In this document: in pieces, positions 1 through 64,000 of the stretch | Position numbering within the stretch: the stretch's first letter is position 1 | How the letters are laid out: each line of letters opens with the position of its first letter | NCBI GenBank assembly: GCA_964016885.1 | Contig: OZ024743.1 | Coordinates: 117,304,001 to 117,368,000 of the forward strand | DNA from: Eledone cirrhosa | Taxonomy: Eukaryota | DNA length: 64,000 nucleotides | Direction: 5' to 3' | Notes under the pieces: generated by a model | The model's input: the letters and a program-made list of their open reading frames with translations, nothing else | Database searches by the model: none | Told to the model about the DNA's origin: nothing | Translations under genes and position numbers: made by a program

Positions 1-159
1 AGAAGAATGCCCTGACAAATGGGGTCCTTCACTCTCAGTGGTTTAACAACGCGATCGGGTATCAATCCTGACTATTTCTATGTCCCCGCGCATATACATA
101 CATATGTACATGTGTATATACATATTTACACTTTTTTGGATGGCCGTTGATTCTTATGA

Positions 160-385
160 GTCCTAGCGCCTATACATATTCTCCTAGAATTCTGCCTTGA
201 CAAAGGCTAAGGGGTCATCTCTCCCGGTGATTTTCGATGGCCATTGACTCTTAAGAGCTCCTTTGCCGTTTGACAGGTTTTGTTTTTAGTCATGCAGGAT
301 GTCCAAAGTCACCCTGCTCACCAAGAAACCTTGGTGGGGTTGCCAGTTTAGTCGCCAACGACGCGACCATGAGACAGGTTGTACA
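160..385 (-). mobile_element. RTE-type LINE 5' UTR fragment (same family as 10486-10757)
   Basis: Reverse complement matches about 10522-10727 (acaacctg..catggtc..gtcgttggcgactaaactggcaacccc...ctaggagaa); adjoins a (TACA)n tract. Confidence 0.7.
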
Positions 386-1176
386 TACATACATACATAC
401 ATACATACATACATACATACATACATACATACATACATACACACATACACACATACATACATACATACATACATACATGATGATGATGGCTGCCCCCTCA
501 TTATCGAGTTAGGCCATTGCACGATATACCATTATTAATAATTATTAATTAATTCTATCGTGCAATGCCTGTGCGTGAAGATATCTTTTAAAGTGAGGAA
601 AGATTGTCATTCTCACTCCTTCCCGCAATTCCTATCTCTCTCACTTTCTCCCACATCTCTCTCCGTCCCTGTTTCTGCTAACACTCCATTTTAAATCGTC
701 TCGTTTTAAAAGTTCAATTATACTATTATCTAATTATATATTTGAATATTATTACCATAACGCAGCACAAAATAACAGAGGGTTTATAGAACGGTTAATG
801 CATCTGATGAAACGCATTGCAGTATCTCGTTACTGCCTTCTACACTATAGTTTCAAATACTGCCGATATAAACTTTGTCGTCTGTGATCGATAATATAAA
901 GTAAAGGCTCGTTATTATCGATCTTCCTCCCGCACAAGTGTTGGGAATCTTTGCCAAAATTAGAAACCGTTATTATAAGGTAGTATAACATCAGAGTTTC
1001 GGAAGAAATGTTTTGTGAAGTTCGATAAAATAATATACCAGTCAATTACTCAACTTGTATGCCATAAGATAACATTTGAAGTTAGACAAAATAATAATAT
1101 TTAAATGAAACACAAAAGGAAAGAAAGAAAGAGAATGAAGCAGCGAAGGAAAGAGAGAGAGGAAAGGGAGACTAAC

Positions 1177-1443
1177 TCTACACAGCAGTATAGGTGATGA
1201 TTCGGCTTTGCCCTGCAGACAGAATGGCGAAAGCGTCGCCACGGAGAATTTCCAGGGACGCTCGCTGTACAGCCTCCCCATCTTACGGAGCTCCTTCCTC
1301 AGGCGAGGTACTGTCTTTCCGATTTTGCAGATAAAATCACCAGTGCGGGTACCATGGACGCCAGAGGCTTCGTCGGCGACAGTTAGGAAAAGCAAGAGGT
1401 CGGACATATCTCGATATTTGTTTATATTTCTCTCCTCGTCCAT
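1177..1443 (-). CDS. Possible first coding exon of an unidentified host gene (MDEERNINKYRDMSDLLLFL...ILLCR)
   Basis: GC-richer non-repetitive open frame. On the minus strand an 81-bp intron-like segment lies upstream (GTAAGT at 1625, poly-T...CACAG ending 1545), with ATG at 1443 and a GTTAGT donor at 1176. No family recognised. Confidence 0.35.
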
Positions 1444-1710
1444 GTAGTCAATTATTTCCTCCACTCAAATCCATAGCATTGTGCCTATATAAGTCCAAGT
1501 ATAGAAATCACGGCCATACGTTCATGCGCTTAAGAGCCACGGATCTGTGCGCAACAGAAAAAAAATCTGAATGAGGGGAATAGAAGAACGTGAAATAAAG
1601 CGTGTTACTCAAGAACACAACTTACCGCTCGGAACAAAACACATTAGTTTGCGTTCCTGTGACGAACACACAATCCAATCTCTCAAGCGCCTTCACACAC
1701 ACATACACAC

Positions 1711-1761
<51 letters not shown>

Positions 1762-1924
1762 GCAGGGTGGGGGTGGGGCTGTGTACGTATGTATGTAATG
1801 TATGTTTGTTGATAGGTTTGTTTACACTTAACCAGCGCGAGTCCCATTTGATATCACATAAATTTGTCGGAAGTTTGTTCCCTGATAAAACAATACTGAT
1901 TCCTCACCATGATTGTTGTACTGC

Positions 1925-2245
1925 TCCGGATATCTTTCAGTGATCTGTCCAAGGTCTCCAATTCGTGTCTGTGCGCCATTGTGCATTCAACCTTCCGAAT
2001 TGCCATACATCTTGGCAATACTTGGACAACTCCTGAACCCTTCTTCATATGACACATAGACATTTCTTTGAAATTGAGATCCAAGTCCAATTCTAAAGCA
2101 GAATGTGCTCTCTGACCTCCAGGTAACAGTTTAGCGGCAATTCCAGATGAAGCAACTACTAAAACTATTTTTTGGTCTAATCAAATTTTAGACAACAATA
2201 GGTATACCAAGAATGTTTTTACCATTTCCACCCGGATATCCCCAC
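1925..2245 (-). pseudogene. Helitron Rep/helicase (PIF1-like) fragment
   Basis: Minus-strand frames give PGGNGKTFL (Walker A), VASSGIAAKLLPGGQRAHS and ECTMAHRHELETLDRSLKDI. Confidence 0.8.
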
Positions 2246-2247
2246 CC

Positions 2248-2332
<85 letters not shown>

Positions 2333-2384
2333 AGTCGATTGAAAGGTATGTCATATTTATTTATTTATAAGACTGTTTATATTG

Positions 2385-2450
2385 TATTTTGTCTGATGAA
2401 GGCATAACATATTGTTAATATGATATCCCTAAAATATATATAATGAAATA
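2385..2450 (+). ncRNA. Degenerate type-I hammerhead ribozyme (family A)
   Basis: tattttgt-CTGATGA-stem II-AAAA (GAAA mutated)-tatata-TA-atgaaata; same family as 40290-40354; within a 2330-2580 element between (TA)n tracts. Confidence 0.6.
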
Positions 2451-2578
2451 AATATGGTTTTATAAATATAGTTTCCATTTATTTAATATCATAAATATAC
2501 TCCAAATACTTGTTGAGTGCTTTTATATCAGTTATAAATATTTACTCGTTGTTAACCCAACAATTTAAATATAACTTT

Positions 2579-2628
<50 letters not shown>

Positions 2629-3519
2629 AATGAATAATAACAGGTAGACCTCATAAAAAGGTAGTTTATTCCGTGTGCTTACAAGTGTTTCCACCGTGGT
2701 GCTGCAGCCTGGTTCCGCTACGTGCAAATTCACAAGTATTTGCAGAACTCGAATATCCAATGCTGTGACCACTGTTTCCTCAGAGCAGAATGGTAAATAT
2801 ACAATGTAAAAACCCTTAAGTGGGGTTGTTGGGGAAGATAGAGTGGAACAGGAAGAGAGAAAAGTAGGGAAGAAGGAGAGAGAAGGAAAGATATGCAGGG
2901 GTTGGAGAAGTAGGAGAGAGTGGCTTGTAGATATCTTAATCAAAATGTTATGGTAGGGGTTTTATTAGTTACTTTTGGAGAGATGCGTAGATAGTTGAGG
3001 TCGGAATTATTTATTGCCCCAGAGGGCAGGTTCATAAATGTTGAGAGGGATGTAGGTCAAAGGTGAGAGAGAGAGAGAGTGTAATGGATGTAGAGAGAGA
3101 TATATAGGTAGAGAGGGGACAGATAAATATGTGTGGTGAGTGAACTTTTGGTTTTGTAGTAGTATTCTAGGAGTTGTACTGAGTTACCATGTATAGTGAT
3201 AAGCAGTGTATTGTCTTGTAGTGTGGGGGGAAGAGAAGGTTGTTAGCTAGAAAGTGGTGTTGTAGTTACGGGTTCGAATGCTAATAGTCAATCACTATAA
3301 ATATTACTTGAGAAGATCGGTTAAAGTATCTCTGTTGACAATCACCACTGTCCACGTTTTCCATCTCCAGGAATATTTTAACTAGTTTTCTAAAGTTATA
3401 CTTACTGTGATCAACCAATAATATAGTCATTTATGGGACTACTATACTACTTATGTGTGTGAGTGTGCATTACTGCGTCTGTGAGTGTGTGTGCGTATGT
3501 GTGTATGTGTATAACACGT

Positions 3520-3865
3520 AGTGGAGGTGCGTGGCTTAGTTAGATTACATCGTCAGATTCACAATCGGAAGGTTGTGATTTAGATTCAGACCAGACAGTG
3601 CGTTGTGACCTTAAGCAAGACAATATATTTCACGTTATTCCAGTTCACTCAGTTGTAAAAATGAGTTGCTATGTCAATGGTGGCAAGCTGTATCGGCCCT
3701 TTGTTTCGCTTGTACAGAATTGGTGGGTTAGAGAGGGAAGACCGGTATGCATAGGTGAGTGCTTGTCTCCAGTAAAACACCTTGACAAGACATATAGCTC
3801 ATAGGGAAAACATTCTAAGTGCAAATCCCATAGTCATTTGTGGCCGAAGGGGGTCTTCGCTCATC
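3520..3865 (+). mobile_element. Degenerate tRNA-derived SINE
   Basis: ggaggtgcgtggcttagt head with A-box-like motif and a cacgtt..tccagttcactcag body; related copy at 22087. Confidence 0.55.
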
Positions 3866-3882
3866 TTACATGTGTATGTACG

Positions 3883-3953
<71 letters not shown>

Positions 3954-4595
3954 GTGTGTGTGTGTGGGGGGGGTGTATGTATGTATGTATGAATTTATTT
4001 ATAAAACATTAAAACGTATATAAATGCATAAAATTTCATATTTTACGGGCCAATAAAGGGACTTCTATTCAGTTATTCGCTTCGTTGTAAATTGCAGCAA
4101 AATGTCCTCAAATCAAACGCTATCGTCATAAACAAAAATAATATCGTCCTAGATTTAAACCAAATCAACCCTACCTCCCCACAAAAACGCGGTTGGAATG
4201 CCTTTATTATAGAGTTGTTCTAGTAGGTCTGAACTGGAAGTAAACAATGGTTTTTAAATTTTCTGGAAGGAAAAACTCTAGTACACTAATCAAATACTTT
4301 TATTTATCGACCACGGAAGATTAATAGGTAGAAGTGATGTTGGTGGGATTTGAACTACCGATTCTGTTAAATAATAACATCAGCAACAGGAATAAAAGCA
4401 TGAAACCGAAGAGAATTTACCTTTCTTGGGATAAAATACAGACGGAAATAAAACACCTCTGCGAATTAAAACAATATTGACTCGACCCACCCTCTCCACA
4501 TGCACACACATCTAGATTGATAGATATATTGATTGATATGTCGAGACAACAAATCTACAGGGAGATACAGATATTCAAATCTACGTCTTTGTCTG

Positions 4596-4664
<69 letters not shown>

Positions 4665-4747
4665 CTGTTTATCTCGGGTTCAATCGGGGGTAACCACAGT
4701 AAGTAAGGTACTCAATACATAGCAGAGTATAAATATTTAATATAGAA

Positions 4748-4854
4748 ATGGCTTCTACAGGACTAGAACTGTTTCATTCGGGAGAAATCACAAGAAAACC
4801 ATGATGTTTTCTCCTTGTCTCAGAATGAAACAGATCTAGTCCTGTAGAAGCCAT
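4748..4854. repeat. Short inverted repeat next to (TA)n
   Basis: atggcttctacaggactagaactgtttcattc ... gaatgaaacagatctagtcctgtagaagccat. Confidence 0.85.
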
Positions 4855-5247
4855 ATATATATATATAGATATATGCATATCTCTTTCTCACTCTCTCTCT
4901 ATATATATATATATTATATATATATATATATTATATATATATATATATATTATATATGCATATATGTGTGTGTATATATATATTTGTGTTTGTGTCTCTG
5001 TAGTTCCTTGTGTAAGTTCTTAAGCAAATAGTTAAGATATATTTCCTTAATTCACTACGACAGGCAGGCGACCTTTGTGGACAACAGGTTTACTGTTTCA
5101 CTTACAGTCAACACATTAATCACCCTTAAAAAATAATTATTCAGACTCCCGTCACATATTTTACATCCTTTTCTTATTGATGTTCTTGTTTTAGATATTC
5201 TTCTTAATATTTTTCATTTATTTAAATGTGTGTGTGCGTATATATAT

Positions 5248-5282
<35 letters not shown>

Positions 5283-5285
<3 letters not shown>

Positions 5286-5492
5286 GGAACGAGTCGGACC
5301 CCGACGGCTGAGCTCAAGCCGTTTCGACGGCTAATTCAAGCCGTTTCGACGGCTAATTCCAGAATTAGCCGTCGAAACGGCTTGAGCTCAGCCGTCGGGG
5401 TCTACTCGTTCCTATTACCCACTCTACTACCCTAACTATTGAGTACTTTGTTGCGTTATGGTCCACCTGGTTCCTTACCAGAATTCCTTCGT
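5283..5492. mobile_element. Hairpin element, family F (other copies at about 26840 and 44820-45022)
   Basis: Palindrome centred on gacggctaattc-ca-gaattagccgtc, with an internal tandem duplication; tail ttacccactctactaccctaa..tattgagtac shared with the 44820 copy; flanked by (TA)n. Confidence 0.8.
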
Positions 5493-5516
5493 TATATATA
5501 TATATGTATATATATG

Positions 5517-5574
<58 letters not shown>

Positions 5575-8500
5575 TGAATGTGAGTCTGTGCGTGTATGAA
5601 TGTATGTATATAAAAGAAAACATCAACACGGAAAAAACAAAACAACTAGAGATTGCCGTGATTGTATATTAGTTGATATAGTTAGAAAAGAGACTTATAG
5701 TTCGGACGCTAGTCCTTTATGTATATATATATATATAGGTATGTATGTATGTATATATATGTTATCTCTTTCTCTTAATTTCGAGTATATTTTTTTTGAC
5801 CGGCCACCCTCCTGGTGGCAAGGTTGTAACAGAAAAGAAATTGTCATCCCTTGAATCGAGAGAATGTTTTGCAAATTTTGAAGGTGCCAGCTATCGCAGC
5901 CATTTGTAGACTATGAATTAGGGAGCTATATATGTATGTATATATGTATGTATGTATATATATATATATATCTATATATATATATATATATGTATATGTA
6001 TGTATATATGTATATATATAGAGAGAGAGAGTCAGAGAGATGGGCGAGCGTGTGCGTATGTTTGTTTTTATGCATTCACATACATCTACACCGATACATC
6101 TATATATGTATATATATAATTCATATATCTTATATTACACTCTCACATTGCTTCACTTAGTCGAATTTCATCGACAGTTGGTGAATGATACATGCTGTTT
6201 AAATGCTCCTTAATTTGTTTGATATAGGTTTCTATCATTCCTATATTTTTAATATTTCTGATGTGTTATCTTGGCTTCGGTCGTTACTTGCTTTTTTGAA
6301 GTTTGGACTTTGCTATAATAAGGAGACAGTCCACGTTGTAATATGAATTTGAGCATTTGGCAGATTTCAGATGTAATCTGTAAATTAGCAAAATGGTCTG
6401 ATCTATATAAGTGTCAAGTAAGAGTTCGGCAGACAGTTTTTACCGTTTGAGAATTATTTTATACTGGCAGAGTCATGAAAACGAAACTAAGTTTTCGTTA
6501 ATATCCCAAGATTTGAACTGTCTTCAGTTTAGGAAAATGCATCAAACCCTCCTCACAAGTGTGATTATTTGGACCAAATTTGATTCGATATTCAGCTTGA
6601 CTCAAATATAGGAGAAGTTCCACTATATAAAGACGGCTTTCTTGTTGAAAGCCAGGGATCAATTCCACATGATATGAGTAAAAGCAAGATCATAACTTTA
6701 TATAAGATAAGTTCGGATGGGACGAGGGTAGCTGTAATAAATACAGGGGAATGTTTTTATTTGATTTTATAGGAATTATATGTTTGTCTTCAATTAGATC
6801 GACTGCAAAATCTGGTCAAAATTACTACCGGAAAGCGAATATGATTCTCACACAATCAGCTTCAGGGACAGTATCAGGAAGAGAGGAAATATCTTCATAC
6901 AACGTTAACTAAAGCATTTTTATGGCGCTGTATAAATAGTGGTGTGATGCAACCGAAGGCTATTTTGTAGTTTCATGATTTCAACTCAAACCATTTTGAT
7001 ATCCAGAGTGGGTGTTGATTCTGAAATCGAAGACCTGGGTTAAATGCTGGCAACAGTCTAAATTACACTAAAGATACCCAAAATATAAGTAGCGACGTTA
7101 CATTAGGTGACGGAATAATTTAAGCATCCAAAAACTCAGAACCCAAACACTTCGAACTTATATCGTCCGAAACTTTAACTTTTCCACCAATCCACACTCT
7201 TTGACTAGTATTTTGTTTTATCCACCCTGAAAAGATAAAATCAAAGGGTATGTGGAACTTACATTGGTCAATGCATCGTTCTTTTATTTAAGAGCACAGG
7301 CTGCGATTCCAGAGAAGGTCAGAGGTAGAATACAATTAACTGACATGATAGTCAGTTCAAAACATTTGTTTCACAATCAGTTAATCGGACTTCCATCACA
7401 AAGCACGACATATATTTCGTTATTTGATGCATCTCTTGCTTGTTCAACACTCTGATTCCAGTTCTTCGTTCCAGGCTTAATATACTTGCATGTTCCTCCA
7501 CATTGGTCATATTGCACATTGGAAATGTTCATGTTATTTTTTATTTGTAAAATAAAAGTATTTCTTACACATCTCATATTGCCTTTCTCGTTCTTATTGT
7601 TGCATTGGTAAAATCAGTAGCGCAGCCAACACAATGTCTTGCAACAATTATTTACGGAATTTCCCATTCCGAGTTAAAAAACAGTCGAGTTTAACTTAAT
7701 CTTTATGTCACCGGGTTTAATGAATAACACTTCATTGAGTACGGTGGACAATTTAATCAGTTGTAATATTTTAAATACCAACGTTTGTCTACTTTCCGTT
7801 AGAAAAAATACATATGAACTTTGTTTTTCACCTTTGTTGATTGTTGATTGTTTACACGCGTTTCACTTCTGAGTACATATGACAAAAGTCATTCCCTACT
7901 ATTTTTCAGATGGTGGCATTCGGTATCAATGATTACACTGTCCAGTATACTCTATTTTTAAAGACTGTCTTTTAGCTGTTCAGCCATCCGACTGGGGCCA
8001 TGCTGGGGCACCGCTCTATATAGGAATACTTTCAAGCTGGTTTCGTTGCTATTCCTAGCTAGCCGATCGATGATGACTGTTCAGGTTTGTGGCTTTACTT
8101 GTTTGGCAGAAGATCAGCCATGATGGATCATGTTTATGATGAAAACGTTGCAGCTTTAAAAACCCCAATATTTTGTATGTAAATCAAAGGAGCTACATTG
8201 ACCAGTTTACTTTTCTTTATTTAAGATTGTAGCGTGGAATGTGATTGCTATTGTTAGCAGATGAAACAACCACGTAGCGACCACATCCTTGGGTTGTTTC
8301 TTCATCCTTTGATGACAATGGCGTTACTAATTGTTGACGCCAGACATCAGATTAATATGTCTGAGGTGGTGGCATTTATCATTATTTATTTCCTATTCCC
8401 AACGACACCACCACGACCAATAACAACTTGAACAATATAACAACAATAACAACATAAAGCAAAATATTTCCCCCCACTACAAACACACACATCATACACA

Positions 8501-9517
8501 TAGACAATAATATTGCCGTAAAAAGTTACCTCGAGTTATGGGTCCTGTCTAGTTATAGCCTCACTATTTATATATTTATGTATTTAGTTATATGGTCCTT
8601 CTCCCCCTCCCTTTGCAAGTCCCTCACTCATTCTCTCCCCATTCACTGTCTCTAGCAATATTTCGACAATCGTCCGTTGTTTCTTTCATAGTTCGCCCGA
8701 GCAACTGACATTAAAAACATACGTTAGTTACACTTGTCACATCTCCGAAACCCTTAAATAACAAACACGCACATACACTTTCGCGCCCGTACACACACAT
8801 ATACACTCTTCCTTTCATGCGCATTCTCTATTTTCTCACTGTATCTTCATTTCCTTTCTTTCTCCTCTTTATCTCACTTCTCCTAACTCTCTTTCTTTTT
8901 ATCACTCTGGCGTCTTGTCCCTGGATCTTATACCCTCACAATTTCTCTTTCCGTTTTCTTTATCACATTTTTTCTTTCTTTCCGTCCCACATGTTCGTTC
9001 GTTCTTTTCCCTTCATTCTCTTTCTCTCTCTCTCTATGTCACATAATTTCTCTTGCGTTCCTCTGCCTATTATCTCTCTACGTCTCCTCCCTCTCTCTCT
9101 TCTCACCATGTGCAAGCTTCTCCACACCTCCAGTACCCCACACTTACCCATCATACCCATCCGCTGCCTTTTCAGCAATTACTTCTCACCCACTTACATA
9201 GATCATACTTACTTTTCCTTTACCCAATTCGACTTTTCCCCTATCAGGTTACCTTTGCATTGGTATGTAAACAAAACATCGGCGATAATCTCCTACCATT
9301 TTAAGGAAGCAATGCCCAAATTGAGTGCTCAGGTTTAAAGGTCACAACTCCCAGGTGTCAACAAGTCTCCGACGGGTCTCGAACTTTGATCCTGAGTTTC
9401 AATAAAAACGAGCATTTAGAATTACGTTTCTGTTTCATTAATATGTCATCAGGTTCGCTATAAACAAGTGGTAAATCTATTAAAGGAACTCGCAGTTATC
9501 ATATTGGCCGGTGAGTG

Positions 9518-9616
<99 letters not shown>

Positions 9617-9972
9617 ATATATATAAAGCGTGTGTGTCTGTGTAAGTATTTGTGTATGCCTGTGTACGTGTGTGTGTGTTTTAACTAAGCCCATCCTCCA
9701 TCCACTTTATGGACAACGGATGTCCATTCATAGTTTCAAATTCCGTTCTTCTACAATTATTTTAAGGATCACTTCACTGGTTACAACTTAAGAGCTATTG
9801 GAGAACAGAATAGTAAAATTGGGTGGACAGCGTATGTTTTTTTAAACAGACTTTAGTCTTCCCTCATTCTCTATGCATATTCTCACTCACAATGTATGTA
9901 TGTATGTATGTATGTATGTATGTATGTATGTATGTATGTATGTATGTATGTATGTATGTATGTATGTATGTA

Positions 9973-10019
<47 letters not shown>

Positions 10020-10105
10020 GTAGGTAGGTAGGTAGGTAGGTAGGTAGGTAGGTACGTATGTATGTATGTATGTATGTATGTATGTATGTACGTATGTATG
10101 TATGT

Positions 10106-10480
10106 TCTTAACCAAGATGATGTTTACCAAAAAGAAGAACAATTCAACATCATTGGATACCATCATATGATACCATCAATGGGACTGGCTTTGTGCAGTG
10201 CCTTTGCTCACTATAAAAGCTTCACGGCACAGGCATTGCTTTATATCTGGAGACCTCTCTGCACTTGTCGTCACATGGTGCCATCTGCCCAGCACTATGT
10301 GTCAATAATTGTCACAAGTGTAGTGTTTGTACCAGAGTGTTCAAGTCGCTGGCTGGACTAAAAAGTCACACTCGTTCAGCGCATCGGTAGGGGTTCTCCT
10401 ACATGGATATAAAGTAGTAGCCGTACTCGAAAACGAGTTGGCAGCCACCATGTATGTATGTACGTATGTATATATGTATG
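10106..10480 (+). mobile_element. 5'-truncated, 5'-inverted copy of RTE-type element 3' end
   Basis: One frame reads HKCSVCTRVFKSLAGLKSHTRSAHR* (terminal C2H2 finger), followed by a 3' UTR and (TATG)n tail; first ~60 bp are inverted relative to 10758-10818. Confidence 0.7.
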
Positions 10481-10485
10481 TGTCA

Positions 10486-11105
10486 GGTCACTAGTTGGTG
10501 CTACTGGTAACATGTATCCCAGTACAACCTGTTTCATGGTCGGGTCGTTGGCGACTAAACTGGCAACCCCACCAAGTTTTCTTGGTGAGGAGGGTGACTT
10601 TGGACATCCTGCAGGACTAAAAACAAAACCTGTCAAAGGGCAAAGGAGCTCTTAAGAGTCAATGACCATCCAAAATCACCGGGAGTGGATGACCCCTTAG
10701 CCTTTGTCAAGGCAGAATTCTAGGAGAAGGAAAACTCTGATATAATACCTGCAACCCTGATGGTATCCAATGATGTTGACTTGTGCTTCTTTTTGGTAAA
10801 TATCATCTTGGTTAAGAGATTGGGACTGGCTTTGTGCAGTGCCTTTGCTCACTATAAAAGCTTCACGGCACAGGCATTGCTTTATATCTGGAGATCTCTC
10901 TGCACTTGTTGTCACATGGTACCATGGGCCCAGCACTATGTGTCAATAATTGTCACAAGTGTAGTGTTTGTACCAGAGTTTTCAAGTCGCTGGCTGGACT
11001 CAAAAGTCACACTCGTTCAGCGCATCGGTAGGGGTTCTCCTACATGTATATAAAGTAGTGGCCGTACTCGAAAACGAGTTGGCAGCCACCATATATGTAT
11101 GTATG
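10486..11105 (+). mobile_element. Short non-autonomous RTE derivative (5' UTR joined to 3' end)
   Basis: Contains the RTE-like 5' UTR motif ctaggagaaggaaaactctga, then the same zinc-finger 3' end and TATG tail. Confidence 0.65.
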
Positions 11106-11619
11106 CATGTGAAGACACAAACATTTACATTAGAATACATTTCAGTATGAAAACATATAGGAATTCTGGTAGGCTTAAGAACTACTGTTGAGGATATGAT
11201 CATATTAATAGTCAATGATGTTATTACTAGGACACCATAAGATCTAGTGAAGCTTGAAATATATATATGTGATAGCAATATTATTACTATCTTTTACTTC
11301 AAAATAAATAAGAAATGAATTTATAACCATTCTACTGCTGAATTATTATTATAAGGCAATAATAATATATATTCCTTTCATAAACGTAAAACGGACAGAC
11401 TAATGAAAAAGTTGGTTATCACGGTAAAGAATTCCCAGCCATCATTTAACAACACTGATGTGTGTGGTGGATTGCCAGGGCCGTTAGACCATCAGACAAA
11501 ATGTTTTGTAGCTTATAGCTACGACCTTTTACATTTAGAGTTTTACATTAGAGTTCAAGTACCACCAGGTCTCCTACCGGAGAGTTTTACCTGTAAAATC
11601 TGACCAGCAATTCTTTGCT

Positions 11620-12760
11620 GCTACATTCTAACCATATACCCATAGTATCGAACCAGTGGCTCCACAATTCGGAGAAATAGTGGCTCTACCTGGAGAGACT
11701 CTCTGATCTATGAGCTACGCAGTCTGTCGTGTAAGGTTACTCCGAAGACCCTTCGGGGGAATCCCATTTTGGCTCCTGGTATTATCGATCGTATTAGTTC
11801 GGTCATTACCCAACATTCATGATCATAGGTAAGGGTTGGCACAAATACCGGACTGAAGCTTGGCTTTCACACCTACCTCCTTTCTTCCGATGACCGAATA
11901 CTGAAGTTGGTGCATTACTGCACCAGCTCCAGCAATTCCTCCACTTGATTCACCTTCGAGATACTTGAACATCCCCACCTGGTTCAACAGAACTCCACTC
12001 ATATGTTGAGTATACAGCGCAGACATACTTGAGAGGAGGAATGTTTCGGTCATCGAAGAAATTTCATCCCCGACATGCAGCACTCGGCGGCAAACATATC
12101 GAGTTCGTATCGGATATCAACTTCTGACGAATTAAGTAATTGTTTCTACTTTAGGCACAAGGCCAGCAATTACCCAGTGCATTACTGGTACTTTATTTTA
12201 TCGACCCCGTAAGGATGAAAGGCAAAGTCAACCTCGGCGGGATTTGAACTCAGATTGTAAAGGGACGTAACTATGCTGGAAAGCATAGCGTCCGACTCTC
12301 TACCGATACTGCCAATCCACCATCCTGACGAATTAAGTAATACCATGTCGTCATCAAATTCCAACCGACTTATACTACATTAATTAGTCTTGAAACAACA
12401 TGGCTGCACATGTCAATCCTGTCTATTAACATTTTAAACATGAGAGGTGACAGCACGACACAAATATTAGGGCATTTGTATATAGACCTCAGGGCAATAA
12501 AAAGCTATCCATCAGTCCCATACTCCTACAGAGCCTTCCACAACATGTCCCGTAGAATGTAGTTATATGCTTTTTTGAGGTGTACGAAACAATCAGACAC
12601 CTTCTGGCAATGATCCTACGAATTTTCAAAGACCAGCCACAGTGTGAATATTTGGTCCGCTGTGCTGCGCCCGGGTCGCATACCACACTGTTCGACAGTT
12701 AGCTTGGACTCGACAATCTCCATGCATCTCTTTGCCAGACACCAAGCATATACTTTACCG
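11620..12760 (-). pseudogene. Degenerate RTE-clade reverse transcriptase fragment, interrupted by a SINE
   Basis: Minus frames: EQCGMRPGRSTADQIFTL, FVHLKKAYN..LWKAL, LNQVGMFKYL, VKAKL. Confidence 0.75.
12141..12324 (-). mobile_element. tRNA-derived SINE with 17-bp target-site duplication
   Basis: tggcagtatcggtag A box, gagttcaaatccc B box, core ctttcatccttacggggtcgataaaataaagtaccagt; TSD ctgacgaattaagtaat at 12124-12140 and 12325-12341. Confidence 0.9.
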
Positions 12761-13814
12761 CAGAGGATTATCAAATAGATCCATCGATGAAATCACTGCT
12801 AGATTATATGTAGCTTAGAGTCAGTCATATGTCATAATCTGAGACTTCAATGTACATATTGGCACTGACCACCTGACGTGGAAAGGAGTGATCGGAAGGA
12901 ACAGCAATCCAGATCTAAATTCGAATGCGATTATACGTCTAAATATACTGTGAAACTATACAGTCTATATTAACAAAAATTCTAATAGCTATTAAAATTG
13001 CACTAAGCCCGAAAAGAAAGACGGACCTTTGTAATCGATGACACGGAACGGTTAAATAAAGACGGATTTAGAATAGTAATACTTATATAACGTATCATAG
13101 GTAAATAGGAAATATGAGTAGTCTATCTTTACATAACAAACAAAAACACCCAGGAAAAATAATTTTCATTCTCTCAGCTTTTGTAGTTTTGTTCATTTGC
13201 TATGATTATATATTGTTGGACGGTTATTGATCGAATGATTAAGCTCACATTATTTATTCAAAATATTGGCTTTTGTTTACATCTGCTTATATCTGTTCAA
13301 CATACTTGCTACTGATAATGCTATTATCTATGCAGCGTTTTCGAAAAACAAAAATCGCTGATCATTTTAATATGATAGTTTGTCATTTCTTTGGAAAAGA
13401 GTATAGGAATGGAGTATGATTCACGGAGAAGGAGGAGTACAAATCTTTAAAAAAAATGTAGAATCCAGTGTGTAGAAAATATAGTATTCTTTGACAAACT
13501 TCCCCAGCAGTGCTTTTGTCATCAAAATGTATATATATATGTAATAGTCTCACGATATACATTTACATAATGTCTCGTTATATTTTAGATGTTGGAAAGA
13601 TTTAACTCAGTCATCTGATTATGGATATTGGTTTTTAATTTTTTCTTCTGAAGCTAACAAAATAGAAAAAGTTTTGTCAATAAAAGTATTACATAAAAAT
13701 ATGAATATTCGTACAATAAGTGTGACAGCATGGTCGTGATTGGAAAGCGTTTGATCATACGTCCGGAGTTAGACAACAATAATTTATATTAATCAACAAA
13801 GTAACTTTTTACGT

Positions 13815-14294
13815 GAGGTGTCAGCAACTTCTTTGCCTCCACGGGTCAGATCGAGTATTAATGACGGATAGCGGGCCGGACGAAAGCCATAAAAGAATAA
13901 TCATGGAAAATTATACAAGCTAAAAATTAATCACGAGTGTTGACTATACTTTAAACTAGCTGAATGTAGTAATGGAAAAACATCATTTATTCAATTTAAG
14001 ACATCGTTGGAATCATTTGTTTAAAAAACCTTTAAAATACATAGCAGAATTTTTAATTGTGTTTTTGCTGTCAAAGCGTTCACATCCGGTTGGCGGTGGA
14101 CATTAGGTAGAGTGAATCAGATTTGTGGAAGAATGTAACAGCAAGCCGTTTATTGTATTCGAATGTCTCGTCTCTCACGTTACAATAAATTTAAATTTTA
14201 AATCAACAACACATTGGGCATCAGTTCTCGCGGGCCGGTCAAAATCCTTTCGCGAGCCGGATCCGGCCGGCGGCCCATAGGTTGCTGTCGCCTG
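13815..14294. mobile_element. hAT (Charlie-like) non-autonomous DNA transposon
   Basis: Imperfect TIRs gaggtgtcagcaactt / aggttgctgtcgcctg, subterminal gcgggccgg motifs, near-8-bp TSD ttttacgt / ctttacgc. Confidence 0.7.
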
Positions 14295-14926
14295 CTTTAC
14301 GCGATCGATCATTACACACATTTGATACAATTTAACGCACTCGCGTCCATATGATTCATCCCCAAAACGCACACAAGTTCCAATATACACGACAGCAGAA
14401 GGTATATCAAACACACAACTATCTCTTCTAATGACAGTCAATGTATCGGGCATTAGACTTTCACCAGGAGAAATACAAAACGAAAGACGCAACGAATGAG
14501 AACATAATGAAACTAGAAAGAAAATAAAAAGGAGAGGGGGAAGAGGGGGAGTAGGGATGGATAGGGGGAATGGTCTGGCGTGCGAATGTGTGGGTCGAGG
14601 TGGGGTGCAGATGTATTGGTGGCGGTTGTGTGAAGGGGTGTGTATATCCTGATGCGTGTGTGTGTGTGTGTGGGTGTTTAGTGTGTATGGTGTGGGGGTG
14701 TACATGTGGGAGATGGTGGAGGCAGAGTTCTCAGGGAGGTCTGAGGGTTATAGTTATTGGTCATATATATATATTATACATTGTTCTTACGCAAAAGGGT
14801 ACACCTCACTAATAAAGTAATATTGACATCTCTATTATTTAATAAATTATTAATAACAAATAAACAATAAGCATTGGTTGTGTGCTTTTTTCGAAAGTCG
14901 GTCTCTTCAAGAACCCACACACACAC

Positions 14927-14962
<36 letters not shown>

Positions 14963-14993
14963 AATGTAATCTGAGTTTTTCGAATATTAATAA

Positions 14994-15555
14994 ATAGCAG
15001 TGGTACTCGGCGTTGCACGGGATAAGGTATTTTGGAACGCGGGCCGCCAACAGACCTAATCGTGGAAAAACTGCATGCCTGGGCAATATGTAAACAAAAT
15101 AAATTGAATACTCTGATGGCTGGATAATCTTTAAGATGTTCCTCGATGAAGCAGGAAAAATGCAAGTTTTCACCTAATGCGGGCCCTAGGGGATCAAGAA
15201 AATGAATTTTTCTTATGTGCATAATATGCCTTGAAATTTCGGGAAGATCGGCTAGACGTAACGCCACAAAAGCCCCTAAAAAGCTGAAATTATGAAGCTT
15301 TTCACCTAATGCGGGCCCTAGGCCATAAAAAAGTTGGATTTTCTTTGCTCAGGGTATGAAGAAAAGACTGACTAATACATAGTTACAATTTCAAGGAAAT
15401 CGGTCTCAGGTAACACCTTAAAAAAAAACCTAAAAAGCTGAAAAAACGCAGTTTTTAACTTAATGCGAGCCCTAGGGGATCAAAAAGTAGTACGCATGTA
15501 AAGTTTGAAAAAAAATCGGTTGGGTACTTCTGGAGTTTTAGGGATTCAAACTGAC

Positions 15556-15595
<40 letters not shown>

Positions 15596-15616
15596 CCTCA
15601 GTTTTATATATATAGA
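14994..15616 (-). mobile_element. Non-autonomous Helitron containing (GT)n
   Basis: Minus strand begins A|TCTATATATATAAAACTGAGG and ends cccgtgcaacgccgag...CTAT|T; internal gggccctagg repeats. Confidence 0.75.
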
Positions 15617-15733
15617 TAACATCCGATTCGTTTGCAATTATGCAAACAAGCCTCAATTTTATAGCCATGTCAGTAGAATGAACACTATATTCTTGCTCTT
15701 GTTTTGGCATGCGAACAGAACTGCATTATCTTT

Positions 15734-15788
<55 letters not shown>

Positions 15789-18140
15789 CAATTATCCTCT
15801 TTAACAGCACGAGTGAGACAGCCCTCAATTCACTGGTGAGTATCAAAGGCAAGATCATGCAAATGAAATGAGTACAACTTTGATAGATTAAGCTTGTGCT
15901 ATGAACAATTCCGATAAGTGACCATTTATCACCGCCACAACCACCCCCGACTACAACGTGAAAAAGGTGTTTCACTATAAAGCAGCGATCTTACTCCCAG
16001 TCAACGGTTTTAAATCAATCTGCAAGTAGCACTTTCACCGTGTATGGTGGTTCGTCATATAATAAGCTTTGGATTTGATCAACGCCTCATCTAAAGCTCA
16101 TCTAGACCGACCCCCAGGTTTTGCATGATCTATTTCATGAGGTGAAGGTTTCCTGAACCAATCTGCCGGAAAATCACATACGTTTGAGCGTGTCCGGCAA
16201 CGGTATCCTCGACATCTGCGAGAATGTTCGTTAAAATCCTTCCTCTGCTATGTTCACGACAGTGCTATGAGCCTGAAAACACTTATCAAATTGCTCTTGC
16301 GCATGTTCTTTCCAGGCAGCACCACAATCACCCAGCTCACCCAGATTGAAATTCTCCTGTTATACTGACATTCGAGATGAATGGTTGCAAACACAGGGCG
16401 AATAAGTTTAGCATGCTACCAAAAATATTCTAAACACGACACACCTCTGTGACTCGGGGGACTTGAATGATTTTAGTACACTGATGTTTTCTTCAGCTTA
16501 AACAGTCTTTGTATTTAATTTAGCACCAAAAACATTAGTTTACCATTCTCGCCGCTACTACTGCAAAGTCAATTTTTAACAGCGTCTAAGCTAACTGCAA
16601 ACTTTCCTGTATTATAATATTTTCTAGCGCTATTTATTTACAACCATTTACTCAATGGATTCCTTTCAATTTCTACTTGAATAACTCGCTATTATAGTTA
16701 CTGTAGGCTTTGTGCGTCGTAAATTACCTGTTCAGCTTCTGCAATCGCATCCCTAGCTCTATGTTCTATCTTTGTCCACCGTACTTTTCGGGAATTGTTG
16801 GTCTGTGAAATCAAAGTGCCGAAAATACGAGAAACTTACTGTATCTATATTCACTGTCCTTAAAAATGAACATATATATGTTTAATCTAGACGACCCAAA
16901 TTCACGTACTTGATATCTAGATGTACTCTAGTTATATCTGTGAAATAGCTGGAAATGTTTGATAGGATTTAAACATTTCATAAAATTTCCATTATAAGCT
17001 CTAGTCTGATATGATTCCAGCGTGCGTTTTATATGCCATTCAAACCACTCACTAGCATTAAAGAGACTAGCCTACCCAGAAATTACCCAGGCGCACGATT
17101 ATCTGATTTAAATACCATTCGTTTCAAGCCATCAACACATCTACCATTTGCTTTTAGATCCCGATCCTACAAATATTTGATATATCAATTGTTCCATAAT
17201 TGTAGCAAATGAAGAGATAAAATTAGAATGTACTTACCTGAAGATTCATTCTTCTTTTTCCCTTTCTTTGAATCTTCCGAAGATAAGCATAAACAATTAC
17301 GGCCTTTACTCACGTACAACATATTTACTATACCCTAGGTTGGTTCTTCTTAGCAATTGGTAAAGAGTTGGTGTCGTTTTCACTGACAGGGTACCTGTTT
17401 GGGTTACCAGAGTACGCCTTTACTGCTTCTCTGTACAGCACAATATAATTTTGCTTTTTTTAGATTCTTTAGCAGCTGCAAAATCCTGTTAGCTGGCCGT
17501 AAACTTTAGGGAATGAAGGGGAACAACTGACCTTCTTTGTCCTCGTGGAGGTGGTGAGCCCCTGTGAGAGCAATAACAATGTTAATAACGTAGATATAAC
17601 TGGTACCGGGAATATAGATGAAATGCATTACATTTCATCGGTGTCATTTGACATACAATACAGCCAAATAATATCAACTTTCAATAGCCTCACAGAAAAG
17701 AAAAATGGTCCACAAATAAAAGAGCAATGAAATATTCTACCTAATGCTATCTCATCACTTATCTGCGGATAATTTATGAATTACTCACTAACATATTATC
17801 CAACAGAATTATTGGACATTTACAAAAGTAGAAAGGAAAAACCAGTGATTATCGACTGATATAAGGATTGGCAGTATCTGTAGAGTGTCGGGCATGTTTT
17901 GCCGCATAGAGTTCCGGAACTTTACGTTCTGCATTCAAATCCAGCCAAGGTTACCTTTGCTTGTCATCATTACAGGGTGGATAAGGCGTCTGGCCTTGTG
18001 CCTAAATCAGAAACCATTATATTTTACTCGGCAGATTACGGGAGTCAACTCAAAAAAATGTGGGCATCAATGGCTATGTTCAGTCTTTTTATAACCTCGT
18101 CCATGCAACATAGTCTTCACTATACTTATTGTAATAATAA

Positions 18141-18325
18141 TTGTTTCTATTTTAGGCACAAGGCCAGCAATTACCCAGTACATTACTGGTACTTTATTTT
18201 ATCGACCCCGTAAGGATGAAAGGCAAAGTTAACCTCGGCGGGATTTGAACTCAGATCATAAAGGGACGTAACTCTATGCTTCAAAGCATGGTGTCCGACT
18301 CTCTACCGATACTGCCAATCCACCG
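18141..18325 (-). mobile_element. tRNA-derived SINE
   Basis: Same family as 12141-12324; a diverged plus-strand copy lies at 17866-18005. Confidence 0.9.
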
Positions 18326-18334
18326 CGGTTTCTT

Positions 18335-18545
18335 ATATAGGCACAAAGCCAGCAATTTCGGAGGAGGGGAAAATCTATTAAATCGACCCCAGTGCGTGAC
18401 TGGTACTTTATTTTATCGAACCTGTAAGGATGAAAGGCAAAGTTAACCTCGTTACGGGGTCGATAAAATAAAGTACCAGTCACGCACTAGGGTCGATTTA
18501 ATCGACTTTCCCCTCCCCCAAAATTGCTGGCTTTGTGCCTATATA
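18335..18545. mobile_element. Palindromic pair of SINE 3' halves
   Basis: atataggcacaaagccagcaattt...ttatcga... mirrored by ...gtcgataaaataaagtacc...aattgctggctttgtgcctatat. Confidence 0.85.
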
Positions 18546-18959
18546 TTGAAATGATAATAAAAGTATCATTAATTATATTTGAAAGATTGTACATTTGTTC
18601 ATATAGGCAAATAGAACCGTTTAGAGAATAGATACATAAGAAACGTTATTCGCATGAAACAATTTTTAATTCTATAATTTCAATTCATATTTGTCCGAAA
18701 ATGAAAAGCATTTAACCAATTATCTCCAAGATATTTCACTCTCAATGTCATTTTTCCTTGCTTCGCATCCTTCATACAATCTCCTCTTTTATGTATATAT
18801 CAGTTTCATCTGTATACCTAACTTATCATATCTGTTTCTCCAAAGAGCTTTCTCAGAACATTCGCCTGTTTCACTTTTCCTTCCTGTCAAATTTCACATT
18901 CAACAAATATTTTCTAATACTCTTTCACATTCTCACTCGATCACTGACTTAGTTGTTTA

Positions 18960-19228
<269 letters not shown>

Positions 19229-19706
19229 TCTTACTTTCTCCTTCATCTTCCAAACACATTCTTCCTCTCGTTTTTCTTTCTGCTTCTCTCCCTATCTTAC
19301 CATATATGTCTCTCACACAGTCTGTTTTTTCCCTCTATTACACCAACTCACTTTATGCGCCTTACCCCCCCCCCCTTATCTCTCTCTCACTCCGCCTCTT
19401 TCCCCCTCACATGTTCTCTCTGTAAAACAACAGTTCTAAAATATTTTCCATATACATAAATATGTATTGCATGGATCAGTGGTTACTTTCTGAGAATTGA
19501 ACTATTTAATTCTTGGGTTTGGTTGGGTGAAATCACCCGTTTCAATTAATAACATAACTTAATTCACTCTATGCCATACATAAATGTTACGGAAATCAAA
19601 CATATATCTATGTATGCATACACACGCATTCACACACACGCGCCCACGCATGCACACACGCACGCACACACGCACGCACACACGCACGCACACACGCACG
19701 CACAGG

Positions 19707-19750
<44 letters not shown>

Positions 19751-19815
19751 AATATACATACATACTCATATTTATGTAAATAAAGATATGTATTTATACA
19801 TATATGGGCATGTGT

Positions 19816-19846
<31 letters not shown>

Positions 19847-19860
19847 GGGCGAGAGAGATT

Positions 19861-19898
<38 letters not shown>

Positions 19899-19928
19899 TA
19901 GAGAGAGTGAGTGAGTGAGTGAGTGAGT

Positions 19929-19990
<62 letters not shown>

Positions 19991-19991
19991 G

Positions 19992-20057
<66 letters not shown>

Positions 20058-20732
20058 AAGTAGTTCATACATATATTTACCGACTGGGCAAAGAGGCTGA
20101 TATACACTGATATAAATAAACGCGTTGTGCAACTATGAAACCTGAATAAATTGCTTTAAAATTTGTAGTGACTCTTCTACTAAATTATTTGAATATATTT
20201 GTTCATGTACGTACAGACAAATCCACTCGTGTGCACACAATTCATATTGATATATGTATTCATACATATACATATATATACATATACATGCGAGTAACAG
20301 TCCAAGGATTGAACAGGACAGTTCCTTATATCTGTGCATTCTGTGTTCATATCCCGCCTTTCTTTGACTAAGCTTGTACCAGGTGATAGTATCAACAATG
20401 GAAATGACAATGGAAACATCGAATCTTTGTCTGATCTGACGATCGGCTCATATCAGTACCATTTATAGAATTCTTCCACATACTGGAGTCCTTTAAATTC
20501 ATATTTGGCCAAGTATTCGGGTTACGTAGGGTCACACATTAGTTATATGAATTGGTCCTGGGTTCTCTGCACATATGAAAAAGTAGGCTTGGACACTTGA
20601 ACAAGGATGGTATCTCTTTGAATATAAATTTCTCAATAAGGCTGATGTGCAGTTAAACACTCCCACTGACCACACGAATCATTACAATCCTCTCTTTTTA
20701 TGGATGTGTGGAACTTCATTATTTAATCTATG

Positions 20733-20910
20733 ATTGGCAGTATCGGTAGAGGGTCGGACGCCATGCTTTCCAGCATAGTTACGTCCCTTTATGATCTGAG
20801 TTCAAATCCCGCCGAGGTTGACTTTGCCTTTCATCCTTATGGGGTCGATAAAATAAAGTACCAGTAATGCACTGGGTAATTGCTGGCCTTGTGCCTAAAG
20901 TAGAAACAAT
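20733..20910 (+). mobile_element. tRNA-derived SINE with TSD
   Basis: Same family as 12141; flanked on both sides by ttatttaatctatgatt. Confidence 0.9.
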
Positions 20911-22086
20911 TATTTAATCTATGATTATTTTTTGCTTAAGATTACTTATGCGAGAGATTTGACTATTTCTAGCGACGATTTAAAAACTCATTAAGAGTCG
21001 TTTCATCATGTATTTCTCCTAATTAGTTAGCATGGATTGACGTAAATCAAATGCTTCGGGTAGGGTAATGAGAGTAAAATATGATGTAGTGATGAACCCA
21101 TTTTTTCTTCCTAATTTATCCGTCCGACCATTTGTCTCTAAGAGAACATTGGATTAATAATTATAAACCAACTGAAAAGACTTTGTGTTCATGTTCAAGA
21201 TGTACATCAGCTGCAAAAACTGGAGATTCAATTCAATTGCGAGAGTAATATTTCTTTTTTTATTTAACCTAATTATTCACTGTCAACGTTTAAATTCAAT
21301 AAACATAGTCAATACGTTTGTCGTTATGTGGTAACTGGATCTGCTTCCAATGTTAAGTACATACCTTTTATTCATATCGCACTTTGTTATTTTTTTTAAA
21401 AGAGAGAGAGACACATTAAGTAATATAGTCTTAGTCACTCATAAAAGACAATAGTGTTACACATGGAATGCTTTTTACCATAGGTTTGCCAGATTAGTAC
21501 AAACCTTAGGTTATACTCTAACTCCAGCAATGACAATATATATAGAAATGTAGTGAAATCAATTTAGTGGAGATTATATAAATGTATTGTTTAGAAGGTA
21601 CAAGCTATTCAAAGGTTATCAAATTTTAACTATTGAAGACAGGAAGAACTAAAAGAAACCAAAAAGGAAAAAAAAAACACTATCACCATCTGGTGCAAAA
21701 ATGTAACAGCCCACATCTCTATAAATAATTGTAGTTTATTAAAACATGACAAGTGTTTATATAAGATATGGAAGAAGTCATGAGATCAGTTGTTGCAAAA
21801 ACGTCTGTGATGGTGGGTAGATATCCCAACTGTTAAATCACACAGTCTTTTATGGCTACAAGATCTGCTAGGTCTGCTGGTGGTCGAAACAGGTGCATCA
21901 AAGTGCATAATGAGCCTCAAATGACCAATACTGTTATATCGAGAGCGTTGCACCGCTACCAAATCTGTGCGAAACACTAAGTCATTTGCATGCCTAAAAA
22001 GTTATATCGTTTCGCAGTACAATCAGGACTGAAGCTGATGTCATTTGAAAGCCATACCCGATCAAGTGTGTGTGTGTGTGTGTATG

Positions 22087-22355
22087 TGGAGGCCCGTGGC
22101 CTAGTGGTAAGGGTGTTGCACTTATGATCATAATGTCGTGGATCGATTCCTTGATTGCGTGTTGTGTTATTGATAAAACACTTCATTTCACGTTGCTCCA
22201 GTATACTCAGATGAAAATTAGTACCATCAATAGCTGGCTGTTTAACTCTGCGATGGACTGGCGTCCTGTCCAGGGAGGACTGTTTTACTCTCTGTCGCTT
22301 CACGTCATGAAACCGGGATAAGCACCGGCCAAATGACCCTTCCGGCTTAAAACAG
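22087..22355 (+). mobile_element. tRNA-derived SINE (second family)
   Basis: tggcctagtggtaagg A box, ggatcgattcc B box, gcgatggactggcgtcctgtccaggg body. Confidence 0.7.
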
Positions 22356-22365
22356 ACTTTAGACT

Positions 22366-22399
<34 letters not shown>

Positions 22400-22431
22400 T
22401 ATACATACATATATATATATATATATTTTCC

Positions 22432-22480
<49 letters not shown>

Positions 22481-22607
22481 AATGGAACAAAATGAAATTT
22501 CATTTCTCACTCTTAGTACGGCTGTTACTTAAATATAAGTATGTATACGTACATACATATATGTATACAGACGTACAGTAGTATGTATATACATATATAC
22601 ATACATG

Positions 22608-22674
<67 letters not shown>

Positions 22675-22794
22675 GTATGGGTTTACCGAACATTTATTAT
22701 AATGCTCGGTTTGTTTGTAAACAAACAGCCCGAATTATTAGCCGTACAGTGTTCGGCAACCATTGTTGCCATTTTGTTCAACACTGACAAAGGA

Positions 22795-22837
22795 ACGATG
22801 AACTAGTTTCTAGCTTATTAGCTGTCATTAGCACCGT
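22795..22837 (-). ncRNA. Minimal type-I hammerhead ribozyme (family B)
   Basis: acggtg-CTAATGA-cagct aata agcta-GAAA-ctag-TT-catcgt; stem I pairs; the inverted copy at 23035-23070 keeps TGATGA. Confidence 0.65.
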
Positions 22838-23231
22838 ATACCTTCCTGTCAGTCAATTGAACGTTTGAAATTATATACTTTCCTTATGCATATTAACGGC
22901 TGAGCAGCATAATTTGCATATCGAGTGAGTTAGTCGGCCGGGCGTAGCGAAAACATGAAATGGAAAAAATGAAATGTCATTTCTCACTCTTAGTACGGCT
23001 GATACTTAAATATAAGTATGTATACGTACATACATGATGACAGCTAATAAGCTAGAAACTAGTTCATCGTTCCTTTGTGAGTGTTGAACAAAATAGCAAT
23101 GATGGTTGCCGAACAGTGTACGGTTAATAATTCGGACTATTTGTTTACAAACAAACCGTTCGGTAAAACCATACGTACATATATATATATGTGTGTGCAT
23201 GTATGTATATACATGTATGTACGTATACATA

Positions 23232-23306
<75 letters not shown>

Positions 23307-23751
23307 TTAGGTTTGTTAGTTCACCACTGGATAGAACTGGTCATTCCGTATGGTCAACCACGATGTAATATTATGGAGAGCACTCAACGTAATACAACTC
23401 ACCCGTCTTCATTTGTGTAGCTGGTGGGGCGAGTACGGAGTTAATTATTATAAAATAACAGGAGGCCGGACTGGTGTAATTCCTTAAAAGGTTTATTATA
23501 CTATGATCATTTCAATGACCGGGTTCTGTATGAATCCGGTGACATCATATATATATATATAGGTTTGAAGTTCACCACTGGATAGAGCTGATCATTCCGT
23601 ATGGTCAATATTGATGTAATAATATGGAGAGTACTCAACGTAAAGCAGCTCAACCGTCTTTGTTTGTGTAGTTGGTGGTGCTATTACGGAGTTAAATATT
23701 ATAATGAAATAACAGGAGGCTAGACTTGTGTAAATCCTTGAAAGGTTTATT

Positions 23752-23809
23752 ATACTATGATCATTTCAATGACCGGGTTCCGTCTGAATACGGTGATATC
23801 ATCAGGTAT
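23752..23809 (-). ncRNA. Type-I hammerhead ribozyme (family C)
   Basis: atac-CTGATGA-stem II-GAAA-tgatca-TA-gtat. Confidence 0.75.
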
Positions 23810-23890
23810 TCGAAATATAATAAATGAATGTAACACATAAAATCAGTCGTCCTCGGGTCTATGATTTTCAGCCCATTTATTATATTTCGA

Positions 23891-23948
23891 ATACCTGATG
23901 ATATCACCGGATTCATGCGGAACCCGGTTATTGAAATGATCATAGTAT
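23891..23948 (+). ncRNA. Type-I hammerhead ribozyme (family C)
   Basis: atac-CTGATGA-tatcaccggattc atgcg gaacccggttatt-GAAA-tgatca-TA-gtat; palindromic stem/loop III. Confidence 0.8.
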
Positions 23949-24118
23949 AATAAACCTTTCAAGGATTTACACAAGTCCGGCCTCCTGTTATTTTATAATA
24001 ATTAACTCCGTACTCGCACCACCAGCTACACAAATGAAGACGGGTGAGTTGCATTACGTTGAGTGCTCTTCATAATATTACATCGTGGTTGACCACGATG
24101 ACCATATATATATGACCA

Positions 24119-24215
<97 letters not shown>

Positions 24216-24224
24216 CCATATATG

Positions 24225-24262
<38 letters not shown>

Positions 24263-24268
24263 TATATA

Positions 24269-25460
24269 CATGTAATAAAATACGTCCCTCATCAGTGATT
24301 TGCCGAAGATCATAGATATTTCATTGCATTAAAAATCATATATCTCACTTCGGTGCAATAATAACCAAAATAAGTTATTAGGACAATTAAAACGCGTAAA
24401 GCGAGTGAGACAGGAGAACAACAGAAAATGTAGCATACCGTGGGAGAGAAACAAGCTTCAAAAATTATTCTGTTAGCGTAAGCTAGGTGAATATATGAGC
24501 GCTAGGGAAAGAATAGTGCCAGCACGAACGAAGGCCATTGAGCAGAGAGAGAAAAAATAGCGTCCGTGAGTGCAGGATGAAATGAAGAGAAGAGGGAGAA
24601 AAACAGTGAGTGAGTGAAAGTGTGAGGAAGAGTTAACGGACAAGACAGAGGGGGAGAAACAGAGAGAATGGGGGAACAGTAAGAGAGAGAGAAAAAAACA
24701 CAGAATCGCAGTGGTAAATATATGTATTAAAATATAGAGAAAAATACTGCAGGTAGCACATGGTAACATGTAATAAAATACGTCCCTCATCAGTGATTTG
24801 CCGAAGATCATAGATATTTCATTGCATTAAAAATCATATATCTCACTTCGGTGCAATAATAACCAAAATAAGTTATTAGGACAATTAAAACGCGTAAAGC
24901 GAGTGAGACAGGAAAACAACAGAAAATATAGCATACCGTGGGAGAGAAACAAGCTTCAAAAATTATTCTGTTAGCGTAAGCTAGGTGAATATATGAGCGC
25001 TAGGGAAAGAATAGTGCCAGCACGAACGAAGGACATTGAGCAGAGAGAGAAAAAATAGCGTCCGTGAGTGCAGGATGAAATGAAGAGAAGAGGGAGAAAA
25101 ACAGTGAGTGAGTGAAAGTGTGAGGAAGAGTTAACGGACAAGACAGAGGGGGAGAAACAGAGAGAATGGGGGAACAGTAAGAGAGAGAGAGAAAAACACA
25201 GAATCGCAGTGGTAAATATATGTATTAAAATATAGAGAAAAATACTGCAGGTAGCACATGGTAACATGTAATAAAATACGTCCCTCATCAGTGATTTGCC
25301 GAAGATCATAGATATTTCATTGCATTTTGGTTATTATTGCACCGAAGTGAGATATATGATTTTTAATGCAATGAAATATCTATGATCTTCGGCAAATCAC
25401 TGATGAGGGACGTATTTTATTACATGTTACCATGTGCTACCTGCAGTATTTTTCTCTCTA
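24269..25460. repeat. 498-bp tandem duplication (about 2.1 units) followed by an inverted ~135-bp piece
   Basis: catgtaataaaatacgtccctc recurs at 24269, 24767 and 25265; 25326-25460 is the reverse complement of the unit junction. Confidence 0.9.
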
Positions 25461-25498
25461 TATATATATATATGACCATATATATATATATATGACCA

Positions 25499-25643
<145 letters not shown>

Positions 25644-26306
25644 TTCTACATGAGTGAGTGTGAGTATGTATATGTACGTGTGTGTGTGTGTGCATTTGTC
25701 TTATTTTTTGAAATATTTAGGATAAAAAGTAATTTTGGAAAAGCAAGCATAATGTCAAGGTAGGTTTAAATAACAACGATAAAGGAACATGAGAAACAAA
25801 CAAGAAGAAATGTTGTATGTATATTGTTTGAGTGTGTATGGAACCATCTGTGTACAAATATATTTAAACGAAAGGGAGAAGGTGCAACGCAACGAGAGAA
25901 AGGGGGAGAGAATTGTAAAAATATAGAGAGGGCGAAACAGTATAGGAAGAGAATGACAGAAAATAGAGAACCAGAAAATGAAAGATAGAACATAGCAAAG
26001 AAAGTGAAGGAGGGAGAGAGAGAAATGATAAACACAGGAAGACAGGAAGGAGCTGGACGAGATGTTGAGAACATTTAAAGCAAGACTTAACGAGTTAACT
26101 TCAACAGTCATTAATTTTTAAGTCACCTCTTTATTTCTACCCAACTCTGTCTCGTCATCAGAGTAAAAAAAAAACATTATAAAACAAAAGAAAAATACAT
26201 AAAAACAAAACACGTACCAAAATGAAAATAAAGAAACATACACAATGAGAGAGAGAGAGGGAGTAAGAGCGAGAGATAGATAGATAGATAGACAGACATA
26301 GAAAGA

Positions 26307-26393
<87 letters not shown>

Positions 26394-26729
26394 ATACGAA
26401 GAAGCAAGGTAAATGGAATTACTTGTTTTGTTTCGTAGATATACTAAAGAAACTCACAAATAAACAAACAAACAGATAAATATATAGTTAAATAAATGAA
26501 ATACAGTAGTGTCTACGTCGATTTTTCTCTATTTTTTATTCCCCGGAACATAACAATCGCAGTTTACCTCGGTCATGCATTATTGACTTTCACACCAATC
26601 CAAACAAACAACCTTTGCACTTTTAGGTACAATTTTATCTTCTTACATTTCTTTTAACTTTTTCTTTCTTCTTCTCTATAAATATTGCTAAGTGAGAAAA
26701 CAACTAAAGAAGGATTTGAAACTGAAAGA

Positions 26730-26803
<74 letters not shown>

Positions 26804-26804
26804 T

Positions 26805-26842
<38 letters not shown>

Positions 26843-27160
26843 GAAAAGGTCAGGACCCCGACGGCTGAGCTCCGGCCGTTTCGACAGCTAGATCTGAACT
26901 AACCCAGTAGTGTTAGGAAGGTAGTAATCTAGCTGAACTTATCAAGGGGTAGAGTCCATATATGGGCATGTAATGAAAACATAGCAGTAGTATCATATCA
27001 AACAAATCTAAAAATTGTTGTTTTTCTTTACTGTCACTAGGAGTGGTCAAAGTTTTGGGATGTCGTATACATAGTTAAATTCCTTCATAGCGGCGGGTGG
27101 GGGTGGCTGAACTTGCCTGAAGAACAAATATATATATATATACATATACATGTAGAACAA

Positions 27161-27198
<38 letters not shown>

Positions 27199-27235
27199 TG
27201 TATGTGGATATATGTATCTATCTATATATATATTA

Positions 27236-27286
<51 letters not shown>

Positions 27287-28203
27287 TTTATACAAGAACA
27301 CATATATGTATATACATTCAAATATTATACATTAAGGACCTGTATGTGTGCGAGATTGACTATAATGAACATATTGCATTTTAATATTGAAAGCGAATGT
27401 AGAAAAAAACAACGTACAATGTTCAGTTACAGGGACATATATTCAGCTAGATACGGCCTCATTCTTTTTCATCAACAAAGATTGAAAGCGAATGTAGAAA
27501 AGTGAGAGCCTGTCTGTAAATTTGTATGTATATATACGTGTTTGTATTTGTTTTGCAAGATACAATATGTGAAATCGTGTGTTGAAAAAGATAATAAACT
27601 TACTGATGATCATTTTGACAACTTTGCCAATTTTGGCTTTCAGTTCAGCTTTATTATAATTAGTTATTTATTAGTTCATTGAAACCCTTTCGTCACACTT
27701 TCTCTGCCCTCCTCAATGTCTATTTGTTCTAATGTGTATGTCTCCTCTTCTTTCTGGTTTTGTGCAGACGCGGAATCAGACCACAGAAAGACAAGCTGAA
27801 GTAAACGGAATAGTACCAAAATAAAGAAGAGTCACAGTGAAGAAGAACAAATATTAATTGAGGATGTCACGGAATGTGTGGCGAATAAAATTTGACCAAC
27901 TAATAATAATAAAGCTGTTGTGAAAGTCAAATATTGCGCGTATTTTTATTGGTAAGATTGGCAAAATGACCGTTACCATATATAACAATATATACAGATA
28001 GATACATTTATGGGAAAAAAATAGTATCGCTCTCTTATTTCGTGTCTTAAAACAATCAACGTACAATGTACAGTTACAGGGTCATATATTCAGCTAGAAT
28101 ATATGACCCATCAACAACAAATTATATTTAGTCTAATTCCTTTAACTTTTGTATATATACGTACACACATTTCTTACGCGATTCTTTCATTTAAACTCTA
28201 ATA

Positions 28204-29075
28204 TGAGGGTGCTTCAAAACGTTCGTGGAAAGGGGACAAAGCTAAGAATCATATGCAGAGATTTTGATCTCAATGCACGTTCTCTGTACATTCTCGTACT
28301 AACGTGTCATAACATGTTCTAACATGAATCTTTAAATGCATGTTGCAAAGCGGCGGTGTCAGCACCCACTTGAGCACATGTCCTCTATCAAAATTGAGGC
28401 CAGGACAAACATCAAATTCATGGTGATGCTAGCCTAATAATAAACTCTCTGGAGCAAGCTTACGGCGACATGCCCGTAATAACCACTGAATCAGTAGTCG
28501 ACACACTCAACATCCCCATGGGTTCTGTACACGCTATTCTGGTGGAGAGGTTAGGGCTGAGCAAGCTTTCCGCTCGATGTGTCCTAAATCTGTTGCGCTC
28601 AGATCAGCAGAAAACAAGGGCAGAAATTTCAATGGAAATTCTGAACAAGTGGGCTGAAGACCCTGAAGCTTTTCTGCAGAAATGTTTTACAGGGGATGAA
28701 AGGTGGTTCTGCCAGAACGATCCCGAGGACAAAACTCAATCGAAGCAGTGGCTGCCCAGGGGCGGACCTGGACTAGTCAAGGCAACATCGGAGCGTTCAA
28801 GAGGAAAGGTCATGGCCATTGTCTTCTGGAATGCAGATGGGACTTTGCTATTTGAATTCCCTGAGAAAAAGAGAACAATTACGCTGCATATTATGAATGC
28901 GTTTAGAGAAATCTGGCAAAGAAAATCGCGGGAAGAACGCCAGGGGAAGCTGTATCGGCGTGTCCTTTTCCACCACGACAATGCACCCGCTCATAGCGCT
29001 CGGTAGACACGAGATGTGTTACGTGAATTTCGATGGGAAATCATCCGACACAATCATGATTTAGCCCCATCCGGT
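28204..29075 (+). mobile_element. Degenerate mariner (Tc1/mariner) transposon
   Basis: ORF 28470-29006 with TGDERWFCQNDPEDKTQSKQW, KVMAIVFW and LFHHDNAPAHSA; TA + tgagggtgcttcaaaa left end; no right TIR seen. Confidence 0.85.
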
Positions 29076-29211
29076 GAAACTTTGAATAACATACTGTTAA
29101 ATTCTGTATTTATGTAAAATAATTGCATTGCGTTTAGGTTTCGCTTCTACATCAAACGTTAATAAATATTGCAGTATATCTATCTATCTCTCTATCTATC
29201 TCTAAATATAC

Positions 29212-29368
<157 letters not shown>

Positions 29369-31018
29369 CGTCTGCATTTGCGTGTGTTTCTGTGCGTGTA
29401 CAACTGTACATCCATGGTTCGTTATCCATTCCTTGTATCGAGCGAATTGATTTTTTTCAAACATGAAAACCACACAAATTATAACACGGCTAATTTATTA
29501 TATATTTACACAATGTTCTAATATTCAAGTTTTAAGTTAGATTTCATAAGTGTAATTTTGAATTTTAATCATCTTAAAGTGGTAGGGTCAATTGCAAAAT
29601 ATGTAATCATAGGAGCTAAGAAATCGGATCAGTTGATAGTGGCAATAAATAAAATGGTGAAAATATACATTGTTATTTTGGTTATTGATCGCCTTGTTGC
29701 CGAAAACACACAACAGTTCAATGTTATGTTACATTTCTATCGTTACGATAGTAGCCTTTTCCCTTTTAAGTCTTAGCCATCCGTTCTTTGACATAAGCTA
29801 GTTTAGGTTTTAAGAAGGTCGCGAAAATATTCATGCATAAATATACCGGACATATAACATTTTCTTTGTTTAACACATTCAGTAGAATTATTCACTTCTT
29901 TTATACAACGAAGATATTTTGTTTCATAACATGGCTAATTTATTTCATAATTATTCAATACTGCATACATGTCAAAGGTAAATAGGGAAAATCAACATTG
30001 AATTGTATATTGTTTTGTTTTTTTTTCAAGTTTTTCATATTGCGATCGAAATCAAAAAAGGCTTTAAAGTCTATTATACCATAACATGTTCTTAACCTTT
30101 ATATATTTAAACATACAGTGGCGGCTAAAATATATGAATATGTCCTTTACTACACCATAGTAACTCAGATAAACACTGCTGGTAGGTCAGTAATTTATTT
30201 AACAACAATAACTCTCAAGAATGTATATCTGGTATATTAAAAAACACTTAGTGATAGCGGTTTAAAAGAAACTTGATAGTGTTTAGTTAAAGTAGGTAAG
30301 CGGTTGTTGACGAAAGCGTAATTTGTTTGGAATTATAGTCCAACTGATCCTTCTTTTCGTCTTCAGTGAGGCTGTATAAACAAAGAACAACATTTAAGAC
30401 TGACCAAAATTGCTGTGGTATCTTACTTTGTTTGCACATGCAGTAACGGCTAAAATGTATAGGTTTGTCCTATAGTATACCATAATACCATAAAATTGTA
30501 CACATGTCACCTATGTTTCGGTCGATGGTAATGATGTTTAGCCTCAGTTCAGCTTCGATACAACAGTCATTTTTGTCTTTTTATATATCAGAGTCACTAA
30601 ATTGTCAGACGAGAGAGAACCGGAGATAGAGAGAAGAATATAGAGGGTAAGTGAAAGAAAGAAAGAAAAAAACAAAAAAGGATGAACAAAGAAATACTGA
30701 ATAGAAAGAGAGAAATCAGAATAGCACAACATAAATGGATAAATAAATAAACAAATAAATAAATAAATAAAGTAAGCGAAAAAAATGTCATAAAGTATAA
30801 AGGCAAACTTAGATTCCGACTATATCAAAGATCACACATCCTTGTCGACTAACAACTATTTTTTCCTTTCCGTCATGGCTGCTTATAAAATAAACAATAT
30901 GTAAGATACGAGGTCTTTAGGCATCAGTTCTCTTGAGCCCTTTCTGTTTTCATAAGGTTCAATGTGTATGTATGTATATGTGTGTGTATACATAAACACA
31001 TACATACATACTTCCATA

Positions 31019-31105
<87 letters not shown>

Positions 31106-31837
31106 GTGTGTGTGTGTGTGTGTGTGCGTGTGTGCTGCGAGGGAAATATGTATTTAAATATAAACACTAGGATTGAGACCTTTTAGCACTGATTGAAATA
31201 TATATCGACTGAAACGTTGTTTTTATAATATAAATAATACGGCAGAGAGAAGCAATAACGATACCAACATCAATAAAAATTAACACAAACACAATAACTA
31301 ATCTAACGATGAAACCTCTACGTGATTGCTTGATTTGCTAGAAAAAGCAGTTAATTCTTTCTAAGATCACAGTTCTAAAATTAAGACACTTTTGAGAATA
31401 TAGCTCCCTGTTAAAACACGGCATAGTCATGGCTGCAACGCTTGTACGTGATAGCACTGTTTGATCGAGACAGAATTTTAATAACAACCAACAACAATAT
31501 TTAAAATGGTTTCTAATTTAGGGACAATTCCAACAATTTCTTTGGAGAACAACGTCGACTACATCCACATAAGTACTTGAGTCATGTTATCGATCTCAGA
31601 AAGATGAAAGCAAAGTTGACTGTAGGGGCATTTGAACCCTGAAAGTAAATTGTCGGAGCAAATACTGCACATTATTTTTCCGACGGTTTACAGACACTAC
31701 AACTATACAACGTTGATAATATTTATCATGGCTTCTAAATTAGGTACAGCGCTAGAAATGTATATGGTACCTATCGGCCCCATTAAAATGAAAGGCAAAT
31801 TGACTTCAGTGGAATTTGACCTCGGAAAGGGCCTTGG

Positions 31838-32022
31838 ATGGATTGGCAGTATCAGTAGAGCGTCTGACACCATGCTTTGCGGCATAGAGTTATGGTTCTT
31901 TACGTTCTGAGTTCAAATCCCACCGAGGTTAAGTTGCTTTTCACTCTTATGGGGTCGGTAAAATAAACATCCAGTAATGCGCTGGGGTATTTGCTGGACT
32001 TGAGCCAAAAGTAGGAACAAAT
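31838..32022 (+). mobile_element. tRNA-derived SINE
   Basis: Diverged copy of the 12141 family. Confidence 0.8.
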
Positions 32023-32024
32023 AT

Positions 32025-32851
32025 TTACAGATGTAGAGGTCCACAGACATGGAACTGGTTAAAAAGAGGAGAACTTTAAAAAGCTACAGAAGGAATGCTA
32101 ATGGCTGCGCAAGAGCAAGCCCTCAGAACGAAGTGGGTGAAACACCAAATTGACAAGGAGAAGGCTAGCTCACTGTGTAGGATCTGCGGGGAGAGAGAGA
32201 GGATACTGTGGCTCACATTGTATCCGAGTGTAAACACCTAGCCCAGACTCACTATAAAGGCTGGAGACATGATGTGATAGGCAGGGTGATCCACTGGCAT
32301 TTATGCAAAGTAAACAATTTACCACATTCTGAGAAGTGGTATGAGCATAAGCCAGAGTCGGTGATAGAAAATGATCAGGTGAAGGTGCTATGGGATTTTA
32401 GGATACAGACGGACAAGAAATTAGAACACAATAGGCCTGACCTGGTAGTTTTGGACAAGGAAAAAAGATCGTGCCTGATTGTAGATGTAGCCTGCCCATT
32501 TGTCACGAGAGTGCAAGAAAAGGAGAGAGCGGACATTAACCGAAACCAGGACTTAAAGTGGGAGGTAAAAAGCATTTGGAACTGCCATGATATCAAGGTC
32601 GTCCCGATTACCATAGGCGCACTAGGCACTATCTCAAAGAGTTTCCAGGGATGGTTAAAGAAGATTAGTCCAGCCCCGCTTTTTGGAACACTTCAAAAGG
32701 CATGCTTGCTGGCAACAGCAAGCACCCTCCGATAAGTCTTGAATGTCTGAGGTTGCAGGTAGCGGCTTTTATATTCATTTCAACAAACTTTCCAGTTAAA
32801 TAACATCAATGACTGAGACTCAAAAACAACAACAACAGCAACAACAACAAC

Positions 32852-32898
<47 letters not shown>
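32025..32898 (+). mobile_element. 3' part of an R4/Dong-clade non-LTR retrotransposon (CCHC + restriction-like endonuclease)
   Basis: AAQEQALRT, CRICGE..VAHIVSEC, RHD, VLWDFRIQTD..HNRPDLVV..IVDVACP, IGALG; (AAC)n(AAT)n tail. Confidence 0.9.
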
Positions 32899-34799
32899 GG
32901 ATTTATTTATTAACCACAAGGGTTTACATAAAGTAGACATTAAGGACAGTACAGGACAATACAGGGCGGTACAAATGGGCATTTCTGCGTGTAAAAAAAA
33001 ACAAGAAACAGAGGATCTAATAATAGAACAATGAAAACATTCCCCAATAGGAGGGAGACTTCCGAGAGACATTCGTGGAGAAAGCCCATTAAAAAGCCAC
33101 AGAGACCCTGACCACAAGGGCAAGTGCCCTCTCCCAGTTTTCCACCTTTAATTTACAGACACATACTCAGAGTAGGCCCATTCACTCGGGCCATTCTTGC
33201 CTCTCTCTCACCCATCTTTCAACAAAATGCTGGGAAGAGAGCACTTCCCTTTCCACCCTGAGTTTCCTGATACCGTTTCCTACTCCTCGTCGTCACAATC
33301 TGTCTCCAGTTGCGATAGGTCGGGGAGTGGAACATCCTCCACAGGCGTTGGTTTTTGTTGTGGTGGATGGTGTAGTCGCTGGTGCTAGTTCTGGCGCATT
33401 GGGTGGTGGTGGTGTTGGTTTTCCTACTGTTTCTGGGGTTGTTGCTGTTACAGTTGCTTCTGTTGTTGCTGCTATAGTTGTTGCTGCCATTTCTGCTGCT
33501 GGTGGTGTTGATGGTTGAGTCACTGGAGTGGGTAAGAGAGGTGGCCTCAACCTTTTAGCCTGAGGGCAGAAAGCCCTTAGGTGTGTTCCTTCACCACAAA
33601 CGACACACCTAGGCCTTCTGCCATCGACGATTACGGTGAGGTGGCTGCCGTCCGTGAGGTCTATTACCTCTGGGATCTCCTCAATGCTTTTTTGATCCGC
33701 TTGGATCAGGAGCTCCATCCCAGATCCGGACCAGTTCTCCTGCTTTTCTTTTGCAATTTCGATGATCTTGGTGTTGGCCTCGATGCCGGCGAGGACGGCA
33801 GCCATTAGCCAAAGAATTTCGATGGCCGGTGGAACGTGTGTAACCCTGATCTTCACGAGTCTCTGGCCACAATAGCTTGGGACGAGTGTGAAGTCGTCAC
33901 TCCTTAATGGGGCCATGGAGTGTTCTCTGGCCTCATGTGGTGTTCCAAAGAACACGTCCACGGTTCCATATTTCTGCCCACGTCTGATGTGGGTTTTTTT
34001 CGCCCACACATGTCCCAAAGCTTTTTGGATATGGGACTCGAATGCCCCTTCCACTCGGCCTGATTTTTTGTTAATCGTCCGATAAGACACGGTGTATAGG
34101 CGTCGATGCTCCATTTTATTAGTTGGGGTTGAGGCTTACCCTGCACCCATCTTTCTTTACCATTCTCTTGGCTTCATCTAATTCCTCCTGAGTTACCTGG
34201 ATTGCTTCGCACTTTTTTGCTGCTTTGGCAAAAGACACGGTGGGTTTTGAGTTATACTCATTGTTGTTGTTGCTGTTGTTGTTATCGTCATTTTTGTTAT
34301 TGTTATTTTTATTTTCAGTTGTGGTGGTGGTGGCGTCAGTGGTGTTCGGTGTGGAAGAGTCCATTCTGGGTGAATCCATTTCGATGTCACGAGATAATTT
34401 ATTTTTTTCTTTTGTTTCTGTTGTCGCTGTGGTGGTGGTGGTGCGGGGGTGGCGGCTTCAACAATGTTACTGCTTATATTTTTAGTTTTGGCAAACGTAG
34501 TAATATTTACAATGGTGGTATTGGTGTGAGGTGTTAGTTTGTGAGGTAGGCTCTCAGCTGCTTGGCGTAACTGTGAGTCGTCCATGGTTTTTTCAAAGAA
34601 ATATTTTGTTTGATAATTATAAAAGTTTAAATTTCGGGCTCAAGGCCCCAATCCTTTTGAGTGTCCTTTTTAGAAAGCAATGTATGTGCACTTATAAACT
34701 GTTAACAATAAAAATTGTCCAAAAATGGCAATTTTAAACTACTGAAAACAACAAACCTTTGCGGATCTCACGACAATACGATTTCCTACGTAGGTCGCC
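32899..34799 (-). mobile_element. Tx1 (L1-clade) element keeping ORF1 with ORF2 almost entirely deleted
   Basis: Frameshifted ORF1 with SFAKAAK and zinc knuckle CVVCGEGTHLRAFC; then ORF2 end ERWVREARMARVNGPTLSMCL* resembling the ORF2 end at 48660-48720; flanked by (AAT)n. Confidence 0.75.
33293..34114 (-). pseudogene. Tx1-type ORF1 (gag-like zinc-knuckle protein), C-terminal part
   Basis: 273-aa ORF with DGRRPRCVVCGEGTHLRAFCP and Pro/Thr-rich tail; upstream part lies in other frames (34119-34585). Confidence 0.75.
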
Positions 34800-34804
34800 A
34801 ATAA

Positions 34805-34880
<76 letters not shown>

Positions 34881-34881
<1 letters not shown>

Positions 34882-35207
34882 TTTTCTTTATTAACCACAA
34901 GGGTTGACATAAAGTTTAACATCAAGGACAGTACACGAAGGTATAAATGGGCATTTCTGCGTGTAAAAAACAAACAAAAACAAAATTATATATATAAGAA
35001 ACAAAAACAAAGGATGTAACAAAAAAAAATCAAACAAGGAAAAATTCTCCAATAGGAGGGAGACTTCCGAGTGTCACTCGTGAAGAATGCCCCCCCCCAA
35101 AAAAAAAAGACACGGTCACCCTGACCGCTAGGGCAAACGCCCTCTTCTAATTTTCCTCCTACGATATTACAGGCATACACTCAGGGAAGGCCCATTCATA
35201 CGAGCCA
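34881..35207 (-). mobile_element. 5'-truncated Tx1 3' end
   Basis: Similar to 32899-33195 (ttattaaccacaaggg...ccaataggagggagacttccgag...ggcccattca). Confidence 0.8.
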
Positions 35208-35215
35208 AATAATAA

Positions 35216-35432
35216 TAGTTTCTAATTTAGGTACTATGCCAGCAATTTAAAGAGGACGGAAAAGTCGATTAAATCGACCCCAGTTCATTACTGGTGCTTT
35301 ATTTTATCGACCCCGTAAGGATGAAAGACAAAGTTAACCTCGGCGGGATTTGAACTCAGACCGAAAAGGAACGTGACTCGATGCTGCAAAGCATGTTGCC
35401 CTACGTTCTACTGATACTACCAATTCACTACC
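35216..35432 (-). mobile_element. tRNA-derived SINE
   Basis: Same core as the 12141 family. Confidence 0.85.
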
Positions 35433-35714
35433 AAATAGTAATAATAATAATGGTTTCATTTATTGGCCACAAAGACTGATATATAAGCGACAATATAATA
35501 GACGGGGACAGTGGGGTTTTTATACAAAAATCGAGTAAAAATAGGTAAACAATAACATTGAACAAGAAAAATACAACAATGGGACATTACAAAACATAGA
35601 CACTAAGGATAGATTGAAAATAAAATACAACACTAAGGGAAAAGAGCTAAATGTAATCATAGAGTAATTTAAGCAACGCACTTTAGCAAAAAAGTGCAAA
35701 GATTAAACGATATG

Positions 35715-35925
35715 AGAACAGAGTTAGTATCGACGGACGATCTAAAACTCTTTGGGAAAAGTGAGAATTTATATGGAATGTATGGGATTTGGGGTCAATA
35801 AGTGTGGATTCCTGGTGATGAAGAGGGGTAAATTAAACAGAAGCAACGGAATCCAGGTACCAACAGGTGAGATGATAAAGGAAATCGACACTGATATGGG
35901 TGTTCTGGAGGCAGATGACATCAAG
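35715..35925 (+). pseudogene. R4/Dong-type reverse transcriptase fragment
   Basis: DDLKLFGK; MGFGVNKCGFLVMKRGK...IKEID..GVLEADDIK. Confidence 0.7.
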
Positions 35926-36175
35926 AATGGCCCATTCATAAGGCCATTCTTGCCTCTCTCACCCATCTTTCAACAAATTGACTGGAAAGCAGCACTTTCG
36001 TCTCCACTCTGATATTCCTTTTCAGGTGAAAACTGAAAAAAGTTAATGAGAGCATCGCTGAAGACGAAAGTACTCGTTTTTAACCCTTTCAGACGCGTCC
36101 ACCATACCACCTCTTTCACCATGGCCACTAGGCAGATAAAACCTCCCTGCCCTTCCTGGGCGAGTGAATCGGCAA
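35926..36175 (-). mobile_element. Tx1 ORF2 C-terminal fragment
   Basis: Matches 33175-33265; minus strand reads ..VKEVVWWTRLKGL.., as does ORF 48400-48669. Confidence 0.75.
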
Positions 36176-36189
36176 CGACTTATTTTTCC

Positions 36190-37451
36190 GTATACAGTGG
36201 CATGGAGTGAGGGGACCCTCGGAGTTACACATAAGCACTTATCAGCCGTTTATTTTTATAGAAAAGCAACCGCTTGGAATCGTAAAGAAATGCTTGTTTT
36301 CCTAGGATTATTCGTATGTTTTCAACTAAGCTGACATCCGACATGCTTGCACACGCATTATTCTCCAAAAATGGAATGTGGGGAGGGGAAACCCTCAGAA
36401 TCTCCCAGCCTCGGAGATTTCTTCAGTGTGAATAACAGATGCGTGAAGTGAGGGGAACACCCAGAGTTACGAATAAGCCTCTCTCGTCCGTTTAAATTAA
36501 TAGAAAACCAATCCCTTCATATTGAAGGATGTTTTAGCCTTCATCATTTTGTACGGTTTTTGAAAGAGGTGTAAGCTCAATTAATTAAGTGTTCCCCAAA
36601 TTCCAGATCGACCATTACAATGGGGAATGGCTGTGTAAAAAAGTATTCCTTGTCCCCAAAACATCACAGTGAAGGCCATCAACAACATCTCTCACAAATG
36701 ATCACTGGAGTTAGCCAGACATAAATCTATCGATAAAGTTGTTGGCGGGGACGATGCTATCCATTATTCCGTTGGATTTCTCAACAATCTGGAATTTCTC
36801 AACAATCTGGAATTTCTCAACAATCTTTATGTTGCTACATAATCTTGAATTGAAGAAGGGCGCATTCACCATGCTTCTCAGAAATTAAGATCAGCCAAGA
36901 TTGTACAATGGGGAAAGGTATTGTTAAGACTGAACTAATGCCTTACATTATCGAAGCCAATATCCTCACTGGGTGTGATAAGGGAGAAATCATATGTATA
37001 CCTAGAATGCGGTTAATACCAATAGATATCCTTTTTCATTCCTCATGGTTGCAATTCTCAGTGAGAGTCAGTTATGCAATGACTAAGATTAAACCCTACA
37101 GGTTGTCGGTACCATCTAGAAGAGGGCTGTTTTTCACATGGTGCATTGTGTGTAGATTAGTCCAGAGTAGGAAGACCCCACAAACTCTTCATTTATTCTC
37201 AAAAAAAAATATTACAAACATTGTATATACTGAAGTTCTGTTTCATAGGATACACTTTTTCTGTTATTTTCTTTATTTATTTCTGTATTTAGATATTCTA
37301 AATAATGTTTTGAATTATAATTATGCAATATTTAAATATATTTTACATATTTTATTCTAATAAAAATGGACACCATGACAGATGAAAATAGGTGCCTTAT
37401 GAATAGATTTGGACACAGTTCAGACAGGGGCGAATGCCGGGAGGACACTAG
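36190..37451 (+). mobile_element. Degenerate Helitron (PIF1 helicase C-terminus, 3' CTAG)
   Basis: KSIDKV..FLNNL, HNLELKKGA..MLLRN, RLYNG, IIEANILTG..KGE...IPRM..LQFSVRVSYAMT; ends GC-rich stretch + CTAG|T; internal direct repeats at 36195-36560. Confidence 0.8.
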
Positions 37452-38216
37452 TATATATATATATAATTATTTTTAACACCAGTAAATCACTATTAGAATT
37501 GTCAAGTCAGGTAAAATATGTATCTTAAGAAAGCCTCTGTTAGTAAAGATAAACATTCAAGAGATTTCCTAGTTATTAGGAGAAATAATGTACTGATGCT
37601 AGTGGTTGGAACCTTCCTGAATTCTCTTGAAAGACATTCAATGTATCCTTAAAAGCGTAGGTCCTTAGTGAAACTATAAAATATCGCAAGGATTTGGTAT
37701 GAATAGCTGAACTGAAAAATTGTTAGTTCTCCTCATATATAAAAGTTTGAAATTCTTTTGTAGAAACTAATTGTCATATAGGAATCTCTTAAGCATATTT
37801 ATAAAACAAAACGAAATATGAACATCCTTCCTATATTTAGCGGTCTGTTGGTTTAAGAGAATTTGACGTAATGTTGACAACTGTTGTCATAATTTATTCT
37901 GAAACATCTGAAATCCGTAAGGCCTTCAGCCTCCCACGCCTACCTATCTCTATTCAACCCTATTTTAATTACGTACAAAAAGTACTGTAATATAAGCAAT
38001 GGCTATGTCGCATAGTGTAATGTGTCTATTTGCCGATTAAAACGTCTCAATCTAACATCCCAGCCAATTTGTAAAACAGCCCAATTTTTATGTTCTATCT
38101 GTGAACTTGCCTGCAGATCATTGGCTGAATAAATATAATATAAAAGGCATAAATATCAGAATTATAAACAAAATTGGCTGTTGGCCACTCATACGTCAAT
38201 ATCGAACGGAGGATAC

Positions 38217-38252
<36 letters not shown>

Positions 38253-39558
38253 CGAGGTGTGTCAGAAAGGTTCCAGGACTGATGTCACGACAGATTTATT
38301 TCAAACCCAAACTTCACACTAAGAGTGTTCTCCTTCAAAGTAATCCCCCTGGAGTCTAATGCACTTTCCACCCTTTTCTGCCACGCTTGCATGCACTCCT
38401 GGAAGGATTCTTCCGGGATCCTCCGCAGTTCCGTTGTCACGGCCTTTTTGATGCCGTCCACGTCTTCAAAACGGGTGCCCTTGATGACCCAATTGAGCTT
38501 GGGGAATAGGAAAAAATCACACGGAGCCAGGTCGGTGGAGTAGGGAGGTTGCTCCAGCACGGCAATGTTCCTATCGGCCAGGAACTGTCGGACGCTCAGG
38601 GCATTGTGAGCAGGCGCGTTGTCATGGTGAAGCAGCCACGAGTTGTCCTGCTACAACTCTCGCCTCTTCTCACGCACTGAACGAAGCAAACGCTGCAGTA
38701 TCTCTTTGTAGACATGTTGGTTGATCGTCTGGCCCCGTGGCTAGAACTCGCAGTGGACGATCACCCTCACATCGAAGATTGTGATCAACATGACCTTGAC
38801 TTTGGACTTAGATTGTCGTGCTTTCTTCAGCCTTGGCGACGACGGACTCTTCCACTGAAGGCTCTGGCGTTTCATTTCCGGGTCGTACTCGAAGATCCAT
38901 GACTCATCACCGGTGATGACTGTCCCTAGCAAGTCTGGTTCGGTTTCAAGACGCTCGAGTATGTCCTGGCACACTTGCATGCGTCGACCCCTCTGGTCAT
39001 TGTTCAGCAGTTTTGGCACCATCTTCGCGCATACTTTCCGCATGTCCAAATCTTCAGTGAGAATCTTTCAGACGCTGTCCCGATTCATGCCCTGACATCA
39101 GTCGAACAGTCAGCCGACGATCGCTACGCACCATCTGCCCGACGCACTCAACGTTGACCACAGTCCTGGTTGTTGAGGGCCTTCCACTCCTGGGGTCATC
39201 TTCCACGACCTCCCGTCCTTCTTAAAACCTCTTGCACTACTCAAAAACACGTGAGCGTGACATCGTCTCAGCTCCATACACTAGCTGCAGCAATCCCAGT
39301 GCTTCTGACGGAGTTTTCCCCAACCGTACCAGAAACTTCAAGTTTGTTCGTTGCTCTGTGCTCATTGCTTAACGACCTGAAACAGAGTACATGTAAATAA
39401 AATTATGAAGAAAAAAGTTTCATCCATCGCTGCAGAGAGTTAAGATTACAGTTACATACTCTAGGGGGATTACTTTGAAGGAGAAAACTCTTATGTGAAG
39501 TTTGGGTTTGAAATAAATCTTTTCTGATATCAGTCCTGGAACTTTTTTGACACACCTC

Positions 39559-39559
<1 letters not shown>
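38253..39559 (-). mobile_element. Full-length-size mariner transposon (defective), TA target duplication
   Basis: TIR cgaggtgtgtca.aaa.gttccaggactgat at both ends; ITGDESWIFEYDPE, LLHHDNAPAH, PYSTDLAPCDFFLFPKL; frameshifts present. Confidence 0.95.
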
Positions 39560-39656
<97 letters not shown>

Positions 39657-39743
39657 TGCTAGGGAAAGGATCAGGGGTGTATAACACTCCACTTATCCAG
39701 CAGGCAGTATGAGGTTAGCTCAATGTCTGAGGACAGAGCCGTA

Positions 39744-40132
<389 letters not shown>

Positions 40133-40153
40133 GGGGGGGGGGGGTAATGTATG

Positions 40154-40202
<49 letters not shown>

Positions 40203-40289
40203 GGGGGGGGGGTAATGTATGTATGTATATATATATATATATATATATACGATATTAACAAATGGAAACTATATTTATAAAACCATATT

Positions 40290-40354
40290 TATTTCATTAT
40301 ACATATTTCAAGGATACCAAGTTAAATTATGGTATGCCTTAATCAGACGAAATA
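40290..40354 (-). ncRNA. Type-I hammerhead ribozyme (family A, core CUGAUUA)
   Basis: tatttcgt-CTGATTA-aggcatacca..tggtatcctt-GAAA-tatgta-TA-atgaaata; lies in the inverted-repeat element 40250-40612. Confidence 0.7.
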
Positions 40355-40610
40355 CAATATATACCAGTTTTATAAATAAACATTGACGTACCCTTTCAAA
40401 ATGCGACCGTTAGTTTTGGAAGACATCAGGTATCCTTGAAATATGGATGACATCAGGTATCCTTGAAATATGTATAATGAAATAAATATGGTTTTATAAA
40501 TATATTTTCCATTTGTTAATATCTTATATCTACTCCAAGTACTTGTCGAGTGCTTTATATCAGTTATAATATATTTACTTGTTGTATCCCAACAATTTAA
40601 ATAGAACTTT

Positions 40611-40668
<58 letters not shown>

Positions 40669-40689
40669 GGTGTGTGTGTGTGATTATGT

Positions 40690-41032
40690 GTGTGTACACA
40701 TAATAATTGTTTCTACTTTCGGCACAAGGCCAGCGATTATCCCCGTGCACAACTGGTGCTTTATTTTAGCAACCCCGTAAGGATGAAAGGCAAAGTTAAC
40801 CTCGACGGGATTTGAACTCAGACTATAAAGGGCCGTAACTTTGTGTGTACACATAATAATTGTTTCTACTTTGGGCACAAGGCCAGCAATTATCCCAGTG
40901 TATTACTGGTACTTTATTTTATCGACCCCGTAAGGATGAAAGGCAAAGTTAACCTCGGCTGGATTTGAACTCAGGCCATAAGGGGCCGTAACCCTTTGCT
41001 GCAAAGCATGGCGTCCGTCCCTCTACTAATAT
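40690..41032 (-). mobile_element. Tandem pair of tRNA-derived SINEs
   Basis: Two copies of the 12141 family, each preceded on the plus strand by tgtgtgtacacataataattg. Confidence 0.85.
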
Positions 41033-41294
41033 TGATCATAATTCCTATGAGTTATTGTTTTGACTTGCCTCTTAATCTAAGGAAAGAGCTTTAGCTTGTG
41101 TCAGACGCTGTGACCCCGTGTTGATTAGTAGTACCATCGATAGTGATCAAAACTGCCATAAGTCCTTCTCGACGGTTGAAGACCTTGGAGTCCTATGCCT
41201 TTCAATTGTATTTCTATATTCAACAACATTTATTTTCGTGATGCCTTGTTTTTATTCATTGTCTTTTCTTTGTGAATTTTCCTAAGGTATATAA

Positions 41295-41490
<196 letters not shown>

Positions 41491-41719
41491 TAGTAGAACA
41501 CTGGTGGGTTATAACCATAGTAGTAGAGCACTCAGACCATGCAGCAAGTTTGGGAGAAATAGTTCCACAACAGTTGATTAATCATTTCTGAGAACAATTT
41601 GTTTCACCTTAGACGGATATTCAGCAAGGTTAAAAAACAATAGCTGATTAACCATCTAAGGTGAAACAAAGGTGAAATAAATTGTTCTCGGAAATGTTGA
41701 ATTAACAATTGTGAAACTA

Positions 41720-41769
<50 letters not shown>

Positions 41770-43268
41770 CATTTATATTTTGTGGTTTACTAGTGTTTAG
41801 AACTTGTCATTCGAGATGGTTCGCCCTAACAATAACACACTTTCACGAGCCATCTCCGGTCTTGAGGATGTCACCAGGGTCTTGCCTCATGATCGGATGA
41901 ATTAAATTCCTCATTAAAATATGTATAGTGTGTTTTGCAACATTCAAATTTTAAAGGGATGTCTCCAGTCAGGCCTTCTGTTGCTTTAAATATATAAATA
42001 AATACATACATATATGCGACTAAATAAATTATATTTCCTTTGTGTATATCAAATCAATTATGGCTGTGGTGAATGCATAAAGAAAATAAATATATAAGAC
42101 TGCTTACCAAATATTTGTTCTCGACGTCTTCTTTGTAGTGTGTAGCATAGTTAACCAGTTAAAAAGGTTATGGTACAATTTTCCAGGAGAAAATCACCGA
42201 GTGTTTAAAGGTATATATATATATGGTACCAGGAAACACTGGAAAAACTAGCCAAGAAGAAGTAGACAGAAAATGAAATTTATTTGCAGACAGGAATTGT
42301 CCTCTCTGCAGAATTCTTCCGATACTATCCTTTGAAACTTGAACTCCTTGGCAATGGCACTAATTGACATTCCGGAGTTCCTGTTGATAATTTTCAGCAC
42401 CTTTCGTACAAATTCGTGTATTCAGGTAACATTGGGACCTTTAGTAGGAGTTTTACGTTTGGGTACTGCTATAGAACCCCCGCCAGTGACTTACGGCACT
42501 TTTCAAACGTTGACAACAAGCGATACTTTTAAATGCGATGCATAAAAACGATCCTTTTAAATTTAATAATGCTTTTAAACAGCGTATTAACTTTTCATAT
42601 GAATATCAGTCTCTTTCTAAATCTGATCCTATCCATTAAGATATGGGATACATTTTAATTCCGATAAATATTTAAATAAAACTAACAAGCAAGTTTTCAG
42701 TCCATGTCAAGGAACATGCTTTTATCATAAAATATCTCATAATATGACTAGAATCTGTCCTATTTATATAAATCTAGAATGTTTACATACAAGCTGATTT
42801 ATAGTGATATTGTCGGAGGTTGACAGGAAACATTAATATAAATATATGACGGATTTAAAAGAAATTCTTCGGCATTCTGTGAATTTATATATGACGTTTG
42901 AATAGCGGAGAACATATGGCGCACAATTCAATCCAATAATGACATTCGCTGATTGTTTTCAATTGCTGAATTTAGCAGTCATTTATGAAGGAAAGGGTGA
43001 AACAACTTGAAAAAAGAAGATTAAGTAAAAAAATAACTTTAAAAAGTGACGAAAATCTTAAAGATGAGGTTCATAGAACAGATAAGAGACTAACGAAAGA
43101 AGAAAGAAAATGAGTGAGATATAAGTAAAGAGGCTACACTATTAACTGGTCATATCTCTTAATTAGACTACACGCCAGATAAAACAACAGAAATCGGTAT
43201 TTATTTAGTCCTTATCATTATAATATATTTACCATAAAAAAGTTTTACTAATGTTTTTTTCATGACAG

Positions 43269-43307
<39 letters not shown>

Positions 43308-43494
43308 TGTTTAATATAAGGAACTGTTTCATTGTTTTATTCATTATTTTTTTTATATTTTATCTTGACTCTGTATTCCGTTTATCTTTCACCGAAAGTG
43401 ATTTTTCATTGCATCTCTTCTTTCCATGATATCCGGATTACATTGAGTTCTTCATACGGATTGGACACTACCGTAAACTCTTGGTAGATTTATC

Positions 43495-43541
<47 letters not shown>

Positions 43542-43719
43542 AGAGAAAGGGTTTTATTTTTAAATTTCATTTTATTATATAATTCATTTTACGTATTACA
43601 AAGATGCAAAGGTTTATTTAGAAAAGAGGGAATAAAGTTCGATGTGGAGACAGGACCACAAAGGATAAATTCAGAAAATATAAGGTAGTCCGCATAAAAA
43701 ATAAAAAACGAAAAAAATA

Positions 43720-43897
<178 letters not shown>

Positions 43898-44314
43898 CAT
43901 ATATAATTAATTAAACTAAACACTTAGTGAGTAAACTTCAACTGAATAACAGCCAAATTAAGATCCTATAGGAATCGTAATACGAGAGAGATGGACGTAC
44001 AGCTAGTCACCTATACCATTTAAATAACCTATAAATGTAGTTTATTCCTATTACAGTAGTTTGTTAGTCTTAACTTAGACTTCCTCACATTTAAATACAT
44101 AAATATTTAAATTCAATAATAAATTTCATAATTAGACGGCATAAGATTTTAATAACAGTCTGACCATCTCAAAATATAACAATGTGTATATATGTATAAT
44201 ATATACACAAATACACACACACACACACATACACACTCACGGACGCACACACAAACACACACGTACATACAAACACACACGCACACACACACACACACAC
44301 ATATATATATTTAC

Positions 44315-44377
<63 letters not shown>

Positions 44378-44504
44378 TATATACAGTATATATATATATA
44401 TATATATACGTAAACCTGACCGGTATTGCTCCAACCAGTTTATTCACCATCGATAACTAGCCTAAACTTACTTACCCACACACTACACATACATGCATAC
44501 AGTG

Positions 44505-44536
<32 letters not shown>

Positions 44537-44819
44537 CGTGTGTGTGTGTGTAAAAGGTAAAGAGAAATAACAAAACAAACGGCTCAGTATACAGAAAGAA
44601 TATATTAGTTTAACGCTTGAAATAAGAATGAGAAATTAAAGAAGAAATAGAATGATTGAGGGGACATGCAGGCTGAATCTTAAAACTTTTTCCAGAGAAA
44701 AATAACTGGTCCATTCATGTTGCCATCTCTTGGGTGGTGGGGGTGGGGTATATATATATATATGTGTGTGTATGTGTATATATACATATATATATATAAA
44801 TATACATATATTTATATAT

Positions 44820-45018
44820 AGCAAAATGTTTAACCCCGACGGCAGAGCACGAAGCCGTTTCGACGGCTATTTCTGGACACAGAGTCCAGAAATAGCCGTC
44901 GAAACGGCTCGAGCTCTGCTGTCAGGGTTAAATATTTTCCTTTTACCCACTCTACTACCCTAAGTATTGAGTACTCTGGTGCGTTATGGTCCATCTGGTT
45001 CCTTACCACACCTGCTTC

Positions 45019-45022
<4 letters not shown>
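44820..45022. mobile_element. Hairpin element, family F
   Basis: ttaaccccgacggcagagc...gtttcgacggctatttctggac-acaga-gtccagaaatagccgtcgaaacggc...gctctgctgtcagggttaa. Confidence 0.8.
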
Positions 45023-45076
<54 letters not shown>

Positions 45077-45107
45077 CATATATACACACACACAGACATA
45101 CACACAC

Positions 45108-45176
<69 letters not shown>

Positions 45177-45401
45177 GGAGGTGAGTTTTATTGTAGTACA
45201 ATAAAGCAATGCAGATATCGGATAAGAAGCACTCTACAGTTTGTAGGACTGGAGTATACATAATATAAGAACAAAAGATGGTTAAAGGAGTTCCATGTAT
45301 TTTATTATGCGCATTTCAAAAACAAACATCATCATGCAATAATGTTGATTTAAAACTGCACTATCCACAAGTGTTTTTTAGCCTTCATATCATGTTCTCC
45401 T

Positions 45402-45470
45402 GTTTTATCTGATGAAAACACAAATATTATTGCATGATGATGTTTGTTTTTGAAATGCGCATAATAAAAT
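45402..45470 (+). ncRNA. Apparently intact type-I hammerhead ribozyme (family E)
   Basis: gttttat-CTGATGA(45409)-aaacacaaatattat..atgatgtttgttttt-GAAA(45452)-tgcgca-TA-ataaaat; inside inverted repeat 45261-45508. Confidence 0.85.
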
Positions 45471-45755
45471 ACATGGAACTCCTTTAACCATCTTTTGATC
45501 TTATATTATATATATATATATATATATACATATAAATATATATATAAAATAAGATAAATTAAATATAAATAAACATAAGTAAACAAGAAAATATAATTAT
45601 TAGTCAATGAATAACAATATATTTTTCATTTTCTAGACATAACTTTTGTTTAAGCCTCCGTACCAGCAGAGGTAGTGGTGAATGAATCAGAAAGTATATA
45701 TATAATTGTATTGATATTTGAATTTTTCCAGTTTGAACAATTAGATATAATTTAG

Positions 45756-45924
45756 AGGGTCGGATGGACGCCATGCTTTGACGGATAGTGTTACGGTCAT
45801 TGCCATTCTGAGTTCAAATCCCGCCGAGGTTAACTTTGCCTTTCATCCTTACAGAGTCGATAAAATAAAGTACCAGTAATGCACTGGGTATTGCTGGCCT
45901 TGTGCCAAAAGTAGAAACAATTAT
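45756..45924 (+). mobile_element. tRNA-derived SINE
   Basis: Same family as 12141. Confidence 0.85.
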
Positions 45925-46694
45925 TTAGTTTACGCTATAGAATGGAATGTTTTCAAATTAAGCCAGTGAACATTACACACAGAATTTGAAAACTTTAAAA
46001 ATGTTTTATTAAGGCTGCAATAAAGGAAAATACGTTTGTCGTAGATTGATCTGTCTAATTTAATCTGTTACATTTAGAAAATTTTCCATTTATGGGAGAA
46101 TATAAAAAAGCCCGCAAATATATGAAAAGTGGAAAAAAAAAAGCCTCCTGTCAGCTGCAGAACACCACTTGAGATTGCGATAAAAGTTACATTCCCGATC
46201 AATGCTACATTCCTTACTACCCCCACCCTCCCCCACTAATGTCTTATGTAAAGAATGTACACCATAACACCAATTTGCCTGCAATGAAATTAACTTGATA
46301 TATGGCATATAGCTATTTTGCCTTCACGTATGCACCGCCACAAACAAGCAGGTATAAAGGTATAAAGTACCAGTAACTACTGAAACCAGTTCTACAAGGT
46401 CATTACACAAGCATATGTATTGATTACTGAACGTTAGTAAATATTCTAGTACAAGTGGAACTCAAGGTCTATTATAAAAATTGATAAAAACTTATGGAAT
46501 ACCCATGATAGAAGCGAAATATATGATTTGATAGATGGTACAGAGAAAACCACGGTATATTAATACACTCATTGATTTTGCTATGTTTATTTGTCAAAGC
46601 AACGCAAGTACAAATATTCTTCAATGATAATTATCAGCTTTGAAAATAAATTTGTTTCAATATGACGTGTTTGAGAAAGAATATTCCTGCATAT

Positions 46695-48958
46695 ACATCT
46701 ACCCCCATCCCACCAGACCCCACCACACCAAACATCTCCGTCCCCACCGTGCCGGAAACCACCACCCACCCAGACAACCCCTCCAACACCCCCATGGAAA
46801 TCGTGCAGCCTGGTCCCCAGGAGACGAAGAGTGAGTGATTTATTTTCCTCTTTTAACTTTTCAGCACCAACATGGCCAATATAAGAGTTGGATGTGTGAA
46901 CGTACGCGGCTTGGGGATGCCCTGGAAACAGGGCAAACTCTTAAACGACCTCAGGTCGCACAGTATGGATGTAGTAGCCATTTGCGAGTTCAGGATCAAT
47001 AGCGAGCGACAGCTAGCCTCCATCTTCGATGACTTTGAGATCTACGCATCTCTCTGTCAGCCGGGGGTGGGGGCGGGGTTGCCGTTTTGCTGGGAAAACA
47101 CCTGGGCTTCGTAACACAGACGGTACATCTGGACACGCATGGTCGACTGGGAGTCCTAGACGTTGACGGTAGTGAAGGTGGAGCCTTCAGGCTGGTGGCT
47201 GCATATGCCCCATCCGGGACACCGCGGCCAGACTTCTTCAAACGTCTAGAGACTGTTATGGGAACGTCCTGCTCCTTGCTTTTAGTGGGTGACTGGAATG
47301 GAATCCTAGATGCACGTCGGGACTATGTGGGAGCATGTCCCGATAAAAGGGGGGTGTAACAACCTCAAACAGTTAATCGACCGATTTGACCTGGCCGATA
47401 GATATCGACTAGATTTTCCGACTGTGCCACTGTGGACGTGGACTAATCTTAGCGGAACATCTAGATCGTACCAAGATAGGGTTCTAGTTAGAAAGAAGGA
47501 TAGGGACATGTTAAGCTGTCCACAAATGTTCATGGTTGCCTATTCAGATCACAAATTAGTGACCTGCTTAGTCAAACTTGACAAAACCCATAGACAGGGA
47601 CCCGGCTACCGGAAGCTGAACTTGTCGTTACCGACATGCAAAACCTACAGTAGACGGATTAGCACTTTATTTAAGCAGCACTTGACGGGGGCCATTGTCA
47701 ACAACAGATGGTGGTACTCTCTCAAGAGGGCAGTTAGATTAGACTCGATAGGTTTTAGTAAAGAATTAGTGTTAGATAGAACTAAAACCGGAAAGGAACT
47801 GGTAGATAAATAGAGAGGCACTTGGGAGTAGCAACGTAGCCAGCGTGCTAGCGACGAGAACGGCATTGGACCAGTTCTTCGACGCAAAGCATGAAGGCTG
47901 CGTTGTCAGATGCAAAATACGGGCTCTGGGAAACGAGGGAGCCAAAGCTGTTAGCTGGGCTCGAGTGACGGAAGCAAAAAGTGGCAACAAGTCCACGATT
48001 CGGTCTTTGAAGGACCAAGACAGACACGTGATACGTGAACCGAAGCAGATGTGCGCGGCCTTTCAGCGGCACTTTGCTCAACTGTTCGGGCAGGGCAGCG
48101 CGCCGGGAGAGGCTATGGATTTCGGTCCATACCTCGACGGCGTAGAGGACAACGAACTAGCAAGTCTGTTCGGTAGGACCTTCCGCCCGGGACCAATGGA
48201 CAACTTCCAAAAGTCCCCGGCCTGGTATTGCTACCGAGGAGCTCTACCAGTTCGAGATAAGCTCTACAGACACGGGCGCCCGGGCAGGGACCCTTCGAAA
48301 AAGATCTGCCCGAGATGCGTGTGCCACTAGGAAACCGTAGCGCACGCATTTGTACACTGCCCGGGCGTTACCGAAAGGTGGGGCTATGTAGAACGACTAT
48401 TGTCGCGGGTGGGACCAATCCAGTTGACCACCGAATCCATTGTCATGATCAAACCGCCACCCTCCTTCAAAAACGAAGGAGAGGCGGTTTTCCTATGTGT
48501 AATGGCTATGGTAAAAGAGGTTATATGGTGGACGAGGTTAAAAGGGCTGATGTCAGGCACCTTTCTCTCCGGCGAGCAACTGATTCGTTTTTCAAATATC
48601 ATTTTGGAAGAAGAATCAGGATGGAGAGAGAGGTGCTGTACCCCAGCAAATGTTATAAAAGGTGGGTAAATGTGACAAAGATGGCCCGAGTGGTTGGGCC
48701 TTCTCTCTATATAAGCCTATAGGTTGAGGAAAAAGAGGAAGAGAGGAAGGGAGTACTCACTCTTGGTGTTCCTGGAGCTGAGGGTTGTACATTTTTTCGG
48801 GGTGTGTTCAACACCTGTACAACCCCTGTGTAACCCCTATTGGGGATTTCAATTGTTATTTGTTATTTTATTAATAGTTTTATTTTCATATACCTGTATG
48901 TAAACTCTCTATTTGTAGTTGTCCCCTTCTTTTGTGCCCTTGTGGCTAATAAAGAAAT
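46695..48958 (+). mobile_element. Tx1 (L1-clade) LINE, ORF2 with the RT core deleted
   Basis: APE endonuclease motifs (GCVNVRGL, DVVAICE, AYAP, LVGDWN, TWTN..SYQDR, SDH); linker joined near 48135 to the C-terminal RGALPV..CPRC..ETVAHAFVHC; 3' UTR ends cccttgtggctaataaag. Confidence 0.88.
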
Positions 48959-49265
48959 TTATCTATCTATCTATATATATCTATTTATCTGTCTGTCTGT
49001 CTGTCTATATATCTCTCTATCTATCCATTACTCACTTAGTCGCTATCTTCATCTCTCTATCTCTCAGATGCGAGATACAAGTTGGCATAGCCACACGTTT
49101 CTCCAACTCTTCTGACTTTCGAAAATCATGAAACTTGTGAAACCGGTAAGATTATTATAATTTATTGTAAATAATCCCTCTGAACGACTCCAATTGCATT
49201 TTCAAATTCCCGTTACCCATATATATATACTCATGTGTTACTTTTCTACATTCGATATATATATT

Positions 49266-49407
<142 letters not shown>

Positions 49408-49970
49408 TGTGTGTGTGTACAGACAGACAGACACACACACACATATGCGTAATGATTTGCTACATTATGTAAACAAATAAAAACCGTATATTCAACAAAA
49501 CGTTTGTTTTGCATGAAAACAATATCCAACACACACATAGGACTTTATAAAGTAACTTGTAATGTCTATTTAATTATCACTATTATCCGTGTTCACAAGT
49601 GTGACCTTTCCCTTGTAGGAGATATAATGAAACCATATCTCGTGAAATATATTGTTATGCCAGGTGTATTTGTCTCATTGCGCCACATCATTACGTTGCT
49701 CGTAGTGGGACATTATCATTCTTGCGGTATTCACATGTTAACAACATATGTTATAAGAATAACAAACGAAAGAAAATGAAACCGGAATGAATAGAATTAA
49801 CCAAGTAAAAACAAAACAAAACATACATTGCATTCCAAACCAATTATTGTTTTATAGTTTTTTAAAGTCATTCTATTGCTGTGACCTTTTATGTTTAATT
49901 GTTATCTTTGCGTGTATACCTATCTATCTATCTATCTCTTCCTCTCTCTCCCACTCCCCCCTCTCTCTCT

Positions 49971-50038
<68 letters not shown>

Positions 50039-50231
50039 GTGTGTATGCGTGTGTGTGAGTGTGTGTAGGTGGGTGTATATATATATATTTATATATATAA
50101 CCAGAAGGGATATTCAATTTGTTGGTAATTCAACAAATGTAAATGTTTATAACTGATTCAGAGCACTCGACAATTTTGTATAATATTAAATGATATTAAA
50201 TAAATGGAAACTATATTTATGAAAACATATT

Positions 50232-50292
50232 TATTCTATTATATATATTTCAAGGGTAGCAAAGCTTTGGTACGCTATCATCAGATAAAATA
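50232..50292 (-). ncRNA. Type-I hammerhead ribozyme (family A-like); mirror copy at 50384-50444 on plus
   Basis: tattttat-CTGATGA-tagcgtaccaaagctttgctaccctt-GAAA-tatata-TA-atagaata; mirror copy has CTGAGGA. Confidence 0.7.
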
Positions 50293-50542
50293 CGAAGTGT
50301 GTTTTATAAATTTTGACATAACCAAGGATAACTTGAACCGTTAGGGTATATTTTCCTTGTCCAAATTTATAAAACACACTTCGTATTTTATCTGAGGATA
50401 GCGTACGAAAGTTTTGGTACCCTTGAAATATATATAATAGAATAAATATGATTTCATAAATATAGTTTCCATTTATTTAATATCATTGTATATATATATT
50501 AAAGTTTTAGCAAAGAATCGCTGATTTCACCCTTAACGGGAT

Positions 50543-50575
<33 letters not shown>

Positions 50576-50579
<4 letters not shown>

Positions 50580-50727
50580 ATACTTTGGGAGGGTCATGTT
50601 GCCAATAAGAAACACACGCACCACATGCTTTCACTTCAATTTATTATATATTTATAAATTTATAAATTTACAAATCTACAAATTTATAAATTTCTGGTTG
50701 GTTGGTTGGTTCCACAACCAGATAGTT

Positions 50728-50785
<58 letters not shown>

Positions 50786-50932
50786 AACTATCTGGTTGTA
50801 GAACCAACCAACCAGAAATTTATAAATTTGTAGATTTGTAAATTTATAAATTTATAAATATATAATAAATTGAAGTGAAAGCAACTGGTGCGTGTGTTTC
50901 TTATTGGCAACATGACCCTCCCAAAGTATAAC
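50576..50932. repeat. Palindrome with ~150-bp arms centred on a (TA)n tract
   Basis: tgttatactttgggagggtc...gatagttgtt (TA)n aacaactatc...gaccctcccaaagtataaca. Confidence 0.9.
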
Positions 50933-50989
50933 AGCATCGGTTTCAACACACGGTTTCAGATAAAGAATCTTGCTAAACAAATTCAGAAA

Positions 50990-51060
<71 letters not shown>

Positions 51061-51103
51061 GACACACACATCTATATCTATATATGCGCACTCACACATA
51101 TGT

Positions 51104-51175
<72 letters not shown>

Positions 51176-52005
51176 TGATAGAGTGTCAAACTGATGATAT
51201 AAATGTACGGCATGTAGGCGTATTATTTTCGCAAATATTTCTGCTGTTTAATAATAGAGCTCTCTAGATTTTCATAATTTCAATTTTCGGTTGTTAACCG
51301 AAGGTTTGGTGGCTCATATTCATCCAGCGACGTTATGTTTTTGAATCAGTGAGGAAATCAGTAAGTATATTTAGATCTAGAGCTCTTATTTAGAAGTATA
51401 ACATTAAAAGATGATGAAATGGATTTCCGTGATATAGATTTTTTTTTTGGTTTACATTACGTTACACTTACCATCTCAAATGGTTTGCATTTCATAAAAA
51501 GTATAAAATACAATCTGATCATCATCCGATATAGCATATGAAGCGTAAACTTTAGGGAAAAAATATGTATTGGTTTAAAAATATAATGTATATTATATTT
51601 ACTTTCGTGAATAATTTTAGTAAATATTCATGCGGCGCGATTCATTAAACTGACTAGCTCCGTTGGTACATACCCGCTCTTTTAATATCTGGGTAGAGGG
51701 TTCGAGCTCAACGTTGGGAGAAACAGGTAATTATATAGCGATATCTTTATTTTATTATTTAAGTTGATTTTATGTTTAATTTTTCGGTCATAAAAAGAAG
51801 ACATTTATTATTTTGTAAACTCAAAAAAAGCATCAGCTATGTTCATACGGAAAAGGTGAGTTTGTGAAAATATATTTCTCATACCAAAAAAGACGTATAT
51901 TGTATGGAAATATCAGCTATATAGTATATGAATTTTAAATATGTTTTCAAATTTACAAACCTATTTGTGTAAGTACTAGATATCCGTATATTTAGTAAAA
52001 AGTTT

Positions 52006-52078
52006 ATGCGGCAATCTCAGTCAGTACAGCATGAGACACTTAATGTCAGAGTGGTGTGTTTGAGCCCCACCTTGTGTG
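52006..52078 (+). pseudogene. tRNA-Lys pseudogene (another remnant at 51648-51720)
   Basis: ctcagtcagtacagcatgagacacttaatgtcag...gagccccac. Confidence 0.65.
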
Positions 52079-52538
52079 AAAAAGGTATTGTTTTCATAAT
52101 TTTATTTTTAATTTGTCATTCATTGTACCTGTACAGTTCGAAATGGCATATGTATATATCATGATCAATTGATATTCATCCTAAATATCTAATAGCAAAG
52201 CGAAATTTTCAGTGAGTTTTCACAACCTTCATATATACTTATGAAATTATTTTGCTATAGGTATCATATGATTTTACTAATATTGATTTTACAATAGAGA
52301 AATTGCAGCAGAAAAAAAGCAAGTTCAATTCAAATGTAAATTTATTACATGAAAAAAGCTCGTTTCTTAATCATGAATGATTATATTTCTCGCAGTATTT
52401 GTTTAATATATTTATATTGTGACGATACTGATGTAATTATGCCGTCAAATATATAGGTTATAGATATATAGCCGAAATGACTCAGTTGAACAGTCTAAAC
52501 GAAACTCTGTATATATATAAGAATATCTTGAAAGAGCA

Positions 52539-52612
52539 GATTCTGTGACGCAATCGGTTAACGCGTTCGTCTGTTAAGCGAAAGGTTGGTTATTCAAGTC
52601 CAGTCAGGGCCG
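52539..52612 (+). pseudogene. tRNA-Asn(GTT) pseudogene
   Basis: Diverged copy of the array Asn gene; preceded by an ~18-nt Phe stub at 52471. Confidence 0.75.
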
Positions 52613-52945
52613 TAATGATGTATTTTTGCTATAGAAACCTTACAGGAAATCTGTATGTTAAAGTTTACATTTTGTATTTAGAAATATTTGAAACACTCAT
52701 ACATGTCTAAATGTATTACCCTAACATACAACTTTGCTTTACATTACGATAACCTTTTCATCTCTACTGGATTGTATTTTATACAAAATGTTCATATTTC
52801 TAACTTAACCAAACACTGACCATCATCTGATGGAACATATAAAGTGTATATTAAAAAGAAATTCTAATGATTTAAGAATCTAAAGTAGATTATATTTATT
52901 TCTGTTTAAATTATTTCGTAAATATAGATACAGCACGGATCATTA

Positions 52946-52985
52946 ACCCGACTAGCTCAGTCGGTAGAACAGGAGACTCTTAATC
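52946..52985 (+). pseudogene. 5' half of tRNA-Lys(CTT), cut just after the anticodon loop
   Basis: acccgactagctcagtcggtagaacaggagactcttaatc|acggtatgacc. Confidence 0.85.
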
Positions 52986-53470
52986 ACGGTATGACCATCT
53001 TCCCGTACCGCGGTGGCAAACTCCTCGTCTGGGTTGCCACTTGCAGCGACACTTTCTCCAGCCGCAACCTGGTGCAGTCTGCGACTAACCCAGGTACAGC
53101 TGCACATCGGGCTGAGTAGGCCAAACTCTCCAAGTACCGATCACTCACCGATAGGTTCGCGGTCGTGTCCTTGGCAGTGGAGACTTCTGGTGCCCTTGGC
53201 ACTAGGGCTACCTCACTATTCATCACCATAGGGAGTGAGCTGGTCAGCCGTAAGTGTGAGCCTTGCAAGCTGGAATGCCTCTTCCAGCGCATCTCCTTTA
53301 CCATCCTCCGAGGAAACGCCTTCTCCATCCTGTCTGCCAGGGCTGTGGGGAGACCAGGACATGGCACCCCATTTGCTCACCATACGAATTAATAGGCATA
53401 ACTATTGTAAATAAACCAACCTAATTAATGGTAAAAAGAAAAATTACATATTAGTTACGAATCTGTGTCT
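52986..53470 (+). mobile_element. 5'-truncated CRE-clade non-LTR retrotransposon (endonuclease C-terminus + 3' UTR)
   Basis: GMTIFPYRGGKLLVWVATCSDTF...AVETSGALG...LFQRISFTILRGNA; homologous to 57600-57750. Confidence 0.85.
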
Positions 53471-53567
53471 GATTTAAAAGAAATACTAATGATTTAAAAG
53501 TCTAAATTAGATTATATTTATTGCTACTTAAATTCTTTCGTAAATATACATACAGCACGCATCATTA

Positions 53568-53640
53568 ACCCGTCTATCTCAGTCGGTAGAGCACGCGACT
53601 CTTAATCTCGGGTTCGTGTTTTCGAGACCCAAGTTGAGAA
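53568..53640 (+). pseudogene. tRNA-Lys(CTT) pseudogene
   Basis: ctcagtcggtagagcacgcgactcttaatctcggg...; T arm degenerate. Confidence 0.75.
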
Positions 53641-54154
53641 AGGTATTATTTTCATGATTTATTTTTTAAATTGACATTGACATTACCTATAACTTAGGAA
53701 ATAAATGTATGGCATAATTATATAAAAAGCTCGTTTCTTAAGCACGCTTTTTTCTGTAAATAGTCAAGGGATCTCTAAATGTGTGAAAAAGACAGAAATT
53801 TTCAATCTGCAGAAAAATATAGAAATTTTTAATCGGACATTATGATATTAATATTCCAATAATTTCACATAAACAACAAGCAAATTATATCACAGTGTTT
53901 TATGAGATCTAGCGGTAATTCCTGAGTAGAACCGTGTGGAAATGGAAGCACCAATGGAAACATACATTTTAAATCTCTGAAGCCGTTTATGAAAGTATTG
54001 AAGAAGACAAGAAAACACACTTCGATCTTCCGGCGTGGAAGAGGCTCCTATCAGAAGAAACCGAATCATCATTTTTCTTACCTGTTGTACAAACCTGGCT
54101 GGACACAGAACACTGCACAAACATTCTAAACGTTCTATAGAGTTATGAAATAAT

Positions 54155-54331
54155 TGATTCTACTTTTGGCACAAGGCCAGCAATTTCCCAGTGTATTACT
54201 GGTACTTTATTTTATCGACCCCGTAAGGATGAAAGGCAAAGTTAAACTCAGCGGGATTTGAACTCAGAATGGCAAGGGCCGTAACTCTATGCGTCAAAGC
54301 ATGGCGTCCGACCCTCTACCGATACTGCCAA
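54155..54331 (-). mobile_element. tRNA-derived SINE
   Basis: Same family as 12141. Confidence 0.88.
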
Positions 54332-54761
54332 TTCACATGAAATAATATATATGAATAAGCCATAGATGACGAACATCATTAAGTAATGTCAGTTTCATGA
54401 GGGGATAAAACGCCTCCATCCTTTTGAAGGAAAAAAAAAATGCAAATGAGTCTATAAATCCTGGAAAACTGTAAGTCCGGTATTTGAAAAAAACAAAAAC
54501 AAAAACAAAAAAAAAACACAAGGGATTGACACTCCAAATCCACTATTCTCCTTTTACTTTGCTCCACTTTTCAAGTTAAATGACACGACGGTTCAGTTAT
54601 ATTCAAATATTGTAAGCGCCTCCATTGAGAATATCGTTACGATGTTTGCGAAAATGTAAAACAAATATTTATATCCCAGACAGAAATGTTAACTTTATTT
54701 CTATATACTTTTTTTTTATATAATAGTCTGCTGGTGGATTTTGTATTTCGCTCTATACCTT

Positions 54762-57700
54762 CACCATTAACAAGAGGAAGGCAACGACGACAACAGTGTC
54801 ATTAACAACAACAACTCTACCATTAACAAGAGGAAGCCAACTCCAGCATCAGTGACTCACCTCCAGCGCCCCTTATTTTCTCTCTTGTTTTCTGGCACCT
54901 CCATATATATAGGTGAGCTATGAGGCCCTCTTACCAGCACTTTCCCTTCCACCCACACACGCCAGCCACCCACCTCTGAAGCGCTCGGTGCCCCAGTCCT
55001 CGGCCCCACTCCCCATCGCCCACCCCTCCAAGCCGACACCTGCAGCACTTTCAGCACCACTAACAAACGGAAGAGGGGTCGGAACTGTTTGGGGGTGCAG
55101 CTGCTTCCACCACCTCACACGCGTTGGCTTGACTCGTCGAGCGTCCAATCCCCTCGCAGCGTGGAGGTTCAGGAGCTGCCTCTTTCCCACGTCTTCACAA
55201 CCACGGCCGTCTGGCACACCACCGGATGGGACAGCGAGCTTGTCTGACGCTCGAGCCTCGCTGGTCAACATCGCTCGGTTCAGGCGGCTCCGGAAGATCC
55301 CACTCAGGAGCCCGAGAGCGGCACGGGTGCCAGTAGCCGATGCCCTCGCTTCCTTGATTGAGAGCGCCCTGGACTCCAATCGAGCCAGTGACTGGGAGCG
55401 GCTGTTCTATTTCGCCCCACTCGCCCTCGGCCTCCCCAACTCTGGCGCTGACCGGGGCGGCCGGTCAACAGCAGCCTTCGTCAAGGCCAATGTCTCGTTC
55501 TTTGGGCGAGCGCCCATTCCAAGCGTGCCCAGGGACACCACACCCCCACCGTCAGATACCCCCTATCCTCCACCCCAGAGGCCAGCGCCAAGCGTTTGAG
55601 TGACCAGGTAAACGCCAATCTTATCATGGGTAATGTCTCGGCCGCAGTCAGAGTTGTTGCCTCAGAGGACACTGTCCTCCAACCCAACAAGGCGGTCCTG
55701 GCTGCTCTTCGGCTCAAACACCCTCAGCCACCCACTGATCTCAGACCCATACCCCCACCCGACCCCCACGTGCTCCTTGTGGCTACTGATGCAGACATCA
55801 TGTCCGCCATCAGGTCCTTCCCAGCGAGCAGCTGCGGAGGTTTTTATAGTCTCCGACCAGGCCACCCCAAAGAGTTGACATCCCCCCTCTCCGCTGAGGC
55901 CATGCCTCCCCATCTGAGTGCAATTGTGGTGCTCACCAATAGGCTCATCCATGGTGCCCTGGAAGCTTACGCCCGAGGCCTCTTTTTTCGGCCAGCCTCA
56001 CCGCTCTCAGGAAGAAAGATGGTGGCATACGCCCCATTGCTGTGTGCAATCTCTTCCGGAGGCTGGCTGCCAAGGTGATCTGCAAGTCCGTAACACACAA
56101 ACTGGGTGAGGAGTTTAGTCCGGTGCAACTGGGTGTCGGCGTGTCTGTTGGCTGTGAGGGGGCCGCTCCTGCAACTAGGCAATTCTTCAACAGCTGCCCA
56201 TCGGAACCGGCATCCAGGGACTCCAGGCACATCATTGTCAAGCTTGACATGAGGAATGCCTACAACTCTTTACGCCGGCATCATCTGCTCGTGGCCTGCC
56301 TCAGCCGAGCCCCCTCTGCCTACCCGCTCGCCTACCTGTCATATGGAGCCGCGAGCATGCTCCTTGCTGCTGATACGGTCATACCCTCGGCTACTGGGGT
56401 CCAAAAGGGCGACCCTTTGGGACCCCTCCCGTTCGCCCTTGGTATTGACCACATCGCTCGGAGTACCCAGGCCCCTCTCAACTTTTGGTATCTGGATGAT
56501 GCTACGTTGGGCGGGCCCGTACGGACGGTCTGCCCTGACCTTCAATCGGTGGTGCCTGCCCTGGCCGGAGTCGGCCGCCAGGTAAACTCGGTCAAGTCGG
56601 AGGTGGTGAACGTCAGCCTCGATGCTGCGATCTTTTCAGCATCCGTCTTGGACGTGCTGTCCATTCTCCAAAGAGGATGTACTCATCCTCGGGTCCGGAT
56701 CCACCCGCCGGCCATCCGCTCCACCATCAGGTCCAGGCTTCAACAGCTCCAGACTCTCACGAGCCGACTGGGCTTGATTGACGGCCACCCAGCTCTCTTT
56801 CTGCTGAGGAACTGCTTCGCAATGACGAAGCTCATCTATACACTCCGCAGCGATCCATGCTACACCCAGAGATCTCTCCTCTCTGACCTCGATACTTGTT
56901 TCCGAGCAGCAGCCGAGAGGATATGCAACGTCAAGTTTGACGAAACAGGGTGGAAACAGGCCACTTTACCTGTCAGGTATGGCGGCCTTGGACTCCGATC
57001 CCCGATTTCACTAGCTTTGTCGGCGTACCTTTCATCGATAACCTCGTGCCACGTCCTCGTCAGCAGGGTTCTTCAAAACACAAAAGAACCCTCTGTGTTC
57101 AGAGAACGTGTTCCCACTGTGTTCAGAGAGGTGGGACCGGCTGGGACTTAGCCCAGTAGACGTTCCTCCTCCTTCTCGCCCTATTTATTTCAAGTCCCCC
57201 CAACGCACTTGGGATGACATCCAGTGCAGCCTGGTCTCAGACAGGTTCACGCGCTAGCTCGACCAGCACAGCCTTGCTTGTTTTCGTGCGGATACCAAAC
57301 CCCAAAGTAGTACCTGTCTCCATGCCCGGCCCTCCTTCTCCACTGGCACGCAGCTAACAACTATAGCCTGCGAATCTGCGTTTCCCTGAAGCTCGAACAC
57401 CGGATCTGCCAGCCACACCAATGTCGATGCGGTTCCACCGTGGAGTCTTTCGGCCTCCACCCGCTTTCCTGTCGCCACAGTACCGGCCTCAGTCCACGCT
57501 ATGCTGCCCTCAACGAGGTCTTTAAGCATGGCTTGGATGCTGTAGGCTCCTCATCCCAGCTCTAACCGGTGGGGCTGGATAGAGGGGACGGCAGAAAGCC
57601 AGATGGCATGACCATCTTCCCGTTCCACCGTGGCACACCCCTCGTCTGGGATGCCACTTGCACGGATACTTTCTGCAGCCGCAACCTGGTGCAACTGACC

Positions 57701-57762
57701 CAGGTTCTGCTGCACGTCGGGCTTAGGCGGCCAAAGTCCTCAAATACCGGTCGCGCTCCGAG
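54762..57762 (+). mobile_element. Near-full-length, frameshifted CRE-clade non-LTR retrotransposon (RT + restriction-like endonuclease)
   Basis: LRLKHP, LRPGHPK, FRRLAAK, PVQLGVG..GCE, KLDMRNAYNSL, GVQKGDPLGP, WYLDD, ATLPVRYGGLGLR, DGRKPDGMTIFPF..LVWDATCTDT; the 3' end is lost and joined to a tRNA-Asn 3' remnant. Confidence 0.88.
56042..57151 (+). pseudogene. Reverse transcriptase domain of the CRE-like element
   Basis: 369-aa ORF with GVQKGDPLGP and WYLDD motifs. Confidence 0.9.
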
Positions 57763-58122
57763 AGGTCCATCCAGGATAGTAATGGTCTACTTTTGCATTA
57801 GAAAGATTACTAAAAATCTGTATATTTAAGTTTACAGCTTGTATTTAGCATTATTTGTAACACTCATACATGTTTAAATGTATTATCCTGATAGAGATTA
57901 ATTTTGCATTACGTTATCTAAACCATTTAATCTCTACTGGATTGTATTTCATAAAAAATGGTCATATTTATAACTTAACCAAACGCTGACCATCATCTCA
58001 TTGAACACTCTTTTTTTAAATAAATATAATCTATTTAGATTGTTAAATTTAACACTCTAGAGTAGATTATATTTATTTTTGTTTAAGTTCTTTCGGAAAT
58101 ATACACACAGCACACATCATTA

Positions 58123-58195
58123 ACCGGAACAGCTCATTCGGTAGAGCAGGAGACAGTTAATCTCGGAGTCCTGTGTTTGAGCCCCTCGTTGTGTG
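58123..58195 (+). pseudogene. tRNA-Lys pseudogene
   Basis: Diverged array copy. Confidence 0.7.
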
Positions 58196-58594
58196 AAAAT
58201 GTATTGTTTCCATAATTTGTTTCATAAAATTGACATTAACATTAAATATATATTACGAAATAAATATATGGTACATTACGTATTATGATTATTTGATAGT
58301 CATCCTCAATATCTAATAACAAAGAGACATTTTCGGTGAATTTTCAAAACCTTCACATATACTTATAAAATTATTTTTCTATAGGTATGATATGATTTTA
58401 CTAATATTAATTTTAGAATATAGAAATTGCAACAGGTAAAAGGATGTTCAATTCAAACGTACATTTATTGCACGAAGAAAAGCTTGTTTCTTAAGAATGA
58501 ATGATTATATTTCTTTAATTATTTGTTTAATATATTTATATTGTGACGATATGGATGTAATTATGACGTCAAATATATAAACTGTAGCCGTGTA

Positions 58595-58668
58595 GACAAA
58601 ATAGCTTAGTTCGGAGAGTGTTAGACTCTCAATTCTAAAGGTCTCCTGTTCAATCCCGGGTTTCGGCA
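58595..58668 (+). pseudogene. tRNA-Phe pseudogene
   Basis: Anticodon loop altered; 3' half caatcccgggtttcggca retained. Confidence 0.75.
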
Positions 58669-58944
58669 TGCTGACGTATTATTTCCACAATTATTTCTAT
58701 TGTTGTTTATAGCGATCTCTATATTATTTAAAATTTCAATTAATCAAATTTTTATTTTTCAGTTATCAAAAAATCAGTTTTATTTTGAATAAGGAAGTTC
58801 AATTCAAATATTTATGGTTTACATAAAAATTATTCGTTTCTTAATCATAAATGATTATATTTCTCGCAGTATTTGTTTAATATAAATATATTTTGACGAT
58901 ACTGATGTAATTATGACGTCAAATAGAGTGTCACTGGCCGTACA

Positions 58945-59018
58945 GCCGAAATAGCTCAGTTGGGAGTGCGTTAGACTGAAGATCTGAAGGTCCCATGTTC
59001 AATCCCGGGTTTTCTGCT
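58945..59018 (+). tRNA. tRNA-Phe(GAA), probably defective
   Basis: gccgaaatagctcagttggga..ttagactgaagatc; acceptor 3' strand mutated. Confidence 0.7.
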
Positions 59019-59324
59019 TGCAGACATATTATTTCCTCAAATATTTCTAATGATTTTGATAGAGAACTATATATGATTTAAAGAACAATTAATCGAATGG
59101 TTCATTTGTCAGTCATCAAAAAGTCACTTTTATTTTTGTAGACATCAAAGAATACCAACTATCAGCAAAACGTCATATAGTTCAGGTGTGTTTTTGAACA
59201 TTTAGTTCCGATTCAATAAAAGAGCAATATTAGACGAAAATATCAGCTATTCAGTTCATCAATTCAAATAATGTGTTGAACATTCTAAACGAAACTGTCT
59301 ATATATGAATGTATAGTAAGAGCT

Positions 59325-59398
59325 GTCTCTGTGGCGCAATCGGTTAACGCGTTCGGCTGTTAACTGAAAGGTTGGTGGTTCAACTCCACCCAGGTACG
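59325..59398 (+). tRNA. tRNA-Asn(GTT)
   Basis: gtctctgtggcgcaatcggtta..ctgttaa..; several substitutions. Confidence 0.75.
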
Positions 59399-59736
59399 TA
59401 ATAGTCTACTTTTGCTTTAGAAACATTACTAAAAAATCTGTATATTTAGGTTTACAGCTTGCATTTAGAATTATTTGTAACACTAATACATGTTTCAATA
59501 TATTAGCCTGATAAAGGTTAATTTTGCTCTACGTTACCTAAACCATTTCATCTCTACTGGATTGTATTTCACCAAAAATCTTCATATTTCTATCTTAAAC
59601 GAACACTGATCATCATCTGATGGAACATATAAAGTGTATGTTATGAAAAATATTCAAATGTTTTAACAATCTAAAGTAGATTATATTTATGTTTGTTTAA
59701 GTTCTTTCGTAAATATACATTCAACACGCACCATTG

Positions 59737-59809
59737 ATCCGGCTAGCTCAGTCGGTAGAGCAGGAGACACTTAATCTCAGAGTCCAGGGTTCGTGTGCAA
59801 CGTTGGGTG
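59737..59809 (+). pseudogene. tRNA-Lys(CTT)-like pseudogene
   Basis: U33 replaced by A (cacttaa) and T stem disrupted. Confidence 0.8.
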
Positions 59810-60203
59810 AAAATGGTATTGTTTCCATATGTTTTATAAAATTGACATTAATATTAATATTACGAAATAGTTATATGGTACATTCATGTATCATGATCAA
59901 TTGATATTCACCCTAAATATCTAATAGCAAAGCGAAATTTTCAGTGAGTTTTCAAAACATTCTTATATATTTATGAAATTATTTTGCTATAGGTATGATA
60001 TATGATTTTAATAATATTAATTTTAGTATATAGAACTTGCAACATGAATAAGGACGTTCAATTCAAATATTTATGTCTTACATAAAAATTACACGTTTCT
60101 AAATCATAAATGATTATATTTCTCGAAGTATTTGTTTAATATAAATATATTGTGACGATACTGATGTAATTATGAGGTCAACTAGAGAGTCACTAGCTGT
60201 ACA

Positions 60204-60276
60204 GCCTAAATAGCTCAGTTGGGAGAGCGTTAGACTGAAGATCTAAAGGTCCCCTGTTCAATCCCGGGTTAAGGCA
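60204..60276 (+). tRNA. tRNA-Phe(GAA)
   Basis: 73 nt, close to the metazoan Phe consensus; one acceptor-stem and one T-stem mismatch. Confidence 0.8.
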
Positions 60277-60582
60277 TGCAGACGTGTTATTTTCTCAAAT
60301 ATTTCTAATGTTTTTGATAGAGAACTATATATGATTTAAAGAACAATTAATCGAATGGTTCATTTGTCAGTCATCAAAGAGTCACTTTTATTTTAGTAGA
60401 CACCAAATAATACCAACTATCAGCAAAACGTCATATAGTTCAGGTGTGTTTTTGAACATTTAGTTCCGATTCAATAAAAGAGGAATATTAGACGACAATA
60501 TCAGCGATACAGTTTATCAATTCAAATAATGTGTTGATCATTCTGAACGAAACTGTCTATATATGGATGTATAGTAAGAGCT

Positions 60583-60656
60583 GTCTCTGTGGCGCAATCG
60601 GTTAGCGCGTTCGACTGTTAACTGAAAGGTTGGTGGTTCAAGTCCACCCAGGGACG
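60583..60656 (+). tRNA. tRNA-Asn(GTT)
   Basis: 74 nt, near consensus. Confidence 0.85.
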
Positions 60657-60994
60657 TAATAGTCTACTTTTGCTTTAGAAACATTACTAAAAAATCTGTA
60701 TATTTAGATTTACAGCTTGCATTTAGAATTATTTGTAACACTAATACATGTTTCAATATATTAGCCTGATAAAGATTAATTTTGCTTTACGTTACCTAAA
60801 CCATTTCATCTCTACTGGATTGTATTTCACCAAAAATCTTCATATTTCTATCTTAAACGAACACTGATCATCATCTGATGGAACATATAAAGTGTATGTT
60901 ATAAAAAAAATTCAAATGTTTTAACAATCTAAAGTAGATTATATTTATGTTTGTTTAAGTTCTTTCGTAAATATACATTCAGCACGCACCATTG

Positions 60995-61067
60995 ATCCGG
61001 CTAGCTCAGTCGGTAGAGCAGGAGACACTTAATCTCAGAGTCCAGGGTTCGTGTCCAACGTTGGGTG
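60995..61067 (+). pseudogene. tRNA-Lys(CTT)-like pseudogene
   Basis: Same lesions as 59737. Confidence 0.8.
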
Positions 61068-61449
61068 AAAATGGTATTGTTTCCATGATATGTTTTATAA
61101 AATTGAAATTAATATTAATATTACGAAATAATTATATGGTACATTCATGTATCATGATCAATTGATATTCACCCTAAATATCTAATAGCAAAGCGAAATT
61201 TTCAGTGAGTTTTCAAAACATTCTTATATATTTATGAAATTATTTTGCTATAGGTATGATATGAATTTACTAATATTAATTTTAGTATATAGAACTTGCA
61301 ACTTCAATTCAAATATTTATGTTTTACATAAAGATTACTCGTTTCTAAACCATAAATGATTATATTTCTCGAAGTATTTGTTTAATACAAATATATTGTG
61401 GCGATACTGATGTAATTATGACGTCAAATAGAGAGTCACTAGCTGTACA

Positions 61450-61521
61450 GCCGAAATAGCTCAGTTGGGAGACGTTAGGCTGAAAATCTAAAGGTCCCCT
61501 GTTCAATCCCGGGTTTCGGCA
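61450..61521 (+). tRNA. tRNA-Phe(GAA), 1-nt deletion in the D stem
   Basis: 72 nt; gggagacgttaggctgaaaatc. Confidence 0.7.
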
Positions 61522-61827
61522 TGCAGACGTATTATTTTCTCAAATATTTCTAATGATTTTGATAGAGAACTATATATGATTTAAAGAACAATTAATCGAA
61601 TGGTTCATTTGTCAGTCATCAAAAAGTCACTTTTATTTTAGTAGACACCAAATAATACGAACTATCAGCAAAACGTCATATAGTTCAGGTGTGTTTTTGA
61701 ACATTTAGTTCCGATTCAATAAAAGAGGAATATTAGACGACAATATCAGCGATACAGTATATCAATTCAAATAATGTGTTGATCATTCTGAACGAAACTG
61801 TCTATATATTGATGTATAGTAAGAGCT

Positions 61828-61901
61828 GTCTCTGTGGCGCAATCGGTTAGCGCGTTCGACTGTTAACTGAAAGGTTGGTGGTTCGAGTCCACCCAGGGAC
61901 G
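61828..61901 (+). tRNA. tRNA-Asn(GTT)
   Basis: 74 nt with ggttcgagtcc B box. Confidence 0.87.
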
Positions 61902-62239
61902 TAATAGTCTACTTTTGCTTTAGAAACATTACTAAAAAATCCGTATATTTAGGTTTACAGCTTGCATTTAGAATTATTTGTAACACTAATACATGTTTCA
62001 ATATATTAGCCTGATAAAGATTAATTTTGCTTTACGTTACCTAAACCATTTCATCTCTACTGGATTGTATTTCACCAAAAATCTTCATATTTCTATCTTA
62101 AACGAACACTGATCATCATCTAATGGAACATATAAAGAGTACGTTATAACAAAAATTCAAAAGTTTTAACAATCTAAAGTAGATTATATTTATGTTTGTT
62201 TAAGTTCTTTCGTAAATATACATTCAGGACGCACGATTG

Positions 62240-62312
62240 ATCCGGCTAGCTCAGTATGTAGAGCAGGAGACACTTAATCTCAGAGTCCAGGGTTCGTGTC
62301 CAACGTTGGGTG
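62240..62312 (+). pseudogene. tRNA-Lys(CTT)-like pseudogene
   Basis: Same lesions as 59737, plus a D-loop change. Confidence 0.8.
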
Positions 62313-62707
62313 AAAATGTTATTGTTTGCATGATATGTTTTATAAAATTGACATTAATATTAATATTACGAAATAATTATATGGTACATTCATGTATCAT
62401 GATCAATTGATATTCACCCTAAATATCTAATAGCAAAGCGAAATTTTCAGTGAATTTTCAAAACATTCTTATATATTTATGAAATTATTTTGCTATAGGT
62501 ATGATATGAATTTACTAATATTAATTTTAGTATATAGAACTTGCAACAGGAATAAGCAAGTTCAATTCAAATATTTATGTTTTACATATAAATTACTCGT
62601 TTCTAAATCATAAATGATTATATTTCTCGAAGTATTTGTTTAATCTAAATATATTGTGGCGATACTGATGTAATTATGACGTCAAATAGAGAGTCACTAG
62701 CTGTACA

Positions 62708-62780
62708 GCCTAAATAGCTCAGTTGGGAGAGCGTTAGACTGAAGATCTAAAGGTCCCTTGTTCAATCCTGGGTTTCGGCA
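62708..62780 (+). tRNA. tRNA-Phe(GAA)
   Basis: 73 nt with a few stem mismatches. Confidence 0.78.
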
Positions 62781-63086
62781 TGCAGACTTATTATTTTCTC
62801 AAATATTTCTAATGATTTTGATAGAGAACTATATATGATTTAAATAACAATTAATCGAATGGTTCCTTTGTCAGTCATCAAAAAGTCACTTTTATTTTAG
62901 TAGACACCAAATAATACCAACTATCAGCAAAACGTCATATAGTTCAGGTGTGTTTTTGAACATTTAGTTCCGATTCAGTAAAAGAGGAATATTAGACGAC
63001 AATATCAGCTATTCAGTTTATCAATTCAAATAATGTGTTGAACATTCTAAACGAAACTGTCTATATATGAATGTATAGTAAGAGCT

Positions 63087-63092
63087 GTCTCT

Positions 63093-63126
<34 letters not shown>

Positions 63127-63160
63127 TGAAAGGTTGGTGGTTCAAGTCCACCCAGGGACG
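63087..63160 (+). tRNA. tRNA-Asn(GTT), best-preserved copy
   Basis: All stems pair when G-U is allowed; a tttt run follows ~11 nt downstream. Confidence 0.9.
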
Positions 63161-63498
63161 TAGTAGTCTACTTTTGCTTTAGAAACATGACTAAAACATC
63201 TGTATATTTAGGTTTACAGCTTGCATTTAGAATTATTTGTAACACTAATACATGTTTTAACATATTACCCTGATAAAGATTAATTTTTATTTACGTTACC
63301 TAAACCATTTCATCTCTACTGGATTGTATTTCACCAAAAATCTTCATATTTCTATCTTAAACGAACACTGATCATCATCTGATGGAACATATACAGTGTA
63401 TGTTATAAAAAAAATTCAAATGTTTTAACAATCTAAGGTAGATTATATTTATGTTTGTTTAAGTTCTTTCGTAAATATACATTCAGCACGCACCATTG

Positions 63499-63571
63499 AT
63501 CCGGCTAGATCAGTCGGTAGAGCAGGAGACACTTAATCTCAGAGTCCAGGGTTCGTGTCCAACGTTGGGTG
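63499..63571 (+). pseudogene. tRNA-Lys(CTT)-like pseudogene
   Basis: Same lesions as 59737. Confidence 0.8.
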
Positions 63572-63966
63572 AAAATGGTATTGTTTCCATGATATGTTTT
63601 ATAAAATTGACGTTAATATTAATATTACGAAATAATTATATGGTACATTCATGTATCATGATCAATTGATATTCACCCTAAATATCTAATTGCAAAGCGA
63701 AATTTTCAGTGAGTTTTCAAAGCATTCTTATATATTTATGAAATTATTTTGCTATAGGTATGATATGAATTTACTAATATTAATTTTAGTATATAGAACT
63801 TGCAACAGGAATAAGCAAGTTCAATTCAAGTAGTTATGTTTTACATAAAAATTACTCGTTTCTAAATCATAAATGATTATATTTCTCGAAGTATTTGTTT
63901 AATATATATATATTGTGACGATACTGATGTAATTATGACGTCAAATAGAGAGTCACTAGTTATACA

Positions 63967-64000
63967 GCCGAAATAGCTCAGTTGGGAGAGCGTTAGACTG
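63967..64000 (+). tRNA. tRNA-Phe 5' part, cut off by the window end
   Basis: gccgaaatagctcagttgggagagcgttagactg. Confidence 0.85.

Follow-up and report, generated by a model that had tools for sequence, protein, structure and literature searches.

Does a retrotransposon that lies in a tandem tRNA array, on the same strand as the tRNAs, and that runs directly into the 3' end of a tRNA-Asn gene owe its position to those genes, or did it come to rest there as it might have done elsewhere in the genome? The question is raised by a 64,000-nucleotide stretch of Eledone cirrhosa DNA, referred to here as the window, which corresponds to C4:117,304,001-117,368,000 in the 3.0-Gb genome. The original prediction was that the element belongs to a CRE family tied to the array.

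The tRNA array and its decayed edge

The array is entered from about position 51,200 of the window and ends at about C4:117,714,700, a total of some 360 kb, the whole sequence of which was examined. Its unit of approximately 1,259 bp contains Asn(GTT), a Lys(CTT)-derived copy and Phe(GAA), and there are 273 matches per tRNA type in the part of the array past the window. Units in the core are 96-100% alike, whereas those at the edge are only 66-84% identical to the core. The following features define the left edge of the array:

51,208-53,745, + strand: decayed left edge of the Asn-Lys-Phe array, its aligned parts 66-84% identical to the core unit
51,286-51,333 and 52,542-52,613, + strand: Asn remnants, from alignment to the core unit
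51,682-51,718, 52,006-52,078, 52,948-52,985 (5' half) and 53,567-53,640, + strand: Lys remnants, from alignment to the core unit
52,986-53,443, + strand: first fragment, the 3' end of a sister subfamily, with the end of the endonuclease, a 3' UTR, AATAAA at 53,410 and an A-rich tail at 53,433-53,443
57,781-64,000, + strand: Asn-Lys-Phe array after the join, decayed to about 59,300 and then homogeneous with a unit of about 1,259 bp

ARAGORN with default settings made no tRNA calls in the decayed left edge. When the array was mapped genome-wide using a piece of the spacer as query, the best 40 of 281 candidates all fell inside the Asn-Lys-Phe array. A search with the Rfam tRNA model, in which 63 of about 552,000 candidates were scored, gave 16 loci, mostly of a tRNA-like repeat. 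At the far end of the array, several other insertions are present. Arrays of U2 were also located in the genome.

Extent and domain structure of the element

The element lies downstream of the first fragment and comprises the following parts:

53,830-54,859, + strand: AT-rich 5' leader (36% G+C), common to dispersed copies (L007, L028 and others)
54,150-54,336, no strand assigned: short interspersed repeat nested in the leader
54,763-54,780 and 54,819-54,836, + strand: duplicated 18-mer, internal to the leader
54,860-57,766, + strand: GC-rich core of a CRE-like LINE, 85-91% identical to 29 other long copies
55,041-55,179, + strand: N-terminal PHD finger remnant that carries a frameshift and has lost cysteines; intact counterpart in L011
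56,009-56,608, + strand: reverse transcriptase domain (Pfam RVT_1, E = 8.5e-9)
57,423-57,766, + strand: CCHC zinc knuckle and start of a restriction-like endonuclease (RH..E..KPD..D), from translations of the open reading frames, the motifs of L002 and L011 and a match to the R2Tg profile

The core, at 59% G+C and on the strand of the tRNAs, bears out the earlier description of a 3-kb GC-rich element with a reverse transcriptase. Its start had been placed at 54,762; the leader, however, reaches back to about 53,830, some 930 bp further 5'. Used as a query, the leader returned 173 candidates, and a CRE core followed within 1.5 kb in 24 of the 30 loci examined. Because the leader is common to dispersed copies, the true 5' junction falls within the Lys-Phe spacer, approximately 190 bp downstream of the Lys copy. 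It follows too that the 18-mer is internal: its duplication, noted previously, was confirmed at 54,763 and 54,819, and the same pair recurs in L004, L007, L010, L016, L020, L021 and L028. A 7-mer shared with the Lys flanks had been taken as a link to the tRNA genes. This sequence lies some 930 bp inside the element, is present in dispersed copies also, and was counted 46 times in 390 kb of random DNA, so that the link falls away.

The repeat nested in the leader is found in some copies and not in others, and has many free copies in unrelated flanks; it is probably a SINE. The leader exists, in addition, as a 238-bp variant. Splicing was considered as the origin of this variant and was not established, the variant junction being one base off a clean GT-AG join.

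The core is a single open reading frame with several frameshifts and stop codons. Alignment by tblastn with an intact homolog breaks it into six pieces in three frames and, judged from this reading-frame damage, the window copy is dead. The C-terminal part of the endonuclease has been lost, and Pfam gave no PHD match for this copy. Questions of domain structure were answered with two natural copies: L002, which has a natural open frame of 930 amino acids containing RVT_1 (E = 5.8e-10), and L011, which has an intact N-terminus and the C-terminal half. The order of domains in the natural copies is a PHD finger, the reverse transcriptase, the CCHC knuckle and the RH..E..KPD..D endonuclease. The PHD match in L011 (E = 9.4e-5, 22.8 bits) lies below the Pfam cut-off of 24, a cut-off that was passed by two of 10 homologs scanned.

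Proposed relation to the CRE clade

Homologs were found in 419 of 8,000 sequences scored, and the analyses that follow refer to the 120 of them that were listed. A PHD-like pattern is present in 32 of the 120, and a C2H2 pattern in two. In place of the N-terminal zinc fingers expected from the original prediction, L011 and some of the homologs have a finger that appears to be of the PHD type and not C2H2. The loose CCHC and endonuclease pattern is present in L002, L011 and 113 of the 120 homologs, and the invariant columns among relatives are C, R, H, E, RPDG and D. The strict endonuclease spacing published for SLACS, CRE1 and CRE2 (PMC12857005) was found in none of the 120 homologs, nor in L002 or L011. 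The window family has C-x1-C-x9-H-x3-C-x8-RHA/T, as against the published x7-8, x9-10 and RHD/N, a mismatch of one residue in two spacers together with the residue after RH.

A profile built from 82 relatives matches R2Tg from the reverse transcriptase through the endonuclease (profile positions 211-897 to R2Tg 629-1353, E = 1.9e-23). One member of the homolog cluster, 39% identical over 416 amino acids, carries the name 'Retrotransposable element SLACS protein' in its source, and six of the 120 listed homologs are from Octopus sinensis (43-51% identity); the ESM Atlas returned only RVT_1 clusters without names. Copies of the family have 3' ends of the poly(A) type, and CRE-type LINEs have been reported in cephalopods (PMC10294476). 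Reverse transcriptase, knuckle, restriction-like endonuclease and SLACS-named homolog agree with the CRE identity proposed at the outset. The architecture and the homologs support classification as a CRE-like LINE, a label that is drawn from motifs and the SLACS-named homolog; the formal criterion for the clade is that the reverse transcriptase groups with CRE1, SLACS, CZAR and Cnl1 in a tree. Among the proteins that the searches returned, none was a reference CRE protein.

The join to tRNA-Asn

The earlier description of the 3' end proved accurate: the element is cut short within the endonuclease region, at 57,766, where tRNA-Asn takes over from about its position 61, followed by spacer. Alignment to the array unit resumes at 57,765. 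The feature is as follows:

57,765-57,780, + strand: probable deletion junction (2-nt overlap, GT) and tRNA-Asn 3' remnant

The join is covered by a 231-bp sequencing contig (57,698-57,928) with no differences, with 67 bp on one side and 163 bp on the other; this contig was obtained in one of three runs from one sample, possibly the one used for the assembly.

The 29 other long copies all extend to core position 3,112-3,160, which is 204-252 bp past the stop of the window copy at 2,908. The join is thus most likely a deletion scar and not an insertion site. Moreover, it lies inside the open reading frame on the 3' side, where an insertion junction cannot lie, which places the deletion after the insertion. 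We conclude that the join to tRNA-Asn most likely arose by a deletion made after the element had inserted. This event would have removed at least 200-250 bp of the 3' end of the element and at least about 0.5 kb of the array, consisting of the rest of the spacer, Phe, a further spacer and the first 60 nt of Asn. At 13 nt from the join, and in register with it, 11 of 15 bases are identical between the element and tRNA-Asn; of 300 random element positions, 13 show as much likeness. This is suggestive of a deletion aided by microhomology.

The first fragment and the upstream sequence

The first fragment lies 390 bp from the element, in the same array edge and on the same strand as the tRNAs, and over 169 bp the two are 79.9% alike, in keeping with the earlier observation that they have diverged. 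Its 5' junction is in the Lys anticodon arm. It is flanked by a duplication of approximately 147 bp of array sequence. The two flanks are 85.9% alike, a figure that equals their identity to core units and fits either a target-site duplication or two array units. The 3' end of the sister subfamily gave 4,652 first-look candidates as a query (not a copy number). Among 24 other sister copies, none has a flank duplication above the 99th percentile of the null; one exact 12-mer was seen.

The preceding 51 kb had been described as free of CRE sequence, and this was offered in support of association with the array. The statement is not quite correct, since positions 1,205-1,437 hold a weak CRE-like piece, on the - strand, that was detected by blastn (E = 9e-5) and matched by one of 121 protein queries. 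With a background of five to six CRE pieces per 390 kb, an empty 51 kb has a probability of 0.46-0.52. The near-absence is therefore expected from the low background density and does not support an association.

Dispersal of the family

Used as a query, the element gave 4,509 first-look candidates (not a copy number), of which 40 were scored, on 13 contigs. Neither the array unit nor any of nine tRNA types was found within 1.5 kb of any of 84 other distinct loci, made up of 29 from the element query, 29 from the sister 3' end and 26 from the leader query after the removal of three that duplicate element-query loci. The upper 95% bound for this count is 3.5%, and it applies to the best-scoring copies and not to a random draw; the 1.5-kb 5' flank of the long copies is partly leader, and decayed tRNAs outside the nine types may escape, as ARAGORN at default settings missed the decayed tRNAs of the window itself. 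Only the window's own loci were positive. Matches from a relaxed ARAGORN search at six of 29 loci were discarded as false, since they fall within the element itself or its nested short repeat and for the most part disappear under stricter settings. The flanks of the family copies are unrelated to one another. For a second CRE-like family, none of 29 loci was near a tRNA.

The array core of about 340 kb, with some 270 intact units, contains no CRE copies by DNA or protein search. The original prediction had itself named a preponderance of copies far from tRNA arrays as the observation that would count against it, and this is what was found among the sampled loci. From these sequence comparisons, we conclude that sequence targeting of the tRNA array is refuted, and the element appears to be a dispersed LINE copy and largely ordinary.

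CRE-like pieces at other tRNA clusters

Pieces of the second CRE-like family are present at the far end of the array and at both ends of a Thr array (C1:243.65 Mb). In a test whose plan was fixed beforehand, seven Lys loci were found with a tRNA-only query, and CRE-like pieces were present in four of nine end windows compared with five of 39 random 10-kb windows (p = 0.05). Pooling with three ends chosen post hoc gave seven of 12 cluster-end windows against five of 39 (p = 0.003). In these figures, three of the 12 windows were chosen post hoc, one array contributes two windows that are not independent, and two families are pooled; the controls were random windows and local flanks. Restricted to the four largest contigs, the Lys-locus test gave 3/6 versus 5/19 (p = 0.27) and the pooled set 6/9 (p = 0.05), or 6/9 versus 6/54 with local flanks (p = 0.0009). 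From four to as many as 11 of 30 loci have a second CRE piece within 1.5 kb, and because CRE pieces cluster with each other in this way, the p-values of the cluster tests are inflated.

In a second test, also fixed beforehand, no enrichment was seen at Gly, Glu and Pro genes, where one of 13 tRNA genes has a CRE piece (95% interval 0.2-36%) compared with eight of 195 random 2-kb windows (p = 0.45). This test, planned with flanks of 1.5 kb on either side, used 2-kb windows (-600/+1,400 in the tRNA direction) at 15 loci collapsed from the first 100 of 371 motif matches; the count over all loci is 1/15, two of the 15 have no ARAGORN call, and three clusters were seen by the 2 kb of their first gene only. 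The sole positive, L299, is a long family copy that starts approximately 140 bp behind tRNA-Glu on the same strand. Local flanks without tRNA had a CRE piece in one of 175 2-kb windows.

In two Lys arrays the pieces have been carried into the repeat unit. At C4:128.68-128.73 Mb, almost all 1.9-kb units contain a piece of about 216 bp on the opposite strand, and at C4:79.57-79.62 Mb, a piece of about 552 bp recurs about every 3.3 kb, also on the opposite strand, together with a second piece. Further cluster-linked pieces lie at C2:16.35 Mb and C11:31.67 Mb. The pieces at tRNA clusters share no flanks and are thus separate events. They lie 0 to 1.7 kb from the tRNAs, on either strand, with no fixed position. 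The two sets of results are compatible: nearly all copies are remote from tRNAs, and the clusters may nonetheless attract or retain a few times more than background.

Discussion

The history that we consider probable is that a dispersed CRE-like LINE, now frameshifted, inserted without specificity behind a tRNA-Lys copy at the edge of the array and was later joined to tRNA-Asn by a deletion. An RNA copy would have been inserted by target-primed reverse transcription, with the restriction-like endonuclease nicking the target, by analogy with R2 (PMC12503042). The site, in the spacer behind tRNA-Lys in the decaying edge of the array, would have been unselected, and a subsequent deletion would have fused the endonuclease region to the 3' end of the downstream tRNA-Asn. 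Insertions may persist at array ends because these lie outside the reach of the unequal exchange by which the core units are held 96-100% alike, and would gather insertions and deletions; such exchange would either purge an insertion or spread it to every unit, as in the two Lys arrays.

Three other explanations bear on parts of this history. That the join is an error of assembly is suggested by the repetitive character of both sides, but the contig covering it with no differences (one of three runs, one sample) argues against this, as does the spacer behind the join, which is a diverged edge unit, 80.6% identical to the core and in register with the array; we regard an error as very improbable. 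More improbable still is a CRE element that targets tRNA arrays, with the Asn junction, or the 7-mer before tRNA-Lys, as its target site. The proximity of two copies, 390 bp from each other in a single array edge and on the strand of the tRNAs, would fit such targeting, as would the description of most CRE-clade members as target-specific and the existence of tRNA-specific elements with restriction-like endonucleases (PMC4640811). Against it stand the absence of tRNAs at the 84 other loci and of copies in some 270 intact units, a join that lies inside the open reading frame 200-250 bp before the family 3' end, a 7-mer that is internal and common, and distances of 0 to 1.7 kb on both strands.

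There is a small chance that the family, though dispersed, favours the open chromatin of tRNA clusters several-fold as a place of insertion, with no fixed site or strand, guided perhaps by the PHD finger or by the scarcity of nucleosomes at Pol III loci; the Asn join would still be a deletion scar. Independent pieces at C4:128.7, C4:79.6, C2:16.35 and C11:31.67 Mb, at the ends of the Thr array and at the far end of the present array point in this direction, as do the Lys-locus test (4/9 versus 5/39, p = 0.05) and the pooled comparison (7/12, p = 0.003), since random insertion does not predict an excess; the low frequency in local flanks without tRNA (1/175) and the PHD-like pattern in 32 of the 120 listed homologs are also consistent with it. 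On the other side, the Gly/Glu/Pro test gave 1/13 versus 8/195 and the four largest contigs 3/6 versus 5/19 (p = 0.27), three windows were post hoc, two windows were not independent, the families were pooled, and clustering of CRE pieces inflates the p-values. Nonspecific insertion at the array edge followed by deletion remains our preferred account.

The window family resembles the CRE clade (CRE1/CRE2, SLACS, CZAR; Cnl1, MoTeR, FoTeR) in its single open reading frame, reverse transcriptase, C-terminal CCHC knuckle and RH..E..K/RPD..D endonuclease, as well as in its poly(A)-type 3' ends and SLACS-named homolog (39% identical over 416 amino acids). SLACS, CRE1 and CZAR are reported to target SL RNA genes (PMC12278014), and MoTeR and FoTeR telomeres, whereas the window family has no fixed target or regular target-site duplication (0/24 above null), carries an apparent N-terminal PHD finger rather than the C2H2 fingers of fungal and most trypanosomatid CRE members, and departs from the strict published spacing. 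In the window copy, L299 and L277, which lie 140-200 bp behind a tRNA gene, there is a likeness to tRNA-targeting elements (Dictyostelium TRE5/TRE3, NLTR-A/B and yeast Ty3; NeSL-1_TV and LIN15/LIN25). Elements of the TRE5/TRE3/Ty3 type are described as inserting in narrow windows about 50 bp upstream or about 100 bp downstream (PMC5006619), and other tRNA-specific elements with restriction-like endonucleases as inserting in the gene (PMC4640811). Most copies of those elements are tRNA-linked, unlike the 84 sampled window-family copies, none of which is, and position and strand in the window family are variable. Protein contact with TFIIIB/TFIIIC is a further mark of the TRE5/TRE3/Ty3 type. R2Tg and R2Bm are the best solved relatives (profile match to R2Tg, E = 1.9e-23), but R2 is specific for 28S and has zinc fingers and Myb (PMC13580325, PMC12503042), whereas the window family is dispersed. 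The HERO clade, reported to encode a restriction-like endonuclease and to be largely non-specific (PMC4640811), differs in that the motifs and the SLACS-named homolog of the window family point to CRE.

Taken as it is, the locus is of little consequence, being a decayed LINE copy with a probable deletion scar at the edge of an array. In the open-access literature searched, neither a PHD-bearing CRE element nor a CRE bias to tRNA clusters is reported. A reading of low probability is that the PHD-bearing CRE-like LINEs of this genome gave up sequence targeting but keep a chromatin-guided regional bias to tRNA clusters. If true, this would represent an intermediate condition between CRE elements with a specific site and LINEs that insert at random, with captured pieces amplified in the tRNA-Lys repeat units, and would offer a testable model of how elements with restriction-like endonucleases lose site specificity. 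Were the bias to hold genome-wide, the family would be an animal CRE-like element steered to Pol III clusters by chromatin, through its PHD finger, and not by sequence.

Organisation of the 5' region

The 5' leader of the dispersed CRE-like LINE family, which in the window copy spans 53,830-54,859, is a mosaic (L098-L127 and L043-L045, together with the window copy). Alternative upstream segments are all joined at a single point, window position 53,927; a 238-bp block is present in some copies and missing from others, and a short repeat is nested within the leader of some copies. The leader reaches up to about 1.5 kb in length, and this mosaic could represent captured host sequence (5' transduction).

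Among the 29 best-scoring long copies other than that in the window, five (L018, L023, L024, L026 and L027) are 5'-truncated, with breakpoints no more than 6 nt apart (window 55,061-55,066), directly behind a C-rich tract. The flanks of these five copies are unrelated. This zone is a truncation hot spot of the family.

A ubiquitin C-terminal hydrolase (UCH/USP) domain is found in the same open reading frame in 9 of the 120 protein homologs among the matches listed:

P0017, P0018, P0020, P0022, P0046, P0049, P0050, P0052, P0071

In P0017, the domain lies behind the reverse transcriptase (E=1.5e-38). The nine are CRE-like LINEs with a predicted deubiquitinase.

Two further pieces lie in the window:

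1,205-1,437, - strand, weak, old CRE-like 3' piece
47,806-48,722, + strand, open frames near 47.8-48.7 kb

The open frames gave no match in a Pfam search; they resemble the end of a Tx1/L1-type LINE.

tRNA arrays and tRNA-like repeats

The Lys(CTT) copies of the core of the tandem Asn-Lys-Phe tRNA array are located as follows:

window 59,737-59,809 and 60,995-61,067, and the rest of the core

This copy is likely to be a pseudogene homogenised through the array, because ARAGORN made no call for it in about 270 core units and because it differs from intact Lys genes elsewhere in the genome in the anticodon loop and the T arm. Lys copies at the array edge look nearer to the intact gene than do those of the core.

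Antisense CRE-like pieces are fixed in the repeat units of two tRNA-Lys(CTT) arrays, comprising some 216 bp of the 3' end at C4:128.68-128.73 Mb (L257-L262) and some 552 bp of the RT/thumb region at C4:79.56-79.62 Mb (L277-L282). Both are retrotransposon debris, amplified together with the array. At C3:127.505 Mb (L299), an intact tRNA-Glu(TTC) is followed after about 140 bp by the start of a long family copy, both lying on one strand.

Other small-RNA gene arrays in the genome include a tRNA-Thr array of about 52 kb (L160-L166, C1:243.648-243.700 Mb), Gly and Pro tRNA clusters (C1:141.18-141.28 Mb and C3:235.8-236.05 Mb) and, at C3:307.35-307.45 Mb, U2 snRNA genes arrayed in units of about 2.2 kb. 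A dispersed repeat (L140, L142-L150) contains a well-scoring tRNA-like gene, whose flanks are the same between copies and which often lies within inverted repeats. Its anticodon varies, being GGC in most copies, with AGC, GAC, GTC and GGT also seen; the repeat is likely a DNA transposon with a tRNA look-alike.

3' ends of the sister subfamily

Copies of the sister subfamily (L048-L077), the relatives of the first CRE fragment, end in a conserved AATAAA, a copy-specific tail of 8-31 nt and an A run, the last being no more than 40 nt away in 18 of 28 copies. There are 17 distinct tails, with prefixes common to some. It is likely that many source copies were each polyadenylated in their own flank and, if so, the copy-specific tails are a built-in genealogy of the subfamily.
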